From an uncultured Mycoplasmatota bacterium (GTDB lineage: Bacteria; Bacillota_I; Bacilli_A; RF39; UBA660): a DNA stretch of 64,000 nt. This document shows positions 1 through 64,000 of this stretch, one piece after another. The position numbers and the translations under genes are program-made. The notes beneath the pieces are model-generated. The model had not been told where the DNA came from and made no database searches. It saw nothing but the letters and a program-made list of their open reading frames with translations. The DNA lies in the NCBI GenBank assembly GCA_946402735.1, contig CAMIXH010000002.1:310080-374079 (forward strand), given 5' to 3'. Position 1 is the stretch's first letter; each line of letters starts with the position of its first letter.

Positions 1-917
1 TCATCTTGACTAACTTTTAATGCTTCCATTTTCTTTTCTATCTCTTTAACCTTAGTTTTACTAGATTCATCATTTTCTTTCTTTAATGCTTGATTTTCTA
101 TTTCAAGAGTCATTAATTCTCTATTTATTTTATCTAAATCAGCTGGTACAGAATTCATTTGCATCTTAATAGTAGCACATGCTTCATCTACAAGGTCTAT
201 TGCTTTATCTGGTAAAAATCTATCAGTTATATATCTATCTGATAAGTTAACTGCTGCAACTAATGCATTATCACGAATAGTAACACCATGGTATATTTCA
301 AATCTTTCTTTTAAACCTCTTAGTATTGTTAATGTATCAATAACACTAGGTTCTTTTACCATTACTTTTTGAAGTCTTCTTTCTAGTGCTCCATCTTTTT
401 CTATATACTCTCTATATTCATTTAGAGTTGTTGCTCCGATTAATCTTATTTCTGCACGAGCAAGCATTGGTTTTAACATATTACCAACATTCATAGCACT
501 ATTAGAACCAGCTCCTACTATCATATGTATTTCATCAATAAACATTATGATTTGTCCATCTGATTCACTAACTTCTTTTAATACTGCTTTAAATCTTTCT
601 TCAAATTCACCTTGATATTTAGCACCGGCGATTAGAGCACTTAAATCTAGTTCCCATATTCTTTTATCTTTCAAATCATCTGGAACATCTCCTCTAATGA
701 TTCTTTGTGCTAAGCCTTCTACAATAGCAGTTTTACCTACACCTGGTTCACCTATTAATACTGGATTATTCTTAGTTTTACGAGATAAAATTCTAATAAC
801 ATTTCTAATTTCTTCATCTCTTCCAATAATAGGATCAATCTTATTATCTTTAGCAGCAGAAGTAATATCTCTACCAAATTTTTCTAAAGGATTTTCAATC
901 TCTTCTTGTGGATACAT
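1..917 (-). CDS. clpB: ClpB-type AAA+ disaggregase. The 5' part of the gene is in the window and it continues past the left edge. It lacks the usual N-domain.
   Basis: My own translation of the - strand from ATG 917..915, with SD AAGGAGG upstream, gives [73 protein letters not shown]...[12 protein letters not shown]..., followed by a coiled-coil M-domain. The motif order matches ClpB NBD1. The ORF is absent from the track because it is open at the window edge. Confidence 0.9.
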
Positions 918-945
918 ATATATACACCTCCTTTTAACCAGATAT

Positions 946-974
946 ATTATACAATAAAAATTAGCACTCGTCAA
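946..974 (-). promoter_or_regulatory. Sigma-A type promoter of clpB
   Basis: The - strand reads TTGACG (974..969), a 17-nt spacer, then TG-n-TATAAT (953..946). The ATG lies about 30 nt downstream. Confidence 0.6.
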
Positions 975-987
975 TAGCGAGTGCTAA
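961..987 (-). promoter_or_regulatory. CIRCE operator (HrcA binding site) overlapping the clpB -35 region
   Basis: TTAGCACTC-gtcaatagc-GAGTGCTAA is a perfect match to the CIRCE consensus TTAGCACTC-N9-GAGTGCTAA. Confidence 0.85.
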
Positions 988-1002
988 TAATATAATTTTA
1001 TC

Positions 1003-1899
1003 TTAATTTCCTACTTTTTCATAATCAGGAACACCATATGCATATAAATATGGATGACCTATTGGATACTCTTTTCTCTTAACATAATCAGAGTTTGCAT
1101 TTCCTTCAATAGTATATACTATTCCATTTTCTACTTTTTCAACAATACCAACATGATCAACTAAATAATCACTTGGAAAATCAAAGAATACTATATCACC
1201 TGGTTTAGGAGTATATTTAGAAGCATATTTAAATTGATTTTTACTCTTGAAGTAATTAATACCCTGACTAACAGCAGTAAACTTAGGAATATGTGTATTT
1301 AATAAACTAGTTTCATTACCAAGCCAACTAACAAATACACAACACCATTCCATTCTTCTCTTGAATCCCATCCAACCCCAATATCTACTTCCATGAACGC
1401 CAACTTGTTTTTGAGCAAGTTTAACTATTTCATTTCTTAGAGTTTCTTCTCTATTTAGTTTTTTATTTATTTTAGCTATACTTATATTTTTAAGATTCCA
1501 ATTTTTATTTAATAGTATTTTTACTTTAACATCTTTTTCAATTTCAAATACATCTTTAAATAATTCTCTAGCTTCTTCTCTTTTATATTTTATTTCTAAT
1601 ACTTTATATTCATTTTCATCATATAATTTTATATTTTGATCTTTATAATACTTATCAATAATATCATTATATATTTTAGATAAACTATCTCCATAATCTA
1701 TAAAACCATTTATTTCTTCTAAAAACAAATTAGCCATAGCATAATTAACATATATAGTATTTCCTTTCATACTAATCATTTGTTCATAATCTTTTTCATT
1801 ATAAGAAACAGACGTAGGAAAGAACATACTATCAACTATAAGATATGTTAATAATATTGAAGTTAAAGCAATTACTAATCTAAATAATTTCTTTTTCAT
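1003..1899 (-). CDS. Membrane-anchored CHAP / NlpC-P60-type peptidoglycan hydrolase
   Basis: There is an N-terminal TM helix. The C-terminal domain has a Cys...His signature: YWGWMGFKRRMEWCCVFVSW ... PGDIVFFDF...DHVGIVEKV..YTIEGN. Confidence 0.7.
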   Translation of the reverse strand: MKKKLFRLVIALTSILLTYLIVDSMFFPTSVSYNEKDYEQMISMKGNTIYVNYAMANLFLEEINGFIDYGDSLSKIYNDIIDKYYKDQNIKLYDENEYKVLEIKYKREEARELFKDVFEIEKDVKVKILLNKNWNLKNISIAKINKKLNREETLRNEIVKLAQKQVGVHGSRYWGWMGFKRRMEWCCVFVSWLGNETSLLNTHIPKFTAVSQGINYFKSKNQFKYASKYTPKPGDIVFFDFPSDYLVDHVGIVEKVENGIVYTIEGNANSDYVKRKEYPIGHPYLYAYGVPDYEKVGN

Positions 1900-2602
1900 A
1901 AGCCTTTTTCCTTTTCCTTCTTACTATTAATATAACAATGAATATAATTATTATAATGATATCAAATATTATTAAACCAAGTGATATATATGATTTAACA
2001 TTTTGAAAAGTGAATTTAAAATTAATGGCTTTACTTTCACCATTTTTAATATTCCATACTAAAGTTTTACCATCATTTAATACAGTATCTGCATTAGATG
2101 ATAAAGCTTTTACTGGTAAATTAACAGTAAAAGTATTTTCAAAATCTACATTTTCATAATTATATTTATCATTTAAATTATATAAAAAATTAGCATTATA
2201 AATACCATTCTTTTTAGTAAACAATTTAGTATTTACTATAGAATTCTTATTTAATATAACAGCTACATTACTATCAGTAGTTACTTCTTCTAAATTATCT
2301 ACTTCATATAAATATTCATTTCCTACATACTCTTCATCTTTATATTCAGTCTTAATAAAACCATCTAGATAATCATCTTTTAAATTCTTACTAACATAAT
2401 CTCCAATATCTTCATTTTTAGTTGTTTTTATTATATTAGTTTTTACTAATGATTCAACTAATGATTTATCTAATGCTATTAAAACATTATATTTAACTTT
2501 ACCATTTTCATCTATAGTAAGAGTATTCTCATTCTTAACAGAACAAGCACATAGTATAAAACAAACAATTATAAGAATTATCTTTTTTAATGTTACTTTC
2601 AT
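1880..2602 (-). CDS. Lipoprotein with a C-terminal TM anchor (LppM/DUF3153-like); paralog of 12047..13477
   Basis: The signal and lipobox are FILCAC|S, and a C-terminal TM helix is followed by RRKRKK. Segment NLPVKALSSNADTVLNDGKTLVWNIKNGESKAINFKF aligns with the second copy. Confidence 0.5.
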   Translation of the reverse strand: MKVTLKKIILIIVCFILCACSVKNENTLTIDENGKVKYNVLIALDKSLVESLVKTNIIKTTKNEDIGDYVSKNLKDDYLDGFIKTEYKDEEYVGNEYLYEVDNLEEVTTDSNVAVILNKNSIVNTKLFTKKNGIYNANFLYNLNDKYNYENVDFENTFTVNLPVKALSSNADTVLNDGKTLVWNIKNGESKAINFKFTFQNVKSYISLGLIIFDIIIIIIFIVILIVRRKRKKAYEKEII

Positions 2603-2646
2603 TCTACTTCCCTCTACTATAAAACATTATATCATAAAAAAAGAGA

Positions 2647-3708
2647 TTATTCATCTCTTCCCATACTTAAGCCTATATAGTCCTTAATTAGATTCTTAAA
2701 TAATTCTTTAGTTTCATTATCTATATTTTTAATATTTTCAATCAAATGATGTAATTTTAGAACATTACTTACTTCTTTTAAACTCTTTATTTCAGCTTTC
2801 TCAATAGCAGTAAATAACTCAGTTACTGCTTTATCTTTTTCTAAATCAGAATGATTCATTAACCAAGATATTATATTCTTTTCTAGTTTCTTACTTTTAG
2901 AAGATAAGCTTCCTTCTTTAAAGTGATCATCCTCTATTAACCAAGTTGTTGCTTCATGTGCCATAATAGATTCTTTAGTAGCTTTAACTACATTATAAAT
3001 ATCATTTCTAAGAAGAACACCAACAACACTATACTCTGGTATTATATGAACTAATTTTCTTTTAATTCTTCTATATTCACTTGAAGTAAATTCTCTTAAT
3101 CTTAAACCTGGTCCATCATTACTATAAATTTTCTTTAATCTAAATTGTTTTAATGGTTTAAGATACATACCTGCTACTAATGCTAGATTACCACCTTTAG
3201 AATGTCCTCCTAATATTATATTAGGTCCAAATATTTTAATATGTTTATTTGCATAATCAATAGCATCTCTTTGAGCGGGTACTGGAAATACACAAGATAA
3301 ATATAAGTTTTCTTTCCATCCACTTATTAATTCATCTGTTCCTTCATAACTAATATATTCTAAATTATCATTTATTCTAAACATAACAGCACTAAACTGT
3401 TTATTAATATTAGCTCTATATACATAATCATGCATAATAATATTTTTATATCTTTTAGTTTTAATAATTTTTTCTATTAATTTATATGCATCTTTTTGAG
3501 CAATACCACGTTTTCTTTCATTTAAAAGAGTATGTGATTTTAAATATTCTTTTCCAATAAACTCAATAGTATGGTCTCTAAGAACAATACTAGTATCATT
3601 ATAATCAAGATAAATAAGCATAGAAAAAACTAAATTATCTACATCATTAAATGGTTTTTCTTCAAAAGTATAATTACCATATTTTTCTACAAAATCATAT
3701 ACATTCAT
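2647..3708 (-). CDS. Alpha/beta hydrolase, DUF2974 (Mbeg1-like) lipase-like protein
   Basis: A nucleophile elbow GGHSKGGNLA is present, and size and layout are typical of DUF2974. Confidence 0.6.
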   Translation of the reverse strand: MNVYDFVEKYGNYTFEEKPFNDVDNLVFSMLIYLDYNDTSIVLRDHTIEFIGKEYLKSHTLLNERKRGIAQKDAYKLIEKIIKTKRYKNIIMHDYVYRANINKQFSAVMFRINDNLEYISYEGTDELISGWKENLYLSCVFPVPAQRDAIDYANKHIKIFGPNIILGGHSKGGNLALVAGMYLKPLKQFRLKKIYSNDGPGLRLREFTSSEYRRIKRKLVHIIPEYSVVGVLLRNDIYNVVKATKESIMAHEATTWLIEDDHFKEGSLSSKSKKLEKNIISWLMNHSDLEKDKAVTELFTAIEKAEIKSLKEVSNVLKLHHLIENIKNIDNETKELFKNLIKDYIGLSMGRDE

Positions 3709-3737
3709 ATTATTTACCTCACATTAATTATAACATA

Positions 3738-5153
3738 CTATTTTCTAAAATCACTAAACAAAACTATTAATGGGAATATTTCAAGTCTACCAAGTAACAT
3801 ACCAATAGAAAGAGCTATTTTAGATAATGAACTAAAATCAGCATAATTATATATATTAAAACATAAACCAGTATTAGCAAAAGTACTAAATACAGAGTTT
3901 AAAGTAACATCAAAATTAAATCCATTCAAACTTACTATAAACATTATTACAACAATAAATGTAGCATATAAGAATAAGAATGTATTATTACTATTAATAG
4001 CTTCTTCACTAACTACTTTTTTATCATATTTAATAACATGTACACTATTTGGATGTATTATTTTTAATATATCTCTTTTAATTGTTTTAAACATAAGAAT
4101 TAATCTTGATACTTTAAACCCACCACAAGTACTACCTCCACATGCACTAACAAGCATTAAGAATAAAAGTAGTACTCTACATGAAGATGGATATACATTA
4201 ACATTACTAATAGAAAAACCAGTACTTGTCATTATAGATACAGTATGGAATACTGAATTTAATAATCCACTAGCAATACTTGAATATAATTTATATGTCT
4301 CTAAAAATACAAATAGAATTGAAACTATTGTTAGGCATACATATACTCTAAACTCTTCACTCTTAAATGCACTTTTGAATTTCTTTATAACAAGTAAGAA
4401 AAATATATTAAAGTTAACACCACTTAAAAACATGAAGATTGCCACTATTAATTTTGCATATGGATTTATAGTAGCTAGACTATTATTCATAAATGTTAAT
4501 CCACCAGTTGAAACAGTAGACATTGTGATTAGAGTACTATGAAAGAAATCTACTCCAGTTAATCCTAATGATATTATTTCTGTTAAAGTTAGTCCAAAAT
4601 ATATTAAATATAAATATACTAACATTCTCTTAGTACTAGATACCATCTTTTCACTATTATTACCAGGCATCTCTGCATTTAATAAATACATAGATTTATC
4701 TTTTTTAGATAAAGGTATAACAGCCATAACAAATGTAATAATACCCATACCACCTATAAAATGCATAAAACTTCTATAAAACAAAACTGATTGAGGTAAA
4801 CTCTCTACATCACCAAATACAGTTGATCCAGTAGTAGTAAGAGCAGATATTGCTTCAAATAATCCACTAACAAAATCAGTATGATGTCCAAAGAATAATG
4901 GTAAAGATGCAAATAATGATATTAATATCCATGATAAAGATACAATAATAAATCCATCTTTAGCATATAAATATTGACTATCAACTTTAATTCTACTTAG
5001 TAATAAACCAACTATAAAACACATTATAGATGGTAATAAAAATGGTAATACATTTTCTTTAAATATTAAACTTACTATCATTGGAAGAATCATTAAAATA
5101 GAAAAAGTAATTAATACTTTACCAACATATTTATATATTATTCTATTCTTCAT
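3738..5153 (-). CDS. trkH: Potassium uptake membrane subunit TrkH/KtrB family
   Basis: A 471-aa polytopic membrane protein with repeated pore-loop-like TTTGSTV / STGG / TSTGFS motifs, located directly downstream of trkA. Confidence 0.85.
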   Translation of the reverse strand: MKNRIIYKYVGKVLITFSILMILPMIVSLIFKENVLPFLLPSIMCFIVGLLLSRIKVDSQYLYAKDGFIIVSLSWILISLFASLPLFFGHHTDFVSGLFEAISALTTTGSTVFGDVESLPQSVLFYRSFMHFIGGMGIITFVMAVIPLSKKDKSMYLLNAEMPGNNSEKMVSSTKRMLVYLYLIYFGLTLTEIISLGLTGVDFFHSTLITMSTVSTGGLTFMNNSLATINPYAKLIVAIFMFLSGVNFNIFFLLVIKKFKSAFKSEEFRVYVCLTIVSILFVFLETYKLYSSIASGLLNSVFHTVSIMTSTGFSISNVNVYPSSCRVLLLFLMLVSACGGSTCGGFKVSRLILMFKTIKRDILKIIHPNSVHVIKYDKKVVSEEAINSNNTFLFLYATFIVVIMFIVSLNGFNFDVTLNSVFSTFANTGLCFNIYNYADFSSLSKIALSIGMLLGRLEIFPLIVLFSDFRK

Positions 5154-5156
5154 GAT

Positions 5157-6512
5157 CTACTCCAATATGTCATTTATATCTTTTAATTCTAGAGTATTAT
5201 CAATTAATACAACTGTATCATTTTCTTTAATAACAGTATTACCATTAGGAATAATAATATTCTTTCCTCTTTGAATAGCTATTATTAATACATCTTCTCT
5301 TATATTTAAATCTTTTAATTTAGTATTAGTCTTTTTAAAGTCATCTTTTAATACAAATTCTTGTATTACTACTTGATCATCATCAAATGTATATATTGCT
5401 TCACAACTACTCTTTTTACTATTCTCAAGAGCTCTTACAAATTGAACAATATTATCAGTAGCAATTCTATGTGGAGTAATAACAGTATCAATATTAGCTG
5501 CTTCAATAACTCCATCTAAATCTATATGATTAACTTTAGTAATAATACGAGGTACTTTTCTTAGAGATGCAAACATAGAATAAACTATATTTTCTTCATC
5601 TATACTAGTAAGTGATATAAATGCATCTGCTTCTTCAATACCTTCTTCATATAATATATTTTGATTAGAAATATCTCCATTAATAATTAATGTTTTATCT
5701 AATAATTCACTTAATTCTTTACATCTATCTGGATTAATTTCTATTATTTTAACTTTTATTTTCATATCAGTTAAAAATCTTGCTAAATATACACTAGTAG
5801 TACTACCACCAGCTATTATTACTTTTTTAGTTTTATTACTAATTAAATCAGCATAATCTAAAAATTCTCTTATATCTTTAATAGTACCAACTACATTAAT
5901 CTTATCTCCTGCTTTTAATTTAAATTTTCCTTTAGGAATAATAATTACTCCGTCTCTTAAAACAGCACATACTATTACACTAGCACTATTTTTTCTATCT
6001 AAAGCACTAAGACTCATTCCATCTAAAACACTACCTTCTTTAACTTTCAAAGATATCATTTGTAGTCTTCCTCTTAAGAAAGTAGTTGTTTCTAGTGCAC
6101 TAGGTATACTAAGAGCTTTTGCTATATTTAATGCAGTTAAATACTCAGGATTAATTATATATGATAATCCAATTTCTTTCTTCAATAAAAAAGCTGAATC
6201 ATTATTATCTCTATTTCTAATTCTAGCTATTGTATGTTTAGAACCCATCTTTTTAGCTAGTAATGAACACATAATATTCTTTTCATCACTATCCATTACT
6301 GAGATAGTTAAATCACTTTTTTCTACTCCTGCTTCACTTAATATTTCACTATTTAGACCATTACCAGTTATATATTTAACATCTTCATTACTAATAAATG
6401 TTCTACTAGTAGTAAAATCTAAATCAACAAGAGTTACATCATTACCATCTCTAACTAAACTCTTTGATAAGTATTCACCAAGTTTTCCAATTCCAACAAC
6501 TATTATTTTCAT
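5157..6512 (-). CDS. trkA: Potassium uptake protein TrkA (double RCK/NAD-binding)
   Basis: It has two Rossmann starts (MKIIVVGIGKLG and KKVIIAGGSTTS) and RCK_C-like segments, and lies 4 nt upstream of trkH. Confidence 0.85.
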   Translation of the reverse strand: MKIIVVGIGKLGEYLSKSLVRDGNDVTLVDLDFTTSRTFISNEDVKYITGNGLNSEILSEAGVEKSDLTISVMDSDEKNIMCSLLAKKMGSKHTIARIRNRDNNDSAFLLKKEIGLSYIINPEYLTALNIAKALSIPSALETTTFLRGRLQMISLKVKEGSVLDGMSLSALDRKNSASVIVCAVLRDGVIIIPKGKFKLKAGDKINVVGTIKDIREFLDYADLISNKTKKVIIAGGSTTSVYLARFLTDMKIKVKIIEINPDRCKELSELLDKTLIINGDISNQNILYEEGIEEADAFISLTSIDEENIVYSMFASLRKVPRIITKVNHIDLDGVIEAANIDTVITPHRIATDNIVQFVRALENSKKSSCEAIYTFDDDQVVIQEFVLKDDFKKTNTKLKDLNIREDVLIIAIQRGKNIIIPNGNTVIKENDTVVLIDNTLELKDINDILE

Positions 6513-6569
6513 AATATTACCTCTTCAATATTCTATCATAAATAAAAAAGAATTAAAAACAATTCTTTT

Positions 6570-9500
6570 TTATATTTCTTTAATTATACCATCCATTATT
6601 GAATATAGATACACATTTATTTTCTTATTAGATTTAGTACTAATATAATTCCTATATCCATTTAATTGATCAATATATTTTTCATCACTAATACTCTTTA
6701 ATTTATAGTCAATTATATCAATATGATCATCATATTCAAGCATTAAATCAATAACACCATTTAATATATTATTATCACTCATATAACTAAATTCATATTC
6801 TTTATATATTTTAGCATTCTTAATATTTTTGAATAATTCACTATTCATTAAATTATTAATCTTATCTCTAATAAACTTATCTTCAATAATAGATTCATCA
6901 TAATTCTTAAAATCAGTATATTCAAGTATTTCATGTACTTTAGTACCATACTTCATTTGTCTATATTCTTTTTCACCAATTAGACCTTTTACTTCTTTAG
7001 AAAAATGACTATTATCCACTTTTTCATTAGTGATATTTATCTCATTTACTTCAAAATCAGAAGTAGTACTCTTTAATTTAGAATTAATTTCTTTCTTGAA
7101 TAAATAATTCTTAGTAAGATTTAATTCATCAAGATTAATACTTTCAAAATAATCACTTAAATAATCTTTAATATAATAGATATAATCAGATAATCTAGAT
7201 ATATCAAGTCTTCTAATTCTATCAATTATTCCATTTTCATCTAATTCTAATTTCTTAGTATCTTTATATGGAAGAACAATAATAATCTTTTCTCTTGATC
7301 TTGTTAAAGCTACATATAATAGTCTTAAACGTTCACTTATTTCTTCTTTTATATAATCATATTTATATAATTCTTTTATAACACTAGGACTATCATCTTT
7401 AGGAATAATTAATCCATAATCATTTGATACGATAAATTCATCTGTTAAATCTCTTAAATTAAATTCATGATCTAAATCAGCAAAATAACATATTGGAAAT
7501 TCAAGACCCTTAGATTTATGAATAGTCATTATTTTAACTGAATCACTATTACTCTTATAACTATTATATGTAATATCAATACCACTTTTAATTAAGTCAT
7601 CCAAATACATTCCAAAATCACTAATATCATAACCTAGTTCATTAATATTAACAGAAATATTATATAAAGTATTAAGTCTTACATTAATATCTTCATATTC
7701 ACCAACTTTATAAATCTTCTTATAAAAATCAGTTACTTCTAATATACGTTCTAATATGTTAGATGATGTCATACTATTAATATTATCAATAGTACTTAAT
7801 TTTTTATAAATACTAGTATCTTTAAATGTATTATTCTTAAATATTTCAAATATTTCACTATCAGAATATTCATATAAGAAACTTCTAGCTATACTTATAA
7901 AATCATATTTAAATTCAACACCAATATCTTCATTATTAATTCTAATAACTATATCAATTAGGTTCTTTAATAATAGAATATCTTGATTAGTATTTAATTC
8001 TTCATCCTTAAGAACAGTTAGGGGTACTCCAAAATATTCAAATACTTTTTTATAATCAGTGAAACATTTACCTCTATCAAGAATAATAACAAAATCATTA
8101 TATGTAATATCTCTTAAAGTATTAGTTTCTTTATCAAATACTTTCATATGAGAATTCATTTTACTCTTAATATCATTTACTATCTTAAATATTTCTATTT
8201 CACTATTAGTAAATCCTGGAGTATCATTTTCATATTCATAAATATCTATATCATATTTAAAGTCTTTTACTCTTTCAGTGTCATAGCTAATATTACCATA
8301 TACCATTTCATGACTTACTTTATAATCTGCTCCACCTATTTCACTATCCATTAATAATTCAAATATTCTATTGATATTGTTAAGTACTTCATCTCTACTT
8401 CTAAAGTTCTTAATTAAATCAATCTTAATACCACCATTATTTGATGAATATAAGTCATATTTTTCTTTAAATATATTTGGATTAGATCCTCTAAATTTAT
8501 AAATTGATTGTTTAATATCACCAACCATATATACATTATTATTACTAATTAAACTAATAAATATATCTTGTACGTCATTAGTATCTTGATATTCATCAAT
8601 CATTATTTCTTTAAATGAATCCCTTAACTCTTCACGTACACTTTTATTTTCTTTTAATATCTTAATAGATAAACTAGCTACATCATTAAATGTATATATA
8701 TTATTCTTACGTTTATAATCATTTAATCTGTTAATAAACTCTTCTACTATATCAATAATAGTATTAATATCATCTTTAGTATCTAAAATAGATTTTCTAA
8801 TATCATCATAACTACCATATTCACCTAAAGATAATAATGAATCTATCTTATTCTTTAATGACTTTTTAGCATCTTTTGCTTCCTCAGAAGAACCTCTTGG
8901 GGCATTAGGCATATTAACACTCTTATATAAGTATAAATCATTATTATCACAGTTTAATAGGCTATCTAAAGAGCTTTCTACAAGTGACACATAGTCACTT
9001 TCAAAATAATAATTTAAATTATCTAGTTCTAATCTAATAATACTTTTCTTTTCATTAATTAGATTATCAAAATCACTAATTATTTTATTAATATTAGATT
9101 CACTATAGTACTCTTCTCTAATAAACCTGATATATTCTTCTTTATTAATATTACTATTAATTTGAAGAGCTATTTTTAAAACGTTTTCTCTAATTCTATA
9201 ATCATTCTTAACACAATTATTATTAATTAAATTAATAAAGTTTTCTTTTCTTTCACTATATAGTTCTTCAAATATTTCATCTATAATCTTTTCTTCTTCT
9301 ATTTGTACTATAGATTCATCAGTTATTGATATATTATTATCTACATTTAATAAATAATGGTATCTTTTTAATACTGATAATGCAAAAGAATCAAATGTTG
9401 TTATATACGAAGATGATAATAGATCAAGTTCACTTTTTAATTCTGCATTCTTTGCTATTTTCTTTCTAATTCTATCTTTCATTTCAGCAGCAGCTGCATT

Positions 9501-9671
9501 TGTGAATGTCAAAATAAGTAGTTCATTAATATGAATACCACTTTCAAGTTTATTAATTACTCTTTCAGATAATACAGCTGTTTTACCACTACCAGCACCA
9601 GCAGATACTATTATATTAGTTCCACTTTCTTTAATCGCAAGTTCTTGTTCAGGCGTCCATTTACTCATCAT
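6570..9671 (-). CDS. addA: ATP-dependent helicase/nuclease subunit A (AddA/RexA)
   Basis: UvrD-type motifs are present: SAGAGSGKT, LTFTNAAA, DEYQDT, GDIKQSIYKFRG, TIHKSKGLEF, YVALTRS. The C-terminal nuclease motif is GVIDLM..DIIDYK. The start is ambiguous among ATGs at 9674, 9671 and 9668, just after GGGGG. The gene overlaps the addB stop. Confidence 0.9.
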   Translation of the reverse strand: MMSKWTPEQELAIKESGTNIIVSAGAGSGKTAVLSERVINKLESGIHINELLILTFTNAAAAEMKDRIRKKIAKNAELKSELDLLSSSYITTFDSFALSVLKRYHYLLNVDNNISITDESIVQIEEEKIIDEIFEELYSERKENFINLINNNCVKNDYRIRENVLKIALQINSNINKEEYIRFIREEYYSESNINKIISDFDNLINEKKSIIRLELDNLNYYFESDYVSLVESSLDSLLNCDNNDLYLYKSVNMPNAPRGSSEEAKDAKKSLKNKIDSLLSLGEYGSYDDIRKSILDTKDDINTIIDIVEEFINRLNDYKRKNNIYTFNDVASLSIKILKENKSVREELRDSFKEIMIDEYQDTNDVQDIFISLISNNNVYMVGDIKQSIYKFRGSNPNIFKEKYDLYSSNNGGIKIDLIKNFRSRDEVLNNINRIFELLMDSEIGGADYKVSHEMVYGNISYDTERVKDFKYDIDIYEYENDTPGFTNSEIEIFKIVNDIKSKMNSHMKVFDKETNTLRDITYNDFVIILDRGKCFTDYKKVFEYFGVPLTVLKDEELNTNQDILLLKNLIDIVIRINNEDIGVEFKYDFISIARSFLYEYSDSEIFEIFKNNTFKDTSIYKKLSTIDNINSMTSSNILERILEVTDFYKKIYKVGEYEDINVRLNTLYNISVNINELGYDISDFGMYLDDLIKSGIDITYNSYKSNSDSVKIMTIHKSKGLEFPICYFADLDHEFNLRDLTDEFIVSNDYGLIIPKDDSPSVIKELYKYDYIKEEISERLRLLYVALTRSREKIIIVLPYKDTKKLELDENGIIDRIRRLDISRLSDYIYYIKDYLSDYFESINLDELNLTKNYLFKKEINSKLKSTTSDFEVNEINITNEKVDNSHFSKEVKGLIGEKEYRQMKYGTKVHEILEYTDFKNYDESIIEDKFIRDKINNLMNSELFKNIKNAKIYKEYEFSYMSDNNILNGVIDLMLEYDDHIDIIDYKLKSISDEKYIDQLNGYRNYISTKSNKKINVYLYSIMDGIIKEI

Positions 9672-12003
9672 CATCACCCCCAAACAATTTCTTTTCTTCA
9701 AGATTTACTATATCTTCATTCTTCATATAACAAATATCTTTATATTTACAGTACATGCATCCTTTATTAATATTCTTAATAGCTTTAGGATTAATATCAA
9801 ATTCACCATTTAATATCTTAGTACTTGCTTCTTTTACTTTATCATCTACTATTTTACAAATAATATCCATTTCATCATCACTAAGTACTTTACTATTAGA
9901 ATAGAAAGTACCATCATTCTTAATCTTCATTCCTCTTATCACATTAGAATCTCTAAATGATGAATCAACTTTTTCTAAAACGTCCATATCACTATTAGAA
10001 TATCCTTGTAACTTTAATGCATTTATTTTATCTTCTAATGTTTTTTCTTTACCAAGTATCTTTTGTAAATATAGTCCACCTATTCTAACATTATTTACAA
10101 TATTAGAATTCTTTATTAGATACATATAAACAGGTAACTGCATATCCATTCCATATACAACATTATTTAAACTAAGAGGTGGATTGCCAGTTTTATAATC
10201 TATGATAGCTACGATAGTCTCACCGTCAAATTCACCGTACATAATCTTGTCAACAAAGCCCTTAAATATAATATTTAGATCTTTATTTACCGTTATTTTT
10301 ATCTCTTTTTCATACATAAATTTATCAAGTTGTGTGTATTTTAATTGATTTTTAATAGTTTCTACTATTAATTGTAAATCACTTTTCAATTTATCTAAAA
10401 AGAACTTATCAGTACTGTTAAATTCATACTTAGAATTGTTAATAGATTCTTGATATGATGACTCAAAGTCAAAATTATCATTAAAACAATTAGATAATAC
10501 ATTATGAAAAATATTACCAATAGTTATTTCAAATGAATCTTCAAATTTATTAATTCTTAAAACATAATCTAGATAATATTTAAAAGCGCAACTATAATAT
10601 TCATTAACACTTGAATAAGATAATGTTAAATACTTGTTTAAAAATTCATATAAACTATTTTTATCAATACCACTAAACTTATTATCATATGATAAATAAT
10701 CCATATCTTTATAATGGCTGTTTAATAATAATAATTCGTCACTAATACTTCCATATTTCTTATTTTCATCCTTTAGACTTACTAGTTTTAACATATTATA
10801 TAGATTTGAGTGCTCAAAACTAGGTTTAAACTCTTCTATATCAAATAAACTTTCATCATATGAAGAAGACATATATAGTGGACTACCACCATCATATTTA
10901 GGATATGTTATAACCAAATTCTTAATTCTTTTTATACCAGATAATAAATTCATTAAACTGTTCTTATTTAATTCATAAGACACACTTAAATTAAGTGATT
11001 CTTTAATCTTATCACTCAAATAATCCTCATCTTTATGATTAACTGGTATTACACCTTCAGTATAATTAATTAAAAATACATAATCATCTTCACTTAATAA
11101 ATCATCTATATCTACAATATTAACTGCATTCTTTAAAATAGTATTCTTTATTTTAATACTATTAATATCATTAAATATAAACTCTTTTTTATCTTCATAA
11201 TCATCTATAAAACTATAGCTATTTATAATGTTAATTATTTGTTTATATATATCATTATCTTCATTAGTCTTAACATATTTATTAACTTCTTCTAAACACT
11301 TATCTATTCCAAGATCATAATTATCTTTAAATACTTTAACTATCTTAGTACCTAGAATATGTTCATCACTTCTTAAATTAACTGGAATATTATACATTTT
11401 AAATATACTTTTAATAATATAATTATATTCACTAGTAACATTAGATAAATATATATTATTAATATCTACTCCATTTTTAACTAAAGAACATATTGAAGAA
11501 GCTACATACTCTATTTCTTCATTTCTGTTATTACATATTATTAATTTCTTTTTTTCACTTGTTTCTTCTATATTATATGTTGAAACATGTTTTAAATTGT
11601 CAAATATTCTATTATAGAATTTATCATAATACTTAAGATTAAATAATACTACATCACTATTAATTAAATAATTCTTAAATGATTCATTTTTTATTAATAA
11701 ATTATTAGACTCTAAGTCATTTTTAATATCTTTTAAAAGATTAATTTTTTCATTATCTACTTCATCTATATAATATAAGTTATTCAAATATATTTTAGCT
11801 ATACTAGGTATAACATTATAATGCTTACAAATATAATAAATAGCTTCTTTATCATAATCAAAAAAATACTTCTTCTTTAATTCAGACAAAGTAATAATCT
11901 TAATATTTAATAGTTTATTATTATCATTTATTAGTTTTAATAAACTATCTTTAATATTATCATTTATAATCAAAATTTTATTGTCAAAACAACTTATATC
12001 CAT
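9661..12003 (-). CDS. addB: Helicase/nuclease subunit B (AddB/RexB), short form
   Basis: It lies directly upstream of addA and overlaps it. The C-terminal RecB-type nuclease motif is AIIDYKTG, and Fe-S cluster cysteines occur at YYSCAFKYY...KGCMYCKYKDIC. Confidence 0.8.
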   Translation of the reverse strand: MDISCFDNKILIINDNIKDSLLKLINDNNKLLNIKIITLSELKKKYFFDYDKEAIYYICKHYNVIPSIAKIYLNNLYYIDEVDNEKINLLKDIKNDLESNNLLIKNESFKNYLINSDVVLFNLKYYDKFYNRIFDNLKHVSTYNIEETSEKKKLIICNNRNEEIEYVASSICSLVKNGVDINNIYLSNVTSEYNYIIKSIFKMYNIPVNLRSDEHILGTKIVKVFKDNYDLGIDKCLEEVNKYVKTNEDNDIYKQIINIINSYSFIDDYEDKKEFIFNDINSIKIKNTILKNAVNIVDIDDLLSEDDYVFLINYTEGVIPVNHKDEDYLSDKIKESLNLSVSYELNKNSLMNLLSGIKRIKNLVITYPKYDGGSPLYMSSSYDESLFDIEEFKPSFEHSNLYNMLKLVSLKDENKKYGSISDELLLLNSHYKDMDYLSYDNKFSGIDKNSLYEFLNKYLTLSYSSVNEYYSCAFKYYLDYVLRINKFEDSFEITIGNIFHNVLSNCFNDNFDFESSYQESINNSKYEFNSTDKFFLDKLKSDLQLIVETIKNQLKYTQLDKFMYEKEIKITVNKDLNIIFKGFVDKIMYGEFDGETIVAIIDYKTGNPPLSLNNVVYGMDMQLPVYMYLIKNSNIVNNVRIGGLYLQKILGKEKTLEDKINALKLQGYSNSDMDVLEKVDSSFRDSNVIRGMKIKNDGTFYSNSKVLSDDEMDIICKIVDDKVKEASTKILNGEFDINPKAIKNINKGCMYCKYKDICYMKNEDIVNLEEKKLFGGDDDE

Positions 12004-12019
12004 AAAAGTATTATATCAT

Positions 12020-12050
12020 AAAAAAATAATTACTTAAATTAAGTAATTAT
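12020..12050 (-). terminator. Rho-independent terminator after 12047..13477
   Basis: The stem is ATAATTACTT / AAGTAATTAT (10 bp), followed by a T-run on the - strand. Confidence 0.7.
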
Positions 12051-13477
12051 TTAGTTTGATCCATATCACTAAATGCTATTGCATCAGGTATATCTAGTTC
12101 TGGTGTAGTAGATGGTTTTTCTTCTTTAACTGGTGTGTAATTATCATTATTAACTATAAATGTTGAAGAACTATCTTCTACTACTTCAGGTGTCTCAACT
12201 ATTGGTTCTTCTGCTTTTACCTCTTCTACTTCTGGTGTTTCAACTAAATTATCCTCTATAGGTGGTTCAATAACAATTTCTTGTTCTTCTTCCTTAGCAG
12301 CCTCATCAACAAATTTACTTGGTTCATATGATTTAACAAAATCAGGTCTTCTATTAAAATCATATGTATTTGCTTTTACTTCAATAACATCATTTTCTAC
12401 TTCTTCTACTTCAGGTTCTGTAATCTCTGGTGCTTCAAATTCTAAAGATGGAAGACTTTGCATTTCCATATTATCAGTAGCCGTTTCTACTTCTGGTACT
12501 GCTTGTTCTGCAGGTGCTGCTGGTACTGGCTGTTCTACTACTTCTGGTGTTTCTTCAACTACTGGCGTTTCAGGAGCAACAATAGTATCATTTTTAGCAT
12601 CTACTACTACAGGTTCATTACTAGGAGCAGCTACCTCAGCAACTACTTCTCTAGCAGTAGGTTCAGCAGTTTGCTCTTGTGTTTGAGCTGGTGCTTCTTC
12701 TACTTTAGTAGCTTCACCTTCAATAACTTCATTTTTATTTAATTCACCTTCTATAGAAGGATCATATTCTTTATATATTAATGTTGCTTTAGTAGCTTTT
12801 TTCTTTTTAAGAACAATAATCATTACTATAATTAGTATTATTGCTACTAGAGCACCTACTCCAACAATAATTATATGAGTCATATTTATAACATCAAATG
12901 AATAATTAATCTTTGTAGTATCTTTAGTAGATAATTTCCATGTTAAATATTTCTTATCTGAACTAACGTCATTAGCATTATTACTACCTACTTTTGATGG
13001 AACAACTAAATTGTATTTTAATTCCGTTTCTTCAGTTTCTTCTTCTGTAGTACTTACATTATATTTTTGTAATTTACTACCAGTAAAAACTATATTAGCT
13101 GTGTATGTATCTTTAAAGAAACTACTAGTTTTATTAAATAACTTAGTAAAATCAAATGTAGGTTCTAAAATATCAGCAATATCAACAGTATCTTTATTAG
13201 CATTACATAATTCATCAATATTTTTGAATGTTCTAGTAATTTTGAATCCACTATAATCACCATTATTATAAGTAGTAATTTTAAATCCTCTTGATTCTAA
13301 ATCACCAGAAGTAACTGTTGCACTAAGAGTATTTTTATATTCATCTTTAGTAAGTAATTCTACTTCAAGATTCATACTTTTATCATTATTTATTTTAGTA
13401 GTTATATTACTGTTTACACAACCACTTAAAAAAACTATTGCTACTAGTATTAATAGAAACCTTCTTATTCTCTCCAT
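12047..13477 (-). CDS. LppM/DUF3153-like lipoprotein with a TM helix and a long Pro/Glu/Val-rich cytoplasmic tail
   Basis: The lipobox is FLSGC|V, with a mid-protein TM helix followed by KKKKATK. The tail is low complexity (PETPVVEETPEVVEQPVPAAPAEQ). The start is moved to ATG 13477, 7 nt after AGAGGTG. Confidence 0.5.
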   Translation of the reverse strand: MERIRRFLLILVAIVFLSGCVNSNITTKINNDKSMNLEVELLTKDEYKNTLSATVTSGDLESRGFKITTYNNGDYSGFKITRTFKNIDELCNANKDTVDIADILEPTFDFTKLFNKTSSFFKDTYTANIVFTGSKLQKYNVSTTEEETEETELKYNLVVPSKVGSNNANDVSSDKKYLTWKLSTKDTTKINYSFDVINMTHIIIVGVGALVAIILIIVMIIVLKKKKATKATLIYKEYDPSIEGELNKNEVIEGEATKVEEAPAQTQEQTAEPTAREVVAEVAAPSNEPVVVDAKNDTIVAPETPVVEETPEVVEQPVPAAPAEQAVPEVETATDNMEMQSLPSLEFEAPEITEPEVEEVENDVIEVKANTYDFNRRPDFVKSYEPSKFVDEAAKEEEQEIVIEPPIEDNLVETPEVEEVKAEEPIVETPEVVEDSSSTFIVNNDNYTPVKEEKPSTTPELDIPDAIAFSDMDQTK

Positions 13478-13581
13478 AAACATACACCTCTATGTTAAGT
13501 TAATTATACCATAATCAAAATACAAAAAACAATTATAGATTTTTTAATATTATGCTTGTATAATTTAATTAGAGGGATAGT

Positions 13582-14238
13582 ATGATAAAAACAAAAAATC
13601 AAGGTTTGTTAATAGTAGTAAGTGGTCCATCTGGTAGTGGAAAATCAACACTTAATCAACTATTAATTAAGAAAAGAAAGAATATAGTTATGTCTATATC
13701 TGATACAACTAGAAAGATAAGAGGAGAAGAAGTAGACGGGGTTGATTATAACTTTATTTCTAAAGAACAATTCTTAGAAAACATTGATAATAATAAGTAT
13801 CTTGAATATGCTAATGTATATGCTGATACATATTATGGAACACCTGAAGATTTTGTTAATAAACAACTTAGTAATGGCAATGATGTAATATTAGAAATTG
13901 ATATTGAAGGTGCTAGAAAAGTAAATGAAAAAAGAAAAGATGCAATATTCATATTTATAATGCCACCATCAATGCAAATATTAAAAAATAGACTAGTTGC
14001 TAGAAAGACAGAAACAAAAGAACAAGTTATAGAAAGATTTGAAACTGCATATAAAGAAATAAATGAAGTATCTAAATATAACTATGTAGTTGTAAATGAT
14101 GATCTAGATGAAGCACTAGCTAAAATGGATGCTATTATTACTTGTGAAAAATGTAGAGTTGATAGAATAGAAGAATTTGATGTAGGTAATAAAGAAGAAA
14201 TAATGCATGAAATTTTAATGGATTTTGATAAAAAATAA
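13582..14238 (+). CDS. gmk: Guanylate kinase
   Basis: The P-loop is GPSGSGKST and the guanylate kinase signature is TTRKIRGEEVDGVDYNF. Confidence 0.9.
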   Translation: MIKTKNQGLLIVVSGPSGSGKSTLNQLLIKKRKNIVMSISDTTRKIRGEEVDGVDYNFISKEQFLENIDNNKYLEYANVYADTYYGTPEDFVNKQLSNGNDVILEIDIEGARKVNEKRKDAIFIFIMPPSMQILKNRLVARKTETKEQVIERFETAYKEINEVSKYNYVVVNDDLDEALAKMDAIITCEKCRVDRIEEFDVGNKEEIMHEILMDFDKK

Positions 14239-14262
14239 AAAGTGACATCAAGTCACTTTTTT
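14237..14262. terminator. Bidirectional terminator between convergent gmk and ppaC
   Basis: AAAAAGTGAC-atcaa-GTCACTTTTT is flanked by A- and T-runs. Confidence 0.75.
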
Positions 14263-14263
14263 A

Positions 14264-15874
14264 TTATCCTATTATTTCCATTATTTTAGGAAGTATTTGA
14301 GCTTTTCTAGATAATATACCATCTAGTTTAACACCCTCAACTACTTCTTTTTTATTAAATGCATTTCTTATAATATCTTCAGCATCACTATTATATAAAC
14401 AATAAGATTCATTATCAAATACATCAGTAGCAAATAAAGTTAATATTTTAAATCCATCTTTTTTAGCTATTGTATTTAAATATTCAACTATTTCATCAGT
14501 TCTATTTTTAATTTGTTTAAAATCCATTATTAATAATTGACCAATACCAATTAATTTATCATCTATTTTATATGTTTTAAAGTCTTTATTAAGCATTTCT
14601 TCAACAGTTAAATTAGAAACATTCATTCCCTTCTTTAACATCTTCATACCATAATCTTTATAATTAATACCTGCTATTATTGATAAACGCTCTAAAGCTA
14701 TTTTATCTTTTTCAGTAGTAGTTGGACTAGTTAATAATAATGTATCAGATATAATAGCAGAAGCAAGAAGTCCTGCTATATTAGGTGGTACTTCTACTAA
14801 GTTTTCATTATACATTTCATATATCATAGTACTAGTACTACCACAATTAGTGCTTCTAAAGTTAATTGGTCTTCTTGTTACTATATCACCAATATTATGA
14901 TGATCTAATATTTCTATTATTTCAGCTTCATCTATTCCTTCAACACTTTGAGAGAAGTTATTGTGATCAACTAACATAACTTGTTTTCTATTAACATTAT
15001 TAGTATCAGTTAAACTAAGAACACCTAAACATTCATGCTTACTATTTATAATTGGATAATTAGTATGTCTATACTGTTTACTTCTATCAAAGAAACTAGT
15101 TAAATAATCAACTTCATTAAATGTAATTGTTTCTTTTTCACTTCTAACAAAATTTCTAACATAATTAGCAAGAGTTATTAAACTACCTACATCATAAATA
15201 CCATAATTTGTTTTAATAACATTTATTTTATTTTGACGAGCTTTATTTAATAAATCATTAGTTAGTTTAGTATTATCTACTAATATAATTAGTTTTACTT
15301 TTGAATCAATTGCATATTCAATAGTATCTTTCTTATCACCAATTACTAATATAGTCTCATTATTAATTTTTGATTTATTGATAGATTCATGTGTATATAA
15401 AGTGCCACATATTTCTTTATCAAATTTAAGTATATTTTCACCTTTTAAAATATCAAGAATATTACCATAAGAACTATCTATTCTATATGAATTACCATTA
15501 ATAACTTCTGATGCTATTTCTTTAAGAGAAATATATCCATAATAATTATTCTTTCCTTCAACAACAGGTATACCAGTTAATGAATATTTATTCATATAAT
15601 CAAAAGCATATTTAATAGTTGCATTCTTACCAATAAAATTATTTTTATGATAATTAACATCTCTTATTTGTAACTTAACATCATTTAAATGATATGGAAC
15701 TTTAAATCCAAAGTAATCAAGAACAAACTTAGTTTCAGCATTAACATTTCCTAAAACGCATGGAATAGTATTAAATCCAAGTTTATTCTTCAAATAAGAT
15801 AGACCTATAGCAGCACATACTGCATCAGTATCAGGATTCTTATGTCCAAATATAAATACCCTCTTTTTATTCAT
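14264..15874 (-). CDS. ppaC: CBS-domain family II (DHH) inorganic pyrophosphatase
   Basis: DHH motifs are present (GHKNPDTDAVCAA and LDHHNIGD). A CBS/DRTGG insert lies between the DHH and DHHA2 parts. The 536-aa size is typical of CBS-PPases. Confidence 0.8.
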   Translation of the reverse strand: MNKKRVFIFGHKNPDTDAVCAAIGLSYLKNKLGFNTIPCVLGNVNAETKFVLDYFGFKVPYHLNDVKLQIRDVNYHKNNFIGKNATIKYAFDYMNKYSLTGIPVVEGKNNYYGYISLKEIASEVINGNSYRIDSSYGNILDILKGENILKFDKEICGTLYTHESINKSKINNETILVIGDKKDTIEYAIDSKVKLIILVDNTKLTNDLLNKARQNKINVIKTNYGIYDVGSLITLANYVRNFVRSEKETITFNEVDYLTSFFDRSKQYRHTNYPIINSKHECLGVLSLTDTNNVNRKQVMLVDHNNFSQSVEGIDEAEIIEILDHHNIGDIVTRRPINFRSTNCGSTSTMIYEMYNENLVEVPPNIAGLLASAIISDTLLLTSPTTTEKDKIALERLSIIAGINYKDYGMKMLKKGMNVSNLTVEEMLNKDFKTYKIDDKLIGIGQLLIMDFKQIKNRTDEIVEYLNTIAKKDGFKILTLFATDVFDNESYCLYNSDAEDIIRNAFNKKEVVEGVKLDGILSRKAQILPKIMEIIG

Positions 15875-15879
15875 CCTTT

Positions 15880-18051
15880 CTATCTCCTTTTTATTTCTGA
15901 ATCACTTTGTTCTTGTATTCTTCTTTTTATTATTCCTCTTTCATATTCATATGATGCTTTAATTACTTCATATAATTTAATTAATTCTGAGCTGAATTTT
16001 TCATCTAAATTCATATTATCATCATATGATTTAATTATTTCTGAATCAATTATATTATTTTGTTTTATATTTATACCTATTTTATTATAATTCATTGTAC
16101 TATCATTATCAACATTTGTATTATTTGTTGTTTTTTCATACATATATTCTAATGTGATAAATGCTGTTTGTCTTTCAGGGAATAATTCTTTTTGTAAAAA
16201 GAATAAATATGTTCTAGCTATATCACTTTTACCAGAATTATTTAATTCATTTATTCTACGAATCATAACTCTATAGTACATTCGATCATAATCTGGATCC
16301 ATATCCATTATATAACCTTCTAAGTTTTCCATTTCATAAGAAACAAACTGACTAAGAGTCATATTACCTTGTTTCTCTTTTTCTTTTAATTGGGCTTCAT
16401 CTAAACTTTGAGGTTTTACTTCAACAATCATTTTATTCAAATGTGGTTTTAGTTTTTTGTATAATTCCTCATCACTTAATTTTGGTTTACCTACACCTTT
16501 TTTTCCTAAATCAGTTTGAATTTCTTCTGAAGTTTTTTTTGTTTTTGGATCTTTTGATTCCTCAATTGATTCTTTAGTATCTTCTTTAAGTAAGTTTTCC
16601 TCTTGATGAATATCTGTAGTATATACTCCCCCACCATCAGTGGAAATTACATGTTTAATACCATTCTTCTTATAAAAACTAATTGGTACATCATTTAATG
16701 AATCAATATTTCCTAAAGCATAATTTGATGATACATTAATTTCTACAGTAACATCCAAATCTTTTAATAAATCTACTAATTCTGGATTTTGTAAAATATT
16801 TACTCCATGACCAACTCTAATTCTAGGAGGTGGTATTTTTCCCCAATCTTGTTTAAATAAACTTTGGCATGATTTATTCAATTCATCTTGTATTTCTTGT
16901 ATAGTTTTTAAAGATTCAAATAAATTATTTTTTGCATCTTTAAATTCTGAAGCATGCAATCTAAGTAAACTATTTGGATACATATGAAGAACAGGAATTA
17001 TACAAGTTAAACTATTCTTGAAATTTGCTAGTTCGTCGCCAGTTAATTCTTTTTCAAGACCCATTACATCAGCGCCAATAACTTTACTACTACCTAGTAA
17101 TTCTTCTAAATCTCTAGCTGCTCTTCTAAATGACTTAATATCTTTATCTCTTCTAATACTTAGTAATAAATTAAAACTATTGTCTTTTGAATGCTTCTTA
17201 CTCATATATTTAAGTCTATTAGCAGTAGAAAAACTAATTTCTGAATATTCTATTTTTTCATCCTTTAATTTTGCTAATGAAGCTACTAACAAATCATCAT
17301 ATAGAATGTCTCTAACCATACAATCTCTTTTAGTTTTATCAGGTTCTCTTTCAAATTCAGATATTCTATCTTTTAATATATACTTAGCATTTTGTTTTTC
17401 TGCTATTTCTAATAAACGACGTCTATTATTATTTACTACATTAGTTAAATCACTAAACTCTGATTGTTTACTAACATCTAATCTTAATGCATTAGTAACT
17501 TTTCTATATATATCATTATTAGCTTTTATATCACTATATGTTAACCATGTAACATTACTACTTTCAAAATCAAGTTCACCAGTACTAGTATTTATTGGAT
17601 AAGTAACATGATATTGTTCTAAAAATAATAAGAATTCATCAGGATTTAATATTTCAATTAAATGAGTATGTAATTCAGTATGATGTTGTTGTACACTATT
17701 CCATCCTCTAGGAAGAGAATCTAATTCTTTTTTAATTTTATTAAATTCACTAAAGAATGTATGTGCATCTGTATCTCCTTCATTAATTAAACGATCTATT
17801 CTATAAGCAAGAGCACATAATATTCTTATTTCAGTAGTAGTAACATTATTTTCAAGTGTTATTTGTCCTTGTGCTATTTTGATAAATCTTTTTAATCCTA
17901 AAAGGCCATAAGTAACATCTCCAACTTTATATATTTCTACTTTATCATTTAGAATTTCTAATCCTTTTTCAAACTCAAAAGAGACTCTACCATCTTGAAT
18001 GATACAATCTACATATAAGCCTTGTTTATTTAGGATTATTCTTTGTCTCAT
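15880..18051 (-). CDS. Large adenosine/AMP-deaminase-fold (amidohydrolase) protein with additional N- and C-terminal domains
   Basis: The ordered metal and catalytic motifs of the adenosine deaminase family are present: ELH127-T-H129, GADVMGLE(326-333), LH366ASE369, VGH415G, VSSN, STD472GGG. The H415-D472 spacing of 57 aa matches classical ADA. The stop lies 5 nt before the ppaC start, and the ppaC SD sits inside this gene's 3' end. Confidence 0.6.
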   Translation of the reverse strand: MRQRIILNKQGLYVDCIIQDGRVSFEFEKGLEILNDKVEIYKVGDVTYGLLGLKRFIKIAQGQITLENNVTTTEIRILCALAYRIDRLINEGDTDAHTFFSEFNKIKKELDSLPRGWNSVQQHHTELHTHLIEILNPDEFLLFLEQYHVTYPINTSTGELDFESSNVTWLTYSDIKANNDIYRKVTNALRLDVSKQSEFSDLTNVVNNNRRRLLEIAEKQNAKYILKDRISEFEREPDKTKRDCMVRDILYDDLLVASLAKLKDEKIEYSEISFSTANRLKYMSKKHSKDNSFNLLLSIRRDKDIKSFRRAARDLEELLGSSKVIGADVMGLEKELTGDELANFKNSLTCIIPVLHMYPNSLLRLHASEFKDAKNNLFESLKTIQEIQDELNKSCQSLFKQDWGKIPPPRIRVGHGVNILQNPELVDLLKDLDVTVEINVSSNYALGNIDSLNDVPISFYKKNGIKHVISTDGGGVYTTDIHQEENLLKEDTKESIEESKDPKTKKTSEEIQTDLGKKGVGKPKLSDEELYKKLKPHLNKMIVEVKPQSLDEAQLKEKEKQGNMTLSQFVSYEMENLEGYIMDMDPDYDRMYYRVMIRRINELNNSGKSDIARTYLFFLQKELFPERQTAFITLEYMYEKTTNNTNVDNDSTMNYNKIGINIKQNNIIDSEIIKSYDDNMNLDEKFSSELIKLYEVIKASYEYERGIIKRRIQEQSDSEIKRR

Positions 18052-18149
18052 TTATTTATTCTCCTATTATAAATTGTACTAAATTTATAAGAAAAAGTCC
18101 ACAATTGATATTTAAAATATAATAGTATATAATCATAATAGGTGATGAT

Positions 18150-18893
18150 ATGAATAATATTAATTGTGAACATTGTGGTTCTTTAATTAACACAGACAAA
18201 GATATAAAGTGTCCTAACTGTGGAGCTCCATATAAAAATAATAAACAATATAAAGAATACTTAGCTTATCAAAAAAAGCAAAGAGAATTAAATTTAGAAA
18301 CTCAACAAATAGCTAATAATATTACTAAAGATGTTCATAATGCTAGTCAAAAAGCAATACCAGCAGTATTCATTATAGTAATAGCTATATTCCTAATATC
18401 ATTCGCATTCTTCTTTATAATATTTAGACAAGCATTCTCAAGTATGGATGATTACCAAGAAAAATATAATGACTATATTAATAACAAAGAACAAATAGAA
18501 ATGTTACAAAAAGATCATGAAAAAGTATATATATTCTTTAATGAATATGCGTATACAGATCAATTCGATATTAAAGTAGATAAAGTAATTGATTATACTG
18601 AAACTAAATATGAGAAGAATAAACATTATTATGGATTTCATATAGTATTTAATAACAAAACAAGAGATTGGAAAACATTGTCTGATATAAGATGTACATA
18701 TCTTATTGAAGGCGAAGAAAGAAGCGCAGGAAAAGAAATAGTATCAGCTAAAGAATTAGATTTCTTTGCTAAAGATATTCAGACATATGATGGATATTTA
18801 TATTATGATATCCCAGAAGAAGTAAAAGATGTAACTTTAGTATTTGGTGATATCAATATAACAATATTTGATTTCAAACATAAAATAAAATAA
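18150..18893 (+). CDS. Zinc-ribbon / TM / extracellular beta-sandwich (DUF4352-like) protein
   Basis: The N-terminus has CEHCGS...CPNCGA, followed by one TM helix. The C-terminal domain pattern resembles DUF4352. Confidence 0.4.
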   Translation: MNNINCEHCGSLINTDKDIKCPNCGAPYKNNKQYKEYLAYQKKQRELNLETQQIANNITKDVHNASQKAIPAVFIIVIAIFLISFAFFFIIFRQAFSSMDDYQEKYNDYINNKEQIEMLQKDHEKVYIFFNEYAYTDQFDIKVDKVIDYTETKYEKNKHYYGFHIVFNNKTRDWKTLSDIRCTYLIEGEERSAGKEIVSAKELDFFAKDIQTYDGYLYYDIPEEVKDVTLVFGDINITIFDFKHKIK

Positions 18894-18963
18894 GGATTGT
18901 AAACATACAATCCTTTTATTGTGACAAGTACTTTATATTGATATAATTATCATAGGTGATAAT

Positions 18964-20037
18964 ATGGATAAAAAAACAAGTGAACCAGTAAATTTTAAAA
19001 AGGTTTTTATTATAATTGTAGTCATTTGGACAATCATATCTATATTAATATGTCTACCATCAACTATTAATTATTATAAAAAACATAATACTAATAATAA
19101 TGAGGAAATAAAAGAACAAGATAGAATTCAAGAAGAAAAAGAACAAGAAAGAATTCAGGAAAGTATACATAATGGAATAGATATAAAATTGAAGAAATTG
19201 GGATTTGAAGAATACAACGATTCTACTTGCCCTAACAATGATAAATGTTTGACTAATGGTCAATACAAGATTGATTATGATATAACTGGATGGTTTAATA
19301 TAAAAAGAAAAATAGATGAAAATGAAAAATTTGATTCAAAAGATGATTTATTATTAATTGGAAATTTATATAATAATGAAAAAATTTCAACAAGAAGTAG
19401 TATTATTAATAACATATTTGGTAATAGTAAAGAAAACTATATTAGTAGTTTTATTAATATGGATGGTCTCCATTTTTATATTTCACGTTCATCAACAACA
19501 ATTCATTACTCTATTATGTATTATAGAGTAGATAATGATTTGGAACTTGATATAGATTCATTAAGTTCAACTTCATTTAATGAAAAATATGATAGATTAA
19601 AAATGTATAATTTACTATTTAATGATTATAAGAATAGATTCCCTGTATATGATTTTATTAATCATTATAAACAATATTTAGATAATTACAATATTTCAGT
19701 AGATATGCATTATAATAATTACAGAGTAAAAGAAGCATATTCTAGTTATTATAGTTTCGATTTTGATAAAAGAGGATACAATGATAATCTTATTACTGTT
19801 ATTGTGCCTGGTTCTCTTTATGAAGGACAAAATGTTGGACTAATAAATAATGATTTAAAATATTTTTCTAATAAATTTGATGGAAAATATGAATTAACAA
19901 AAGAGGATAAAGAGTCAATTAAAATGGTAATGTCACAAGATTATTATAAAACTACTATCAATAAAAACAATTTAACTATAACCATAGAAAGGATAGCTGC
20001 AGGTAGAGCATTCTACATTACATATAATTTCGATTAA
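18964..20037 (+). CDS. Membrane-anchored hypothetical protein
   Basis: A long ORF preceded by SD AGGTGA, with an N-terminal TM helix. I recognised no motifs. Confidence 0.4.
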   Translation: MDKKTSEPVNFKKVFIIIVVIWTIISILICLPSTINYYKKHNTNNNEEIKEQDRIQEEKEQERIQESIHNGIDIKLKKLGFEEYNDSTCPNNDKCLTNGQYKIDYDITGWFNIKRKIDENEKFDSKDDLLLIGNLYNNEKISTRSSIINNIFGNSKENYISSFINMDGLHFYISRSSTTIHYSIMYYRVDNDLELDIDSLSSTSFNEKYDRLKMYNLLFNDYKNRFPVYDFINHYKQYLDNYNISVDMHYNNYRVKEAYSSYYSFDFDKRGYNDNLITVIVPGSLYEGQNVGLINNDLKYFSNKFDGKYELTKEDKESIKMVMSQDYYKTTINKNNLTITIERIAAGRAFYITYNFD

Positions 20038-20068
20038 AAAAACAATTCATAAGAATTGTTTTTTTTAT
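20036..20068. terminator. Bidirectional terminator
   Basis: AAAAACAATTC-ataa-GAATTGTTTTT lies between convergent genes. Confidence 0.75.
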
Positions 20069-21537
20069 TCAAAGAAATTATCGCTTTGTAAGTATTCACT
20101 TTCACAAGTAAGGTTTATTTTTAAACCTTTTAATGTTTTCTTATCACCATTATCTACTATATATGTTGCATGTGCTTCACAATCTTTTAACTTAGATAAA
20201 CAAGATAATGCTTTTTCAATCATAGGGTTAGTAGCAGAACAAATACTAAGAGCAGTTAATACTTCTGGAAGAGTTATTTTATTTCCATTGTATATTTCTT
20301 TCTTAACTGATAGCATTGGTTCTAATACTTTAGGTGATAATAAATTAATATCATCTGGTATTTTACTTAAATACTTAATAGCATTTAATACAACACTACT
20401 TGCTGGTGTTAATATATCAGTTTGTCTTCCTGTAATAATCTTTTTATTATTGATTCTTAATGCAATCGCAGGTGAGTTCTTTTCAGCTTTTTTATCTAAT
20501 GCTGGTTTAATAACATCTAAATATGTTTCATCAATATTTAGTTCATTCATAAGTAGTTTAACTTTTTCTACATTATCTTGATCACTTAAACCAAGTTTGT
20601 AACTATTTTGTTCATTATAATAACGTCTTACTACTTCTTTTTTACTAGCTTCTTCTACTACATCATTATCAGTAATACAAAAACCTATCATATTAACGCC
20701 CATATCAGTAGGACTCTTATATATATCTTTTCCAGTTGCTTTATGAAGAATACTTTTAAGTACTGGAAACATTTCAACATCTCTATTATAGTTTACTGCT
20801 GTTTCACCATATGCTTCTAAATGGAATGGATCAATCATATTAACATCTTTTAAATCAGCAGTGGCTGCTTCATAAGCAATATTAACTGGATGTTTTAAAG
20901 GCAAATTCCATACTGGGAATGTTTCAAATTTAGCATATCCAGCATTAACACCTCTTAAATTTTCGTGATAAACCTGTGATAAACAAGTCGCTAGTTTACC
21001 ACTACCTGGTCCAGGAGCATTAACAAGAATTAATGGCTTAGTTGTTTCAACATAAGGGTTAGCTCCATATCCTTCTTCACTAACAATAGTATCAACATCA
21101 GTTGGATAACCTTTTGTAAAAGTATGAATATATGTTTTTATTCCATTTCTATTTAATTTTTTTATAAATTTATCTACACTTAATTGATTTTTATATAAAG
21201 TAATAACTACACTATTAACACTAAATCCCATTTCTTTAGACTTATTAATTAACTTCAATATTTCTGTATCATATGTAATACCATATTCAGCTCTTGTCTT
21301 ATTTCTTTCAATATCATTAGCATTAATACAATAGATGATTTCTAAATCATCCTTTAATTCCTTAAACATGCTAATCTTAGCATCACTTTTAAAACCAGGT
21401 AGAACTCTTGATGCATGCGAATCATCAAATAGTTTTCCACCTACTTCAAGATATAATTTATCAAATAAACCAAACCTCTCCTTGATTTTCTTGCTTTGTA
21501 TTTTTACATACTTAGCATTATCGAATCCTTTCTTCAT
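20065..21537 (-). CDS. UPF0371 / DUF1846 family protein
   Basis: The N-terminus FDNAKYVKIQSKKIKERF....YLEVGGKLFDDSHASRVLPGF is characteristic of DUF1846, and the length is about 490 aa. Confidence 0.7.
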   Translation of the reverse strand: MKKGFDNAKYVKIQSKKIKERFGLFDKLYLEVGGKLFDDSHASRVLPGFKSDAKISMFKELKDDLEIIYCINANDIERNKTRAEYGITYDTEILKLINKSKEMGFSVNSVVITLYKNQLSVDKFIKKLNRNGIKTYIHTFTKGYPTDVDTIVSEEGYGANPYVETTKPLILVNAPGPGSGKLATCLSQVYHENLRGVNAGYAKFETFPVWNLPLKHPVNIAYEAATADLKDVNMIDPFHLEAYGETAVNYNRDVEMFPVLKSILHKATGKDIYKSPTDMGVNMIGFCITDNDVVEEASKKEVVRRYYNEQNSYKLGLSDQDNVEKVKLLMNELNIDETYLDVIKPALDKKAEKNSPAIALRINNKKIITGRQTDILTPASSVVLNAIKYLSKIPDDINLLSPKVLEPMLSVKKEIYNGNKITLPEVLTALSICSATNPMIEKALSCLSKLKDCEAHATYIVDNGDKKTLKGLKINLTCESEYLQSDNFFE

Positions 21538-21651
21538 ATTTTCCTCACCTTATTATAATTATATATTTTTTGCAAATAATTGAAAATAAAATAATGTAAT
21601 ATTTACACTATTTTACTTTAAAAAATTTAAAATTTATGGTATAACTAAATT

Positions 21652-23019
21652 ATGAAAAATAAATTAATAAGTATAACAATTATTTTAGCATTAGTTGCAC
21701 TGTTCTCTGTACCAGTGTATTTTATGATGAAACCTGAAAAAGATCCTCTAAATCTATTTGAGGATAATAGCTTCTTTGAAGAACCTTTAAAAGTTGAAAT
21801 AGCAGAAATAAATGAAGAAGAAGCTGAAGTTATTGACGAAGAGTCAGCTACTACAGAGACTAAACAAGAAGAACCAAAAGTAGCAGAGAATAAAATAGTA
21901 GAAAAAACTACTACTGCTGCTAAAGCAAAAGCAACTAAGATTAGAACATATAAGTTAAAAGTACAATATAACAAGAAAGTTACTATTAAAAGTATTATAA
22001 AACAAAATGTTAGTGGTAAATTAGATACAACTAAGTTAGGTACATTTACTAAAAAAGTAAAAGTTGGAAAAACTACTTATACAATTAAATATACTGTAGT
22101 TGATACTACTCCTCCAGTAATACTTGGTGGTAGTGTTAGTACTTATGTAGGAAAGAAAGTTAACCTAGTTAATAAATTCCTATGTGGAGATAATTATGAT
22201 GATACTCCTACTTGTAAAGTAATTGGTACCTATGATTTTAATAAAGTTGGTAAATATAAATTAAAATATAAAGCTACTGATTCAAGTGGTAATTCTAAAA
22301 CTGTTAGTTTTACATTAAATGTTAAAGAAAAACCAGCTAGTTCAAGTAGTTCATCTAGTTCATCATCAACTAAAAAAGGAAAACCAATCAGTGATTATAT
22401 TAAAAAATATAAAAATAAGAATACTATGATTGGTGTAGATGTATCATCTTGGCAAGATGAAATAGATTGGGCAAAAGCTAAAAAAGCTGGAGTAGAATTT
22501 GCAATTATTAGAATTGGTTTCGGACATACTAATAGTGGCGAAATAAAAATGGATAAACAATTCCAAAATAATATTAAAAATGCTAAAAAGAATGGTGTAA
22601 AAGTTGGATTATATTTCTTCTCATATGCAGAGAATGAAACACAAGCTAAACAACATGCACAATGGATTATAAAACAATTAAATGGTGAAAAACTAGATTT
22701 ACCAATCGCATATGACTGGGAAAACTGGGGATCATTTAACTCATATCATATGAGTTTTACAAGAGTACATAATTCAGCTCAAACATTTATAAGTACATTA
22801 GAGAAAGCTGGTTATAAAGGAATGCTTTATTCTAGTGCATATTATCTAACAAGATTATGGGGTTCTAACTTTAAGAATCAATGGTTAGCATATTATACAA
22901 GTAATAATGATTATACTGAAAAACCATTCATGATGTGGCAAGCAACAAGTAGTGGTAAAGTTGATGGAATACCTGGTTTTGTAGATATAGATATTCTTTA
23001 TAAAAACAAAATAAAATAA
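21652..23019 (+). CDS. Secreted or anchored GH25 lysozyme (muramidase) with an Ig-like (DUF5011-like) domain and a poly-Ser linker
   Basis: The C-terminus has IGVDVSSWQDEIDWAKAKKAGVEFAIIRIG...YFFSYA...DWE (GH25). The middle has DTTPPVILG...YKATDSSGNSKTVSFTLNV, followed by a run of 11 Ser (PASSSSSSSSSSTKK). Confidence 0.75.
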   Translation: MKNKLISITIILALVALFSVPVYFMMKPEKDPLNLFEDNSFFEEPLKVEIAEINEEEAEVIDEESATTETKQEEPKVAENKIVEKTTTAAKAKATKIRTYKLKVQYNKKVTIKSIIKQNVSGKLDTTKLGTFTKKVKVGKTTYTIKYTVVDTTPPVILGGSVSTYVGKKVNLVNKFLCGDNYDDTPTCKVIGTYDFNKVGKYKLKYKATDSSGNSKTVSFTLNVKEKPASSSSSSSSSSTKKGKPISDYIKKYKNKNTMIGVDVSSWQDEIDWAKAKKAGVEFAIIRIGFGHTNSGEIKMDKQFQNNIKNAKKNGVKVGLYFFSYAENETQAKQHAQWIIKQLNGEKLDLPIAYDWENWGSFNSYHMSFTRVHNSAQTFISTLEKAGYKGMLYSSAYYLTRLWGSNFKNQWLAYYTSNNDYTEKPFMMWQATSSGKVDGIPGFVDIDILYKNKIK

Positions 23020-23043
23020 GTAAGAAATTACTTATTTTTTTTA
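23016..23043 (+). terminator. Terminator of the GH25 gene
   Basis: ATAAGTAA-gaaa-TTACTTAT is followed by a T8 run. Confidence 0.7.
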
Positions 23044-23058
23044 TGCAATAAAAAAGAG

Positions 23059-23307
23059 CTAATTGCCCTTTAATAAGTCTAGTAATTTATTTTTAACATA
23101 ATCTATTTTACTAGGATCAATTTTATGAATGAATACTCTTCCATTTACTTCATCATATAACGCAAAATGCATTATATCTTGAGGACAATCTTTTTCACTC
23201 TCAAGTTCATAGGCGATATAATTCATATCACCCTCAGTAAAACCAACAATTAACTCAGCTTTCTTATATTCTCTATCCTCATCTTGAAATATGAAAGTTG
23301 TATTCAT
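23059..23307 (-). CDS. Small acidic protein, DUF1292-like
   Basis: An 82-aa ORF. The pattern FIFQDEDREY...ELIVGF....NYIAYE......I..FALYDE......I.KID resembles DUF1292. Confidence 0.4.
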   Translation of the reverse strand: MNTTFIFQDEDREYKKAELIVGFTEGDMNYIAYELESEKDCPQDIMHFALYDEVNGRVFIHKIDPSKIDYVKNKLLDLLKGN

Positions 23308-23483
23308 AGCCTCATACCTTCTTCCCTAGATTCTTCTTTAACATAGGGAAGCATTACAACATTATTTAAAGATGGAATAAAGAGTTTATTATTTTTACCT
23401 AGATTCTTTAAATACCATTCTCTAACTTTTGCATTAGCACCCTTAGTTAAAGCAATAGAATTACCAGATAATTCTTTATTCAT
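23304..23483 (-). CDS. Small hypothetical protein (59 aa), not in the ORF track
   Basis: Manual translation gives MNKELSGNSIALTKGANAKVREWYLKNLGKNNKLFIPSLNNVVMLPYVKEESREEGMRL. SD GAGAGGTG lies upstream, and the TGA stop overlaps the ATG of 23059..23307 (ATGA). Confidence 0.45.
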   Translation of the reverse strand: MNKELSGNSIALTKGANAKVREWYLKNLGKNNKLFIPSLNNVVMLPYVKEESREEGMRL

Positions 23484-23613
23484 ATATACACCTCTCTATT
23501 ATTACTATATATTTGAAAGTGTAAATATTCAATAAAATCACCTGATTTTTACATTTCATTTGTAAATACTATTACAACTATATTATATCATATTCTATTC
23601 AAAAATAAAAATC

Positions 23614-23640
23614 ACAAAAAAAGGAGCTTTTTAGCTCCTT
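23614..23640 (-). terminator. Terminator of the ABC-F/APH gene
   Basis: AAGGAGCT-loop-AGCTCCTT is followed by a T-run on the - strand, directly after the stop at 23642. Confidence 0.8.
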
Positions 23641-23641
23641 C

Positions 23642-26020
23642 TTATAAACTTAATAGTATTCTATAATAATCACTCTTGAATTCATCTTTTTCTATTCCTA
23701 ATTTATCATAGAAAACTTGAACATATTCTTTTCCATAATTTCTTTCAATAGACATTTCACATACCACTAAATCATAATATATATCTGATATACCAGCATT
23801 TCCAACATCTATTAAACCATTAAAGTGATGATCTAAAGCATATATATTAGGTAAAGACATGTCACCATGAGTAAATCCCATTATCTGTTTTGGTTTATTA
23901 CCTTTTAAATACTTAAGAATTGCTTCTTTACTATGAAATCTATCTAATATTTCTTTTTTAATATCACTATTTTTTATTGATGGAAATCTACTTTCAATTT
24001 CTTTAATCTTAGTATCAATTGTTTCATCAACAACACAATCACTATAATCAATATTATATAAATCATTAAATGCTTCAATTATTATATCTATACCTTCTAG
24101 AGGATGCTCTTCATAATACTTACTACAAAGCATTTCTCCTTTTATTTCACGACTTAATATATATGATTTACCATTATATTTTTCATAAAACATCTTTTCA
24201 GGAACTTTAATCTTATTTTTTAAATAATCAAGCATTATAGATTCTTTACTTAAATGATCAGCTATTTTCAAATAGAATGTTTTACTCTTCTTTCTTATTC
24301 TATATACTTTAGAATTACATCCAATTGTAACTTCTTCTACTCTATTAGCATCTTTTAAGAATTCGTTTAATCTATTACTACCTTTAATAACTATTTCTTT
24401 CTTAGTAACAGGTTCAATTATCTTTTTTCTGTTATCTAGCGATGCCAAATAATCATAATTGCCATTATAAGTGACCAAGTGTCTATTTTCAAATCTAACT
24501 ATTTTAGTAGCAATCTTATTAATAAAGTATCTATCGTGTGAAATAAATAATATAGATCCATCAAAATCAAGAAGTGCTTCTTCTAATATTTCACGAGTAT
24601 CAATATCAATATGATTAGTTGGTTCATCTAGAATTAGAAAGTTGGCTTTTTGTAAAATTAATTCAAGTAATTTAATTCTTACCTTTTCACCACCACTGAT
24701 ATTTTTAAGTTTCTTAGAAATTGATTCTTCTCCAAAATAAAATCTATTTAATTTACTTCTAAGTTCACTTTCACTTCCTACAAAACTCTTTCTCATATGT
24801 TCATAAACTGTTAATTCTTCATTTTCGAACCTTATTTCTTGTGGAATATACCCTATACTAACATTTGCACCCAATTTTATATTATCGTGTGTATTATTTA
24901 TTATATTTTTTATTAAAGTAGTCTTTCCACAACCATTTTTTCCCATTAAACAAACACGTTCTTTGAAGTATACATTCATGTTTGCACTCTCTAGTAACGA
25001 CTTAGTGTCAATTTGTAAACTCAAATCTTTAATGTCAATTACCCAGTTGGCACTTCTCTTAATTGTATCTAAATTAATCTTTAGTTCACTCTTTTCAACA
25101 GGTTTATCAATCTTCTCCATTCTCTCAAGTCTTTTTTCCATAGCCGCTGCTCTTCTAAAGAAAATTGGATTATCTGCTTTATTACCCCATTCTTTTAATC
25201 TAACAATCGCTTCTTTAATAGCTTTTATTTCTTTTTGTTGATTTTTATACTTTTGCATTTGAAGTAAAAATCTTTTATCACTTTCTTCTAAATAATATGA
25301 ATAGTTTCCAAAATATATATCTTCATGTCCATTTTCAATACATATTACTTTATTACATACTCTATCCATAAAGTATCTATCGTGACTAACCAATAAAATA
25401 GCGCCCTTATAACTATTTAAATAGTCTTCAAACCATTCTAAAGTATCAATATCTAAGTGATTAGTAGGTTCATCAAGTAAAAGAATATCAGGATTACTTA
25501 AAACTAAACTAGCCAAATTAACAATGGTCTTTTCTCCACCACTTAAATTATTATATTTAGTATTTAAAACACTTTCACTTAATTTAAAACCGTGTTTAAT
25601 CTTTTCAATTATTTCTTTTAATTGATATCCACCTTTAATTCTAAATTCTTCTTGAAGTACTGTTAGTTCTTTAATAGACTTTTCAGAAGAATCCATATTC
25701 ATAACAAAATCATTAATCCTATTATCAAGATCAATTAAGTCTTTTACTCCTCTTAAATATACTTCATTTGCTGACACATCGTCACTTTCTAATGGTGGAA
25801 TTTGAGTTAAATAACCAATAGTAGATCCTTTTCTAATATTTATTGTGCCACTATCAGGTCTTTCTAAACCCATAATTAATCTAAGTGTAGTAGTTTTACC
25901 ACACCCATTTCTTCCAATTAAGGAAACACGTTCACCAGTTTTTATATCAAAAGATAAATCATTTAAAACACTATTAAAACCATAATTTTTATTTATTTTA
26001 TTTAAACTTATTTCTATCAT
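23642..26020 (-). CDS. ABC-F ATPase (two NBDs, no TMD) fused to a C-terminal APH(3')-like aminoglycoside phosphotransferase domain
   Basis: NBD1 has GRNGCGKTT, LSGGEKT and LLLDEPTNHLD. NBD2 has GKNGCGKTT, ISGGEKV and LILDEPTNHID. From about aa 545 (about nt 24390 down to 23645) the kinase motifs are FYLKI, THGDMSLPNIY and GLIDVGNAGISDIYYDL. The tail DKLGIEKDEFKSDYYRILL parallels APH(3')-IIIa. Confidence 0.8.
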   Translation of the reverse strand: MIEISLNKINKNYGFNSVLNDLSFDIKTGERVSLIGRNGCGKTTTLRLIMGLERPDSGTINIRKGSTIGYLTQIPPLESDDVSANEVYLRGVKDLIDLDNRINDFVMNMDSSEKSIKELTVLQEEFRIKGGYQLKEIIEKIKHGFKLSESVLNTKYNNLSGGEKTIVNLASLVLSNPDILLLDEPTNHLDIDTLEWFEDYLNSYKGAILLVSHDRYFMDRVCNKVICIENGHEDIYFGNYSYYLEESDKRFLLQMQKYKNQQKEIKAIKEAIVRLKEWGNKADNPIFFRRAAAMEKRLERMEKIDKPVEKSELKINLDTIKRSANWVIDIKDLSLQIDTKSLLESANMNVYFKERVCLMGKNGCGKTTLIKNIINNTHDNIKLGANVSIGYIPQEIRFENEELTVYEHMRKSFVGSESELRSKLNRFYFGEESISKKLKNISGGEKVRIKLLELILQKANFLILDEPTNHIDIDTREILEEALLDFDGSILFISHDRYFINKIATKIVRFENRHLVTYNGNYDYLASLDNRKKIIEPVTKKEIVIKGSNRLNEFLKDANRVEEVTIGCNSKVYRIRKKSKTFYLKIADHLSKESIMLDYLKNKIKVPEKMFYEKYNGKSYILSREIKGEMLCSKYYEEHPLEGIDIIIEAFNDLYNIDYSDCVVDETIDTKIKEIESRFPSIKNSDIKKEILDRFHSKEAILKYLKGNKPKQIMGFTHGDMSLPNIYALDHHFNGLIDVGNAGISDIYYDLVVCEMSIERNYGKEYVQVFYDKLGIEKDEFKSDYYRILLSL

Positions 26021-26052
26021 TATAATTATCTCCTTTAAAATTTTTACATGCG

Positions 26053-26100
26053 AAAAAATTCACACTTGTTACAATCATTAAAGGATTCTAAGCAAGTGTG
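26053..26100 (-). terminator. Intrinsic terminator (attenuator) in the 5' leader of the ABC-F/APH gene
   Basis: The - strand RNA reads CACACUUG-C-UUAGAAUC-cuuuaau-GAUUGUAA-CAAGUGUG followed by AAUUUUUUCG. It lies between the promoter at 26167..26193 and the SD/ATG at 26020. Confidence 0.7.
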
Positions 26101-26144
26101 ATATTATTTGTATAAATAATTACTCTTTTGACATATATACACAT
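26088..26144 (-). CDS. Putative 18-aa leader peptide (MCIYVKRVIIYTNNITLA) of the attenuator
   Basis: SD GGAAGGGTGA lies about 7 nt upstream. The stop codon UAG lies inside the 5' arm of the terminator hairpin. Confidence 0.45.
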   Translation of the reverse strand: MCIYVKRVIIYTNNITLA

Positions 26145-26166
26145 ATAATATCACCCTTCCAGACAT

Positions 26167-26193
26167 ATTATAGCACATTTCCCTAAAAATCAA
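26167..26193 (-). promoter_or_regulatory. Promoter of the ABC-F/APH leader transcript
   Basis: The - strand reads TTGATT, a 15-nt spacer, then TG-c-TATAAT (extended -10). Confidence 0.55.
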
Positions 26194-26209
26194 CTAAAAT
26201 ATTGGAAAA

Positions 26210-26253
26210 AATGACCAAAAATATTTGACTTTTAGTCATTTATGTACTATTAT
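26210..26253 (+). promoter_or_regulatory. TetR-gene promoter with an overlapping palindromic operator
   Basis: The inverted repeat AATGACCAAAA-N9-TTTTAGTCATT matches at 10 of 11 positions. It embeds TTGACT (-35, 26225..26230), followed by a 17-nt spacer and TATTAT (-10, 26248..26253). Confidence 0.55.
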
Positions 26254-26274
26254 ATACGCTCGAAAGGGAGAAAT

Positions 26275-26871
26275 ATGGAAAATTCAGGGGAACATTTTTC
26301 CAAAGTAGAGGAAAAAAAGCAAATTAAAAGAGAAAATTTACTATCATCAGCATATACATTATTCATGAAAAAAGGATCATTTAATACTTCTATTAATGAT
26401 ATTGTAGAAGATGCTGGTGTTGCTAAAGGAACATTCTATTTATATTTTGAAGATAAATATGATATAGAAGAAAAAGTTATCATTGAAAAATCTAGGTTGT
26501 TATTTGATGAAGCTGTTATTAATACAACTAATAAGAAAATTAATGATTATCAAGATAAATTAATAAATATTTTTGATTATATTATTAATTCTTTATCAAA
26601 AAATAAAGATTTAACAGAATTAATTGGTAAATATCTATATTTAGGATTATTTAATGAGGAAAATAACGAAGATTATATAGATATTAAGAAAATGCTTGTT
26701 GTTGGATTAAAACAATATAACAAAAAGATTAAAAATCCAGAAGCAGTAATATTCATGATAGTAAACTTAGTAAGTAGTGTTGTATATGATTCAATTATAT
26801 TTGATAGACCAACAAATATAGAATCATTAAAACCAGTACTATTTAGTGAAATTAAGAAAATGATTCAATAA
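26275..26871 (+). CDS. TetR/AcrR family transcriptional regulator
   Basis: The N-terminal HTH is ENLLSSAYTLFMKKGSFNTSINDIVEDAGVAKGTFYLYFEDKYD. The start is moved to ATG 26275, behind SD AAGGGAG. Confidence 0.8.
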   Translation: MENSGEHFSKVEEKKQIKRENLLSSAYTLFMKKGSFNTSINDIVEDAGVAKGTFYLYFEDKYDIEEKVIIEKSRLLFDEAVINTTNKKINDYQDKLINIFDYIINSLSKNKDLTELIGKYLYLGLFNEENNEDYIDIKKMLVVGLKQYNKKIKNPEAVIFMIVNLVSSVVYDSIIFDRPTNIESLKPVLFSEIKKMIQ

Positions 26872-26898
26872 AAAATAGAGCTTTTAAAGCTCTATTTT
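26872..26898. terminator. Bidirectional terminator between the TetR gene and the KsgA/Erm-like gene
   Basis: AAAATAGAGCT..AGCTCTATTTT is a palindrome. Confidence 0.7.
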
Positions 26899-27698
26899 AA
26901 TATGTTATATAATATTTCATATTCTTCGTTAGATAAGTTTTCCATTTTCTTATTTAACATTTCTTTTGGTACTTTATATTCATCTACCATACCTTGTACT
27001 ATTGCCTTACTTTCTTTCTTAGTAAGGGTTTTATTATGCAATTTAACAAATTCTATTAATGACTCAACTAAATTATTCTTTAATTTTCTATCTCTATTAA
27101 AGAACATCTCTCTAAACATAAATCTTTTATAACTATTCTTTAATTCTTCTCTTCTTAATTTAGTTAATCTAATCATAGATGACATTACTCTAGGTCTTGG
27201 ATCAAATGCATCAGGACCAATATCCATTATTTTTTCACATACAAAGAATGAATTAGTAAGTAACGCTAGTTTATTATGATTCTTTTCTACTACATTATCA
27301 GCAAATCTTTTTCCAACAATTAAAATTGCTTCATCAAATTCACATCTAAGTAATTTTTCAATAAATGGTTCTGTTATTGAATATGGTAATGCTGATATTA
27401 TTTTATTACATTTAGGAATATATATATCAAGTGCACTTCCATATATAACATCTACATTACTATGTCTATCTTTTAATACATTAATAAATGGTTCTAATTT
27501 CTTATCAATTTCAATACATGTAAGATGTTTACTTCTTTTAGCAATTGTATCACTAATTTCCCCTTTACCTGGTCCTATTTCGACAACCTCATCTACAAGT
27601 CTTAAATGAGAATAGTCAATTAATGCATTAATTATCTTTTTATCAATTAAGAAATGTTGATCTAAATAGTCAGTATCATTTATAAATTCTTCTTCCAT
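26892..27698 (-). CDS. KsgA/Erm-family rRNA adenine dimethyltransferase-like protein with an atypical motif IV (ALPY)
   Basis: It has DQHFLIDKKII, the SAM motif VVEIGPGKGEIS, CIEIDKKL and SALPYSITEPFIEKLL. A C-terminal RDRKLKNNL resembles the KsgA RRKTLxNxL motif. Confidence 0.65.
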   Translation of the reverse strand: MEEEFINDTDYLDQHFLIDKKIINALIDYSHLRLVDEVVEIGPGKGEISDTIAKRSKHLTCIEIDKKLEPFINVLKDRHSNVDVIYGSALDIYIPKCNKIISALPYSITEPFIEKLLRCEFDEAILIVGKRFADNVVEKNHNKLALLTNSFFVCEKIMDIGPDAFDPRPRVMSSMIRLTKLRREELKNSYKRFMFREMFFNRDRKLKNNLVESLIEFVKLHNKTLTKKESKAIVQGMVDEYKVPKEMLNKKMENLSNEEYEILYNILK

Positions 27699-27707
27699 AT
27701 TTTACCT

Positions 27708-28379
27708 CTAACTTTTAAATATATTAAATGGAAATCTATCTGGTAAATCAATCTCAAATGTTAATAATTCGTTAGTAATTGGGTGAAAAAACTCTAATTT
27801 TTTAGAAAAAAGAGCTAATTGTTCACCATTTTTAGCATTTTTATTATATTTTTGATCTCCATATAGTGGATTTCCATTATGTGACATTTGTACTCTTATT
27901 TGATGAGAACGTCCAGTTTCTAGTTTAATCTCAACAAGATTCATATTATCAATAGTCTTTATTCTTTTATAATTTAACTTAGATTCTTTACCATTCTTAT
28001 CTACTTTAACTATATTATTCTTAGTATCTTTAAGCAGATAATCTGTAAGTGACCCATGGTCATTAATTTTATTCATTACTACTGCATTATAAATCTTATT
28101 AAACTTATTTAATCTTATTTGTTCTGATAATCTTGATGCACATTTACTAGTTTTAGCAAATACCATTATTCCACCTACAGGTCTATCTAATCTATGAACT
28201 AATCCTAAATAAACATTACCTGGTTTATTATACTTTTCTTTTAAATATTCTTTTAAAATAGTAAGCATATCTTTATCTTTACTACTATCTTCTTGAGTAG
28301 GTATATTTATTGGCTTTTCTACTACTAATAAATGATTATCTTCATATATTACATTTATATTATATTTCATTTTTATCAA
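27708..28379 (-). CDS. RluA-family pseudouridine synthase (no S4 domain)
   Basis: The catalytic motif is GLVHRLDRPVGGIMVFAKT, and HQIRVQMS is conserved. Confidence 0.8.
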   Translation of the reverse strand: MIKMKYNINVIYEDNHLLVVEKPINIPTQEDSSKDKDMLTILKEYLKEKYNKPGNVYLGLVHRLDRPVGGIMVFAKTSKCASRLSEQIRLNKFNKIYNAVVMNKINDHGSLTDYLLKDTKNNIVKVDKNGKESKLNYKRIKTIDNMNLVEIKLETGRSHQIRVQMSHNGNPLYGDQKYNKNAKNGEQLALFSKKLEFFHPITNELLTFEIDLPDRFPFNIFKS

Positions 28380-28719
28380 TCTTTAATCCATGACTAACTA
28401 ATGAATCAATATCTACTTTTTTATTTTCTAAAGCATTCTTAACTAATTCCTTAGTACCATCATCCCATAATAAATATGTATCATAACTACTAATACATGG
28501 AAGTGAATAACTATATTTATTATCTTTATATATAACTTCCGGTGTACTCATACAGTCTTTTCCTTCATTATCGTACATTATTGTATATGTACTAAGAAGT
28601 AAAGGATCATATATACGAGCCCTTTTACCAGCTTTATCATAAATAATAAATACAAGGCAGAATAAAATGACTATAAGTATTAATACAAATATACTTTTAA
28701 ATATTATTCTACTTTTCAT
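28360..28719 (-). CDS. Small membrane-anchored hypothetical protein
   Basis: The start is moved to MKSRII, after GGTGGGAAG. It has one TM helix and overlaps both neighbouring genes. Confidence 0.45.
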   Translation of the reverse strand: MKSRIIFKSIFVLILIVILFCLVFIIYDKAGKRARIYDPLLLSTYTIMYDNEGKDCMSTPEVIYKDNKYSYSLPCISSYDTYLLWDDGTKELVKNALENKKVDIDSLVSHGLKIDKNEI

Positions 28720-29581
28720 TTTCTTCCCACCTTCCATAAACACCGCAAGGAAGTATCATGTCAGTATTAGTTATTTTAATTCCAATTTCATCAGTAGTAA
28801 TTTTGCCATTTAATTTACCTTCACAAGCTGTATTTAAAACATTTTTAAGTATTTCAGGTGTAATTCCTTTAGTATAAGAACTAATAAGTAAGAATAATGG
28901 TTTATCACTTAATATTTTAATACATGAATCAATCAATTTATTTAAACTATCCTCAAATCTCCATAGTTCTTTTCCTGGTCCACGACCATATGTTGGTGGA
29001 TCCATTATAATAGCATCATATTTATTACCACGTCTAAATTCTCTTTCTACAAATTTTAATACATCATCACATATATATCTAATTCTATTGTTTTCTAAGT
29101 GAGAAAGTTTAGCATTTTCTTTAGCCCATTCATTCATACCCTGAGAAGCATCAACATGAACTACTTCATAAGAACCAGCAAATGATGCAGCCATTGTTGC
29201 AGCACCAGTATATGCAAATAAATTAAGTACTTTTATAGGTCTTCCTGCATTTTGAATCTTATCAATAATAAAGTCCCAGTTAGCAGCTTGTTCTGGAAAT
29301 AAACCAGTATGTTTAAAACCAGTAGGACTAACCTTAAAAGTTAAATCTCTATAATTAACTGACCAGAAGTCAGGAAATTTTTTCTTATTTTCCCAGTGTC
29401 CTCCACCTTTATCACTTCTATAATATATAGCATGATAATTATTCCAATCGGGAGTATCCTTATGTGTCCATAATGCCCATGGATCTGGTCTTCTAAGAAT
29501 TACATTTTTCCATCTTTCTAGCTTTTCACCATTACCAGCATCAATACATTCATAGTCTTTCCAATTATTACTTACTAGCAT
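28709..29581 (-). CDS. Class I SAM-dependent methyltransferase (RlmI/YwbD-like, probable rRNA MTase)
   Basis: Motifs are VLNLFAYTGAATMAAS and IIMDPPTYGRG. The start is moved to ATG 29581, 8 nt after AGGAGG; the track start is a GTG inside the SD. Confidence 0.65.
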   Translation of the reverse strand: MLVSNNWKDYECIDAGNGEKLERWKNVILRRPDPWALWTHKDTPDWNNYHAIYYRSDKGGGHWENKKKFPDFWSVNYRDLTFKVSPTGFKHTGLFPEQAANWDFIIDKIQNAGRPIKVLNLFAYTGAATMAASFAGSYEVVHVDASQGMNEWAKENAKLSHLENNRIRYICDDVLKFVEREFRRGNKYDAIIMDPPTYGRGPGKELWRFEDSLNKLIDSCIKILSDKPLFLLISSYTKGITPEILKNVLNTACEGKLNGKITTDEIGIKITNTDMILPCGVYGRWEENEK

Positions 29582-29616
29582 TATGTACACCTCCTTTAAT
29601 CAATTTTATTATATCA

Positions 29617-29646
29617 CAAAAAAAGAATTAATAAATATTAATTCTT
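29617..29646 (-). terminator. Terminator after the TPM-domain gene
   Basis: AAGAATTAAT-aaat-ATTAATTCTT is followed by a T-run on the - strand. Confidence 0.75.
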
Positions 29647-30559
29647 ATCCATGACGACCTACACCACCATGTCCCATACCAGAAGAGCCACCTCGTGAAG
29701 AATGACCTCCTCCACCTCCTCCAGAGTCATGTTGGATTGTATAGTGTGTTGTTATACTTCCAGTTAATATATCACTTCTTGTATTATATTTAACTGAATC
29801 TTTTACTAAATAATCATTTGCTTCAGTAGCTTTCTTAATCATTTTATTTTTCTTTACTAAAACGATTAATGTTATTATTGAAACAACTGCTCCTCCACCT
29901 AAAGCAAGTCCATATGGAACAGTATATTTCTTATGAATATATCCCATATCGTCTAAATAATAATTTGGTAATGCTTTACCATCATCATAGTAATTTGTTA
30001 ATCTGTTAATAATATATTTAAAACCATTTAAATATTCATTATTTTGATAGTATGAATAAACTCCATCTGAAATATTATTTAATCTGCTATCATCAAAATA
30101 TAATTGAGCATCACCAAAAGTATAAATTCCATAATATGGTTTTTCATTTTTATTTCTATAAATTAGTACTCCACTATAATGTTCAAAATTAAGTCCAAAA
30201 TCATTATAATCATAAAAATCCACTGCATAATTTTCGTTTTCTATATCATATATATATGGTAAATCAATAGTTAATATTACTACTTCCATTTTTGTATGCT
30301 CAACAAAACTTCCAATCAAGTTTAATAATTCATTTTTCTCTTCAGCGTTTAATAATTCACCATAATCATATATTTTTTTTGTTGAATCAACATATGGAAC
30401 TCTTAATATTTTATCCATATTAGTTGTATCTATTCTTGCCTCTTTTTTATTAACGCCATAATTTGGTAAGTCAGTTCTATTACTTCCATCTGGCATTGAA
30501 GCAAATACTGGAGTTACTAATAATACAAATGATAAAACTATTGTTAAAATCTTTTTCAT
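29645..30559 (-). CDS. TPM-domain (YgcG-like) secreted or membrane protein with a Gly-rich tail
   Basis: It has a signal peptide, a TPM-like domain, a TM helix and the C-terminus DSGGGGGGHSSRGGSSGMGHGGVGRHG. Confidence 0.6.
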   Translation of the reverse strand: MKKILTIVLSFVLLVTPVFASMPDGSNRTDLPNYGVNKKEARIDTTNMDKILRVPYVDSTKKIYDYGELLNAEEKNELLNLIGSFVEHTKMEVVILTIDLPYIYDIENENYAVDFYDYNDFGLNFEHYSGVLIYRNKNEKPYYGIYTFGDAQLYFDDSRLNNISDGVYSYYQNNEYLNGFKYIINRLTNYYDDGKALPNYYLDDMGYIHKKYTVPYGLALGGGAVVSIITLIVLVKKNKMIKKATEANDYLVKDSVKYNTRSDILTGSITTHYTIQHDSGGGGGGHSSRGGSSGMGHGGVGRHG

Positions 30560-31635
30560 TAGATACCTCCAAATATATTAGCCAAATATGATATTAATAC
30601 AATTACTAATGCAATAGCAATAAATTCAATTGCAAATATAATAACGGCTTTCTTTTTATCTACAGGTATATTACCAACAAATTCTCCTGTTTGAGCATTC
30701 ATTGCAAATGTATAATATTTACCACCGAATTTAACATTTACCATCCATACAGGAAGTAATACATATTCAGTTTTTTTATCTTTATCATTATAATCACATT
30801 TAGTTTTTACTCTTGTTGAATAACCAAGCATAGATCCATTTATAACAGAGTCTTCACTACTATGAACTCTTTTAACAGCTATCTCTTTTGATTTATCACT
30901 TTCTACATCATACTTCTCAGCTAAGAATCCAGATAGATATGCATGATTATATTTAACCATTTCTGCATAATTAAATGGTTCAATTGTATTCATAATATCA
31001 TCATTAAATCTAGTAGATCCATCAACAGGAACATTTTCAAATTTCATATCAGCATTTCTAGCTACTTTATATGAATCAGTTTTAGTATATACTGTATCTC
31101 CTACTCTCCAACTAGTTACTTTTTTACAATTAGCTTCAACAACAATATTATTTTCAAAAGTAAATAACCAGAATGGAATATATACTCCACTTATTTTTTC
31201 TATATTCTTAGGATCATTAAAGAACTTAGGCATTAATGGTCTTCCTTTATATAAACTCTTAAATGCTTCAATAGCGTCATCTTTAGTTTTCTTAAAAGGT
31301 ATTATTTTTGAAGGAGCAAACTTTCCAGATAACTTACTTTTTAATATTGCAGTATTACCACAATATACACAGAATGTAGATGCTGTATTTTCATCTGCTA
31401 TAATTTTAGCTCCACAATCCTTACAATGATATTCTACATAATCAGTATCTTTATCTTCAGTTACTGCTTCATTATTTTTTTTACTACTAACATGTGTTTC
31501 ATGTTTTTCAAGAGTTTCTAAATCAAATTCACTCTTACAATATTCACATTTCCATTTTCCAATGCTAGGTTCAAATACAAGTTTTCCACCACATGCAATA
31601 CATTTACTATCAAGTGCTCTTTCTCTTTCGTTCAT
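30559..31635 (-). CDS. Double zinc-ribbon protein with a C-terminal TM anchor
   Basis: The two ribbons are CIACGG..CEYC and CKDCGA..CVYCG. It has a C-terminal TM helix, and its stop overlaps the TPM gene start by 1 nt. Confidence 0.5.
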   Translation of the reverse strand: MNERERALDSKCIACGGKLVFEPSIGKWKCEYCKSEFDLETLEKHETHVSSKKNNEAVTEDKDTDYVEYHCKDCGAKIIADENTASTFCVYCGNTAILKSKLSGKFAPSKIIPFKKTKDDAIEAFKSLYKGRPLMPKFFNDPKNIEKISGVYIPFWLFTFENNIVVEANCKKVTSWRVGDTVYTKTDSYKVARNADMKFENVPVDGSTRFNDDIMNTIEPFNYAEMVKYNHAYLSGFLAEKYDVESDKSKEIAVKRVHSSEDSVINGSMLGYSTRVKTKCDYNDKDKKTEYVLLPVWMVNVKFGGKYYTFAMNAQTGEFVGNIPVDKKKAVIIFAIEFIAIALVIVLISYLANIFGGI

Positions 31636-31675
31636 ATAATCACCTACTATTAAAAGTATATCATAATTTTATACA

Positions 31676-31705
31676 CTAAAAAAGAAGATTATTTAAAATC
31701 TTCTT
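31676..31705 (-). terminator. Terminator after 31689..33125
   Basis: AAGAAGATT-atttaa-AATCTTCTT is followed by a T-run on the - strand. Confidence 0.7.
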
Positions 31706-33125
31706 CTAATGCTTTATAAGCTTTATATCTTGATAATTTAAATGTAAATACTGAATATTGATCAATATCTTCTTTCATTATTGTTAAGTATTCTCCTAGC
31801 TCTTCTTTAACATATAAATCATCAGTTTTATTATATAATTCAACTAATACTGGTATGTTATCATATCCATAATTCTTTAGATAATCTATATCAATTTTTT
31901 CATTAACATAATATCTATTAACATTTCTTCTAGCTACTAGATAATCAATATCCATATAGTTTGTTATAACATATGCACATAGTATTATAACTATATATGA
32001 TTTAAATATTTTAATATTAGAATTAAATATATACATAACTGTTGGTATCATTAATATAGTTTCAGTCATTAAAGCAACATATACTAATAATCTTAATGTT
32101 GTATATCCATAAGCAGATTCATATAAGTTCATTCTTAAGAATGATGAAACAATAATTATAATAGTTAAGAATACCATTAATACATTCATAATATTAATAT
32201 AATTAAATTCTTTTTCATTATCTTTAGTTTCAAATTTCTTAGATACTAATATAATTGCAATATTAATAACAGAAACAATTAATAATTCAAAGAATCCACG
32301 TCTAGCATATTCAGCATAATTAATAGTAGTTGCTACACTATGTAACATTAATGATTTAATTTGAATTACATCAAATATAATATAAATTACATTTAATACA
32401 CTTACTAATAATTTAATAGTAAATACATCTCTTGTTTTAGTTTCTTTAACAATCTTTTTATCATTTTTCTTAGGATATTCATATAATATATACATCATAG
32501 ATGTTCCAATTGCAAAGAATACAATAATGAATACTATTAATCTTCCAAAGAAATCATCAAATATTACATCTTCAATGAAATCAATTATTCCACCAAAAAT
32601 CTTATCAAATAATTCTCCAAATATTAAATCAGCACTTGATAATAAAGATACAACTATTAATACTATTGGTAAAACTATTAAACAAGATAATAATATTTTT
32701 CTTGCTTTTTTAGATACTTTTATTTTCTCTCTTATTTTTGCTGTTGAAACTCTAAAGAAATTTCCTATATATGTAATTGGTACAACAAGTAATGAAATAG
32801 CTTCATCAACTAATTCACTAAGTCTATCTACAGGTTTAATAGTAAATACATATAATACTCCAAATAGAACAGTAATTGCTATACAATTAAGAGCACTAAA
32901 TGATGTATCATCAAATAACAAATATGTTAATGATAATAGAGACATTGGTATCAAATATAGTAAACCTTTTTTATTATTTATTTTCTCATTCTTTCTCAAG
33001 AATATATAAACAAATGTTAATAATGGAATCATAAATAATACTACATTCAATCCAAGATCATTTCCATAGAATAATATTACATTCCATAGTGCAAGTAAAA
33101 GTATCCATATAATATAACTACTCAT
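31689..33125 (-). CDS. Polytopic membrane protein (DUF4153/DUF4173-like)
   Basis: A 478-aa protein with about 10 hydrophobic helices. The family assignment is by general resemblance only. Confidence 0.4.
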   Translation of the reverse strand: MSSYIIWILLLALWNVILFYGNDLGLNVVLFMIPLLTFVYIFLRKNEKINNKKGLLYLIPMSLLSLTYLLFDDTSFSALNCIAITVLFGVLYVFTIKPVDRLSELVDEAISLLVVPITYIGNFFRVSTAKIREKIKVSKKARKILLSCLIVLPIVLIVVSLLSSADLIFGELFDKIFGGIIDFIEDVIFDDFFGRLIVFIIVFFAIGTSMMYILYEYPKKNDKKIVKETKTRDVFTIKLLVSVLNVIYIIFDVIQIKSLMLHSVATTINYAEYARRGFFELLIVSVINIAIILVSKKFETKDNEKEFNYINIMNVLMVFLTIIIIVSSFLRMNLYESAYGYTTLRLLVYVALMTETILMIPTVMYIFNSNIKIFKSYIVIILCAYVITNYMDIDYLVARRNVNRYYVNEKIDIDYLKNYGYDNIPVLVELYNKTDDLYVKEELGEYLTIMKEDIDQYSVFTFKLSRYKAYKALEEDFK

Positions 33126-33272
33126 AATATAACACCTTCCTTTAATATATTATATCATAATGATATCAAAAATATAAAAAAACTTGTTTTTCAAATATAT
33201 TGTTGACACTTTTAACAAATAAAAAAAGAATATGTTATAATGAATATAGATATACAATTGAAAGGAGGATTT

Positions 33273-33731
33273 ATGAAAAAGAGAATAGTTTTAAGTATTA
33301 TAATGATAGCAGCTGTATTTATGCTAGCAGGATGCTTTAAAAAGACAGTTTTAACATCTGCAGAGTTTAAAGAAAGAGCTGAAAAATTAGGTTACAATAT
33401 AGTTGATATTTCAGATCAATATGCTTCTTCTGAACAACTAAAAGAAGCAATTATTGCTGTAAAAGAAGGATATCAAACAGAATTTTATGTATTAGATACA
33501 GCTGAAAATGCACAATCTATGTTTGAAAAAAATAAAGAAAATTCTGAATCAAAAATAACTGGTACATCATCTAAATCAGAAGCTAATATGGGTAATTATA
33601 ATACATATACATTAAATAATAATGGTGAATATTATCATTTATGTAGAGTAGATAACACATTATTATTCGTACATGTTAAAGATCAATATAAAGAAGATGT
33701 AACTAAACTAATTGATGAATTAGGATACTAA
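33273..33731 (+). CDS. Lipoprotein, function unknown
   Basis: The start is moved to MKKRIVL, behind AAAGGAGG. The lipobox is MLAGC|F. Confidence 0.55.
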   Translation: MKKRIVLSIIMIAAVFMLAGCFKKTVLTSAEFKERAEKLGYNIVDISDQYASSEQLKEAIIAVKEGYQTEFYVLDTAENAQSMFEKNKENSESKITGTSSKSEANMGNYNTYTLNNNGEYYHLCRVDNTLLFVHVKDQYKEDVTKLIDELGY

Positions 33732-33811
33732 AACATATTCAAACGAATATGTTTTTTTATTCCTAAAATAATTGATATATGATATACTATCTATTGTAGA
33801 GAGGTGTTTAT

Positions 33812-35641
33812 ATGATATTGGGTATATGTGATTCTCCCGAAGTATTAAGTATCATAAATATCATTATAATAGTTATTAAAATTATTAGAATCGTAGTTCC
33901 TATTATATTAATGGTATCAATAATGATAGGTATTACAAAAGCAATAATGAAAAATGATAATGATGCTTTGGCTAAATCATTAAAAACTTCTGCTGCTAAA
34001 ATAATAGCTGCTATATTAATATTCTTAATACCAACACTTGTTAATGTTATAGCAGATATAGTTGGTACAAATGATTATAAACAATGTATAGATTTAACTA
34101 CTACAATTGATATTAGAGATGCATATGTAAGAAGAGCAGATGAATTAATAAATATTTATAGAGAATCTGAAGAAGAAAATGACTACTTGTCAGCAAAATA
34201 TTATATAAGCACTATTAGATATCCAGATATTAGACAAGAAAAATTAGATGAATTGGAACAATTACATGAAGAAATACTAGGAAAACAAAATCCTGGTGGC
34301 GAAGGAGTAATAGATGGTTCTTGTTTTGCAGAATATGAAAATGGTTCAGGTAATGCATATATCTATTTAAATTCTAGTAAGGTAACTGGTACACATTATA
34401 AAATCAAAAATGCGGGAAAAGTTGTATCTGATGGAACTGCTACGTCATATAAATCAAATAATTCATACGAATTATTACTACATCCTGGTATGGAAATAAC
34501 ACTTGATAATGGAAGAACTAAAAAAGTTGAATGCGAAGTAAAACACAAAACTCCATCAATATCTTATTATAAAGATGGTTATTACTTTAGAAAACAATCT
34601 ACACAAGATAAAACAGCCAAAGTAAATAATCCATTCCCACAAAACGGAATATCGTATTATTTATATTTACCACCTAATTTTGATCCTAATACTAAATATC
34701 CTTTAGTACTAGCACTTCATGGTGGATTTGGATGGAGTGTTCCATGTAAAGGTTCAACAACAAGCGAAGCAAATCAAACATATCACTTCTTAAAAACCGC
34801 TTTATATATTAATAAATATCCAATTAATAAAGTCGATAATGCTGATGTTAATGCAATAGTAATTGCTCCATCTAATATGACATGTAATTGGGAAGGATCA
34901 ATATATAAAGCATTAGATATATTACATGCATATATTAAAATGTTTAACGTTGATATTGATAGTGTTGTAGTAACAGGTACATCTCAAGGTGGATATGGAA
35001 CTATGTATGCTGGTTTCTTAGAAGAACATATTATTTATACACCAACCGATAGTGAAACTACACTTGATAGTGTAGCACAGATGTATAACACTACAGCAGA
35101 TGCAATTAGACAATATAATAAATCAATAAAAGTTGATATTAGTTATTCAGATAATAAAAAAACAAAATTAAGTAAAGGAAGTCATTTAATAGTTAAACCT
35201 AAGTCAGAAGAGAATATGAGAAGTTTATTCTCAGTACTAGTACCAATGAGTCCAGCTAAGAATGCAACAAGATGTGCATTTGTACCTTCAACTATATATG
35301 ATAAAGATGCTGATTGTAAAAAGACTCCACCATATACAATAAAAACTCCAATATGGGTTATTACATCAAATGATGAATATGAGAAAATTCAAATGTTTGC
35401 TAAGGAATTAACAGCATATTATGAACAAAATGGTGATATTAGATATACAGTATTATCAAATATTCAAAAATACTATAAAACATCACCTCATAATACACAA
35501 ATACCAGTATTAGGATATTCAAGTGCATTAGACTGGATGATTTCACAAAAATATGGTTCTGTTCAAACAAGAAATAATACTGACTTAGATAATATTGAAA
35601 AGCAATTAAGCAATATATTTGTTAAAGATTTTCATCCATAA
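33812..35641 (+). CDS. Membrane-anchored alpha/beta-hydrolase (esterase-like) with a LysM-like insert
   Basis: It has two or three N-terminal TM helices, ALHGGFGW, the nucleophile elbow VTGTSQGGYG, and a LysM-like stretch TLDSVAQMYNTTADAIRQYN...LSKGSHLIV. Confidence 0.5.
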   Translation: MILGICDSPEVLSIINIIIIVIKIIRIVVPIILMVSIMIGITKAIMKNDNDALAKSLKTSAAKIIAAILIFLIPTLVNVIADIVGTNDYKQCIDLTTTIDIRDAYVRRADELINIYRESEEENDYLSAKYYISTIRYPDIRQEKLDELEQLHEEILGKQNPGGEGVIDGSCFAEYENGSGNAYIYLNSSKVTGTHYKIKNAGKVVSDGTATSYKSNNSYELLLHPGMEITLDNGRTKKVECEVKHKTPSISYYKDGYYFRKQSTQDKTAKVNNPFPQNGISYYLYLPPNFDPNTKYPLVLALHGGFGWSVPCKGSTTSEANQTYHFLKTALYINKYPINKVDNADVNAIVIAPSNMTCNWEGSIYKALDILHAYIKMFNVDIDSVVVTGTSQGGYGTMYAGFLEEHIIYTPTDSETTLDSVAQMYNTTADAIRQYNKSIKVDISYSDNKKTKLSKGSHLIVKPKSEENMRSLFSVLVPMSPAKNATRCAFVPSTIYDKDADCKKTPPYTIKTPIWVITSNDEYEKIQMFAKELTAYYEQNGDIRYTVLSNIQKYYKTSPHNTQIPVLGYSSALDWMISQKYGSVQTRNNTDLDNIEKQLSNIFVKDFHP

Positions 35642-35644
35642 TAT

Positions 35645-35672
35645 AAAGATGACTATTAGTCATCTTTTTTTA
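35645..35672 (+). terminator. Terminator of the esterase gene
   Basis: AAAGATGACT-att-AGTCATCTTT is followed by a T-run. Confidence 0.8.
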
Positions 35673-35713
35673 TACTCTATTGTGATATAATTTTTATGTT
35701 GGAGATGATTTAA

Positions 35714-36670
35714 ATGAAATTATTAGTAACAGGTGGAGCAGGATTTATTGGAATAAACTTTCTCAAGTATATGTTAGATAAATATCCTGATTATGATATA
35801 GTATGTATTGATAATTTATCTGTTAAAGAAAGTGAAGATAATATAAAAGATTTAGAATCATATAAAAAATTAAAATTTATTAAAGAAGATATTACTAATA
35901 TTGAAGAAATAGATAAAATATTTAAAGAAGAAAAGTTTGATGCAGTAGTAAATTTTGCTGCTGAAATAGCAGTAGACTATTCTATTGAAAATCCAAATAT
36001 ATTTATTAAAACTAATGTACTAGGAACAGCTAATTTAATGAATGCTTGCTTAAAATATAATGTTAATAGATATCATCAAATATCAACAGATGAAGTATAT
36101 GGAGACGTGGAAATAGATTCTAAAGAAGAATATGACGAAGAAGCTAAATTAAAACCATCTAATCCATATGCAGCTAGCAAATCTGGAGCCGATTTACTTG
36201 CACTTTCATATGCAAGAACATATGGATTAAATGTTACTATTTCTAGATGTACTAATAATTATGGCCCATATCAATCATTTAGAGGATTAATACCATTAAC
36301 AATTAAAAATTGTATTCAAAATAAACCAATTAATGTATTTGGTAAAGGAGATAATGTTAGAGATTGGATATATGTAATAGATCATGTTGAAGCTATTGAT
36401 TTAATACTTCACAATGGTAAAAAAGGTCAAGTATATAATGTATCCGGAAATTCAAAAAGAGATAATATGTATGTAGTAAACACTATTATTGATAAACTTA
36501 ATAAAAGTAAAGATTTAATAACCTTTGTTAAAGATAGACCAGGTCATGATAGAATGTATTCAATTAATTCAAATAAAATAGAAAAAGAATTAAATTGGAA
36601 AAGAAAATATACATTTGAATCTGGTATAGATGAAACAATAAATTGGTATATAAAAAAACTAGTTAATTAA
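35714..36670 (+). CDS. rfbB: dTDP-glucose 4,6-dehydratase (SDR family)
   Basis: Motifs are VTGGAGFIG, the catalytic YAASKSGADLL and RPGHDRMY. Confidence 0.8.
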   Translation: MKLLVTGGAGFIGINFLKYMLDKYPDYDIVCIDNLSVKESEDNIKDLESYKKLKFIKEDITNIEEIDKIFKEEKFDAVVNFAAEIAVDYSIENPNIFIKTNVLGTANLMNACLKYNVNRYHQISTDEVYGDVEIDSKEEYDEEAKLKPSNPYAASKSGADLLALSYARTYGLNVTISRCTNNYGPYQSFRGLIPLTIKNCIQNKPINVFGKGDNVRDWIYVIDHVEAIDLILHNGKKGQVYNVSGNSKRDNMYVVNTIIDKLNKSKDLITFVKDRPGHDRMYSINSNKIEKELNWKRKYTFESGIDETINWYIKKLVN

Positions 36671-36679
36671 CTAGTTTTT
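36654..36679. terminator. Palindromic bidirectional terminator
   Basis: AAAAACTAGTTAATTAACTAGTTTTT is a perfect palindrome spanning the rfbB stop. Confidence 0.6.
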
Positions 36680-37994
36680 AAAATCTCCTAATTCCTGAAA
36701 TTCTTTCCTCTGTCTCAGCTACAGAGTATTTTTGGAATCTTCCTTTTTCCATTCCAATATATCCAACGTATCCTTTGAATCTAGCTGCTTTCTCACTTAC
36801 TCTTCTTCTAGATAGTAATACATTAGCTACTCCTTCTCTTAATCCACGAGATATAATAATTAAATTATCTTCACTATATAATTTAGTACTTACTACTTTA
36901 CCTTCCAATGAATCATCAAATGATAAGTAATCATGACCGATTACATGAGGATCAATTGTTTCATCACTCTTTCTAAGGAAGAATGAAGTACCATCAGTTC
37001 TATAATAGAAAATACAATTATTATTTAAAGCATCCATTGCTTCTTTACTATTTGGATCAGCTGTATATACAAAGAAATCATTACCATGTAAGAAGTAATC
37101 ATAATGAACAGCATCATCTTCTTTTATGGTACTATCATATAAAACAGATTTCATTTTACCATCACAGTATAATATACATCTATTATATTTACCCTCTGGA
37201 ATAATATGATAATAAATCTTTTTACCACGAGGATTAACAAATGACTTAGTGTCACTTTCTACTTTTCTTTGTTCTACTACTTTTTCATATGATCTTTGGA
37301 ATTCATCTCTAGTTAAGAATGAAGTTTGTGGAATTTCTTCATCTGTTGCTATATGATTTGGATCATTAAAGAAATATGTATTTGTTCCAAAGTATTGGAA
37401 AGTACATTTATTAGCATCTTCTGCAATACCAATATCAAAAGTTAAATCAACTGGTACTAATTTTCCATTTAATTCAACTAAATTCCATGCATGACCATGT
37501 TGTTTATTTTGATATATACATCTTATGCCCTGTCTTTCCATCATTTCTTTGTACATCATAGAAAATCCAGCACATACACTCATTCCTCTTAAAAATCCAA
37601 GAAGATTTCTATTCCAATCTCTTCCATTTAGATCAACATCTATGTGGTCATATTTCATGTTGTCACACATTTGTTGATATATAAACATTGCTTTATCAAC
37701 ATCATTCCAACCTGGTTTAATACCTTTTTCTATTGATTCCATTTTTTCAATGATTTTATATATTTCCATAGGTTTATATAATGTTCTAGCATAGTATTTT
37801 GGAGTATTAAATTTTGGTTTTTCTACTTCATCTAATCCACCAATGACTCTTACTACTATTGATGGTTTTACCCTAACAATTGCATTCTTATCAATACCTA
37901 CAGTATTTCTAAATACTATTGTTGTTCCATCAGGTAAATTATTAATTCTATCAACATCGCTTATAGTTAATCCATTAAATGTATAATTACTCAT
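36678..37994 (-). CDS. Transglutaminase-like cysteine protease-fold protein, cytoplasmic
   Basis: The Cys-His-Asp core is GMSVCAGFSMMYKEMMERQGI...GHAWNLVE...VPVDLTFD. There is no signal peptide. The start is moved to MSNYTF, overlapping the upstream stop. Confidence 0.6.
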   Translation of the reverse strand: MSNYTFNGLTISDVDRINNLPDGTTIVFRNTVGIDKNAIVRVKPSIVVRVIGGLDEVEKPKFNTPKYYARTLYKPMEIYKIIEKMESIEKGIKPGWNDVDKAMFIYQQMCDNMKYDHIDVDLNGRDWNRNLLGFLRGMSVCAGFSMMYKEMMERQGIRCIYQNKQHGHAWNLVELNGKLVPVDLTFDIGIAEDANKCTFQYFGTNTYFFNDPNHIATDEEIPQTSFLTRDEFQRSYEKVVEQRKVESDTKSFVNPRGKKIYYHIIPEGKYNRCILYCDGKMKSVLYDSTIKEDDAVHYDYFLHGNDFFVYTADPNSKEAMDALNNNCIFYYRTDGTSFFLRKSDETIDPHVIGHDYLSFDDSLEGKVVSTKLYSEDNLIIISRGLREGVANVLLSRRRVSEKAARFKGYVGYIGMEKGRFQKYSVAETEERISGIRRF

Positions 37995-38604
37995 TTTCAT
38001 CACCATCATTTACTAAATAAACATTATTATTGTCATAAACAAATACATTTAACATCTTTTTATAGAATTCTGTATTCTTTTCATATTCATCTTTAGATAT
38101 ATATAATTCATCTAAATTTGCTCTTTCAATAATGCCTATATCACTAATAGTAGAATTAGCTATATTAAGTTTCTTAACATTAGCAGGTATATCTTTAGTA
38201 ACTGTATAACCTTTAAAAGTTAAATCTTTAACATTTGGAAAATATGCTAAAAATTCTTCCTTAAAATTATCAGTACGTTCTACTCTTAATGTTTCAATCC
38301 TTTCAAATGGTTTATCAATAACACATAATAATTCACAATTTCTAAAAGTTAAATCATTAATATTACTATTGAATATATAGTTTACTGTATCAATATCAAT
38401 AATCATATCAACAAAAGTTAACTTTCTTAAATTAGCGAAAAATTGTAAGTCTTCTAAATAAAACTCCAATATAGTACCATCTATATCAAAATTTCTAATA
38501 GTTAGTTCTGTTATAGTGCTAAGATCTTCTTCAGTTATTTCACCATTAAACTTACCTAAAACAAGTTCTAACTCATCAATTATTTGTTTTGTTTTTAGAT
38601 TCAT
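37987..38604 (-). CDS. Leucine-rich-repeat (LRR) protein
   Basis: There are several repeats of about 22 aa of the L..L.I.N..I / L..L.F type (LTIRNFDI, LRKLTFVDM, INDLTFRNC, IETLRVERT, VKDLTFKGY, VKKLNIANS). There is no signal peptide. Confidence 0.55.
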   Translation of the reverse strand: MNLKTKQIIDELELVLGKFNGEITEEDLSTITELTIRNFDIDGTILEFYLEDLQFFANLRKLTFVDMIIDIDTVNYIFNSNINDLTFRNCELLCVIDKPFERIETLRVERTDNFKEEFLAYFPNVKDLTFKGYTVTKDIPANVKKLNIANSTISDIGIIERANLDELYISKDEYEKNTEFYKKMLNVFVYDNNNVYLVNDGDENE

Positions 38605-38607
38605 ACT

Positions 38608-38652
38608 ATCCTCCTATATCCTATCAATATAATAATACCATTTTTTTGTTAA
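38608..38652 (-). repeat. Promoter/SD module, copy A (upstream of the LRR gene)
   Basis: ATCCTCCTATATCCTATCAATATAATAATACCATTTTTTTGTTAA is nearly identical to 39097..39140. Confidence 0.85.
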
Positions 38653-38662
38653 ACAATCAAAA

Positions 38663-38692
38663 TAAAAAACTCAATCTAAACTAATTGAGTCT
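38663..38692 (-). terminator. Terminator after 38681..39091
   Basis: ACTCAAT-loop-ATTGAGT is followed by TTTTTTATTTT on the - strand. Confidence 0.65.
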
Positions 38693-39091
38693 TTTATCAC
38701 AATTTAATTCAAAATTTCCTTTTTCTACAGCGATAGGTCTTTTATTTATATATAAATCCTCTATACTAATAATTCTTTTTTCATTTTCATATTTATAATA
38801 ATCATCATATGCTACTATTTTATTAATGTTTCCTGCATCATCAAAACCTATATAATAGTTTATTGTTAACTCATCATGATAAAAATCGAATTCGCAACTA
38901 ATACCATCTATCCTACTATAGTATGCAATTCCAGGCTCATAATTATTTATTGCTTCTTTATATAGTATTCTAAGTTTAGCATAAAACAAATCAATATTAT
39001 ATTTTTCATTATTATTTCTAAATATTAAGAAGATAATTCTTATAATAACAATTATCAAGACAGCAATTATTATAAAGATCTTTTTTTTCAT
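38681..39091 (-). CDS. Membrane-anchored hypothetical protein
   Basis: A 136-aa ORF with an N-terminal TM helix and SD AGGAGGA. Confidence 0.45.
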   Translation of the reverse strand: MKKKIFIIIAVLIIVIIRIIFLIFRNNNEKYNIDLFYAKLRILYKEAINNYEPGIAYYSRIDGISCEFDFYHDELTINYYIGFDDAGNINKIVAYDDYYKYENEKRIISIEDLYINKRPIAVEKGNFELNCDKRLN

Positions 39092-39096
39092 TTAAT

Positions 39097-39140
39097 ATCC
39101 TCCTATATCTATCAATATAATAATACAATTTTTTTGTTAA
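39097..39140 (-). repeat. Promoter/SD module, copy B
   Basis: ATCCTCCTATATCTATCAATATAATAATACAATTTTTTTGTTAA differs from copy A by one indel and one substitution. Confidence 0.85.
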
Positions 39141-39178
39141 TAAAAAAAGACATTATATAAATGTCTCTATTTTACTCA

Positions 39179-39253
39179 TGGAGCAAGTGAAGGGAGTCGA
39201 ACCCTCGCCTCAGCCTTGGCAAGGCCACGTACTAGCCGTTGTACTACACCTGC
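39179..39253 (-). tRNA. tRNA-Gly (anticodon GCC)
   Basis: A manual cloverleaf fold fits. The acceptor is GCAGGTG/CACTTGC, the anticodon loop is TTGCCAA, the T-arm is GAGGG-TTCGACT-CCCTT, the discriminator is U, and CCA is encoded. Confidence 0.9.
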
Positions 39254-39315
39254 ATCAGTAATAATATTTTAACATATTTTTATAATAATTCAATATAAAA
39301 CAATAAAAAAGTGGA

Positions 39316-39954
39316 TTATTCTCCACTTAATTTCTTTGAAAATAGATAATTTATTGTATTTATTAAAACAAACAATAATGGAATACTAAGTATCATACCA
39401 CCTAATATATCAGATAAGTAATGAACACCTAAATATGGTCTTGAAAATGCTATTAGAAGGGCGAATATAGTAGCAAGTACAATTAATGCATTTCTTACTT
39501 CTTTTTTACTATTAAAAGTTAATAAATAAACAAGCATAACATAAAAAACAATTGATGTTAAAGTATGACCACTTGGAAAACTATAACTAGTTGGAATTGC
39601 TATTAAAGCACTACCTGGTCTTGGCCTTGCTATTAGTATTTTAGCAATATATGTTATTACTCCTGCTATTCCATAACTGGATGTTTGTAATATAACTATC
39701 CATTTATTCTTAACAAATAACATTAAACATAAAAGAATTAATAATGGTATATATATATTTCCAAAATAAGTAAATATTTTAAATACTTCAGTACCAGTAG
39801 TTGACCTGAAGTCATTTATAGCTTCAAAAAAATTATTATCAAATTTAATAATAGTTTCATATGTTTCAGAATTCATTACATAGTTAAAAATTAATATTAT
39901 TGCAAATATTAAAACCATATATACCCAATTGTTTTCTATTATCTTTTTTATCAT
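39316..39954 (-). CDS. PAP2-family phosphatase (BcrC/undecaprenyl-diphosphatase-like)
   Basis: PAP2 motifs are KILIARPRP, SFPSGHT and SRPYLGVHYLSDILGG. The protein is polytopic. Confidence 0.7.
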   Translation of the reverse strand: MIKKIIENNWVYMVLIFAIILIFNYVMNSETYETIIKFDNNFFEAINDFRSTTGTEVFKIFTYFGNIYIPLLILLCLMLFVKNKWIVILQTSSYGIAGVITYIAKILIARPRPGSALIAIPTSYSFPSGHTLTSIVFYVMLVYLLTFNSKKEVRNALIVLATIFALLIAFSRPYLGVHYLSDILGGMILSIPLLFVLINTINYLFSKKLSGE

Positions 39955-40016
39955 GAATTAATTATAACATAACAAATAAAAAAGTAATACAATTTTGTAT
40001 TACTCTTTTTCTTTAA

Positions 40017-40643
40017 TTATTTTGTTCCGTAAACTCTATCTCCAGCATCTCCAAGTCCTGGTAGAATATAACCTATATCATTTAATTTTCTATCTACTGA
40101 AGCACAATATATTTCTACATCAGGATATGTTTTTTGGATTGCTTTTAATCCTTCTGGAGCAGCTATTATACATAAGAACTTAATTTTCTTAACTCCATCA
40201 TCTTTTAATTTTTTAATAGTAGCTAGTGCACTACCACCTGTTGCTAACATTGGATCTAAGATCATTACTGTTCTTTTGTTTATTTCTTTTGGCATTTTAT
40301 AATAGTATTCTACTGGCTCTAAAGTTTCTTCATTTCTATATAAACCAATATGACCTATTTTAGCATTTGGAATAACTGTTATTATTCCATCTACCATACT
40401 CATACCTGCTCTTAAGATTGGTACAAATGCATAATCATCTTCATTTAATGAATATGTATTGTATTTTTCAAGTGGAGTTTCTATAACTGTTTTCTTTAAT
40501 TTAGCATCCTTTGTTGCTTCATAACACAATAGAACTGCTATTTCAGTTATTATTTCTCTAAACTCTTTTGTACCCGTTCTTTTATCTCTTAAAATTGATA
40601 ATTTGTGTGTAATAAGTGGATGACTTAATACTACTTCTTTCAT
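40017..40643 (-). CDS. upp: Uracil phosphoribosyltransferase
   Basis: It has HPLITHKLSILRDKRTGTKEFRE, the PRPP loop ILDPMLATGGSA and a C-terminal GDAGDR. Confidence 0.9.
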   Translation of the reverse strand: MKEVVLSHPLITHKLSILRDKRTGTKEFREIITEIAVLLCYEATKDAKLKKTVIETPLEKYNTYSLNEDDYAFVPILRAGMSMVDGIITVIPNAKIGHIGLYRNEETLEPVEYYYKMPKEINKRTVMILDPMLATGGSALATIKKLKDDGVKKIKFLCIIAAPEGLKAIQKTYPDVEIYCASVDRKLNDIGYILPGLGDAGDRVYGTK

Positions 40644-40653
40644 TTTAATCTCC

Positions 40654-41937
40654 TTATTTTTTCTCCTCAGGAATTGTTAGATTTAGAAGAATTCCGATTA
40701 TTGCTGCTAAAGACATACCTGATACTGATACAGATACATTTTTAGTTATAATTGATATTGCTGCTCCTCCAAGTCCTAATACTAACATTGTTGAAGCTAC
40801 AACTACGTTTTTAGTATTTCCAAAATCAACTTGATTTTGAATTAATATTTTAAGACCATTTACTGATATGAATCCATATAGTAATACAGCTACTCCACCA
40901 AGTACAGGTGTTGGGATTGATGAGATAACTCCTGTTAATTTACCTAAGAATCCGAATATAATTGCAATTACTGCTGCAAGTCCTGTTACCCAAACTGAAG
41001 CAACTTTTGTCATACCTACTACTGAAGTATTTTCACCATATGTTGTATTTGCTGGACCTCCAATTAAACCTGCTGCAAATGTTGCAAGTCCATCTCCCAT
41101 AAGTGTTCTATCTAGTCCTGGATCTTCAATTAAATCTTTATTAATTATTGAACCTAATACTTTGTGATCTCCAATATGTTCTGCTAGTGTTACTAATGCA
41201 ATTGGAACTATTGTTAGTAGTGCTCCAGCACTTAATTTGTAATGTAAGAATGGAATATAGAATTCTGGTACACTAATGAATTTAGCTGTTGATATTGCAC
41301 TATAATCTACTATTCCTAATATCATTGATGCAATATATCCTGCTACCATACCTATTAAGAAAGGTATTACTTTGAAGAATCCTTTTCCTCTTATAGCAAC
41401 AACTGCTGTTGTTAAAAATGCTACTAATGCTACAATAACATTTTTCCATGGAACTACTGTTTCATTTAATCCTATTTCACTTACTGCTGTTGGTGCAAGT
41501 GATAAACCTATAATCATAATCATAGGCCCTACTACTATTGGTGGTAACAACTTGTTAATCCATGATTTACCAACAAGTTTGATTATTAGAGCAACTAGAA
41601 CATATACAAGTCCTACTGCCATAATACCACTGAATACTCCAGCTTTACCTGCAAGAGCAAATCCTACAATCATTGGTGTAATGAATGCGAATGAGCTTCC
41701 TAAGTATACCGGACTTTTTCCTCTAGTACATACTATGTAGATTAATGTACCTATACCACTTGATACAAGAGCAACTGGTATTGAAAGTACATTACTTCCT
41801 GCTGAACTATTAACTAAGATAGGTACTAAAATAGTTGCTCCAAACATTGCAAATACATGTTGTAATGAAAGAAGTATCCATTTTAATACTGGTGGTTTGT
41901 CATTAACATCAAGTAACATTTTATTGTTTGCTTTCAT
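40654..41937 (-). CDS. pyrP: Uracil permease (NCS2 family)
   Basis: A 427-aa polytopic protein with the NCS2 pattern (LQHVFAMFGATILVP, EHIGD, GENTSVVGMT), adjacent to upp. Confidence 0.8.
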   Translation of the reverse strand: MKANNKMLLDVNDKPPVLKWILLSLQHVFAMFGATILVPILVNSSAGSNVLSIPVALVSSGIGTLIYIVCTRGKSPVYLGSSFAFITPMIVGFALAGKAGVFSGIMAVGLVYVLVALIIKLVGKSWINKLLPPIVVGPMIMIIGLSLAPTAVSEIGLNETVVPWKNVIVALVAFLTTAVVAIRGKGFFKVIPFLIGMVAGYIASMILGIVDYSAISTAKFISVPEFYIPFLHYKLSAGALLTIVPIALVTLAEHIGDHKVLGSIINKDLIEDPGLDRTLMGDGLATFAAGLIGGPANTTYGENTSVVGMTKVASVWVTGLAAVIAIIFGFLGKLTGVISSIPTPVLGGVAVLLYGFISVNGLKILIQNQVDFGNTKNVVVASTMLVLGLGGAAISIITKNVSVSVSGMSLAAIIGILLNLTIPEEKK

Positions 41938-41970
41938 TTTTTCCTCCTTCTAAACAATAAATTTTTTGTA

Positions 41971-42002
41971 GAAAAAAAGTCTCACCATTAAATGATGAGA
42001 CT
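41971..42002 (-). terminator. Intrinsic terminator (attenuator) in the pyrP-upp leader
   Basis: The - strand reads AGUCUCAUC-auuua-AUGGUGAGACU followed by UUUUUUUC, 35 nt before the pyrP SD/ATG. Confidence 0.7.
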
Positions 42003-42084
42003 AAATATTTAAGAAATTAACAAATCTAGTAGTACGTATACTACCTATACAATTTTTAAAAATTGTCATTGTCTTTTCTCTCAT
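42001..42084 (-). CDS. Possible 27-aa leader ORF (MREKTMTIFKNCIGSIRTTRFVNFLNI)
   Basis: SD GAAGGA lies 7 nt upstream. The stop UAG abuts the 5' arm of the terminator. Confidence 0.3.
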   Translation of the reverse strand: MREKTMTIFKNCIGSIRTTRFVNFLNI

Positions 42085-42138
42085 AATTTTTTCCTTCTTT
42101 TAAAGAATAACACATTGAATAATTAATTGCAAGTTATT

Positions 42139-43104
42139 TTATAAATTTCTTGTTATCTCCAACATTCTTCTTAAACATGGAAAATCACGATATCTATATT
42201 TATCATATTGATAATGTACTTCAAATGTATCATTAGCACCTTCTGCAATAATACTTAACACTCTAGGTGATTGCGTAGCTACATTACTTGGTCTATTAAC
42301 AAAATCATATCTACCTTGCATTTGATACATTTTAACTTGCATATCATATTCTAGTTTATCTATTGTATGCTCATATTGACCTTCAATAGTATCTCCATCT
42401 TCAAATTTTTGTAATCTTCCCATATGATGTTTACCATTCTTAGTATTTCCAAATATTCTAACAACTGCATTATTTGTTAGATTTCTTCTTTCTTCTTTAG
42501 TAATTCCATCAAATTCAGTAGGATCTCCAATTATAATTTCATCTGTTTCATGTATTAATAAAGTTTCATATATTTCATCAAAGTTTATTGCATAATCATA
42601 TTCACAATTAATACCTAAAGCAATTAATAAAGTTCCATATGTATGCTCTAAATCACTTTCAATTCTATCTCCTTTAGCTGCCCAATATATATGTCCTTTT
42701 CTAATTTGAGTTTGAAGTTGTTTAAAATTTCTTAATAATGTATTTAATTCTTCATTATCTCCTTTTGAATCAATTATAGTCTTAAAAACACTAGTTTTAG
42801 CTTGAATAGTTTCTCTTGTTAATTTTGTATCTAATTCATCAAGTAATGGTTGAAATTTCTTACTACCAGGTAATAATGGTAAGTAGTCTCTTACACTATC
42901 AAGTAATATCATTTTAATAACTTTATGAACATCATAATCATGTTCAGGATCTACATAATCATGAGTAAATAAAGCATCTAAACAAGCAAGAACTGTAATT
43001 TCTGCTTTACTATAATCTCTTATTGGATCTTGTTTAACTATTGTATATTTATTAGCATTAGCCGCTACATAAAAGTCAACTATATTCTTATTTTTACTAT
43101 CCAT
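42139..43104 (-). CDS. HD-domain (YfbR / 5'-deoxynucleotidase-like) protein with HE in place of HD
   Basis: IESDLEHTYGTLLIALG ... LLIHETDEIIIGD parallels the YfbR-type H...HD..E...GD pattern. Confidence 0.4.
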   Translation of the reverse strand: MDSKNKNIVDFYVAANANKYTIVKQDPIRDYSKAEITVLACLDALFTHDYVDPEHDYDVHKVIKMILLDSVRDYLPLLPGSKKFQPLLDELDTKLTRETIQAKTSVFKTIIDSKGDNEELNTLLRNFKQLQTQIRKGHIYWAAKGDRIESDLEHTYGTLLIALGINCEYDYAINFDEIYETLLIHETDEIIIGDPTEFDGITKEERRNLTNNAVVRIFGNTKNGKHHMGRLQKFEDGDTIEGQYEHTIDKLEYDMQVKMYQMQGRYDFVNRPSNVATQSPRVLSIIAEGANDTFEVHYQYDKYRYRDFPCLRRMLEITRNL

Positions 43105-43156
43105 ATTATAACCCCCATTGGTGACTTATATTATATATTTTTTTAACCAAAAGTCA

Positions 43157-43181
43157 ATAAAAAAAGACTATTTCTAGTCTT
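43157..43181 (-). terminator. Terminator after ogg
   Basis: AAGACTA-gaaa-TAGTCTT is followed by a T-run on the - strand and overlaps the stop codon. Confidence 0.65.
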
Positions 43182-43995
43182 TTATATTTCTTTCTACATG
43201 GAACATATATTGTATTATTAATCCTGAATATTTTCCAAATTTTTCTTTAGCAAATTTTTCTATACAATTTTGATCATTTTTAATATTATAATTTGAACTA
43301 ATATATTGCTTTACCCAAGTATCAATTGGAAAAACATCCATTCTTTTATATCCAAATAATAATATACATGAAGCTACTTTTAATCCAATACCTTTAACAC
43401 TTTTTAATATAGCTAAAGCATTTTCTGTACTTAGATTTTCAATATCCTTAATAGTTTCATATTTATTTAGAAAATCTACTAAATATTTATCTCTAAAACC
43501 TACTCCATATTTTCTAAAATCTTCTTCTTTTAGATTCTTTAATACTTCATATTTTGGAAATAAATAATATTCTTTATTTTCAAATACAATTCTTTCACCA
43601 TAATCATGTGATAATTTTTCTATAGTATTTGATATTCTTTTAACATTATTGTTTTGACTTATTATATAACTAATAAACATCTCAAATGAGTTTTGATTTA
43701 GTATCTTATATCCACTACATTTATTAATCATATCTTTTAAATCTGGATTATTTTTTACTATTTCTTTATTAATTGACTCGTAGTCAGTTTCTAAATCAAG
43801 ATAATTAATAACAAAGTTTTTAATATTATCCATATTAGAAGATTTAATAATTATATTATTACCATCTTGTTTAAAATTAACAACTCTATCACTTAATATA
43901 TTAGTAAAACTACCATCAGATTCTTCTATTGCTCTAAAACATGAACCACTTAATAATGTACCTTTTAAATCAATATTATCTACTTCTATTATCAT
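43174..43995 (-). CDS. ogg: 8-oxoguanine DNA glycosylase / AP lyase (HhH-GPD, Ogg type)
   Basis: The HhH-GPD motif is LKSVKGIGLKVASCILLFGY....FPIDTWV, with the lyase Lys in GIGLK. Confidence 0.7.
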   Translation of the reverse strand: MIIEVDNIDLKGTLLSGSCFRAIEESDGSFTNILSDRVVNFKQDGNNIIIKSSNMDNIKNFVINYLDLETDYESINKEIVKNNPDLKDMINKCSGYKILNQNSFEMFISYIISQNNNVKRISNTIEKLSHDYGERIVFENKEYYLFPKYEVLKNLKEEDFRKYGVGFRDKYLVDFLNKYETIKDIENLSTENALAILKSVKGIGLKVASCILLFGYKRMDVFPIDTWVKQYISSNYNIKNDQNCIEKFAKEKFGKYSGLIIQYMFHVERNIKD

Positions 43996-45959
43996 TTTAA
44001 ACCTAGTGTTTTATAGTAATTCTTATCTAATATTAAAGCAGACATACTAACTTTCTTATTAACAGTTCTATTAATTCTATCAATATATTTAGAATCTACT
44101 TTTTCATTCTTATTAAATGGTTTAAATTTACCGGTAACACTATTGTATGTTCCTTTGTCAGTAATCCAACTTCTATCAGATAGTATAACAATATGTTCTT
44201 CTTTACTAAATATATCTCTACCCATTAATAATCTTGAATCATATTCTAAACCAAACAAGTTATATAATGTTGGTACAATATCAATACTACTTACTACTGT
44301 ATTAACTTCTCTTTGTCTTAATGTTGGATTATACATAATTAATGTAGTATGATAATTTTCAAATTTATCACTTCTATCAGTTTTACTTCTTTCATTTAAT
44401 TGTGATTTAGATAATCCATATGGATAATGATCTGGAGAAATAACAATTAATGTATCATCTAATACTTTTGCTTTTTCTAATCTCTTTAGTAATTCAGCCA
44501 TTGATCTATCAAATTCTATTTGAGTTGCCATATATGCTTTAACAGCTTCACTAGTTTTCATATTTTGAACTAATGCTTTATTTTTACTAGCCATATTATT
44601 TCCACCAAAGTTGTATTCTAAATGTCCACTAACAGTCATATAGTATGTTGCGAATGGTTGTTTCTTTATATAATAATCAGTTGTTGCTTTAATCATTTCA
44701 ATATCACTATTTGGCCAATGATTACAATTCATTTTCTTTTCTAATCCATTACCACAACCAATATATTTAAGTCCAATATTTGGATGACTTAAATGTCTAT
44801 CATAATATTTATAAGTATGATTATGGAATCCATATGTTGTATATCCATTCTTTTTAAATACATTTGGATAAGCCATCTTCATATTTACTTTACTTGATCT
44901 ATAGAAACTCCATACACCTTCTTTAGGAATTAAACTTGTTAAGTTTAGATATTCACCATCACTTGTTGATACTGGATATAATGGTTGATAATAATTATTA
45001 AATACCCAACCAGTATTAGCCATCTTATATAATGTTGGTGTTAAATCTTTATCAAGAGCAATCTTATCAAAACCTTCTGCTGTAATAAAAATAATATTTT
45101 TACCCTTAAATATACCAGTAAAATCATTCTTTTCTGTAGGTTGAACTGATTTAAAATATTTATGCATTTTTTCTATAGTTTTATCACTAGTTTTCTTAAT
45201 TAATTTATCAAAATCAATATTAGTGATATTGTATTCAACTTTTGGTTCAATTACTACTTCATCTTCTACATCATCATCATAAGTAAATTGTTCTTCAAAT
45301 CCAAATAAATATCTATAAACATCTATTCCTTCCATTGAGAATAAACCAGTTTTATTTATTGTTAACATAGGAGCATGTGTTTTATATAATAAATCTTCTA
45401 AACAATATAAACCATAACTAGTTTTTATTTGAAGAATAATTCCTAAAATAGAAACATTCATTATAACTACAAATATTAAATATCTAAGTAATCTTGCTCT
45501 TTTAAAATCTAATATTTTCTTACTAAAAATAAATGATAATATTAATGGTATAAATACTAATAATAAGATATACCATATATTTGCTATTATTTCTAAAATT
45601 CTTTGCCAGAATTGCATTACTTGTCCAGCACCAGTTGTTAATGAAAAGAATGAAAAAATTGAATGGTAAAAATTAAAATATACAATTTGAGCAAATACTA
45701 ATATTCCCAAAAATGCAGAATAAATATGAGTAAGTACTCTATTCACCTTTTCATTAAATAGTGATGTTAAAATAGTCATTATAACTATTAATGGAACACT
45801 AAATTCTATAACAGATAATGTATTAAATGACCAGAAGTCACCAATAATAAATATTCTATAAATCATTTCTAGATAAATAATCCAGAATATCCACCAAATA
45901 AATACACTTGCTTTCTTTTTTTCAACAGTTTCTTTTTTTACTTCTTTATTCTTTTTCAC
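43992..45959 (-). CDS. LTA synthase family protein (LtaS-like sulfatase-fold, polytopic N-terminus)
   Basis: Five N-terminal TM helices precede an extracellular sulfatase domain (FITAEGF, SPDHYPYG). Confidence 0.75.
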   Translation of the reverse strand: MKKNKEVKKETVEKKKASVFIWWIFWIIYLEMIYRIFIIGDFWSFNTLSVIEFSVPLIVIMTILTSLFNEKVNRVLTHIYSAFLGILVFAQIVYFNFYHSIFSFFSLTTGAGQVMQFWQRILEIIANIWYILLLVFIPLILSFIFSKKILDFKRARLLRYLIFVVIMNVSILGIILQIKTSYGLYCLEDLLYKTHAPMLTINKTGLFSMEGIDVYRYLFGFEEQFTYDDDVEDEVVIEPKVEYNITNIDFDKLIKKTSDKTIEKMHKYFKSVQPTEKNDFTGIFKGKNIIFITAEGFDKIALDKDLTPTLYKMANTGWVFNNYYQPLYPVSTSDGEYLNLTSLIPKEGVWSFYRSSKVNMKMAYPNVFKKNGYTTYGFHNHTYKYYDRHLSHPNIGLKYIGCGNGLEKKMNCNHWPNSDIEMIKATTDYYIKKQPFATYYMTVSGHLEYNFGGNNMASKNKALVQNMKTSEAVKAYMATQIEFDRSMAELLKRLEKAKVLDDTLIVISPDHYPYGLSKSQLNERSKTDRSDKFENYHTTLIMYNPTLRQREVNTVVSSIDIVPTLYNLFGLEYDSRLLMGRDIFSKEEHIVILSDRSWITDKGTYNSVTGKFKPFNKNEKVDSKYIDRINRTVNKKVSMSALILDKNYYKTLGLK

Positions 45960-45976
45960 TTTTCTTATCTCCCGTA

Positions 45977-46111
45977 TTACTTATTTAACTTTTTTATGAG
46001 TGATAGTACAAAAATAGCTAATATTAATAAAATACATACTATTATTAGTATAACCATTTCTAGTGTTACACCATCCATATCAGTCAAAAGTTTTTCTACT
46101 AAATAGTTCAT
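45977..46111 (-). CDS. Small (44 aa) single-TM protein, not in the ORF track
   Basis: Manual translation gives MNYLVEKLLTDMDGVTLEMVILIIVCILLILAIFVLSLIKKLNK. SD GGTGA lies 5 nt upstream, with a TATAAT box further upstream. Confidence 0.4.
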   Translation of the reverse strand: MNYLVEKLLTDMDGVTLEMVILIIVCILLILAIFVLSLIKKLNK

Positions 46112-46156
46112 AAATGTCACCATAAATATTATACAAAATAATTGCAAAAATATCTA

Positions 46157-46768
46157 TTAATCTTGCAATTTATTTCTAACAGAATATTTGCATCCACAAT
46201 AATCCTGTCTATATAGATTATACTTCTTAGATAATTCTATAGAATGCTTATATCCATTTTCTTTTTTAAAGTCAGAATATAACCAAGTTACACCATAAAT
46301 ACTTTCCATTGTTTTACCAATTTCATTTAATAATTTTGAATTTTTATATGGACTAACTGTTAGTGTAGAACAGAAGAAATCATAATTCAATTTTTTAGCA
46401 TATTCTGCTGTTTTAGAAAGTCTTAATTCAAAACAAACAGTACATCTACTTCCTCTTTCTGGTTCATCCTCTAATCCTTTTATTTTTTCTTCATATAAAT
46501 CATTATCATAATCACAATCTATAATATCAATATTATTTATTTTATCTATTTCTTTTATTAATCTAATTTGTTCTTTTTTTCTTTTTTCATACTCACTTTT
46601 TGGTGAAATATTAGGATTATAATAGAATATTGTTATATCAAAAAAATTAGTCAAATACGAAATAACATGACTACTGCACGGAGCACAACAACTATGTAAT
46701 AATAATCTCTTTTTACTCCCTAGATTTTCTAATTGTTTTTGACCTAATTTAAAGTAATTTTCATTCAC
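46157..46768 (-). CDS. queH: Epoxyqueuosine reductase QueH (DUF208)
   Basis: It has LLLHSCCAPCS, RCTVCF and QDYCGC cysteine motifs, and a size of about 200 aa. Confidence 0.8.
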   Translation of the reverse strand: MNENYFKLGQKQLENLGSKKRLLLHSCCAPCSSHVISYLTNFFDITIFYYNPNISPKSEYEKRKKEQIRLIKEIDKINNIDIIDCDYDNDLYEEKIKGLEDEPERGSRCTVCFELRLSKTAEYAKKLNYDFFCSTLTVSPYKNSKLLNEIGKTMESIYGVTWLYSDFKKENGYKHSIELSKKYNLYRQDYCGCKYSVRNKLQD

Positions 46769-46802
46769 TTTTATTCACCGAAAATATTATAACACAACTA
46801 CA

Positions 46803-46830
46803 TAAAAAAAGAATTCTAAATTGAATTCTT
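46803..46830 (-). terminator. Terminator after the pilin gene
   Basis: AAGAATTC-taaatt-GAATTCTT is followed by a T-run on the - strand. Confidence 0.75.
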
Positions 46831-47286
46831 TTATCTACCAACTTGTAACAAATTCTTAGCTTGTTCAATATTCATTGTTTTAGCATTTACTGAATAAAAA
46901 TCATTCTCATCTATTGTATTAGGTTCAATACCATTTGGATTAACAATAAATATTGCATTTGTTCCATCATATGTTAGTATTCCGATTACTTCTCCATCAG
47001 TATTAACATAAACAGCATATTTATATTCTTTTCTACCTTGTAACTCTAAAGTGTTTTCTGGATTGGTTTCAATATTATTATATAGTTTCTTTTCATAACT
47101 CATAATTGATTCTCTTAAATATGTATTTGTAGCAGATCTACAAACTTCTCTTGTTTCAGATATAAAGTTTTGTTTCTTAGTATTTTTAAAAGATTCAATA
47201 ATATTAGGCGCAATAGTAATAACCAATACTGCCATAACAGCAATAACTGCAAGTAACTCAACTAAAGTAAAACCTTTTTTATTCAT
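46831..47286 (-). CDS. Type IV pilin / ComGC-like pseudopilin (prepilin N-terminal methylation motif)
   Basis: MNKKG|FTLVELLAVIAVMAVLV has the canonical G(-1), F(+1) and E(+5) followed by a hydrophobic helix. Confidence 0.8.
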   Translation of the reverse strand: MNKKGFTLVELLAVIAVMAVLVITIAPNIIESFKNTKKQNFISETREVCRSATNTYLRESIMSYEKKLYNNIETNPENTLELQGRKEYKYAVYVNTDGEVIGILTYDGTNAIFIVNPNGIEPNTIDENDFYSVNAKTMNIEQAKNLLQVGR

Positions 47287-47441
47287 ATAATTACCTACTT
47301 TCTAGTAATATTTTATCATATTATTATTAAAAGATAGACTTTTTGTTATTTTATTTACATTATATTATATAAAGTTTTTTATAATTGAATAATAATAAAC
47401 TATAGTTATGATATTATTAATAATAGATATGAGAAAAGAAT

Positions 47442-47768
47442 ATGAAAACTATTAGAACAAATGGATTAAAATTAGAAATAGCAGATTTAGATTATAATTT
47501 TATAAAAGAAAAAATGGAATCAAACAAAAGGAAAGGTAAAACAGATCGACTAGAAGCTTATTCAAAATTACTTAATAATATAGATAAAAACTCTACTGCT
47601 AAAGAAATTGAAAATGAAGTAAATGCAATTATTGATATTGATAGAAAAAGAATAAAAGATTTAAAAAATGAAATAAAAAGATATGAAAAAGAAATATCAA
47701 TATTAACATATTATTCTGAAAGAGAAAATGAAGCAGATGTTATGACAACATTGATTGCAAATTTATAA
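47442..47768 (+). CDS. Small coiled-coil hypothetical protein
   Basis: A 108-aa Lys/Glu-rich ORF with a weak SD and a terminator directly downstream. Confidence 0.35.
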   Translation: MKTIRTNGLKLEIADLDYNFIKEKMESNKRKGKTDRLEAYSKLLNNIDKNSTAKEIENEVNAIIDIDRKRIKDLKNEIKRYEKEISILTYYSERENEADVMTTLIANL

Positions 47769-47770
47769 TA

Positions 47771-47800
47771 AAAAAACTAACAATAAATGTTAGTTTTTTA
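47771..47800. terminator. Bidirectional terminator
   Basis: AAAAAACTAACA-ataaa-TGTTAGTTTTTT. Confidence 0.7.
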
Positions 47801-47813
47801 AATCTCAAAATAT

Positions 47814-47887
47814 TGGAGGAACCGGCCGGATTTGAACCGGCGATGACGGTGTTGCAGACCGGGGCCTTACCACTTGGCTACGGTTCC
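47814..47887 (-). tRNA. tRNA-Cys (anticodon GCA)
   Basis: A manual fold fits. The acceptor is GGAACCG/CGGTTCC, the anticodon loop is CTGCAAC, the T-arm is GCCGG-TTCAAAT-CCGGC, the discriminator is U, and CCA is encoded. Confidence 0.9.
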
Positions 47888-47918
47888 ATGTACAAATAAT
47901 TATAGCAAATTATATGTA

Positions 47919-49514
47919 CTATTTCAAGTTAAAAGTGTATTTAACCCCTCTAATTAAAAGAATTAATTCAATTTTATTAGCTTTTAATACTTCTCTTGTT
48001 AATTCCATATAAGAATAATCATCTTTATTGTAATTAACATTTATTTTTTCTAGTTTAACCGTCTTGTAATTTCCTTGATATCTATATCTAATAATTCCAT
48101 ATTGTTCAAATAAATCAGCTGGATATTTTATAATATTTTTCATATAAATTGAATCATCAACTTTAATATTTGCTTTTATTTTTAGAATAACTACTTCACC
48201 TTTATTAGTTCCCTCTGGAATAATAGAATAAATTGCTTTTCTCTTTTTACCATTTAATTCATATGTATATTCTTCTTTAAATGAATCTCCAAATTCAAAT
48301 GAACTAATATGAACAGTAGTTTCTTTTAATATTGATTCTTTTAATACTACTTCATTAGGAATAGTATAATTACCTTCATCTAAATTATTATTTAAACTAT
48401 TAGGAATAATTAATACATCTTTATATTGAGTTGCATTACTTGTATTAATTAGGTTATTAATCTTAAATAAATATTGTTTTTCTAGATCCTGACTTTTTAT
48501 CTCAAATACAACTGTTTTTTCGGCATCCTCGCCTGCTTTTAATTCAAATGGAGCAAATATATCGCCAATATCAGTAAACTTGTTAGAATAGTTAAAAGAT
48601 GGCAATAATAACTCTTCTCCAACTTTTAATCTAAATGTATCTCTATTTAATATTTTACTCTCAGGAGTTATATTACTCATAAATACATCTACTAAAATAT
48701 AATACTTACCATCAGAAATAATTATATTATTTTTATCTGCTTGTGTTATATATGATGTATTTACTTTAAATTGAATTGAAGATGCTGTTACTATTTGATT
48801 TTCTGCATAACTTTCTTTATAAACATTTAATTTATTAAATAAATAAAATGATATACCAAATACTAAAATAGATGCTGTTCCAATTACAAATATTTTATTT
48901 TCTAATACAAAATATTTAGATAATCTAAGTAGCTTTCTAAAGAATCTTGCTATCTTATAAGTATCTGTTCCTAAAGTAACTTCTACTTCTTCATTATCTG
49001 AAGTATCTATTTCTAATTCTTCTAAATCTTTTTTAAAATCAAATTGTTTTAAATTAAATCCAAGCGTTCTACCAAGTACAATAAACATTAATACAAATTG
49101 AGGAAGTATTATAATGATACTTATATCTCTCATTGCTCTTATTGATTCTACACTTATTGATGCTTCTTCTAAATTTGAAAATACTGTTCTAATATATATA
49201 AAGAAGAAAATTAATATTAAATAATACATAAATATAAACAAATATGTTTTATTACTCTTCTCTTTAATAGACAAAATATAATAAATTACAAATGTAACAA
49301 GTATAGCAATAACTGTAACTATAAATAGTAGTGCAGGTACATAAGTACTAGCTAGGTTACTTGTATTAAAATATAAACCAGTTTTAGCATAATTACTAAA
49401 GAAAGAATATATACTAAAAGAGTCTGCTAATACATAAATAAGCAAACCTAAAAGAAAGGCATGAATAAGCCTAAAATGTTTAATTAAAAATGCATAAGGC
49501 TTCTTAATTACCAA
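47919..49514 (-). CDS. Polytopic membrane protein with an extracellular DUF4352-like beta-sandwich region
   Basis: It has about 5 TM helices followed by large extracytoplasmic domains. It probably starts at TTG 49514, 9 nt after AGGAG. The track start at 49523 is a TTG abutting the SD. Confidence 0.45.
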   Translation of the reverse strand: MVIKKPYAFLIKHFRLIHAFLLGLLIYVLADSFSIYSFFSNYAKTGLYFNTSNLASTYVPALLFIVTVIAILVTFVIYYILSIKEKSNKTYLFIFMYYLILIFFFIYIRTVFSNLEEASISVESIRAMRDISIIIILPQFVLMFIVLGRTLGFNLKQFDFKKDLEELEIDTSDNEEVEVTLGTDTYKIARFFRKLLRLSKYFVLENKIFVIGTASILVFGISFYLFNKLNVYKESYAENQIVTASSIQFKVNTSYITQADKNNIIISDGKYYILVDVFMSNITPESKILNRDTFRLKVGEELLLPSFNYSNKFTDIGDIFAPFELKAGEDAEKTVVFEIKSQDLEKQYLFKINNLINTSNATQYKDVLIIPNSLNNNLDEGNYTIPNEVVLKESILKETTVHISSFEFGDSFKEEYTYELNGKKRKAIYSIIPEGTNKGEVVILKIKANIKVDDSIYMKNIIKYPADLFEQYGIIRYRYQGNYKTVKLEKINVNYNKDDYSYMELTREVLKANKIELILLIRGVKYTFNLK

Positions 49515-49598
49515 TCTAACCAACTCCTACTATAAGAATTATAACATTTTATAATAAAAAAGACTATATTTTTTAGTCTCTTTTAAATTAGCATATTA

Positions 49599-50696
49599 TT
49601 ATTTATTGTATACAAATATAGTATTATTACTATTAAATGTTAATTCATAATTATAGAATATTATTTTGCTTCCAGTATATGGATTATACTTATAAACATT
49701 ATCTTTATATTGGTAATAAATATCATCATTATTTTCTTTAATTATATTATTTGAATTATTATTGATCTTTATTAATAAATCTTTATTTTCATTATAACTT
49801 TTATAAATACCATCACTACTATAAGTATAATTTGAATTATTATTTTCTATTTTAATTTTATCTACTTTATATAATGATTTACTACAAGTTACAAATTCAC
49901 CATTCTCATATTTAACATAACCAAGTTCATTATTACCAATTATTTCAACTTTATCTTTTTTAGTATCTATTTCATATAAAATAGAAAACTTATTATCAAA
50001 TAAATATAATTTATTTTTTATATTACCAACTATATAAGAATCAAAATCAATATTATGTTTTAAATTTATTACTTTCTTCTCAAATGTTTCAAGATTTAAT
50101 GATATTAATTTAGTAAACTCATGTTCTTCATCATTATTAGCCATATAAATAGTATTATCAATTATATAAGCTAAACTATTGTCATATTTATCTTTATCAA
50201 ATAAATTAATATTTTTATATTCTTTACCATTCATAACAATATACCCTTTATAATTCCATAAAGCAATATATTCTTTATCATTTAAATTATTATAAAGTAT
50301 AAAATCTTTATTAGGTTTTTCTATTTCAATACTTTCTTCTTTATATTCATTTAATAATTCTGAATCTATTAAATTATAATCAGTATAAACACCATTTAAA
50401 TAACAAAGAGGATATGTTTTATATTCTTCAATAGTTGGATAAATACATCTTAATTTTTCATCCTCTATTAAGTCTATTTTACTAATCATAGTTTTCCTAA
50501 ATGATCTACTATCAAGAATATCAAAATTATATGTATAATCATTATCTTTTATTTCATAATAAAATCTTTTATTCTTATAAATAGTTTTAATTTTATAATT
50601 ATCAACTTTATAATTAATTTCATAATTAGAAAATCTATATTTAAGAACAATTAATAAAGAAAAAACTAATATTATAATTATTAACCATTTTTTCAT
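49599..50696 (-). CDS. Signal-anchored extracytoplasmic hypothetical protein
   Basis: The start is moved to MKKWLII, 5 nt after AGGTGA. The protein is Asn/Tyr/Lys-rich and beta-rich in composition. Confidence 0.45.
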   Translation of the reverse strand: MKKWLIIIILVFSLLIVLKYRFSNYEINYKVDNYKIKTIYKNKRFYYEIKDNDYTYNFDILDSRSFRKTMISKIDLIEDEKLRCIYPTIEEYKTYPLCYLNGVYTDYNLIDSELLNEYKEESIEIEKPNKDFILYNNLNDKEYIALWNYKGYIVMNGKEYKNINLFDKDKYDNSLAYIIDNTIYMANNDEEHEFTKLISLNLETFEKKVINLKHNIDFDSYIVGNIKNKLYLFDNKFSILYEIDTKKDKVEIIGNNELGYVKYENGEFVTCSKSLYKVDKIKIENNNSNYTYSSDGIYKSYNENKDLLIKINNNSNNIIKENNDDIYYQYKDNVYKYNPYTGSKIIFYNYELTFNSNNTIFVYNK

Positions 50697-50747
50697 AGTA
50701 TTCACCTATATAAATTATACAATATAACAAAATAAAAAACTAGTTTC

Positions 50748-51191
50748 CTAGTTTTTTATAATACCATTTTCAGTTAAGAAGTTCACTGTTAAATCTCGAT
50801 TTGCAAAACCAACAGTACTATTAACAAAGTTTCCATCTCTCATAATATATGTATATGGAACATTTCCGTCATAATCGCTTAATTCAAATGAATTCATTAA
50901 TTTATCATATGCATCTTGGTCTTTTTCTCTAATAGTATCTACTTCAAAGAAGTACAAATTTATGTTATATTTATTTGCTAATTTTGATATAACTGGATAG
51001 TATTCCTGACAATGTGAACAATAAGATGCTCCGTATATAGTTAATACTTCTTTATTATTAATAATGTCATTATACCAATCTTCTACAGTTCTTTCTTTAT
51101 AGTCTGGCATTTGAGAATTAAGTGAAATAACAATTACTCCTAATATAACAATTATTATTCCAATTATAATACCAATATATTTCTTTTTCAT
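50748..51191 (-). CDS. Membrane-anchored extracytoplasmic thioredoxin-like protein
   Basis: It has an N-terminal TM anchor and the active site YGASYCSHCQEYYP (CxxC). Confidence 0.7.
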   Translation of the reverse strand: MKKKYIGIIIGIIIVILGVIVISLNSQMPDYKERTVEDWYNDIINNKEVLTIYGASYCSHCQEYYPVISKLANKYNINLYFFEVDTIREKDQDAYDKLMNSFELSDYDGNVPYTYIMRDGNFVNSTVGFANRDLTVNFLTENGIIKN

Positions 51192-51249
51192 AAAAATACC
51201 TCTATATTGATTTTATAACATTAAGGTTTTTTTTACAATGAAAAAAGGT

Positions 51250-52920
51250 TTATTTACAAACCTTTTCTCCGTTAACTGTTCTTGTTTTTCCTGTATAAAT
51301 CCATCCGTTTAATGTTTTAGAATTACTCCATTTATATTGATATCCAGTAGTTTCAACTCTTGTAACTTTAGCTTTCTTCTTAGAAGTTGCATATAAGTTA
51401 CATTTGTCTCCTTCTAACTTCCATCCCTTAGAACATTCTCTAACTGTATAAGTTTCAGTTACAACTTTATAACATTTTGATCCACTTAACTTATAAGATG
51501 AATCTTTACATTTATAATATGTAGAACCAGCTATTAACTTGTAGCATTTTAATGTAGATCCGCTACCTTCTTTAACATCTGTTCCACTTGGACAACTATA
51601 AGTTGTTGTAGTCTTAGTACACTTATGATCACTTGTTAATGTATATCCACTATATTTATTACAATTGTATGAAGTAGTAGTTTTAACACAATTAGATCCA
51701 CTTAATGTATATCCACTATATTTATTACAATTATATGTAGTAGTTGATTTAACACATTTGTTTCCACTTAATGTATATCCACTATATTTATTACAATTAT
51801 AAGTTGTAGTAGTTTTCTTACATTGTTGACCACTTAATGTATATCCAGGATACTTATCACAGTTATAAACTGTTTTATAACAAGTATCAGTATATACAAC
51901 GCTTACATCTTTACAAGATTGAACTTGAACTGTTTCATAACATGTATTACATGTTGTTGTTGGTTTACCATTAATAATTGTAGTCTTACAATCACAAGAA
52001 TATGGTCTCTTTTCAGTCTTAGTAGTACATTGTTGTTCTACTCTTGTTTTTTCACAAGAATATGGTTTTTGTACTGCTGTAGCTGATTTTGTATCAGTAG
52101 TAGTTACTTTAGTTGCATCTTTTGTATCTGTTGTAGTTACAGGTGTTGCAGCTTTAGTATCAGTAGTAGTTACTTTAGTTGCATCTTTTGTATCAGTCTT
52201 AGTAGTAACAACTGTTTTTAATTGTTGTAATTTAGCTTGTTCTGTAATTAATTGAGCATCTTGTGTTAGAGTTTTTTCTCTAGTCTTAGTTTTGATAGCA
52301 CTTTCACTATCTTTTAAAGTCATCTTATAACAATATTTACCTTTTAAAGTATAATTCTTGTCACAAGAATATTTTGTTTTAGTTCCACTAACTAATTTTT
52401 TGAATTGATATTGAGTAACTTTAGTATAAGAACATTTTTCTTCTTTATTACCACAGTTACAATTACATTCAACTCCGTTATTAGGACAATATACATGACA
52501 TCCTAATGTCTTTGTTGTGAAACTTGATTCTTTTCCACATACTAAGTATGTTTTTAATTCATATCCAAGATCACCTTCAAGTTTAGTAATACTTACATAT
52601 GAATTAGTTTTATCACAAGCTTTTCCATCTTTATCAACAAATGGTAATATTAAATTCATATTTTCCATTTCTTCTAAAGTAAGTTTTACACTTTCACCTG
52701 GAACGCTTGGTAATTTATCTGTAGTGAAATAATTTTCACCAGCTTCTTGCATATATTTAATATTTTCTCTGTAGACATTACTATAGAATGGAGTCATATT
52801 AACATTAGGTATTTTCTTTTGGAATAACCAAATTAATATGAATATAAATATAGCAGCAAATATAATTTTTACTAATAGATCTAATACACTAAATCCACTT
52901 TTTCTTTCATTACTATACAT
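51250..52920 (-). CDS. Cys-rich repeat protein with a prepilin-like N-terminus
   Basis: The N-terminus MYSNERKSG|FSVLDLLVKIIFAAIFIFILIWLF has G-F and Asp at +5. I counted about 33 Cys by hand. Repeats are 4 x 22 aa (TTTYNCNKYSGYTLSGxxCxK) and 4 x 11 aa (TTTDTKxATxV). Confidence 0.6.
   Translation of the reverse strand: MYSNERKSGFSVLDLLVKIIFAAIFIFILIWLFQKKIPNVNMTPFYSNVYRENIKYMQEAGENYFTTDKLPSVPGESVKLTLEEMENMNLILPFVDKDGKACDKTNSYVSITKLEGDLGYELKTYLVCGKESSFTTKTLGCHVYCPNNGVECNCNCGNKEEKCSYTKVTQYQFKKLVSGTKTKYSCDKNYTLKGKYCYKMTLKDSESAIKTKTREKTLTQDAQLITEQAKLQQLKTVVTTKTDTKDATKVTTTDTKAATPVTTTDTKDATKVTTTDTKSATAVQKPYSCEKTRVEQQCTTKTEKRPYSCDCKTTIINGKPTTTCNTCYETVQVQSCKDVSVVYTDTCYKTVYNCDKYPGYTLSGQQCKKTTTTYNCNKYSGYTLSGNKCVKSTTTYNCNKYSGYTLSGSNCVKTTTSYNCNKYSGYTLTSDHKCTKTTTTYSCPSGTDVKEGSGSTLKCYKLIAGSTYYKCKDSSYKLSGSKCYKVVTETYTVRECSKGWKLEGDKCNLYATSKKKAKVTRVETTGYQYKWSNSKTLNGWIYTGKTRTVNGEKVCK
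51600..51870 (-). repeat. Four tandem 66-nt (22-aa) coding repeats
   Basis: TTAATGTATATCC recurs at 51636, 51702, 51768 and 51834, a period of 66 nt. Confidence 0.85.
52078..52210 (-). repeat. Four tandem 33-nt (11-aa) coding repeats (TTTDTKDATKV)
   Basis: The unit GTATCAGTAGTAGTTACTTTAGTTGCATCTTTT repeats with variants. Confidence 0.8.
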
Positions 52921-52938
52921 ATCAAAACCCCCCTCTAA

Positions 52939-54381
52939 TTAATTATTATTTAAATTTAATGTTTGTCTATGATCATATTTCCAAGATAATTGTTGATTTA
53001 AAGCATCATAGTATTCAGCAAGCCATGGATTTGGTTCAACATCCATACCACCTAATTTAGCACCAACATTATTCCAAGCACCTGTTTCTAATGCAACAAC
53101 TAAATCATTTACAGAAATTAATCCTTTTTCACCAGTATTATAATCTAAGCAAGCTTCAATACATACTGGAGTTTGTTCTGATAAATGCCATTCTCTAGCA
53201 GTTGTATTATAAGGTTCAATTGTTGAAATAAATGTTAAATACATTAAGTCAGTTCTAAATAGATGTGGGTTTGTATCACCATACATTCCTTGTAGATACC
53301 ATTCATTGTAGAATTTAAATCCTAAGCAAGCAATGGCATCTTGAACTTGTTCATCATCATGTTCATTTAAAGCATATATTAACTTATCATAAATTACACT
53401 ATAAGATCTAACGAAATCAGATTCTTCAGTTCCATCAGCAAATAATAAGTAAGCTGGGAAGTAAGTATAATGATTTGTATCATTTGAGTTAACATTAATA
53501 ACTACTTCACATAAAACATCAGTATATTCATTTAATGTCATTCCATCAAAGAATTCATATCCTTGTTCGTTAATTGGTAAAGTACCATTCATAATTCTGA
53601 TAGTATTTTCTAAATTTTCAACAGTAATTAATCTCTTTTGTTGAGCAGTTAATGTTGGATTATTAGCAAAATAATTATCAAAAATATATTGAGCTCTTGC
53701 GTGTACTTGTTCAGGATCATTGATATCAAAGAATGTACCATATTCTCCTGCTACTAATTGTACAACTTCTTCCTCTTGAGTTTCTGTTGGAGTTTCAGTT
53801 TCTGTTGGAGTTTCAGTTTCTGTTGGTTTTTCTGTTTCTGTTGGAGTTTCAGTTTCTGTTGGTTTTTCTGTTTCTGTTGGTTTTTCTGTTTCTGTTGGTT
53901 GTTCATCTTCAGCTCTAGTAATAACTCTTACTGGAGTTTCAGTTTCTTCAACTGTTTCAGTTTCAGGTTTTTCACTTCTTACTTTCTTAGCTTCTAATCC
54001 AGTATGGATAGCAATTCCAGTAAGTAATGTAGCACCAACTAATCCTAAAGCAACAGCTCCAGCTCCAACTCCTTTCTCGTCATCTACAGAAGTTTCTTCT
54101 GCATGTGTTTCAACCCTTTCAGGTTCTTCAAGACCAGGAACAACTAATTCATATTTGTCATTTAAATAACTATGAAGTTCTACAGCTTGTGTATGATATT
54201 CTTCAACATTATCTACATTAACACCATTATGAATTCTTTTAACTTTCCAAATGTCACTATTAACTTCATTTAGAATTCTGTTAGTTGCGCCATTTTCTTT
54301 TAGTGTTGTACGATAAGCTACTAATGACTTATACATACTTTCACACATACTTTGTGTTTCTTTCACTAATTCATTTTTCAT
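52939..54381 (-). CDS. Type II membrane protein with a PTETE(K/T) repeat linker and a C-terminal extracytoplasmic domain
   Basis: The TM helix is GAGAVALGLVGATLLTGIAIHTGL, followed by 7 PTETE repeats. SD AAAGGGGG is present. Confidence 0.5.
   Translation of the reverse strand: MKNELVKETQSMCESMYKSLVAYRTTLKENGATNRILNEVNSDIWKVKRIHNGVNVDNVEEYHTQAVELHSYLNDKYELVVPGLEEPERVETHAEETSVDDEKGVGAGAVALGLVGATLLTGIAIHTGLEAKKVRSEKPETETVEETETPVRVITRAEDEQPTETEKPTETEKPTETETPTETEKPTETETPTETETPTETQEEEVVQLVAGEYGTFFDINDPEQVHARAQYIFDNYFANNPTLTAQQKRLITVENLENTIRIMNGTLPINEQGYEFFDGMTLNEYTDVLCEVVINVNSNDTNHYTYFPAYLLFADGTEESDFVRSYSVIYDKLIYALNEHDDEQVQDAIACLGFKFYNEWYLQGMYGDTNPHLFRTDLMYLTFISTIEPYNTTAREWHLSEQTPVCIEACLDYNTGEKGLISVNDLVVALETGAWNNVGAKLGGMDVEPNPWLAEYYDALNQQLSWKYDHRQTLNLNNN
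53781..53898 (-). repeat. About 6.5 tandem 18-nt repeats encoding PTETE(K/T)
   Basis: TTTCTGTTGG recurs every 18 nt from 53781 to 53889. Confidence 0.9.
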
Positions 54382-54411
54382 AAATTTTACCCCCTTTGAA
54401 AAAGTGATTGT

Positions 54412-54440
54412 ATTATACCATATTTTTTGAAAAAAGTCAA
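54412..54440 (-). promoter_or_regulatory. Near-consensus sigma-A promoter of the 54381..47919 cluster
   Basis: The - strand reads TTGACT, a 17-nt spacer, then TG-g-TATAAT, about 30 nt upstream of the ATG at 54381. Confidence 0.7.
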
Positions 54441-54495
54441 TCTTTTTGTATATTCGGACTAACTAAACGTGTATTATTATAGCAAAAAAAAAGTA

Positions 54496-54924
54496 TTAGT
54501 CAACCTCTTTTCTAACACTTTTTTTAATTAATTTTCTAATATTGAACTCAAATATTGTTATAAATAGAAGACCAGCATATATAATTGACTTAAAAATGTT
54601 CTTATATATGAATACTTTTTCTATATATTTTAATGAGTCATCTGTATAGTTAATTGTATTTATAACTATGTTTTGTAATATAAAACTATTAAATATTCCA
54701 AATAGTATGATCAGTATTAATTTACTAACTCTAGCTGAGCTGAATCTCCTTTTATAATTATATGCACAAGGCACAAGTAGAAACAATATTAATAAGTTAT
54801 TTAGTAAATAAACCATGCCAAAAAAAGTATTATCCACTTTAAAATAGATTATAAATTCTATAAAAGAGAATAATATAAATAAAAATGTAAGAATAAATAA
54901 AAGCAATTTCTTATATTTAAACAT
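54496..54924 (-). CDS. Small polytopic membrane protein
   Basis: The start is moved to MFKYKK, after GAGGTG. It has 4 hydrophobic helices. Confidence 0.45.
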   Translation of the reverse strand: MFKYKKLLLFILTFLFILFSFIEFIIYFKVDNTFFGMVYLLNNLLILFLLVPCAYNYKRRFSSARVSKLILIILFGIFNSFILQNIVINTINYTDDSLKYIEKVFIYKNIFKSIIYAGLLFITIFEFNIRKLIKKSVRKEVD

Positions 54925-55005
54925 ACTACACCTCACAATAATTATATCATATTTTCCTTGTTTTAATAAGCTATTATGTGGTATTATTTATATAGAGGGT
55001 ATAGC

Positions 55006-56742
55006 ATGAATAACGATACATTTAGAGATTTTATATATGACGGTGATTTTAGCGAAGAAAAAATAGAAAATATAAAAGAATACTATAATGCATCCGAAAA
55101 ACAACTAATCAGAAAAACTTTTAATTTTTTAAATGGCGAAATAGGTGTTATCAAAGATAACGCTTTTTTTGAAGAAATAATTAGTAATTCAGTAGAATTT
55201 CTTTGTTTATTATGTCAAAATTGTGAATTTAATGAAGAAGAAGTAATAATTAATAGAAGAAGAATTAAAAAAACTAGAGAAGCTCTCTTAGCAAATGCTA
55301 ATAAATTTTACAATACTAGTTTTATGGATTCAGCTAATAGACTTGATGAAATTGTTTTAGATAAAAATATTAAATTAGATGATCTAAAAAAATTATTAAT
55401 TAAATTAATAGATAAAAAAGAAGATATTAATATTATTAAAAAACTATTAAATACAAATAAAGGAGTTATATTACAAGATAAAAATGATTTGTTTGATTAT
55501 GTATTTGATTTATCAGTAGATGCTATTGTTAATAATGACTTATATATATATTATTATATATCTTTATTAAAAATATTCTATACATCTACTATTAATAAGA
55601 GAGAATATCTAGATAGATTAAATGCAAAAACAGATGAAACTAATCAATTTGCTAATGAAATTTATTTAATTATATTTGGTGTTAAAAGAGGTTTAGAACC
55701 AGATGAAATATTAGATAAATACGGAATAATAAAAGATATTTCTACACCATACTTTTATATTCCTAATAAAGAGTATTACGATGAACAAATTATTACTATA
55801 GATAATGAAGGAACTAGATTAAGAGATGACGCTCTTAGTATAAGAAGAGAAAATGATGATTATGTTGTAGGAATACATATAGCAGATCCAACTTCAGCAA
55901 TTAGACCAAATAGTATTGAAGATATTATTGCTAGAAATAATTTTAAAGTTTTATATTTAGGAGAAAACAGTGTTAGAATTTTATCACCTGAAGTAGAAAA
56001 TCGTTTTTCTTTAAATGAAGCACAACCAAGAGAAGTTGTATCACTTTATGCAATTATTGATCAATATGGTCATGTAAAAAAATACTATATAACTGAAAAT
56101 GTTATTAGCGTAACAAGAAACTTTAGTCATGATGAAAGTAATGATTTATTTGATAATTTTGATAGAGATTTTACTAAACCATTAAAAGATTTATATGATG
56201 TTGCTTGTTTACTTGATCAAAATAATCCAAATAAAAAATTATATTGGTATAAAAAAGATATCAGTTCTTTTGATAAAAAAATAAGAGATAGTAAAAGTGA
56301 TAAAATTAATTCAGAATTAATGGTTTTATATAACAAATTAATAGCAACCTTAATGTGTAATGAATCAGTACCTTATGTATATAGAATACAAGATCCATCT
56401 TACATACAAAACTTAGTTAGAAAAATGAAAATAGATGTAGATGAAAGTACTCAAAAAGTAATAGATAGAATATATATGGATAGTAAGTATTCAACAACAC
56501 CAAGATTTCATAATGGTCTTCATATACCTATATATTCACACTCTACTGACCCATTAAGAAGATACCCTGATTTATATAATTTGTTCCTAATGCATGGTTT
56601 CTATTTTAGTGATATGGATGTACCATTTACTCAAGAGTTTTTTGAAGAATTAGTTTTATATTTTAATCAGAGAAATATGGAACTATCGTTAATGGAAAGT
56701 GAATATGAAAGAGCATTAAAATTACAAAGAGTTAAAAAATAA
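55006..56742 (+). CDS. RNB-domain exoribonuclease (RNase II/R family) without recognisable CSD/S1 domains
   Basis: RNB motifs are IDNEGTRLRDDALSI, GIHIADP and HNGLHIPIYSHSTDPLRRYPDLYN. The start is moved to MNNDTF, behind AGAGGG. Confidence 0.7.
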   Translation: MNNDTFRDFIYDGDFSEEKIENIKEYYNASEKQLIRKTFNFLNGEIGVIKDNAFFEEIISNSVEFLCLLCQNCEFNEEEVIINRRRIKKTREALLANANKFYNTSFMDSANRLDEIVLDKNIKLDDLKKLLIKLIDKKEDINIIKKLLNTNKGVILQDKNDLFDYVFDLSVDAIVNNDLYIYYYISLLKIFYTSTINKREYLDRLNAKTDETNQFANEIYLIIFGVKRGLEPDEILDKYGIIKDISTPYFYIPNKEYYDEQIITIDNEGTRLRDDALSIRRENDDYVVGIHIADPTSAIRPNSIEDIIARNNFKVLYLGENSVRILSPEVENRFSLNEAQPREVVSLYAIIDQYGHVKKYYITENVISVTRNFSHDESNDLFDNFDRDFTKPLKDLYDVACLLDQNNPNKKLYWYKKDISSFDKKIRDSKSDKINSELMVLYNKLIATLMCNESVPYVYRIQDPSYIQNLVRKMKIDVDESTQKVIDRIYMDSKYSTTPRFHNGLHIPIYSHSTDPLRRYPDLYNLFLMHGFYFSDMDVPFTQEFFEELVLYFNQRNMELSLMESEYERALKLQRVKK

Positions 56743-56812
56743 TAACTCTTTTTTTATAACTATTATTTAAATATAATTTTCTTTATGATAAAATTAATTA
56801 GAGGTTTTAATT

Positions 56813-57301
56813 ATGAAAAGAATTGATAAAACAAATTATTATTTAGATATAGCTGAAACTACATTAGAAAGATCAACATGTTTAAGAAGAAAATGGGGAG
56901 CAGTAATTGTTAAAGATGATGAAATAATTGCAACTGGATATAATGGTGCTCCAAGAGGAAGAAAAAATTGTACAGATTTAGGAAAATGTATAAGAGAAGA
57001 ATTGAAAATTCCAAGAGGGGAAAGATACGAATTATGTAGAAGTGTTCATGCAGAACAAAATGCAATCATATCTGCTCCTAGAAAAGATATGATGGGTGCT
57101 ACTTTATATGAAGTTGGTGTAGATGCTAAAACTGGTGAATATGTAAAAGATGCAATGCCATGTGCAATGTGTAAAAGATTTATAATCAACAGTGGAATTT
57201 CAAAAATGGTATTTAGAGATTCAAAACAAAAATATAGAGAAATTGATGTACAAGAATTAGTTGATAATGATGATAGTTTAGATGGAACGAAGGGATATTA
57301 A
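56813..57301 (+). CDS. comEB: dCMP deaminase (ComEB-type)
   Basis: Zinc motifs are HAEQNAI and PCAMCKRFI. Confidence 0.85.
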   Translation: MKRIDKTNYYLDIAETTLERSTCLRRKWGAVIVKDDEIIATGYNGAPRGRKNCTDLGKCIREELKIPRGERYELCRSVHAEQNAIISAPRKDMMGATLYEVGVDAKTGEYVKDAMPCAMCKRFIINSGISKMVFRDSKQKYREIDVQELVDNDDSLDGTKGY

Positions 57302-57306
57302 TTTTT

Positions 57307-58158
57307 ATGACTTTAGATATAATTGTTAATGTTTATAATTTAGAAAAAACATTAGAATCACTTTATAATAAATTTGAAGAAGAACTAAAAAATATTAAAT
57401 ATAATTTAATTTTTATAGATAATGCTTCAACAGACAAAACATTAGAAATTTTGAAAAATATACAGAAAAATAACGATTTAAACGTAAAAATTGTTAGTTT
57501 TTCTAAAAAATTTGATAAAAATTCATGTTTTTTAGCAGGAATTATTCATTCTAAACATGATTTTGTATGTTTATATGACCTTGATAATAATTATCAAATT
57601 AATCAAATAGCAAAAATGTATGATTACTTATGTAACCATAAAGAATATGATCAAATATGTATGAAAACAAATTATGTTGAAACAAATTTTTTCAGAAAAA
57701 TGAAACTAAAATTATTTAATAAAATGTATGATTTAAATTTTGATTATAATAATTCATATTTTAGAATTATGAATAAAAATGTTGTTAATGCAATAATTGA
57801 ATATTCAAAACAAAAACCATTTTCAATTTATACATTTAATGAAATTGGATTTAATACTTATTATATGAAAACAGAAAATAAAAAAATTGATGAAATAAAT
57901 TATAAATTATTAAAAGAATATTCAACTAGTAAAAATAAAATTTATAACACAATTACTTTATCATTATTAACATTAACATTCGTTTATTTATTAATGATTA
58001 TTCTTGAATTATTTGTTGTTAATAATAATATAATTTTATTATTCTTAATACTAACTAATATATTTAATTTATATTTGCATTCTTTATTTAATAAAGAAAA
58101 AGAAAAAACCTATTATCTTATAAAAGAAAGAATAGGTTTTGAAGAAAATGTATTATAA
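57307..58158 (+). CDS. Family 2 glycosyltransferase with C-terminal TM helices (polyprenol-phosphate GT-like)
   Basis: The N-terminal GT2 pattern is DIIVNVYNLEKTL...FIDNASTDKT...DLD, with 2 C-terminal TM helices. Confidence 0.6.
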   Translation: MTLDIIVNVYNLEKTLESLYNKFEEELKNIKYNLIFIDNASTDKTLEILKNIQKNNDLNVKIVSFSKKFDKNSCFLAGIIHSKHDFVCLYDLDNNYQINQIAKMYDYLCNHKEYDQICMKTNYVETNFFRKMKLKLFNKMYDLNFDYNNSYFRIMNKNVVNAIIEYSKQKPFSIYTFNEIGFNTYYMKTENKKIDEINYKLLKEYSTSKNKIYNTITLSLLTLTFVYLLMIILELFVVNNNIILLFLILTNIFNLYLHSLFNKEKEKTYYLIKERIGFEENVL

Positions 58159-58188
58159 AAAAGATCTAATTAATTAGATCTTTTTATT

Positions 58189-59196
58189 TTAATCATTTAA
58201 TGTAATATGACTTTGTGCATTTACTGATAAATCAGCAAACTTTTTATGTTTATAAAGTACATATGCTGCTGCTCCTATCATAGCTGCATTATCTGTACAA
58301 TATCTTTTTTCTGGCATATGCATTTCAACACCAATTTCATCACACATATTTTTAAGAGCATTTCTAATAAATGAGTTAGCAGCAACACCACCGCTTAATA
58401 AGAATGTTTTAATATTATATTTAAGTAATGCTTTTTTTGTTTTATCAACTAAATGTGATGTAACACAATTTTGAAATGAACATGCTAAATCATTTTTATT
58501 AATTTCATTTCCTCTTTGATGTTCATTATGAACTAAATTATTGCAATGACTCTTTATACCACTAAAACTAAAATTAAATGACTCATCATTCATTATTTGT
58601 GGCATTTTATATGTAGGGTTTCCTTCAAGTGCATACTTTTCAACATTAGGTCCACCTGGATATGGTAAATCTAATATTCTTGCTACTTTGTCATAAGCTT
58701 CACCAATAGCATCATCTAAAGTAGAACCTAAATATTCAAAACTATCTTCTGATTTCATTAATATTAAATCAGTATGACCACCACTAACTATTAATGATAT
58801 CAATGGATATTCTAATTTATTACCAATCATATTAGCATATATATGACCCATCATATGATTAGTTGCTATAAATGGTTTGTTATATATAAATGCAAGTGCC
58901 TTTGTAGCTTCTACTCCAACAAGTAAACTACCAAGAAGTCCTGGAGCATAAGTACAAGCAAATGCATCCATATCTTCAAGTTTCATATTAGCTTTTTCTA
59001 AACATTCATTAATAACCATAGTAATATTTTCTAAATGTAATCTACTTGCAACTTCTGGTACTACTCCACCATATTTAGTATGTACATCAATTTGTGAATT
59101 AATGATAGTCGCAATATCTTCATAGCCATTTTTAATTATACTTACACTAGTTTCATCACATGATGATTCTACTGCTAAAATATATACATCCTTCAT
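58189..59196 (-). CDS. tsaD: tRNA N6-adenosine threonylcarbamoyltransferase TsaD
   Basis: Motifs are ILAVESSCDETS, HMMGHIYA and SGGVAAN. Confidence 0.9.
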   Translation of the reverse strand: MKDVYILAVESSCDETSVSIIKNGYEDIATIINSQIDVHTKYGGVVPEVASRLHLENITMVINECLEKANMKLEDMDAFACTYAPGLLGSLLVGVEATKALAFIYNKPFIATNHMMGHIYANMIGNKLEYPLISLIVSGGHTDLILMKSEDSFEYLGSTLDDAIGEAYDKVARILDLPYPGGPNVEKYALEGNPTYKMPQIMNDESFNFSFSGIKSHCNNLVHNEHQRGNEINKNDLACSFQNCVTSHLVDKTKKALLKYNIKTFLLSGGVAANSFIRNALKNMCDEIGVEMHMPEKRYCTDNAAMIGAAAYVLYKHKKFADLSVNAQSHITLND

Positions 59197-59528
59197 TATT
59201 TCACCTTCTCCATAATTATTGCTGTATCTTCACCATAGTATCTTTCACGAAGACTAATTTCAGTGAAACCAAACTTAGTATATAGTCTAATTGCCTCATT
59301 ATTATTTTCATTTACTTCAAGCATTATTCTATTATAATCTTCTTTTTCAATTACCTCGTTTAATAAAGATGAAGCAATACCTTTACGTCTTTCTTCCTCA
59401 TTAACATATAAATTCATAATATCAAGAACACCATCAACAAGTCTTATTTCAATATATCCTAAAACAGTATCTCCATTCATATAATTATAAATAGCATCTG
59501 TATCACTTAATATTTCCTTATTTATCAT
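59196..59528 (-). CDS. rimI: Short GNAT acetyltransferase (RimI-like)
   Basis: It has the acetyl-CoA motif RRKGIASSLL and LEVNENNNEAIRLYTKFGF, and sits between tsaB and tsaD. Confidence 0.65.
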   Translation of the reverse strand: MINKEILSDTDAIYNYMNGDTVLGYIEIRLVDGVLDIMNLYVNEEERRKGIASSLLNEVIEKEDYNRIMLEVNENNNEAIRLYTKFGFTEISLRERYYGEDTAIIMEKVK

Positions 59529-60069
59529 GTTCCACCTCTATCTTTTTAACATAATTAGCATTAACATGATGAGAATTTTCACTTTTCATATTTTTGCAAT
59601 ATTCTATTATTTTTTCTACATCTAGTTTTTTATCTACTAGATCATAATTTTCATTATCTTCTTCACTATAATATTCAGGAACAATAATATTGTTACTTTC
59701 ATCCATTACACTAATATAATAACCTTTATTATCTTCAATAACAGCTTTTCTTTTTTTGCCATTATCATTACTAATTAAATATGCTGTTAAACTAGAAATC
59801 GTATTAATATCAATATTTAAAGCATAAGCCATAGTCTTAGCAATAGAAAGACCTATTCTAATACCAGTAAAACTTCCTGGTCCATTAACTACTATAATCT
59901 TTTTTAAATCTTTTACATCTAGATTATTTTCTTTAAATAAACTTTCTATTAAAGGCATAGTATAAATAGAGTGACTATATTCACTCTCTTTTGTTTTTAT
60001 AAATAATTCATCATTATTCTTTAATGCAACAGTAATTAACTCATCATGAGTATCGATAAATAATATCAT
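59518..60069 (-). CDS. tsaB: TsaB (t6A biosynthesis, TsaD partner), short form
   Basis: It has ILFIDTH and VNGPGSFTGIRIGLSIAKTMAYAL. Confidence 0.8.
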   Translation of the reverse strand: MILFIDTHDELITVALKNNDELFIKTKESEYSHSIYTMPLIESLFKENNLDVKDLKKIIVVNGPGSFTGIRIGLSIAKTMAYALNIDINTISSLTAYLISNDNGKKRKAVIEDNKGYYISVMDESNNIIVPEYYSEEDNENYDLVDKKLDVEKIIEYCKNMKSENSHHVNANYVKKIEVEHDK

Positions 60070-60118
60070 ACTCCACCTCGCTTCCGAAATATTATAATAC
60101 TTTTATATTATTTGTCAA

Positions 60119-61012
60119 TTATGACCATAGGTCACTTTTATATTCTCCATCACTAATTAATTTATTAATGTAATTAGTAACTCCATCTTTATCTTCTTTA
60201 TATGTAACACCAACCCATTTAGCATTAGTTGATTCTACATATACATTTAATAATTTTTCATCTAATGCTTTTGAAATAACATCTGGTATTAAGTATTCTG
60301 CTTTTAATAAATCATTATTTTGTAAGAAATCATCAAAATTATCTTCAATATAATTAAAGAAATTAGCAGGAAATACTATCATATTCATTGAAACTAGATC
60401 ATTTTCTGAAATAGTAAATGAATCATCTCCAGAAAGTGGTGAAGCCTCAATAATATCACCTTTAGTTTCTATACTACTTTCTATTATTCTTAACAATTTA
60501 CCATTTTCTATTTTAAGAATTCCTCTTTTAACAGCTCCATTTTCAGTTAATGTATTACTTACTTTATAACCTACTATTGCTATATCTTTTTCATTCTTAT
60601 CCATAAAATTACTTGCTACCATAAATGCATCTCTTCCATAAAAATCATCTGCATTAATAATTGCAAAATCTTCATGCACTTTATCTTTAGCACATAGTAT
60701 TGCATGTGCTGTTCCTAATGGTTTTACTCTTTCAGCTGGAATAGTATATTTCTTATCAACATTATCAAAATTTTGAAATACATATTCTACCTTTATATGA
60801 TTTTCTACTCTTTTACCAACTGTTTCTCTAAATAAATCATAATTTTCTTCTTTAATAATGAATACTACTTTATTAAATCCTGCTTTAATAGCATCATAAA
60901 TTGAATAATCAATTATGTATTCACCATTTGGTCCAAACTTCTCAGTTTGTTTTAATCCTCCATATCTGCTACCCATTCCAGCAGCAAGTATTACTAATGT
61001 TTTTCCTTTCAT
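60119..61012 (-). CDS. Sugar-phosphate nucleotidyltransferase family protein
   Basis: It has LAAGMGSRYGGLKQ and KPLGTAHA. Confidence 0.65.
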   Translation of the reverse strand: MKGKTLVILAAGMGSRYGGLKQTEKFGPNGEYIIDYSIYDAIKAGFNKVVFIIKEENYDLFRETVGKRVENHIKVEYVFQNFDNVDKKYTIPAERVKPLGTAHAILCAKDKVHEDFAIINADDFYGRDAFMVASNFMDKNEKDIAIVGYKVSNTLTENGAVKRGILKIENGKLLRIIESSIETKGDIIEASPLSGDDSFTISENDLVSMNMIVFPANFFNYIEDNFDDFLQNNDLLKAEYLIPDVISKALDEKLLNVYVESTNAKWVGVTYKEDKDGVTNYINKLISDGEYKSDLWS

Positions 61013-61022
61013 AATCTCCTCC

Positions 61023-61856
61023 TTATAACTTTATTTTACTATCTTCATTATAACCTAAAGATGTTAAAAATAATTGAAAACTTGGTACTTTTATTGATTT
61101 ATAATAATCCAAATCAAGTTCAATAAAAGGTTTAATAAATTCAATTAATTCTTCATCATTAAATGCAAATTCTTCTTCTACTTTATTATTTTCACCTAGT
61201 GTTGCAAATAACAATCTACCAGTATATTCACGATTAACATATTCTAATCTATATCCAGCCCTTTTACCATTTTTTCTTTGATAACGTCTAAATATAAAGA
61301 AACAAAAGGTTTTTATTTCATCTATTTCATTTAATCCAACTTTCACTTTGTATTTCTTTTTTATTCTTTCAATATCATTAGGATTATTTGATATTTCTTT
61401 CAAATATAATGTTCTTAGTGCTAAATATCTGTGCATACCATTGGAATATATAAGATTAATATTATTAGCATTATCTATTCTACATACACTCATTAATTCA
61501 GGACTAGCATTACATTTTTCTAACATTGCATCTCTATTTAATAACAAATTATCATTTGATCTTATATGATGCTCATCTGTTTTTTTAAAGAAACTTCTTT
61601 TTGGTTTTGGTTCATCTTTATAGAATTCGCATAATAAATCAAATATAGATTCAGCTCCTCTTGAATTATTAATGTTAGTACCATATATATCGCCAATGCT
61701 TACTTCCGTTATAACTTGTGGTCTAAATATTATTACATTAGAAATAACACCAAGGTATTGTGGTGTATGATAAACATTAGTATCAACTAACTTAGATAAA
61801 TATTCAGGATTGATACCATGATAAATTAAAAATTGTTTTATAACATTATTTAGCAT
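61023..61856 (-). CDS. Hypothetical protein
   Basis: A 277-aa ORF. It has one ParB/Srx-like motif (SNGMHRYLA) and no SD or promoter of its own. Confidence 0.35.
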   Translation of the reverse strand: MLNNVIKQFLIYHGINPEYLSKLVDTNVYHTPQYLGVISNVIIFRPQVITEVSIGDIYGTNINNSRGAESIFDLLCEFYKDEPKPKRSFFKKTDEHHIRSNDNLLLNRDAMLEKCNASPELMSVCRIDNANNINLIYSNGMHRYLALRTLYLKEISNNPNDIERIKKKYKVKVGLNEIDEIKTFCFFIFRRYQRKNGKRAGYRLEYVNREYTGRLLFATLGENNKVEEEFAFNDEELIEFIKPFIELDLDYYKSIKVPSFQLFLTSLGYNEDSKIKL

Positions 61857-61861
61857 AAACT

Positions 61862-61890
61862 CAAAAAGAGATTACAAAATTGTAATCTCT
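61862..61890 (-). terminator. Hairpin/terminator immediately after ftsH
   Basis: AGAGATTACA-aaat-TGTAATCTCT is followed by TTTTGAGTTT on the - strand and overlaps the ftsH stop. Confidence 0.6.
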
Positions 61891-63824
61891 TACTCCTCTT
61901 CTTTAGTATCCTTTTTTGCTTCTTCTACTATTTCTTCTTTTACTTCTTTTTTAGTTTCTTTTTTTTCTTCATGTTTAACTTTATAGTCACTATTTGCTTC
62001 AACTAAATCTTCTATTTCTTCTTTAGTTATAGTTTCTCTTTCAATTAAAGCATTAGCAAGTACACTAATTAATTTCTTTTCGCTAGAGACTATTCTTTTT
62101 GCTTCTTTATAACAATCATCAATAATTTTCTTTACTTCTTGATCTATTAATAATGCTACTTGATCTGAATAATTCTTAGTTTTATTATAATCTCTTCCTA
62201 AGAAAACACTTTCACTTTGATGCTCAAATTGCATTGGACCAAGAGAACTCATACCATATTCAGTAACCATGCTTCTAGCAATCTTAGTTGCTCTTTTAAA
62301 GTCATCACTTGCACCAGTTGAAATCTCATGCATGTATGCTTCTTCACTAGCACGTCCTGATAATAAAGTAATGATTTGTTCTTTTAATTCTTTTTCTGTA
62401 TAAACTAAAGTTCTTTCCTCTTTTGGAAGCATTTGTGTATAACCACCTGCTACCCCACGAGGTATAATTGTAATCTTATGAACTTCTTCACCATTTGGAA
62501 GAACTATTCCACTAACTGCATGACCAGCTTCATGATAAGCAACAATTTTCTTTTCATAATCACTTACTTTTCTACTAGTTTTAGCAGGTCCCATAAGAAC
62601 TCTATCACTAGCTTCATCTATTTCTTCCATTGTAATACTTTCTTTATTTCTTCTTACTGCTAATAATGCAGCTTCATTAAGTAAGTTTTCTAAATCAGCT
62701 CCACTATATCCTGGAGTTCTACTTGCTATAAATTTTAAATTGACATTTTTATCAAGTATTTTATTTTTAGCATGTACATTTAATATTTCTTCTCTTTCTT
62801 TAACATCTGGTTTTCCAACAGTTACTTGTCTATCAAATCTACCTGGTCTTAAAAGTGCAGGATCTAATACATCTGGTCTATTAGTAGCAGCTATAATTAT
62901 GATACCTTCATTTTCACCAAATCCATCCATCTCAGATAATAATTGGTTTAATGTTTGCTCTCTTTCATCATGTCCACCACCAAGTCCAGTTCCTCTTTCA
63001 CGACCAACTGCATCTATTTCATCAATAAATATTAAACAAGGAGCAGTTTGTTTAGCTTGTTGGAACATATCTCTAACACGAGAAGCACCTACACCAACAA
63101 ATAATTCTACAAAATCAGAACCACTAATATAGAAGAATGGTACTTTAGCTTCTCCAGCTACAGCTTTAGCAAGTAATGTTTTACCTGTTCCTGGAGGACC
63201 TACTAATAAAACTCCTTTTGGAATTCTAGCTCCCATCTTAGTAAACTTTTTAGGGTTCTTTAAGAAATCTATTAATTCTTGAACTTCTTCTTTTTCTTCT
63301 TTTAAACCAGCTACATCTTTAAATGTTTTAGTTCCACCCTCTTGAGATAATTTAGCTCTACTTTTACCAAAATCAAATGTACCTTTTCCATTACTTCCTA
63401 ATCTTGATAACATCATATAGAATAATACTCCTATTAATACAAGTGGAACAACATTAATTAATAGAGAAATCCAAATACTATTTTCTGGGTTTGTATTAGT
63501 TTCTACTTTTAAGTTATGTTCTTCTGCTACTGTATATATAGTAGATATTACTGTATCAGTATAAGGAATAGTAGCTTTAAAAGATTCATTCTTTTTATAA
63601 TCTTTTAATTTACCAGTTACAATGTATACTCCTGAACCACTTCTTGGTGTAATATTAATTTCTGTTACATTGTCGTTATTTATTTCACTAGTTAATTGTG
63701 TATAATTTAATTCATTTACTTTATTTCCGATTGAATTAGTAAATAATAATGAACCAATTACCACAACTAGTAATAATATATAAGGTAAAAAGTTCATGTT
63801 TCTTTTAGTTTTTTTAATATTCAT
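61890..63824 (-). CDS. ftsH: ATP-dependent zinc metalloprotease FtsH
   Basis: It has two TM helices, Walker [18 protein letters not shown], the SRH motif and the zinc site HEAGHA. Confidence 0.95.
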
Positions 63825-63838
63825 ATATTTTTTCCTTT

Positions 63839-64000
63839 CTAATAATACCTAAGTATTATATCATATTTTTCATCATTTTTCTTATCATATTTAGATTTTT
63901 TTAATCCAGGAATCCATATTATGTTATCTTCTGCATCGAGTACTACTGGCCATATATCTCTATCTGAAGATTTAATTTTTTCATTGATAAAAATATCACT
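63839..64000 (-). CDS. tilS: tRNA(Ile)-lysidine synthase, C-terminal end (the gene starts beyond the right edge)
   Basis: Manual translation gives ...DIWPVVLDAEDNIIWIPGLKKSKYDKK...RYY*, a typical TilS C-terminus, in the usual position upstream of ftsH. Confidence 0.6.
   Translation of the reverse strand, partial: SDIFINEKIKSSDRDIWPVVLDAEDNIIWIPGLKKSKYDKKNDEKYDIILRYY

Follow-up and report, generated by a model that had tools for sequence, protein, structure and literature searches.

A modular deaminase of the adenosine deaminase fold, and small helical proteins that are encoded beside or fused to its relatives

On the reverse strand of the window (the whole 64-kb stretch of DNA that we analyzed), a 723-aa protein with the fold of adenosine deaminase (ADA) is encoded just upstream of a pyrophosphatase (PPase; Table 1). 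An earlier note on this DNA had argued that the two genes are co-expressed, because of a 5-nt gap between them and a Shine-Dalgarno sequence within the 3' end of the deaminase gene. We see both at the junction: the AAGGAG lies within the deaminase's last codons, 9 nt from the PPase's ATG. Since, furthermore, the only terminator-like hairpin of the unit follows the PPase gene, we also predict co-transcription in this genome. The PPase was correctly recognized as a CBS-domain family II enzyme, given its set of domains and its score against NCBIfam NF011443 (495.7 bits; cut-off, 335), and it has no unusual features for an enzyme of this type.

Table 1. Features of the deaminase and pyrophosphatase genes, in the direction of transcription (positions in the window).
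Feature	Position	Strand	Basis and remarks
Promoter-like TGGACT-17-TACAAT	18101-18073	-	Consensus match only
Shine-Dalgarno AGGAG	18065-18061	-	Consensus match only; 9 nt before ATG at 18051
723-aa ADA-fold deaminase gene	15880..18051	-	Whole ORF, stop included; Pfam, alignment, AF2, Foldseek
N-terminal accessory domain (N-domain), aa 1-122	17686..18051	-	AF2 models; seven beta-strands and two helices
Catalytic (beta/alpha)8 core, aa 123-490	16582..17685	-	Alignment, motifs, model, Foldseek
Lys/Glu-rich linker, aa 491-539	16435..16581	-	Predicted partly disordered; pLDDT <50 at aa 493-504
Helical s-domain, aa ~540-640	16132..16434	-	Homologous to separately encoded s1 proteins
C-terminal tail, aa 641-723	15880..16131	-	Model: disordered 646-676, long helix 682-722
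Gene junction	15875..15889	-	AAGGAG 15889-15884, TAG 15882-15880, 5-nt spacer, PPase ATG 15874
CBS-domain family II inorganic pyrophosphatase, 536 aa	14264..15874	-	DHH, CBS, DRTGG, DHHA2 domains
Terminator-like hairpin	14237..14261	-	Would end the two-gene transcript; common to convergent gmk

All of the metal and catalytic motifs of ADA are present in the 723-aa protein, as had been claimed. Its HTH motif occupies residues 128-130, so the zinc histidines are H128 and H130; the HxH motif had been spotted before, but the numbering given then (127 and 129) was one residue low. GADVMGLE begins at residue 326, LHASE at 365 (which gives H366 and E369), VGHG at 413 (H415), VSSN at 440, and STDGGG at 470 (D472 and G473). 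Across an alignment of 36 sequences (29-54% identity to the window protein), the invariant residues are E126, L127, H128, T129, H130, G326, G331, E333, H366, E369, H415, S442, N443, D472, G473, and G475. To judge from this alignment, such invariance far exceeds chance, and the zinc ligands and the catalytic Glu and His are again invariant in 57 remote homologues. The protein is probably an active, metal-dependent, hydrolytic enzyme of the adenosine deaminase type, as both the sequence and the predicted structure suggest.

The protein is nevertheless an unusual member of the superfamily of ADA, ADA2/ADGF, Helix pomatia AMP deaminase (AMPD), ADAL/MAPDA, and AMPD2 (PF00962). It shares with these proteins the (beta/alpha)8 fold, the HxH, His, and Asp ligands, the catalytic Glu and His, the GxDxxGxE (G326-E333) and SxN (S442-N443) motifs, and the spacing of 57 aa from H415 to D472. 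However, Pfam's A_deaminase model, which matches above its cut-off (E = 7.6e-12, 45.4 bits versus 27), aligns to aa 412-491 only, which is just 80 aa. H366 and H415 are 49 aa apart, and the corresponding histidines of mouse ADA (H214 and H238) are 24 aa apart, so this segment is about 25 aa longer, as had been noted. There is also a helical insert within the core (about aa 195-265). Finally, the second Asp of the TDD motif is replaced (D472-G473-G474-G475). The 'NSDDPGMF' of Plasmodium ADA aligns opposite 'STDGGGVY', which indicates that this previously reported change from Asp to Gly is real.

An AF2 model of the whole protein (pLDDT 83.7, pTM 0.81) confidently predicts a barrel like that of ADA or AMPD, with the metal-site residues retained, and its best Foldseek matches are AMP deaminase, ADAL, ADA2, ADA, and AMPD2. 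The N-domain, which distinguishes the window protein from the rest of the superfamily, was modeled separately (pLDDT 86) and does not match any fold in the PDB (best E = 0.56). Among relatives, it is kept in the long and short forms but is missing from the minimal forms, which begin at 'TELHTHL'. The linker is poorly conserved in the 36-sequence alignment, and the tail ends with a basic ...EIKRR just before the stop. The earlier note recognized no motifs in the flanking regions. Indeed, Pfam has only weak sub-threshold matches, and none at its curated cut-offs, in the N-terminal 122 aa and the C-terminal ~230 aa, but the C-terminus does include a fused module that resembles the s1 proteins described below.

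The deaminase is not an orphan, as had been thought. It has close homologues in about 48 clusters, a search at E <= 1e-3 found 1373 representatives, and the wider '[ST]TDG.G' clade has at least 129 representatives. The 'TDG.G' signature is present in most of the 188 proteins that we inspected. The hosts are gut and rumen bacteria. None of the homologues has an informative name (the sole source name shown is "hypothetical protein"), and we found no description of the family in the literature. By its sequence, the window deaminase is a member of an unannotated clade in which Gly replaces the second Asp of the TDD strand. Five of the 57 remote members that we examined are fused to a NUDIX domain, others are fused to SLOG-like nucleotide-binding domains (with matches below Pfam's thresholds), and a single one is coupled to a gene for a Ham1 ITPase. 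These three associations were seen in remote relatives only.

Because the residue equivalent to D296 is Gly across the clade, we considered whether the protein acts on something other than adenine compounds: a base of the guanine or cytosine type, a pterin, a modified purine, or some other hydrolysis, or whether it is a ligand-binding scaffold. Models of guanine deaminase, chlorohydrolase, and SsnA weakly match remote relatives, and Tm0936 and 2i9u also give weak matches. But the best matches by both sequence and structure are to the ADA/AMPD family rather than to cog0402, and the motifs that are typical of ADA (GxDxxGxE, HxxE, and GHG) are retained. A pseudoenzyme is disfavored because every catalytic residue is invariant. 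Overall, we would be quite surprised if this explanation were correct.

The conserved partners of this deaminase family are two small helical proteins, s1 and s2, which the earlier note overlooked. Their genes lie directly downstream of the shorter forms of the deaminase. The order core-s1-s2, with abutting or overlapping genes, is found at 17 of 18 loci without the PPase, from six or more lineages, and the exception is a fully fused form of 887 aa. The s2 family comprises 135 standalone clusters from the same organisms as the deaminase family. s1 and s2 are paralogues (hhalign probability 91.6%), and neither has matches in PADLOC or PHROGs. s1 matches the C-terminus of the window protein (85.7%; about aa 552-633) and the s-domain (90.5%, E = 1.3e-6; controls, 0.1-0.5%), and an HMM of the s-domain matches standalone s1 directly (E = 3.5e-7). 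P0022 and P0029 each have two tandem matches to this HMM: the 720-aa forms have one copy of the s-domain, and their relatives of 886-900 aa have two. The C-terminal tail showed no relation to s2 by hhalign or HMM comparisons, and the window form has no s2 at all, so a "two-subunit gate" does not apply unchanged to the window form.

It is s1 and s2, and not the neighboring PPase, that accompany the deaminase across the family. The earlier note proposed that deaminase and PPase form a functional module that senses or depletes adenylates. The deaminase might, for example, alter the AMP and ATP that bind to the CBS domains; alternatively, the PPase might pull a PPi-releasing step after ITP is formed. 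Besides the arrangement of the genes in this genome, this idea could draw on the adjacency of the two genes down to 33-38% identity of the deaminase and on the remote relative with the coupled gene for a Ham1 ITPase, since PPi is a product of that enzyme. However, the adjacency is limited to one clade in which DUF1846, gmk, and AddB are syntenic too, and where the whole neighborhood is syntenic, adjacency alone is uninformative. DUF362 sometimes lies between the two genes. In at least 17 PPase-centred loci, MurD-like, CmpB, HD, DUF362, PPase, and gmk are kept in an identical order without the deaminase, and these PPases are 70-74% identical to the PPase of a locus that does have it (L008). Conversely, the PPase is missing in all other branches of the family (the 887-aa, short, minimal, and ~1000-aa forms), and we found no fusion or co-occurrence of deaminase and PPase beyond the clade. 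The link to the PPase is inherited synteny of the lineage rather than a conserved module, and we consider a functional module improbable.

An RdrB-like role had also been suggested. RdrB is an ATP/dATP deaminase of about 90 kDa that forms a dodecameric shell via three insertions and that requires the AAA+ protein RdrA, encoded beside it (PMC9994260). The oversized ADA fold of the window protein, its N-terminal extension, and the insertions that divide its core loosely recall RdrB, and both proteins could be effectors that act on nucleotide pools. But the accessory modules (the N-domain and s-domains) differ, Pfam identifies no RdrA-like AAA+, CARF, HAM1, or SIR2 protein in the ten flanking ORFs, and RdrB is neither among the profile-versus-PDB matches at E <= 10 nor one of the 50 listed Foldseek matches. 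With no RdrA and no significant sequence match or listed fold match, we rejected membership in RADAR.

Similarly, Cad1, the CARF-adenosine deaminase of type III CRISPR systems, is a ligand-gated, oligomeric deaminase that converts ATP to ITP (PMC11645235). It too joins an ADA domain to an N-terminal accessory domain, and ligand gating is the kind of mechanism that we propose below. The only PADLOC match of the deaminase family is to the Cad1 model CARF_ADA, but it is weak (E = 6.5e-5) and covers just the ADA strand region (aa 412-484), and Cad1 ranks about 25th in Foldseek. The N-domain is beta-rich and has no fold match in the PDB, so it is not a Rossmann-like CARF. We rejected membership because there is no CARF domain and no CRISPR array in the window. 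KomA of Kongming, a dAMP deaminase that is found with HAM1-like KomB and SIR2 KomC, is a compact ADA whose catalytic histidines are H15 and H17 (bioRxiv 10.1101/2024.12.20.629578). Three-gene operons with an ADA-family enzyme are a point of resemblance, as is the Ham1-like gene of the one remote relative. However, s1 and s2 are small helical paralogues without a known domain, and SIR2 and HAM1 were not detected in the deaminase's neighborhood; we rejected this system as well. That the deaminase belongs to any of the three systems, with its partners lost or relocated, is hardly credible. Also, its gene lies among housekeeping genes, in a slot that is unchanged across deep divergence. Typical defence islands look different, and this setting also counts against our own reading below, as does the lack of matches of the deaminase family to PHROGs or viral contigs.

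A plainer explanation is that the protein is a lineage-specific salvage enzyme of gut Bacilli with reduced genomes: a deaminase of adenosine, adenine, MTA, or 5'-deoxyadenosine that would supply the synthesis of IMP and GMP with hypoxanthine or inosine, with s1, s2, and the N-domain as stabilizing or allosteric parts. This would fit the complete ADA fold and catalytic set, the vertical inheritance of the gene in a long-lived housekeeping slot, and the lack of a second ADA-family gene in the 64-kb window. Other cassettes are flanked by ordinary metabolic genes, the 'TDG' strand weakly resembles those of cog0402 deaminases (some of which act on adenosine, MTA, and SAH without a second Asp), and, the PADLOC match aside, there is no signal from defence libraries, phages (no matches to PHROGs or viral contigs), or mobile elements. 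On the other hand, the protein scores 47 bits against the Add equivalog of NCBIfam, whose cut-off is 216.55 bits, and it is far beneath the cut-offs of all of NCBIfam's adenosine deaminase equivalogs. Within the syntenic clade, the deaminases are 34-51% identical, as compared to 77-93% for DUF1846, 70-92% for gmk, and 56-72% for the PPase; AddB diverges more slowly than the deaminase, and the neighboring enzymes far more slowly. The gene has been lost from sister lineages that retain this locus, it has been relocated in one subclade, and cassettes that are 79-87% identical have wholly different flanks. Obligate small partners and shuffled fusions would be unusual for a salvage enzyme, too. So the gene is accessory and fast evolving, and its loss, rapid evolution, and relocation are more in keeping with an effector in stress or conflict, or with a niche function, than with core salvage. 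We view salvage as unlikely but worth taking seriously.

Our tentative reading, which we would not quite bet on, is that the protein is a modular accessory deaminase that is regulated by its s-domain and acts on adenine nucleotides. The ancestral arrangement may have been a barrel gene followed by tightly coupled s1 and s2 genes, with later lineages fusing one s copy (as in the window) or two (as in the forms of 886-900 aa). The 723-aa protein combines, in one chain, the N-terminal beta-domain, the catalytic barrel, and one s-domain, modules that its relatives encode separately. Because gene fusion often links interacting proteins (the Rosetta-stone argument), we infer that the s-domains bind the barrel and serve as subunits for its regulation or assembly; the N-domain may be a further regulatory addition. 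The enzyme would convert an adenine nucleotide (of the AMP, ATP, or dATP class) to the inosine nucleotide and would thereby modify the pool of purine nucleotides in a gated manner. The circumstantial evidence for a nucleotide substrate consists of the PADLOC match to Cad1, the links of remote relatives to NUDIX, SLOG, and Ham1, and the fold matches: the top Foldseek matches are HPAMPD, which deaminates AMP, and ADAL, which deaminates N6-mAMP. However, the E-values for nucleoside deaminases (ADA, ADA2, and Plasmodium ADA) are near those for the nucleotide deaminases.

The window protein belongs to the ADA/AMPD superfamily by its fold and by its catalytic residues. Its catalytic site is complete and invariant and lies in an ADA barrel, so the protein very probably acts as a hydrolytic deaminase. 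The motifs that the earlier note read from the sequence are present, except that the zinc histidines are H128xH130 and not 127/129 (off by one). The other motifs are G326ADVMGLE, H366, E369, H415, VSSN440, and STD472-GGG, with spacings of 57 aa from H415 to D472 and 49 aa from H366 to H415. Across an alignment of 36 homologues that are 29–54% identical to the window protein (A1), E126, L127, H128, T129, H130, G326, G331, E333, H366, E369, H415, S442, N443, D472, G473, and G475 are invariant, so the motifs are under selection and are not due to chance. In an alignment of 57 remote homologues, the equivalents of the metal ligands and of the catalytic Glu and His are invariant or at least 90% conserved.

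Profile and structure searches agree with this assignment. Pfam's A_deaminase model (PF00962) matches the window protein with 45.4 bits (E = 7.6e-12; gathering score 27), within aa 412–491 only, and all but one of 48 homologue clusters have a precomputed match to it. We used the alignment to build an AlphaFold2 model, which predicts a (beta/alpha)8 barrel with confidence (pLDDT 83.7, pTM 0.81). When this model was compared to the PDB with Foldseek, the matches listed were ADA-family barrels only. The best was the AMP deaminase of Helix pomatia (E = 8.5e-9), followed by human ADAL, ADA2, Plasmodium ADA, AMPD2, and MAPDA, with Cad1 farther down (9nte, 8qch, 3lgd, 6ii7, 8hu6, and 7rtg have E from 8.5e-9 to 1e-5 and probability 1.00). 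The protein does not reach the canonical Add equivalog: the best such model, TIGR01430, gives 47.2 bits against a cut-off of 216.55, over aa 412–494 only, and the adenosine deaminase equivalogs of NCBIfam (including PRK09358) give 47 bits on the same stretch against cut-offs of 216–530. The glycine that the earlier note saw in place of the second Asp of (S/N)TDD is also real. STDGGGVY aligns with NSDDPGMF of Plasmodium ADA, which places G473, invariant in A1, opposite the second D of SDDPG. In mouse ADA, this second Asp is D296, which contacts N7 of the purine.

The protein had been described as an orphan, which does not hold. A word-indexed search found the 48 homologue clusters, which fall into three length classes (about 480–570, 710–730, and 890–1070 aa) and for which no source name other than "hypothetical protein" is shown. 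An exhaustive profile search of 1.84 billion representatives gave 1373 matches with E <= 1e-3, of which 129 reached E <= 1e-30. We inspected 188 proteins, and most of them share a [ST]TDG.G strand, so the glycine marks a large clade and not a single protein; the window protein has both this strand and the full catalytic set. Among species-representative genomes, the close family is confined to uncultured low-GC Bacilli from the gut and rumen, which are labelled as Tenericutes, Mycoplasmatota, Erysipelotrichaceae, Acholeplasmatales, Clostridium sp. CAG:1000, or Candidatus Coprovivens (the G+C of the window is 20–31%). The 64-kb window contains no second ADA-family gene. We also considered a phage origin and rejected it: there are no relatives on 2.9 million viral contigs and there is no PHROG match.

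An ADA-fold deaminase is known in kind. What is new is its accessory parts and its operon logic. Downstream of every form of about 500 aa are two abutting or overlapping genes for small helical proteins, which we call s1 (140–190 aa) and s2 (114–127 aa); after the 977-aa form there is just s2. In the minimal architecture (loci L023–L034), a deaminase of 366–446 aa begins at the TELHTHL strand, lacks the N-terminal domain, and is followed by an s1 of 147–320 aa and an s2 of 127–130 aa. The s2 proteins are homologous between loci (most pairwise BLAST E values are 1e-6 to 1e-12) and form a family of 135 clusters, all of them standalone proteins of 123–140 aa from the same organisms and without a Pfam domain. 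The cassette is common in gut metagenomes, judging from the 559 contigs on which a single s2 cluster occurs. Profile-profile comparison shows s1 and s2 to be paralogues (91.6%, E = 8e-7).

The helical C-terminus, in which the earlier note recognized no motifs, turns out to be a fused partner subunit that resembles s1. The profile of s1 matches the C-terminus of the long forms at about aa 552–633 of the window protein (85.7%, E = 5.5e-6), or, with a tighter alignment of this s-domain, at 90.5% (E = 1.3e-6), while controls (the reversed sequence and an unrelated helix) gave 0.1–0.5%. An HMM of the s-domain region also has direct matches among standalone s1 proteins (E = 3.5e-7 to 1e-3). According to this HMM, every 720-aa form has a single copy, and the longer relatives P0022 (624–722 and 759–851) and P0029 (638–734 and 774–866) have two in tandem. 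So there is a fusion series: core, s1, and s2 as separate proteins; N-domain–core, s1, and s2; N-domain–core–s, as in the window protein; and N-domain–core–s–s. Such a series, from three genes to two to one, is ready evidence for which parts cooperate, and by this argument the window protein probably works together with s-domain proteins. We rejected the idea that the C-terminus is a fusion of both s1 and s2, as s2 against the C-terminus gives 0.4–1.5% in hhalign and just one s1-like s-domain is detectable. The 64-kb window has no s2 gene, standalone s1, or second s-domain. Neither s1 nor s2 has a meaningful match in Pfam, PHROGs, or PADLOC, nor does the s2 profile against PDB sequences; matches of single members to AbiEii and Csm2 (E of about 1e-3) are weak and we took them to be noise. 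We also note that all of the deaminase forms in A1 and all of the s1 proteins (from L006, L010, L011, and L020–L034) end in a short basic tail (...EIKRR, ...SGR, ...RKKRGK, or ...RGRRR), which s2 does not have.

The N-terminal domain (aa 1–122) is modelled at pLDDT 86 as seven beta-strands and two helices, and it matches no Pfam family and no PDB fold (best E = 0.56). A homology search with this domain alone returned two fragments and missed the known family itself, so it was uninformative. In the profile libraries and literature that we searched, neither the deaminase family nor s1, s2, or the N-domain is described. The locus reveals an unannotated branch of the ADA fold, with its own signature, its own partners, and its own N-domain, none of which match anything known.

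The feature that had seemed to be the main novelty is the tight coupling to a CBS-domain pyrophosphatase (PPase). As stated in the earlier note, the two genes are 5 nt apart and the ribosome-binding site of the PPase gene lies within the last codons of the deaminase. The sole terminator-like hairpin is 3' of the PPase gene, and upstream of the deaminase are an AGGAG and a promoter-like site of its own. Co-transcription of the two genes in this genome is real. The PPase is an ordinary CBS-type family II enzyme, with DHH, DHHA2, a CBS pair, and DRTGG (495.7 bits for NF011443; cut-off 335). The adjacency is retained down to 33–38% identity of the deaminase (in L001, L003, L008, L013–L018, L038, and L040), with a DUF362 gene between the two in one subgroup. 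These loci are syntenic throughout the neighbourhood, however, with DUF1846, gmk on the other strand, and AddB; identities across them are 77–93% for DUF1846, 70–92% for gmk, 56–72% for the PPase, 50–68% for AddB, and 34–51% for the deaminase. Outside this clade, the PPase is absent from every form examined (887-aa, about 500-aa, 977-aa, and minimal). And of 27 metagenomic loci with a close relative of the PPase, only 4 have the deaminase. At least 17 loci have the order MurD-like(-), CmpB(-), HD(-), a gap of 80–150 bp, DUF362(+), PPase(+), (GH25), gmk(-), which is exactly the order in L008, minus the deaminase in the gap. The PPases of the deaminase-free loci are 70–74% identical to that of L008, which is 56% identical to the window's PPase. 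Because they are the nearer ones, we conclude that loss (or gain) of the deaminase occurred at a fixed slot, with the PPase staying in place. As a presence/absence polymorphism, the 726-aa deaminase is present in L008, L017, and L018 and absent from L043, L045, L046, L048–L059, L061, and L062.

So we do not accept a deaminase–PPase module as a conserved feature: the synteny is that of one clade, and the PPase persists without the deaminase. The two genes adjoin each other by inherited synteny, and the deaminase can be dispensed with. We consider it very unlikely that the two form a functional module, as the earlier note had proposed. We found nothing relevant on ADA with a CBS-PPase or with SLOG in the literature that we searched. 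The practical lesson is that inherited synteny explains the tight coupling that had looked like the main novelty here. Of more interest than the PPase coupling are the three-gene cassette and its fusion series.

Enzymes with the ADA fold that rewrite the nucleotide pool (RADAR, Cad1, and Kongming) are a recently emerged type of bacterial immunity, and the earlier note suggested a protein like RdrB of RADAR. RdrB is a dodecameric ATP/dATP deaminase of about 90 kDa that forms a shell through three insertions, makes ITP/dITP, and depends on the adjacent AAA+ protein RdrA (PMC9994260). The genes that flank our deaminase encode the PPase, gmk, a Zn-ribbon/TM protein, an unknown TM protein, DUF1846, and GH25. 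None of the neighbouring genes is an RdrA-like AAA+ gene; the only P-loop ATPase nearby is an ABC-F/APH fusion. RdrB is not among the matches of the profile to the PDB at E <= 10, nor among the 50 Foldseek matches listed, so the protein is not RdrB-like in the sense of belonging to that family. PADLOC reported just a weak match to CARF_ADA (E = 6.5e-5), at profile positions 473–552, which are its ADA part. PADLOC 2.0 presumably includes models for RdrB. Cad1 requires a CARF domain and type III CRISPR (PMC11645235). In contrast, the N-domain of the window protein is predicted to be beta-rich and not Rossmann-like as CARF is; the 64-kb window lacks any CRISPR-like array, and none of the annotated neighbours is a cas gene. 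KomA of Kongming is a compact ADA in an operon with the HAM1-like KomB and the SIR2 protein KomC (bioRxiv 10.1101/2024.12.20.629578), whereas the operon in the window has the deaminase and the PPase only. We rejected membership in the RdrB, Cad1, and KomA families.

We infer, on circumstantial grounds, that the substrate is an adenine nucleotide. First, the best fold matches are AMP deaminase and N6-mAMP deaminase, although nucleoside deaminases score nearly as well. Second, the sole echo from a defence library is the ATP deaminase Cad1. More remotely, members of the "TDG" clade of about 800 aa have a barrel and then a domain with recurrent sub-threshold matches to LSDAT/SLOG, and 5 of 57 remote members also have a NUDIX domain. 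One of these relatives, P0159, is an ADA + SLOG-like + NUDIX fusion, followed by a gene for a 681-aa TPR-S + class III nucleotide-cyclase protein; the pair looks like a nucleotide-signalling system. Elsewhere, just downstream of ftsA-ftsZ, a Ham1p_like (ITPase-type) gene is translationally coupled to the gene of another remote member, the 835-aa GTDGHG deaminase P0137, with the stop of the one overlapping the start of the other; this possibly pairs a former of ITP with a hydrolase of ITP.

We tentatively favour a gated adenine-nucleotide deaminase that would alter the purine-nucleotide pool, with the s-domain and the N-domain as built-in regulators; it may serve in defence, in the response to stress, or in the metabolism of a particular niche. 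If so, this would be a new regulatory logic for the class. The strongest alternative, a salvage deaminase specific to the lineage, would fill a gap in the purine metabolism of the host Bacilli. The housekeeping context of the locus, the long vertical persistence at a single slot, and the lack of any phage, mobile-element, or defence signal speak for salvage, which we still think is rather unlikely.

The deaminase is accessory and fast evolving, and one subclade relocates, to judge from its flanking sequences: three minimal cassettes (in L030, L031, and L032) have deaminases that are 79–87% identical and share no flanking ORF within 6 kb on either side. Their flanks encode PPDK, GNAT, Fic-HTH, flavodoxin, APH, Fur, and peroxiredoxin, and no integrase. 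As these are ordinary genes, we rejected a mobile element or defence island as the context of the relocated cassettes. It seems improbable, but would be of great interest, that the core+s1+s2 cassette and its fused forms are a new self-contained nucleotide-deaminase system for conflict or stress in Mollicutes-like gut Bacilli. The s-proteins and the N-domain would then keep an ATP, dATP, or AMP deaminase switched off, and phage infection, nucleotide imbalance, or a similar trigger would release it. That would be an outcome like that of RADAR or Cad1 by means of entirely different and undescribed regulatory parts. Little is known of the nucleotide metabolism and the phage defences of the hosts, which are uncultured gut and rumen Bacilli with reduced genomes.

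Coordinates of features in the window and, where a locus is named, in relatives
Feature	Position	Strand	Description
Deaminase	15880..18051	-	723 aa
Deaminase stop	15882-15880	-	TAG
Basic tail of the deaminase	15883-15897	-
PPase	14264..15874	-	536 aa
PPase start	15874	-	ATG
PPase ribosome-binding site	15889-15884	-	AAGGAG
Terminator-like hairpin	14261-14237
Acidic membrane-anchored protein	12047-13483	-	478 aa
Two membrane proteins	18150-20037	+	no assigned role; divergent from the deaminase
Tandem repeat in the second membrane protein	19110-19161		27-bp unit, coding
ABC-F/APH fusion	23642..26020	-	APH-like domain at aa 564-772
First repeat-bearing ORF	51250..52920	-
Second repeat-bearing ORF	52939..54381	-
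Coding tandem repeats	51636-51867, 52087-52197, 53779-53905		66-, 33-, and 18/36/54-bp units
Minimal cassettes	L030:5965-8094, L031:1802-3916, L032:5983-8118
P0159 and cyclase gene	L064:3044-7816
Ham1p_like gene and P0137	L035:2686-5780

Several other genes in the window deserve mention. The ABC-F-type protein has two ABC_tran domains and ABC_tran_Xtn fused to a C-terminal APH-like phosphotransferase domain, and the fusion is also conserved in L001. The C-terminal half of the membrane-anchored protein is of low complexity, very acidic, and rich in Pro, Glu, and Val; it has no Pfam match, and its counterpart in L001 has only a weak match to LppM. The first of the two divergent membrane proteins has an N-terminal zinc ribbon and weak matches to PHROGs of unknown function. 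Finally, the two large ORFs that contain the other tandem repeats may encode repetitive surface proteins.

Follow-up and report, generated by a model that had tools for sequence, protein, structure and literature searches.

Five closely spaced genes with predicted envelope products, in the genome of an uncultured gut bacterium, raise the question of whether they encode the parts of one surface machine. The first-pass annotation had read them as a surface fibre or adhesin module with pilin-like processing and a dedicated thioredoxin. All five minus-strand ORFs that it listed (g1 to g5, in transcription order) were present in the window, the 64,000-nt stretch of DNA analyzed here, with gaps of 18, 58, 42 and 75 nt, in that order, as expected from the 18-75 nt given before (Table 1). 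The ORFs of g4 and g5, given before as 366 and 532 aa, come to 368 or 365 aa and 534 or 531 aa, respectively; the likelier start of g4 is the ATG at 50696, with AGGTGA ahead of it (365 aa), and relatives of g5 start at the codon equivalent to 49514 (531 aa). The proteins g1 (residues 107-125), g2 (15-33), g3 (6-24) and g4 (3-21) each have a single hydrophobic segment; g5 has about five. The statement that no ATPase, platform protein, prepilin peptidase or sortase is encoded nearby was true of the window, where we found neither PilB, PilC and PilD nor a sortase, though the genome (1.28 Mb, in an assembly about 85% complete) encodes PilB, PilC and PilD outside the window. A genome-wide search for a prepilin peptidase returned PilD, and the genome also carries two sortase-like genes and at least 12 canonical pilins. 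Its canonical modular pilins include giant forms, 1,145 and 965 aa long. We lean towards the reading that the locus consists of two independently conserved envelope modules, adjacent only in one genus of uncultured gut bacteria, and is not a five-gene machine.

Table 1. Features of the locus, with positions counted from the first nucleotide of the window
Feature	Position	Strand	Description
Canonical type IV pilin gene	46831..47286	(-)	KKG/FTLVELL; neighbor, outside the cluster; same position only in closest relative
Hairpin	47771-47799		After tRNA-Cys
tRNA-Cys(GCA)	47814..47887	(-)	Only one detected in assembly; 31 nt after g5
Promoter-like site of tRNA-Cys	47899-47927		Its own
g5	47919-49523	(-)	534 aa if first TTG used
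Extended -10 element	49538..49546	(-)	TGtTATAAT; just 5' of g5 ribosome-binding site; kept in relatives
Terminator-like hairpin	49555..49585	(-)	Between g4 and g5; dG -10.6 kcal/mol, z -4.1
g4	49599-50705	(-)	368 aa if GTG start
Terminator-like hairpin	50732..50759	(-)	After g3; AAAAAACTAG-GAAA-CTAGTTTTTT + U-run
g3	50748-51191	(-)	147 aa; anchored thioredoxin-fold protein
Weak hairpin + U6	51241..51262	(-)	Overlaps g2 stop codon
g2	51250-52920	(-)	556 aa; membrane-anchored stalk protein with 33 Cys
g2 residues 143-556	51253..52494	(-)	Thr-rich, Cys-rich beta-hairpin repeats
g2 residues 44-142	52495..52791	(-)	Pilin-type head: helix 43-64, small beta-sheet, C102-C128 pair
g2 residues 1-36	52813..52920	(-)	Degenerate class III-like N-terminus (MYSNERKSG/FSVLD) + TM helix
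g1	52939-54381	(-)	480 aa
18-nt tandem repeat	53779..53905	(-)	7.1 copies (TRF); encodes PTETE(K/T)
Near-consensus extended -10 sigma-A-type promoter	54412..54440	(-)	TTGACT-17-TGgTATAAT; upstream of g1
Second tandem promoter-like site	54476..54503	(-)	TTGACT-16-TATAAT with TG; overlaps end of 146-aa ORF
up_146	54496..54936	(-)	146 aa; small polytopic membrane protein, co-oriented sixth ORF

The five-gene order was conserved across the present genus, which bears out one part of the proposed co-conservation; outside the genus the proposal failed, g2 being at a different site, most often behind pfkB-smr, in 20/20 genomes of other genera. Other genera kept thioredoxin-(bPH)-g4-LysM-g5 together. 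In the nearest of them (L084) the order was up_146-g3-g4-LysM-g5, with up_146 directly preceding the thioredoxin and g1-g2 on another contig, and in one species (L044) g1-g2 was present with g3-g5 not downstream. Judged by this gene order, the thioredoxin would belong with g4-g5 rather than with the stalk protein g2. Within the genus, up_146, for which family searches gave no match, always preceded g1. The g1 protein is bitopic, with a cytoplasmic coiled-coil-like N-terminus, a PTETE linker that is variable or absent among orthologues, and a conserved outer domain of 270 aa containing an invariant CxxxC (C407, C411); it is fast-evolving (18-55% identity within the genus), and its pairing with g2 was found only in the present genus and G377 (L104). 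We propose that g1-g2 would constitute a module A, driven by a conserved strong promoter, and g3-g4-g5, with a LysM gene between g4 and g5 that is lost here, a module B conserved across the whole bacterial family. In other genera, pilin-head proteins recurred beside g4/g5, as a giant Cys-rich canonical pilin between the two genes in L094 and as anchored head-domain proteins directly after g5 in L098, L101 and L103, a hint of a functional link between the modules.

The near-perfect promoter noted earlier upstream of g1 was confirmed, matching 11 of 12 consensus positions plus the TG extension. In 12/12 orthologous loci both tandem sites lay ahead of g1, with 11-12 of 12 positions and the TG kept. 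As a class, promoter-like sites numbered 73 versus 78 expected from shuffles of this 27% GC DNA; the conservation of the two putative promoters far exceeds chance. Transcription as one unit, also claimed for the cluster, did not stand up. No hairpin followed g1 in 12/12 loci; the terminator-like hairpin after g2 is stronger in relatives (dG -9.6 to -13.2 kcal/mol), that after g3 was present in 13/13 genus loci, and that between g4 and g5 is positioned in relatives after the LysM gene missing here. These conserved hairpins after g2, g3 and g4 make a single five-gene transcript doubtful, although they are AU-rich, which counts against reading them as transcript ends.

The description of g2 as prepilin-like proved half right, since a pilin-type module was recovered by homology and the class III signal was not upheld. 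Over residues 7-131, g2 shares homology with canonical N-methyl pilins and aligns with them in register (hhalign probability 96.9%, E 1.6e-10), the query being a family profile of g2 residues 1-165 that aligned over 120 columns with both Cys matched to those of the N_methyl pilin. A head-only HMM, from which the TM segment was left out, matched canonical pilins with E values of 5e-11, 2e-6 and 1.6e-5 among 2,882 ORFs. The AF2 model of this region (pLDDT 82) showed a TM helix at 12-34/36, a second helix and a beta-sheet of three main strands and a short one; Foldseek recognized no pilin with the g2 head, the best E value being 0.25 and pilins appearing only at 0.8-1.1. The homology indicates that a type IV pilin module was the ancestor of the base of g2. 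At position -1, the genus homologues carried Gly in 87/120, Arg in 31/120 and Val in 1/120, so that Gly was counted as lost in 32/120, and in most other genera it was absent, with the consensus MY[ST]EE..F[SP]I[KR]D.. and Lys/Arg at +4. Met1 was invariant and Tyr2 nearly so, and the hydrophobic tract was longer than that of pilins, with a conserved Lys at +9 and a helix break after the TM segment. The loss of Gly(-1), together with the conserved Met1-Tyr2, suggests that the N-terminus is most likely an uncleaved signal anchor and not a discarded leader. The g2 of the present genome may still be cleaved, as its position -1 is Gly, +1 is Phe and +5 is acidic, and the genome encodes PilD.

The earlier hand count of about 33 cysteines in g2 proved exact (5.9% versus 1.2% across the ORFs of the genome). 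Thirty-two of them fall into 16 sequence-local pairs, which leaves Cys555, the penultimate residue; a penultimate Cys was found in 34/35 genus loci, and the Cys count was odd in 94% of homologues. The C-terminus bears the conserved motif KWS..L.GW.YTGKTR. In the AF2 model (overall pLDDT 80), residues 163-555 were all-beta at pLDDT 80-90, and TRF detected repeats of 33 nt (3.4 copies) and 66 nt (3.5 copies) in the stalk. Unnamed homologues of g2 number more than 648; the protein was present in 36/36 genus genomes and 20/20 genomes of other genera. We suppose that g2 would have type II membrane topology, with its N-terminus inside and its C-terminus outside, and that its class III signal would have decayed to an uncleaved signal anchor. 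The base of about 140 membrane-proximal residues would combine the pilin alpha-1 helix and a beta-sheet head with one disulfide, and from it would extend a long all-beta stalk made up of Thr-rich strands and of about 16 hairpins, stapled locally by disulfides, with KWS..GW..TGKTR at its end. Such a protein is most likely an abundant surface fibril or spacer/adhesin, unpolymerized by PilB/PilC.

The anchored thioredoxin reported in g3 was borne out by a match to Pfam Thioredoxin (E 2.7e-9), with CSHC at residues 58-61 (codons 51009-51020) and a cis-Pro loop reading VPY. The positive-inside rule predicts a membrane-anchored protein with its catalytic domain outside, in agreement with the orientation assumed before. 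The motif was CSHC, CPHC or CQHC within the genus, and more widely the CxxC was variable and in two genera degenerate. DsbA, MdbA and PDI typically have a His in CxHC (PMC9974433), and the occurrence of this His in g3 points to a putative DsbA/MdbA-like oxidase or isomerase. Neither DsbB nor VKOR, which could re-oxidize g3, was found in the approximately 85% complete assembly. The notion that g3 is dedicated to g2 was not sustained, given that g3 occupies its usual place in L084 but lacks an adjacent g1/g2 there and is absent from four rabbit-gut species whose g2 keeps 25-29 Cys. The genome encodes many other exported Cys-rich proteins, among them ones with 63, 48, 47 and 43 Cys. A thioredoxin with CPHC, in fusion with a CcdA-like domain, is a second exported one. 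As part of module B, g3 would be an outward-facing membrane thioredoxin and no private chaperone of g2; it probably serves exported Cys proteins generally, including g2, g1, the g4 Cys pair and other Cys-rich surface proteins.

Of its two partners, g4 is signal-anchored and beta-rich and gave no family match; its C87-C101 pair was conserved family-wide, and C274 was found in 22/22 genus loci versus 0/11 in other genera. It adjoined g5 in 12/20 other-genus loci. In g5, about five TM segments are combined with an acidic cytoplasmic loop, which is conserved, and with two outer domains of the beta-sandwich type that weakly resemble DUF4352/YjhA. Matches to g5 comprised 1,347 representative clusters; it was present in 43/49 other genomes of the same family and essentially absent outside it. 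The LysM gene lost here was carried by every relative examined. Together, g4 and g5 look like a putative conserved envelope complex. Other genera likewise showed linkage of the tRNA-Cys gene to g5.

Could g2 be a genuine prepilin, cut by PilD after Gly9 and displayed on a type IV filament as a modular (tip) pilin, with g3 as its dedicated disulfide catalyst? Residues G9, F10 and D14 do mimic the G/F..E motif, homology ties the module to canonical pilins, the genome encodes PilD, PilC and PilB as well as the giant modular pilins, modular pilins are widespread (PMC8179133), and BdbDC oxidize ComGC in B. subtilis (PMC8262900). However, the replacement of Gly(-1) by Arg or Val in the genus and its absence from most other genera, the conservation of M1/Y2, unexpected in a discarded leader, and the long hydrophobic tract with its Lys at +9 and subsequent helix break all argue against cleavage, while the clade without g3 keeps a Cys-rich g2, and g3 travels with g4-g5 when g2 is elsewhere. 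We consider this explanation quite improbable.

It is unlikely, too, that the modules cooperate, g4-g5, the thioredoxin and LysM forming an undescribed apparatus for holding or maturing surface proteins anchored by a pilin head, with a g3-made disulfide between g2 Cys555 and g4 Cys274 in the present genus. Pilin-head proteins lie beside g4/g5 in varied arrangements in at least four other genera, but L098, L101 and L103 may derive from one ancestral arrangement, and chance should produce some such neighbors where a 1.2-Mb genome holds about 15 pilin-type genes. Likewise, the odd Cys count of g2 homologues and the restriction of the penultimate Cys and Cys274 to the genus in which the genes adjoin fit such a bond, but the co-occurrence of the two residues amounts to a single evolutionary event; moreover, g2 is far from g4-g5 in most genera, and L044 has g1-g2 without g3-g5 downstream. 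We give similarly little credence to g3-g4-(LysM)-g5 being a StoA-like sporulation or cell-wall morphogenesis module, unrelated to g2 and beside it by accident. StoA of B. subtilis is a membrane thioredoxin required for cortex synthesis. In favor of this reading, Spo0A is encoded in the present genome and in 18/19 related genomes, the product of the LysM gene that separates g4 from g5 in relatives lacks a signal peptide, like mother-cell coat/cortex proteins, and in L090 the module borders on genes for an M23 peptidase and an ECF sigma factor. Against it, the six family genomes without g5 encode Spo0A equally, the LysM gene is lost from the present genome, and g4 and g5 match no Pfam or NCBIfam sporulation family. 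We retain two independent modules as the preferred reading.

Compared with known systems, the first outer domain of g5 resembles DUF4352/YjhA-type Ig-like lipoprotein domains (PDB 3cfu), matching YjhA with the family profile (E 3.1e-5) and, weakly, DUF4352 (20.3 bits, below the Pfam gathering threshold of 25.9 bits); unlike these, it is carried by a block of five TM segments that has a conserved acidic loop on the cytoplasmic side, without counterpart in known families. Like StoA (SpoIVH) of Bacillus subtilis, g3 is an N-terminally anchored thioredoxin-like protein of a Spo0A-positive Firmicute, near a LysM gene in relatives, but the sequence relationship is limited to the thioredoxin fold, and the link of g3 to sporulation is a putative one. 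StoA itself is regarded as a reductant that CcdA feeds. With DsbA, MdbA and BdbD-type proteins (PMC9974433, PMC8262900), g3 shares the anchored, outward-facing thioredoxin fold, CxHC, the cis-Pro loop and a position adjoining genes for disulfide-rich exported proteins. It differs in a catalytic domain of about 110 aa with little room for the DsbA-type helical insertion, in having no DsbB/BdbC or VKOR partner found in the assembly, in its varying CxxC, and in that its conserved neighbors are g4/g5 and not the Cys-rich protein. The signal of g2 differs from those of modular type IV pilins in not being conserved, with Asp at +5 and Lys at +9, in its conserved N-terminal tail and in a helix broken after a longer TM segment; g2 also lies outside any pil/com operon and is probably a static, membrane-anchored protein, not a filament subunit. 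Like the modular pilins, of which PilB of Streptococcus sanguinis is an example (PMC8179133), it joins a small N-terminal pilin module to a large grafted C-terminal part, and canonical forms with N_methyl signals occur in the same genome and in relatives. Both modules are unnamed and of known kinds, namely modular pilins and DsbA/MdbA-like oxidoreductases.

The five same-strand open reading frames described by the first-pass annotation are present on the minus strand (g1 to g5 in the table below), together with a sixth co-oriented frame, up_146. Hydropathy analysis showed one transmembrane (TM) segment each in g1, g2, g3 and g4, and about five in g5, and three repeats were detected by TRF: an 18-nt PTETE array and two repeats in g2, one of 33 nt (TKDATKVTTTD) and one of 66 nt (YNCNKYSGYTLSGxxCVKTTT). 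No LPXTG-like motif followed by a hydrophobic tail was found in g1-g5, the C-terminus of g2 being ...VNGEKVCK; the two sortase-like genes of the genome both lie outside the cluster. No useful match came from PDB sequence searches, in which g2 and the family profiles of g1, g2, g4 and g5 served as queries. A Sushi-like motif (E 0.9) and rhodopsin TM noise were dismissed, as was a YaxA coiled-coil match to g1 (2e-5), which falls on the low-complexity N-terminus of that protein.

Features of the envelope gene cluster and cysteine-rich regions elsewhere in the genome (C1-C3, contigs of the same assembly)
Feature	Position	Strand	Remarks
up_146			sixth co-oriented ORF, 146 aa, polytopic; always 5' of g1
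Promoter upstream of g1	54440..54412	minus	TTGACT-17-TGgTATAAT
g1	52939-54381	minus	ORF, 480 aa
g2	51250-52920	minus	ORF, 556 aa
g3	50748-51191	minus	ORF, 147 aa
g4	49599-50705	minus	ORF; ATG at 50696 is the likelier start
g5	47919-49523	minus	ORF; likelier start TTG at 49514, where relatives have ATG
tRNA-Cys promoter-like site	47899-47927		TTGAAA-17-TGcTATAAT
tRNA-Cys(GCA)	47814-47887	minus	31 nt 3' of g5; only one detected, among 32 tRNAs in the assembly
Hairpin after tRNA-Cys	47771-47799
Cys-rich exported protein regions	C1:402871-405957; C2:24000-26762; C3:110515-118890; C1:479140-481908; C3:1-2920

The assembly holding the window is 1.28 Mb long, has 27% GC and is roughly 85% complete. 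The related records are metagenome-assembled genomes from the guts of human, rumen, rabbit and chicken, including 'Clostridium sp. CAG:524', and are labelled Bacilli, Tenericutes or Erysipelotrichaceae. Spo0A is encoded in the window's own genome (G000:C4:6129-6440) and in 18 of 19 related genomes; its presence suggests that the family, with genomes of 0.7-1.6 Mb, consists of very small-genome endospore formers. Spo0A was rejected as a discriminator of g5 presence, as it did not separate the genomes with g5 from those without.

Conservation of the five-gene order, on which the proposal of a single module depended, holds within the genus and fails beyond it. The order up_146-g1-g2-g3-g4-LysM-g5-tRNA-Cys, in which a LysM gene missing from the window separates g4 from g5, recurs in dozens of species of the genus, where the housekeeping flanks are also syntenic. 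Outside the genus, 20 loci from 17 genera were compared: g4 and g5 are neighbours in 12, a LysM gene stands between the two in 6, and in 6 a gene for a membrane thioredoxin is located just upstream; g2 orthologues are present in 20/20 of these genomes, but elsewhere, typically after pfkB-smr, and g2 is likewise so placed in a sister-family genome. In the nearest other genus, up_146-thioredoxin-g4-LysM-g5 stand together and g1-g2 are on a separate contig. These arrangements show the window cluster to be [g1-g2] inserted between up_146 and [g3-g4-LysM-g5]. Of 49 other genomes in the family, 43 have g5, as against only two marginal matches among ~350 genomes of other families. The g2 and g5 families are large, with more than 648 clusters at 90% identity (g2) and 1,347 representatives at 50% identity (g5), and entirely unnamed; both belong to the core gene set of an uncultured lineage from the guts of humans, ruminants, rabbits and chickens. 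At one locus of the genus (L034, G007:C1:1023500-1043400), in a genome that is 45% complete and on a single contig, many in-frame TGA, TAG and TAA codons interrupt g2-g5 and their flanks, which could reflect genuine decay or a long-read assembly of low quality.

No gene of the cluster is better conserved in relatives than the 110-aa LysM gene (~75% identity), which separates g4 from g5 at each of the ~45 related loci. It is cleanly absent from the gap at 49524-49598 and from the whole window assembly, g4 abutting the hairpin that follows LysM in relatives. In two related loci (L062 and L064), an insert of ~3.2 kb interrupts the LysM gene near residue 75. The linkage of g5 to tRNA-Cys is kept within the genus and, outside it, in about half of the genera sampled. 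A specific link between this tRNA and the Cys-rich g2 was considered and rejected, since the tRNA stays with g5 in genera where g2 is elsewhere, indicating an old synteny with g5. As for g5 itself, its match to DUF4352 (PF11611) reached 20.3 bits, under the gathering threshold of 25.9 bits, and the g5 family profile matched YjhA (3cfu) at E 3.1e-5; the latter match makes an Ig-like relationship likely, DUF4352 membership being no more than putative. Further downstream, between tRNA-Cys and a pilin gene, a 108-aa Lys/Glu-rich coiled-coil ORF (47442-47768, plus strand) had no homologue in any related locus; its weak Bacillus_HBL match (E 0.002) is probably compositional and was rejected as coiled-coil noise. 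The pilin gene is a stand-alone, canonical type IV pilin gene (46831-47286, minus strand; KKG/FTLVELL, N_methyl, with a ComGE/ComGC-like N-terminus), found at that position only in the closest relative (L018/L037).

Promoter-like sites were no commoner in the 27% GC window DNA than in shuffles. The g1 promoter and a second tandem site keep 11-12 of 12 positions plus the TG in 12/12 orthologous loci; the near-consensus promoter noticed earlier ahead of g1 is therefore a real and strong one. By folding, no hairpin was found after g1 in 12/12 loci, and a hairpin with a U-run was found after g2, weak in the window and with dG of -9.6 to -13.2 kcal/mol in relatives. The hairpin 3' of g3 (AAAAACTAG-GAAA-CTAGTTTTTT) is conserved in 13/13 loci. 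The conserved post-LysM hairpin of relatives follows g4 in the window (49555-49585, dG -10.6, z -4.1), and is itself followed by a conserved TGtTATAAT and then by the g5 ribosome-binding site. These AU-rich hairpins had been missed by the promoter/terminator scan because it demands 3 GC pairs. Taken together, these features make it likely that the consensus promoter drives high expression of g1-g2 and that g3, g4 and g5 form attenuated or separately promoted units.

The first-pass annotation saw in the N-terminus of g2 a prepilin-like signal. Its relationship to pilins was upheld: a profile of g2 residues 1-165, made from 22 orthologues of many genera, aligned in register with a canonical pilin recognised by Pfam N_methyl (hhalign probability 96.9%, E 1.6e-10, 120 columns), KSGFSVLDLL lying over KKGFTIIELL and both head cysteines being matched. 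Among 2,882 ORFs, a head-only HMM, covering residues 44-142 and excluding the TM segment, also matched pilins with canonical signals (E 5e-11, 2e-6 and 1.6e-5). The AF2 model of the head (pLDDT 82, pTM 0.63) has two helices, one in the TM segment (12-34) and one at 43-64, and a small beta-sheet on which a helix is packed; a Foldseek search of the PDB with this model gave no significant match, the best having E 0.25 and pilins ranking no better than E 0.8-1.1. The full-length model matched only the long beta-hairpins of pore-forming toxins and phage tails, with TM-scores below 0.12, which were rejected as meaningless. We conclude from the profile comparisons that the N-terminal module of g2 should be regarded as one of pilin ancestry.

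The other part of the claim, that g2 is processed as a prepilin, did not fare as well. By definition, a class III signal comprises a leader with Gly or Ala at its end and then 21 hydrophobic residues (PMC8179133). Among 120 homologues from the genus, 87 have Gly at position -1 (Gly9 in the window protein), 31 have Arg and 1 has Val, and Gly(-1) is missing from 10 of 14 orthologues of other genera. The N-termini of these 14 read MY[ST]EE..[KR].F[SP]I[KR]D[FL][IL]LK, with a charged residue (Lys/Arg) at +4. This variation indicates that the likeness to a class III signal in the window species is only superficial. Met1 is invariant and Tyr2 nearly so, a degree of conservation not expected in a leader that is removed and lost. 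Position +5 is Asp where prepilins have Glu, +9 is a conserved Lys (the Asp14/Lys18 pair), and the hydrophobic tract of ~24 residues, followed by QKKIP, is longer than in the pilins of the genome. The AF2 helix is broken at residues 35-42, unlike the continuous alpha-1 helix of pilins. As stated earlier, no prepilin peptidase, T2SSF or T2SSE gene is located in the window itself. A search of the genome found Peptidase_A24 at C1:290801 (E 1.9e-13), T2SSF at C1:289464-290444 and T2SSE at C1:505693; PilD, PilC and PilB are encoded, and at least 12 canonical pilins are present, some of 965-1,145 aa. Judged from its N-terminal sequences, g2 is unlikely to work as a prepilin. A GF..E-like N-terminus is thus insufficient for pilin annotation, g2 appearing to be a converted pilin module.

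Beyond the head, AF2 modelled residues 163-555 as all-beta with very long strands (pLDDT 80-90, pTM 0.30). The protein contains exactly 33 cysteines, in agreement with the earlier hand count of about 33; their positions form 16 sequence-local pairs, leaving the penultimate Cys555 unpaired. An odd number of cysteines was found in 94% of g2 homologues. The C-terminal motif KWS..L.GW.YTGKTR is kept across the family, and the terminal Cys is found only in the window's genus.

On these data, g2 would be a pilin-derived, uncleaved and disulfide-stapled surface stalk, with g1 as its partner. We somewhat favor the interpretation that the cluster consists of two juxtaposed modules, this stalk with g1 and a family-wide thioredoxin-g4-(LysM)-g5 envelope module. 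If so, g2 would be a clear case of a type IV pilin module converted to hold a disulfide-stapled stalk fixed in the membrane, a change that bears on pilin annotation and on how these bacteria build their surface. Several observations hint at a deeper link between the modules. In one other genus, the gene between g4 and g5 (L094:6271-10107) encodes a canonical N_methyl pilin of 1,278 aa and 38 Cys that the head-only HMM also matched, and which carries five Flg_new repeats and ephrin-receptor-like Cys repeats as well. In three other genera, a ~600-aa protein matched by the same HMM is encoded directly after g5 (L098:13805-16473, L101:13999-16541 and L103:13706-16312); these proteins have a plain TM anchor, a pilin-type head and a Bact_surface_Ig-like domain, and their genes are followed by a sortase gene and one for a secreted protein. 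Moreover, Cys274 of g4 is present in 22/22 loci of the genus and 0/11 in other genera; it and Cys555 of g2 are both confined to the genus in which these genes are neighbours.

One possible explanation is that g4-g5 act on proteins anchored by pilin heads, which we consider improbable, few independent events standing behind the model. A fuller version, equally doubtful if not slightly more so, is that g4-g5 with the thioredoxin and LysM form an undescribed envelope apparatus that docks or matures pilin-rooted surface proteins without prepilin peptidase, with g2 locked to g4 in the window's genus through a Cys555-Cys274 disulfide. If true, the pilin module would have a second use, independent of PilD and PilB, in this family of uncultured, Spo0A-positive gut Bacilli with small genomes. 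We prefer the two-module interpretation, in which g3 belongs with g4 and g5.

The placement of g3 bears on its proposed role as the dedicated folding catalyst of g2. Its thioredoxin fold was borne out by Pfam Thioredoxin (37.4 bits vs a threshold of 23.5 bits), with CSHC at residues 58-61 and a cis-Pro loop VPY at 111. An outward-facing orientation is predicted by the positive-inside rule, from a single N-terminal TM segment (6-24) preceded by three Lys and followed by a net-acidic flank. Dedication to g2, however, is disfavoured on three counts: the conserved partners of g3 are g4-g5, g3 is lost where g2 keeps 25-29 Cys, and the organism has many other Cys-rich substrates and a further exported thioredoxin. 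In the four rabbit-gut species that show this loss, g4 or unrelated genes come straight after g2, which keeps its 25-29 Cys; no g3 orthologue was found anywhere in these assemblies (best E 5e-4, vs 1e-25 or better for orthologues elsewhere). The window's genome encodes many other exported proteins that are very large and Cys-rich (63, 48, 47, 43, 43 and 40 Cys), among them a canonical pilin of 973 aa and two whose genes stand beside a sortase-like gene (C3:108251-108736). The organism appears to have a disulfide-rich surface proteome. In two other genera, the thioredoxin orthologues adjoining g4/g5 have lost the CxxC (L092:9210-9704 and L103:10964-11581; CVYS and DDVC), and the fold may have a redox-independent role there.

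We searched for a DsbB/BdbC or VKOR partner of g3 with PF02600 and PF07884, and neither was matched in the ~85% complete assembly. The only related match is a sub-threshold DsbD_TM/CcdA-like domain (FNPC motif, Pfam E 0.003) fused to another thioredoxin at G000:C2:38698-39885 (minus strand). This 395-aa protein has a signal peptide, a glutaredoxin/thioredoxin-like CPHC domain and the polytopic CcdA/DsbD_TM-like domain, and may be a general extracytoplasmic redox module. Many disulfide-rich exports, with no DsbB or VKOR found, raise the question of how disulfides are formed in an anaerobe.

The precedent offered for a dedicated catalyst, oxidation of the ComGC pilin by BdbDC, was correctly cited (PMC8262900). 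The survey of gene order shows that an oxidoreductase gene can come to lie beside a Cys-rich one recently and by accident, and g3 is best interpreted, from its sequence and distribution, as a putative general oxidase or isomerase. Throughout the genus its motif is CxHC (CSHC, CPHC or CQHC), resembling the His-containing oxidising motifs of DsbA, MdbA and PDI (PMC9974433).
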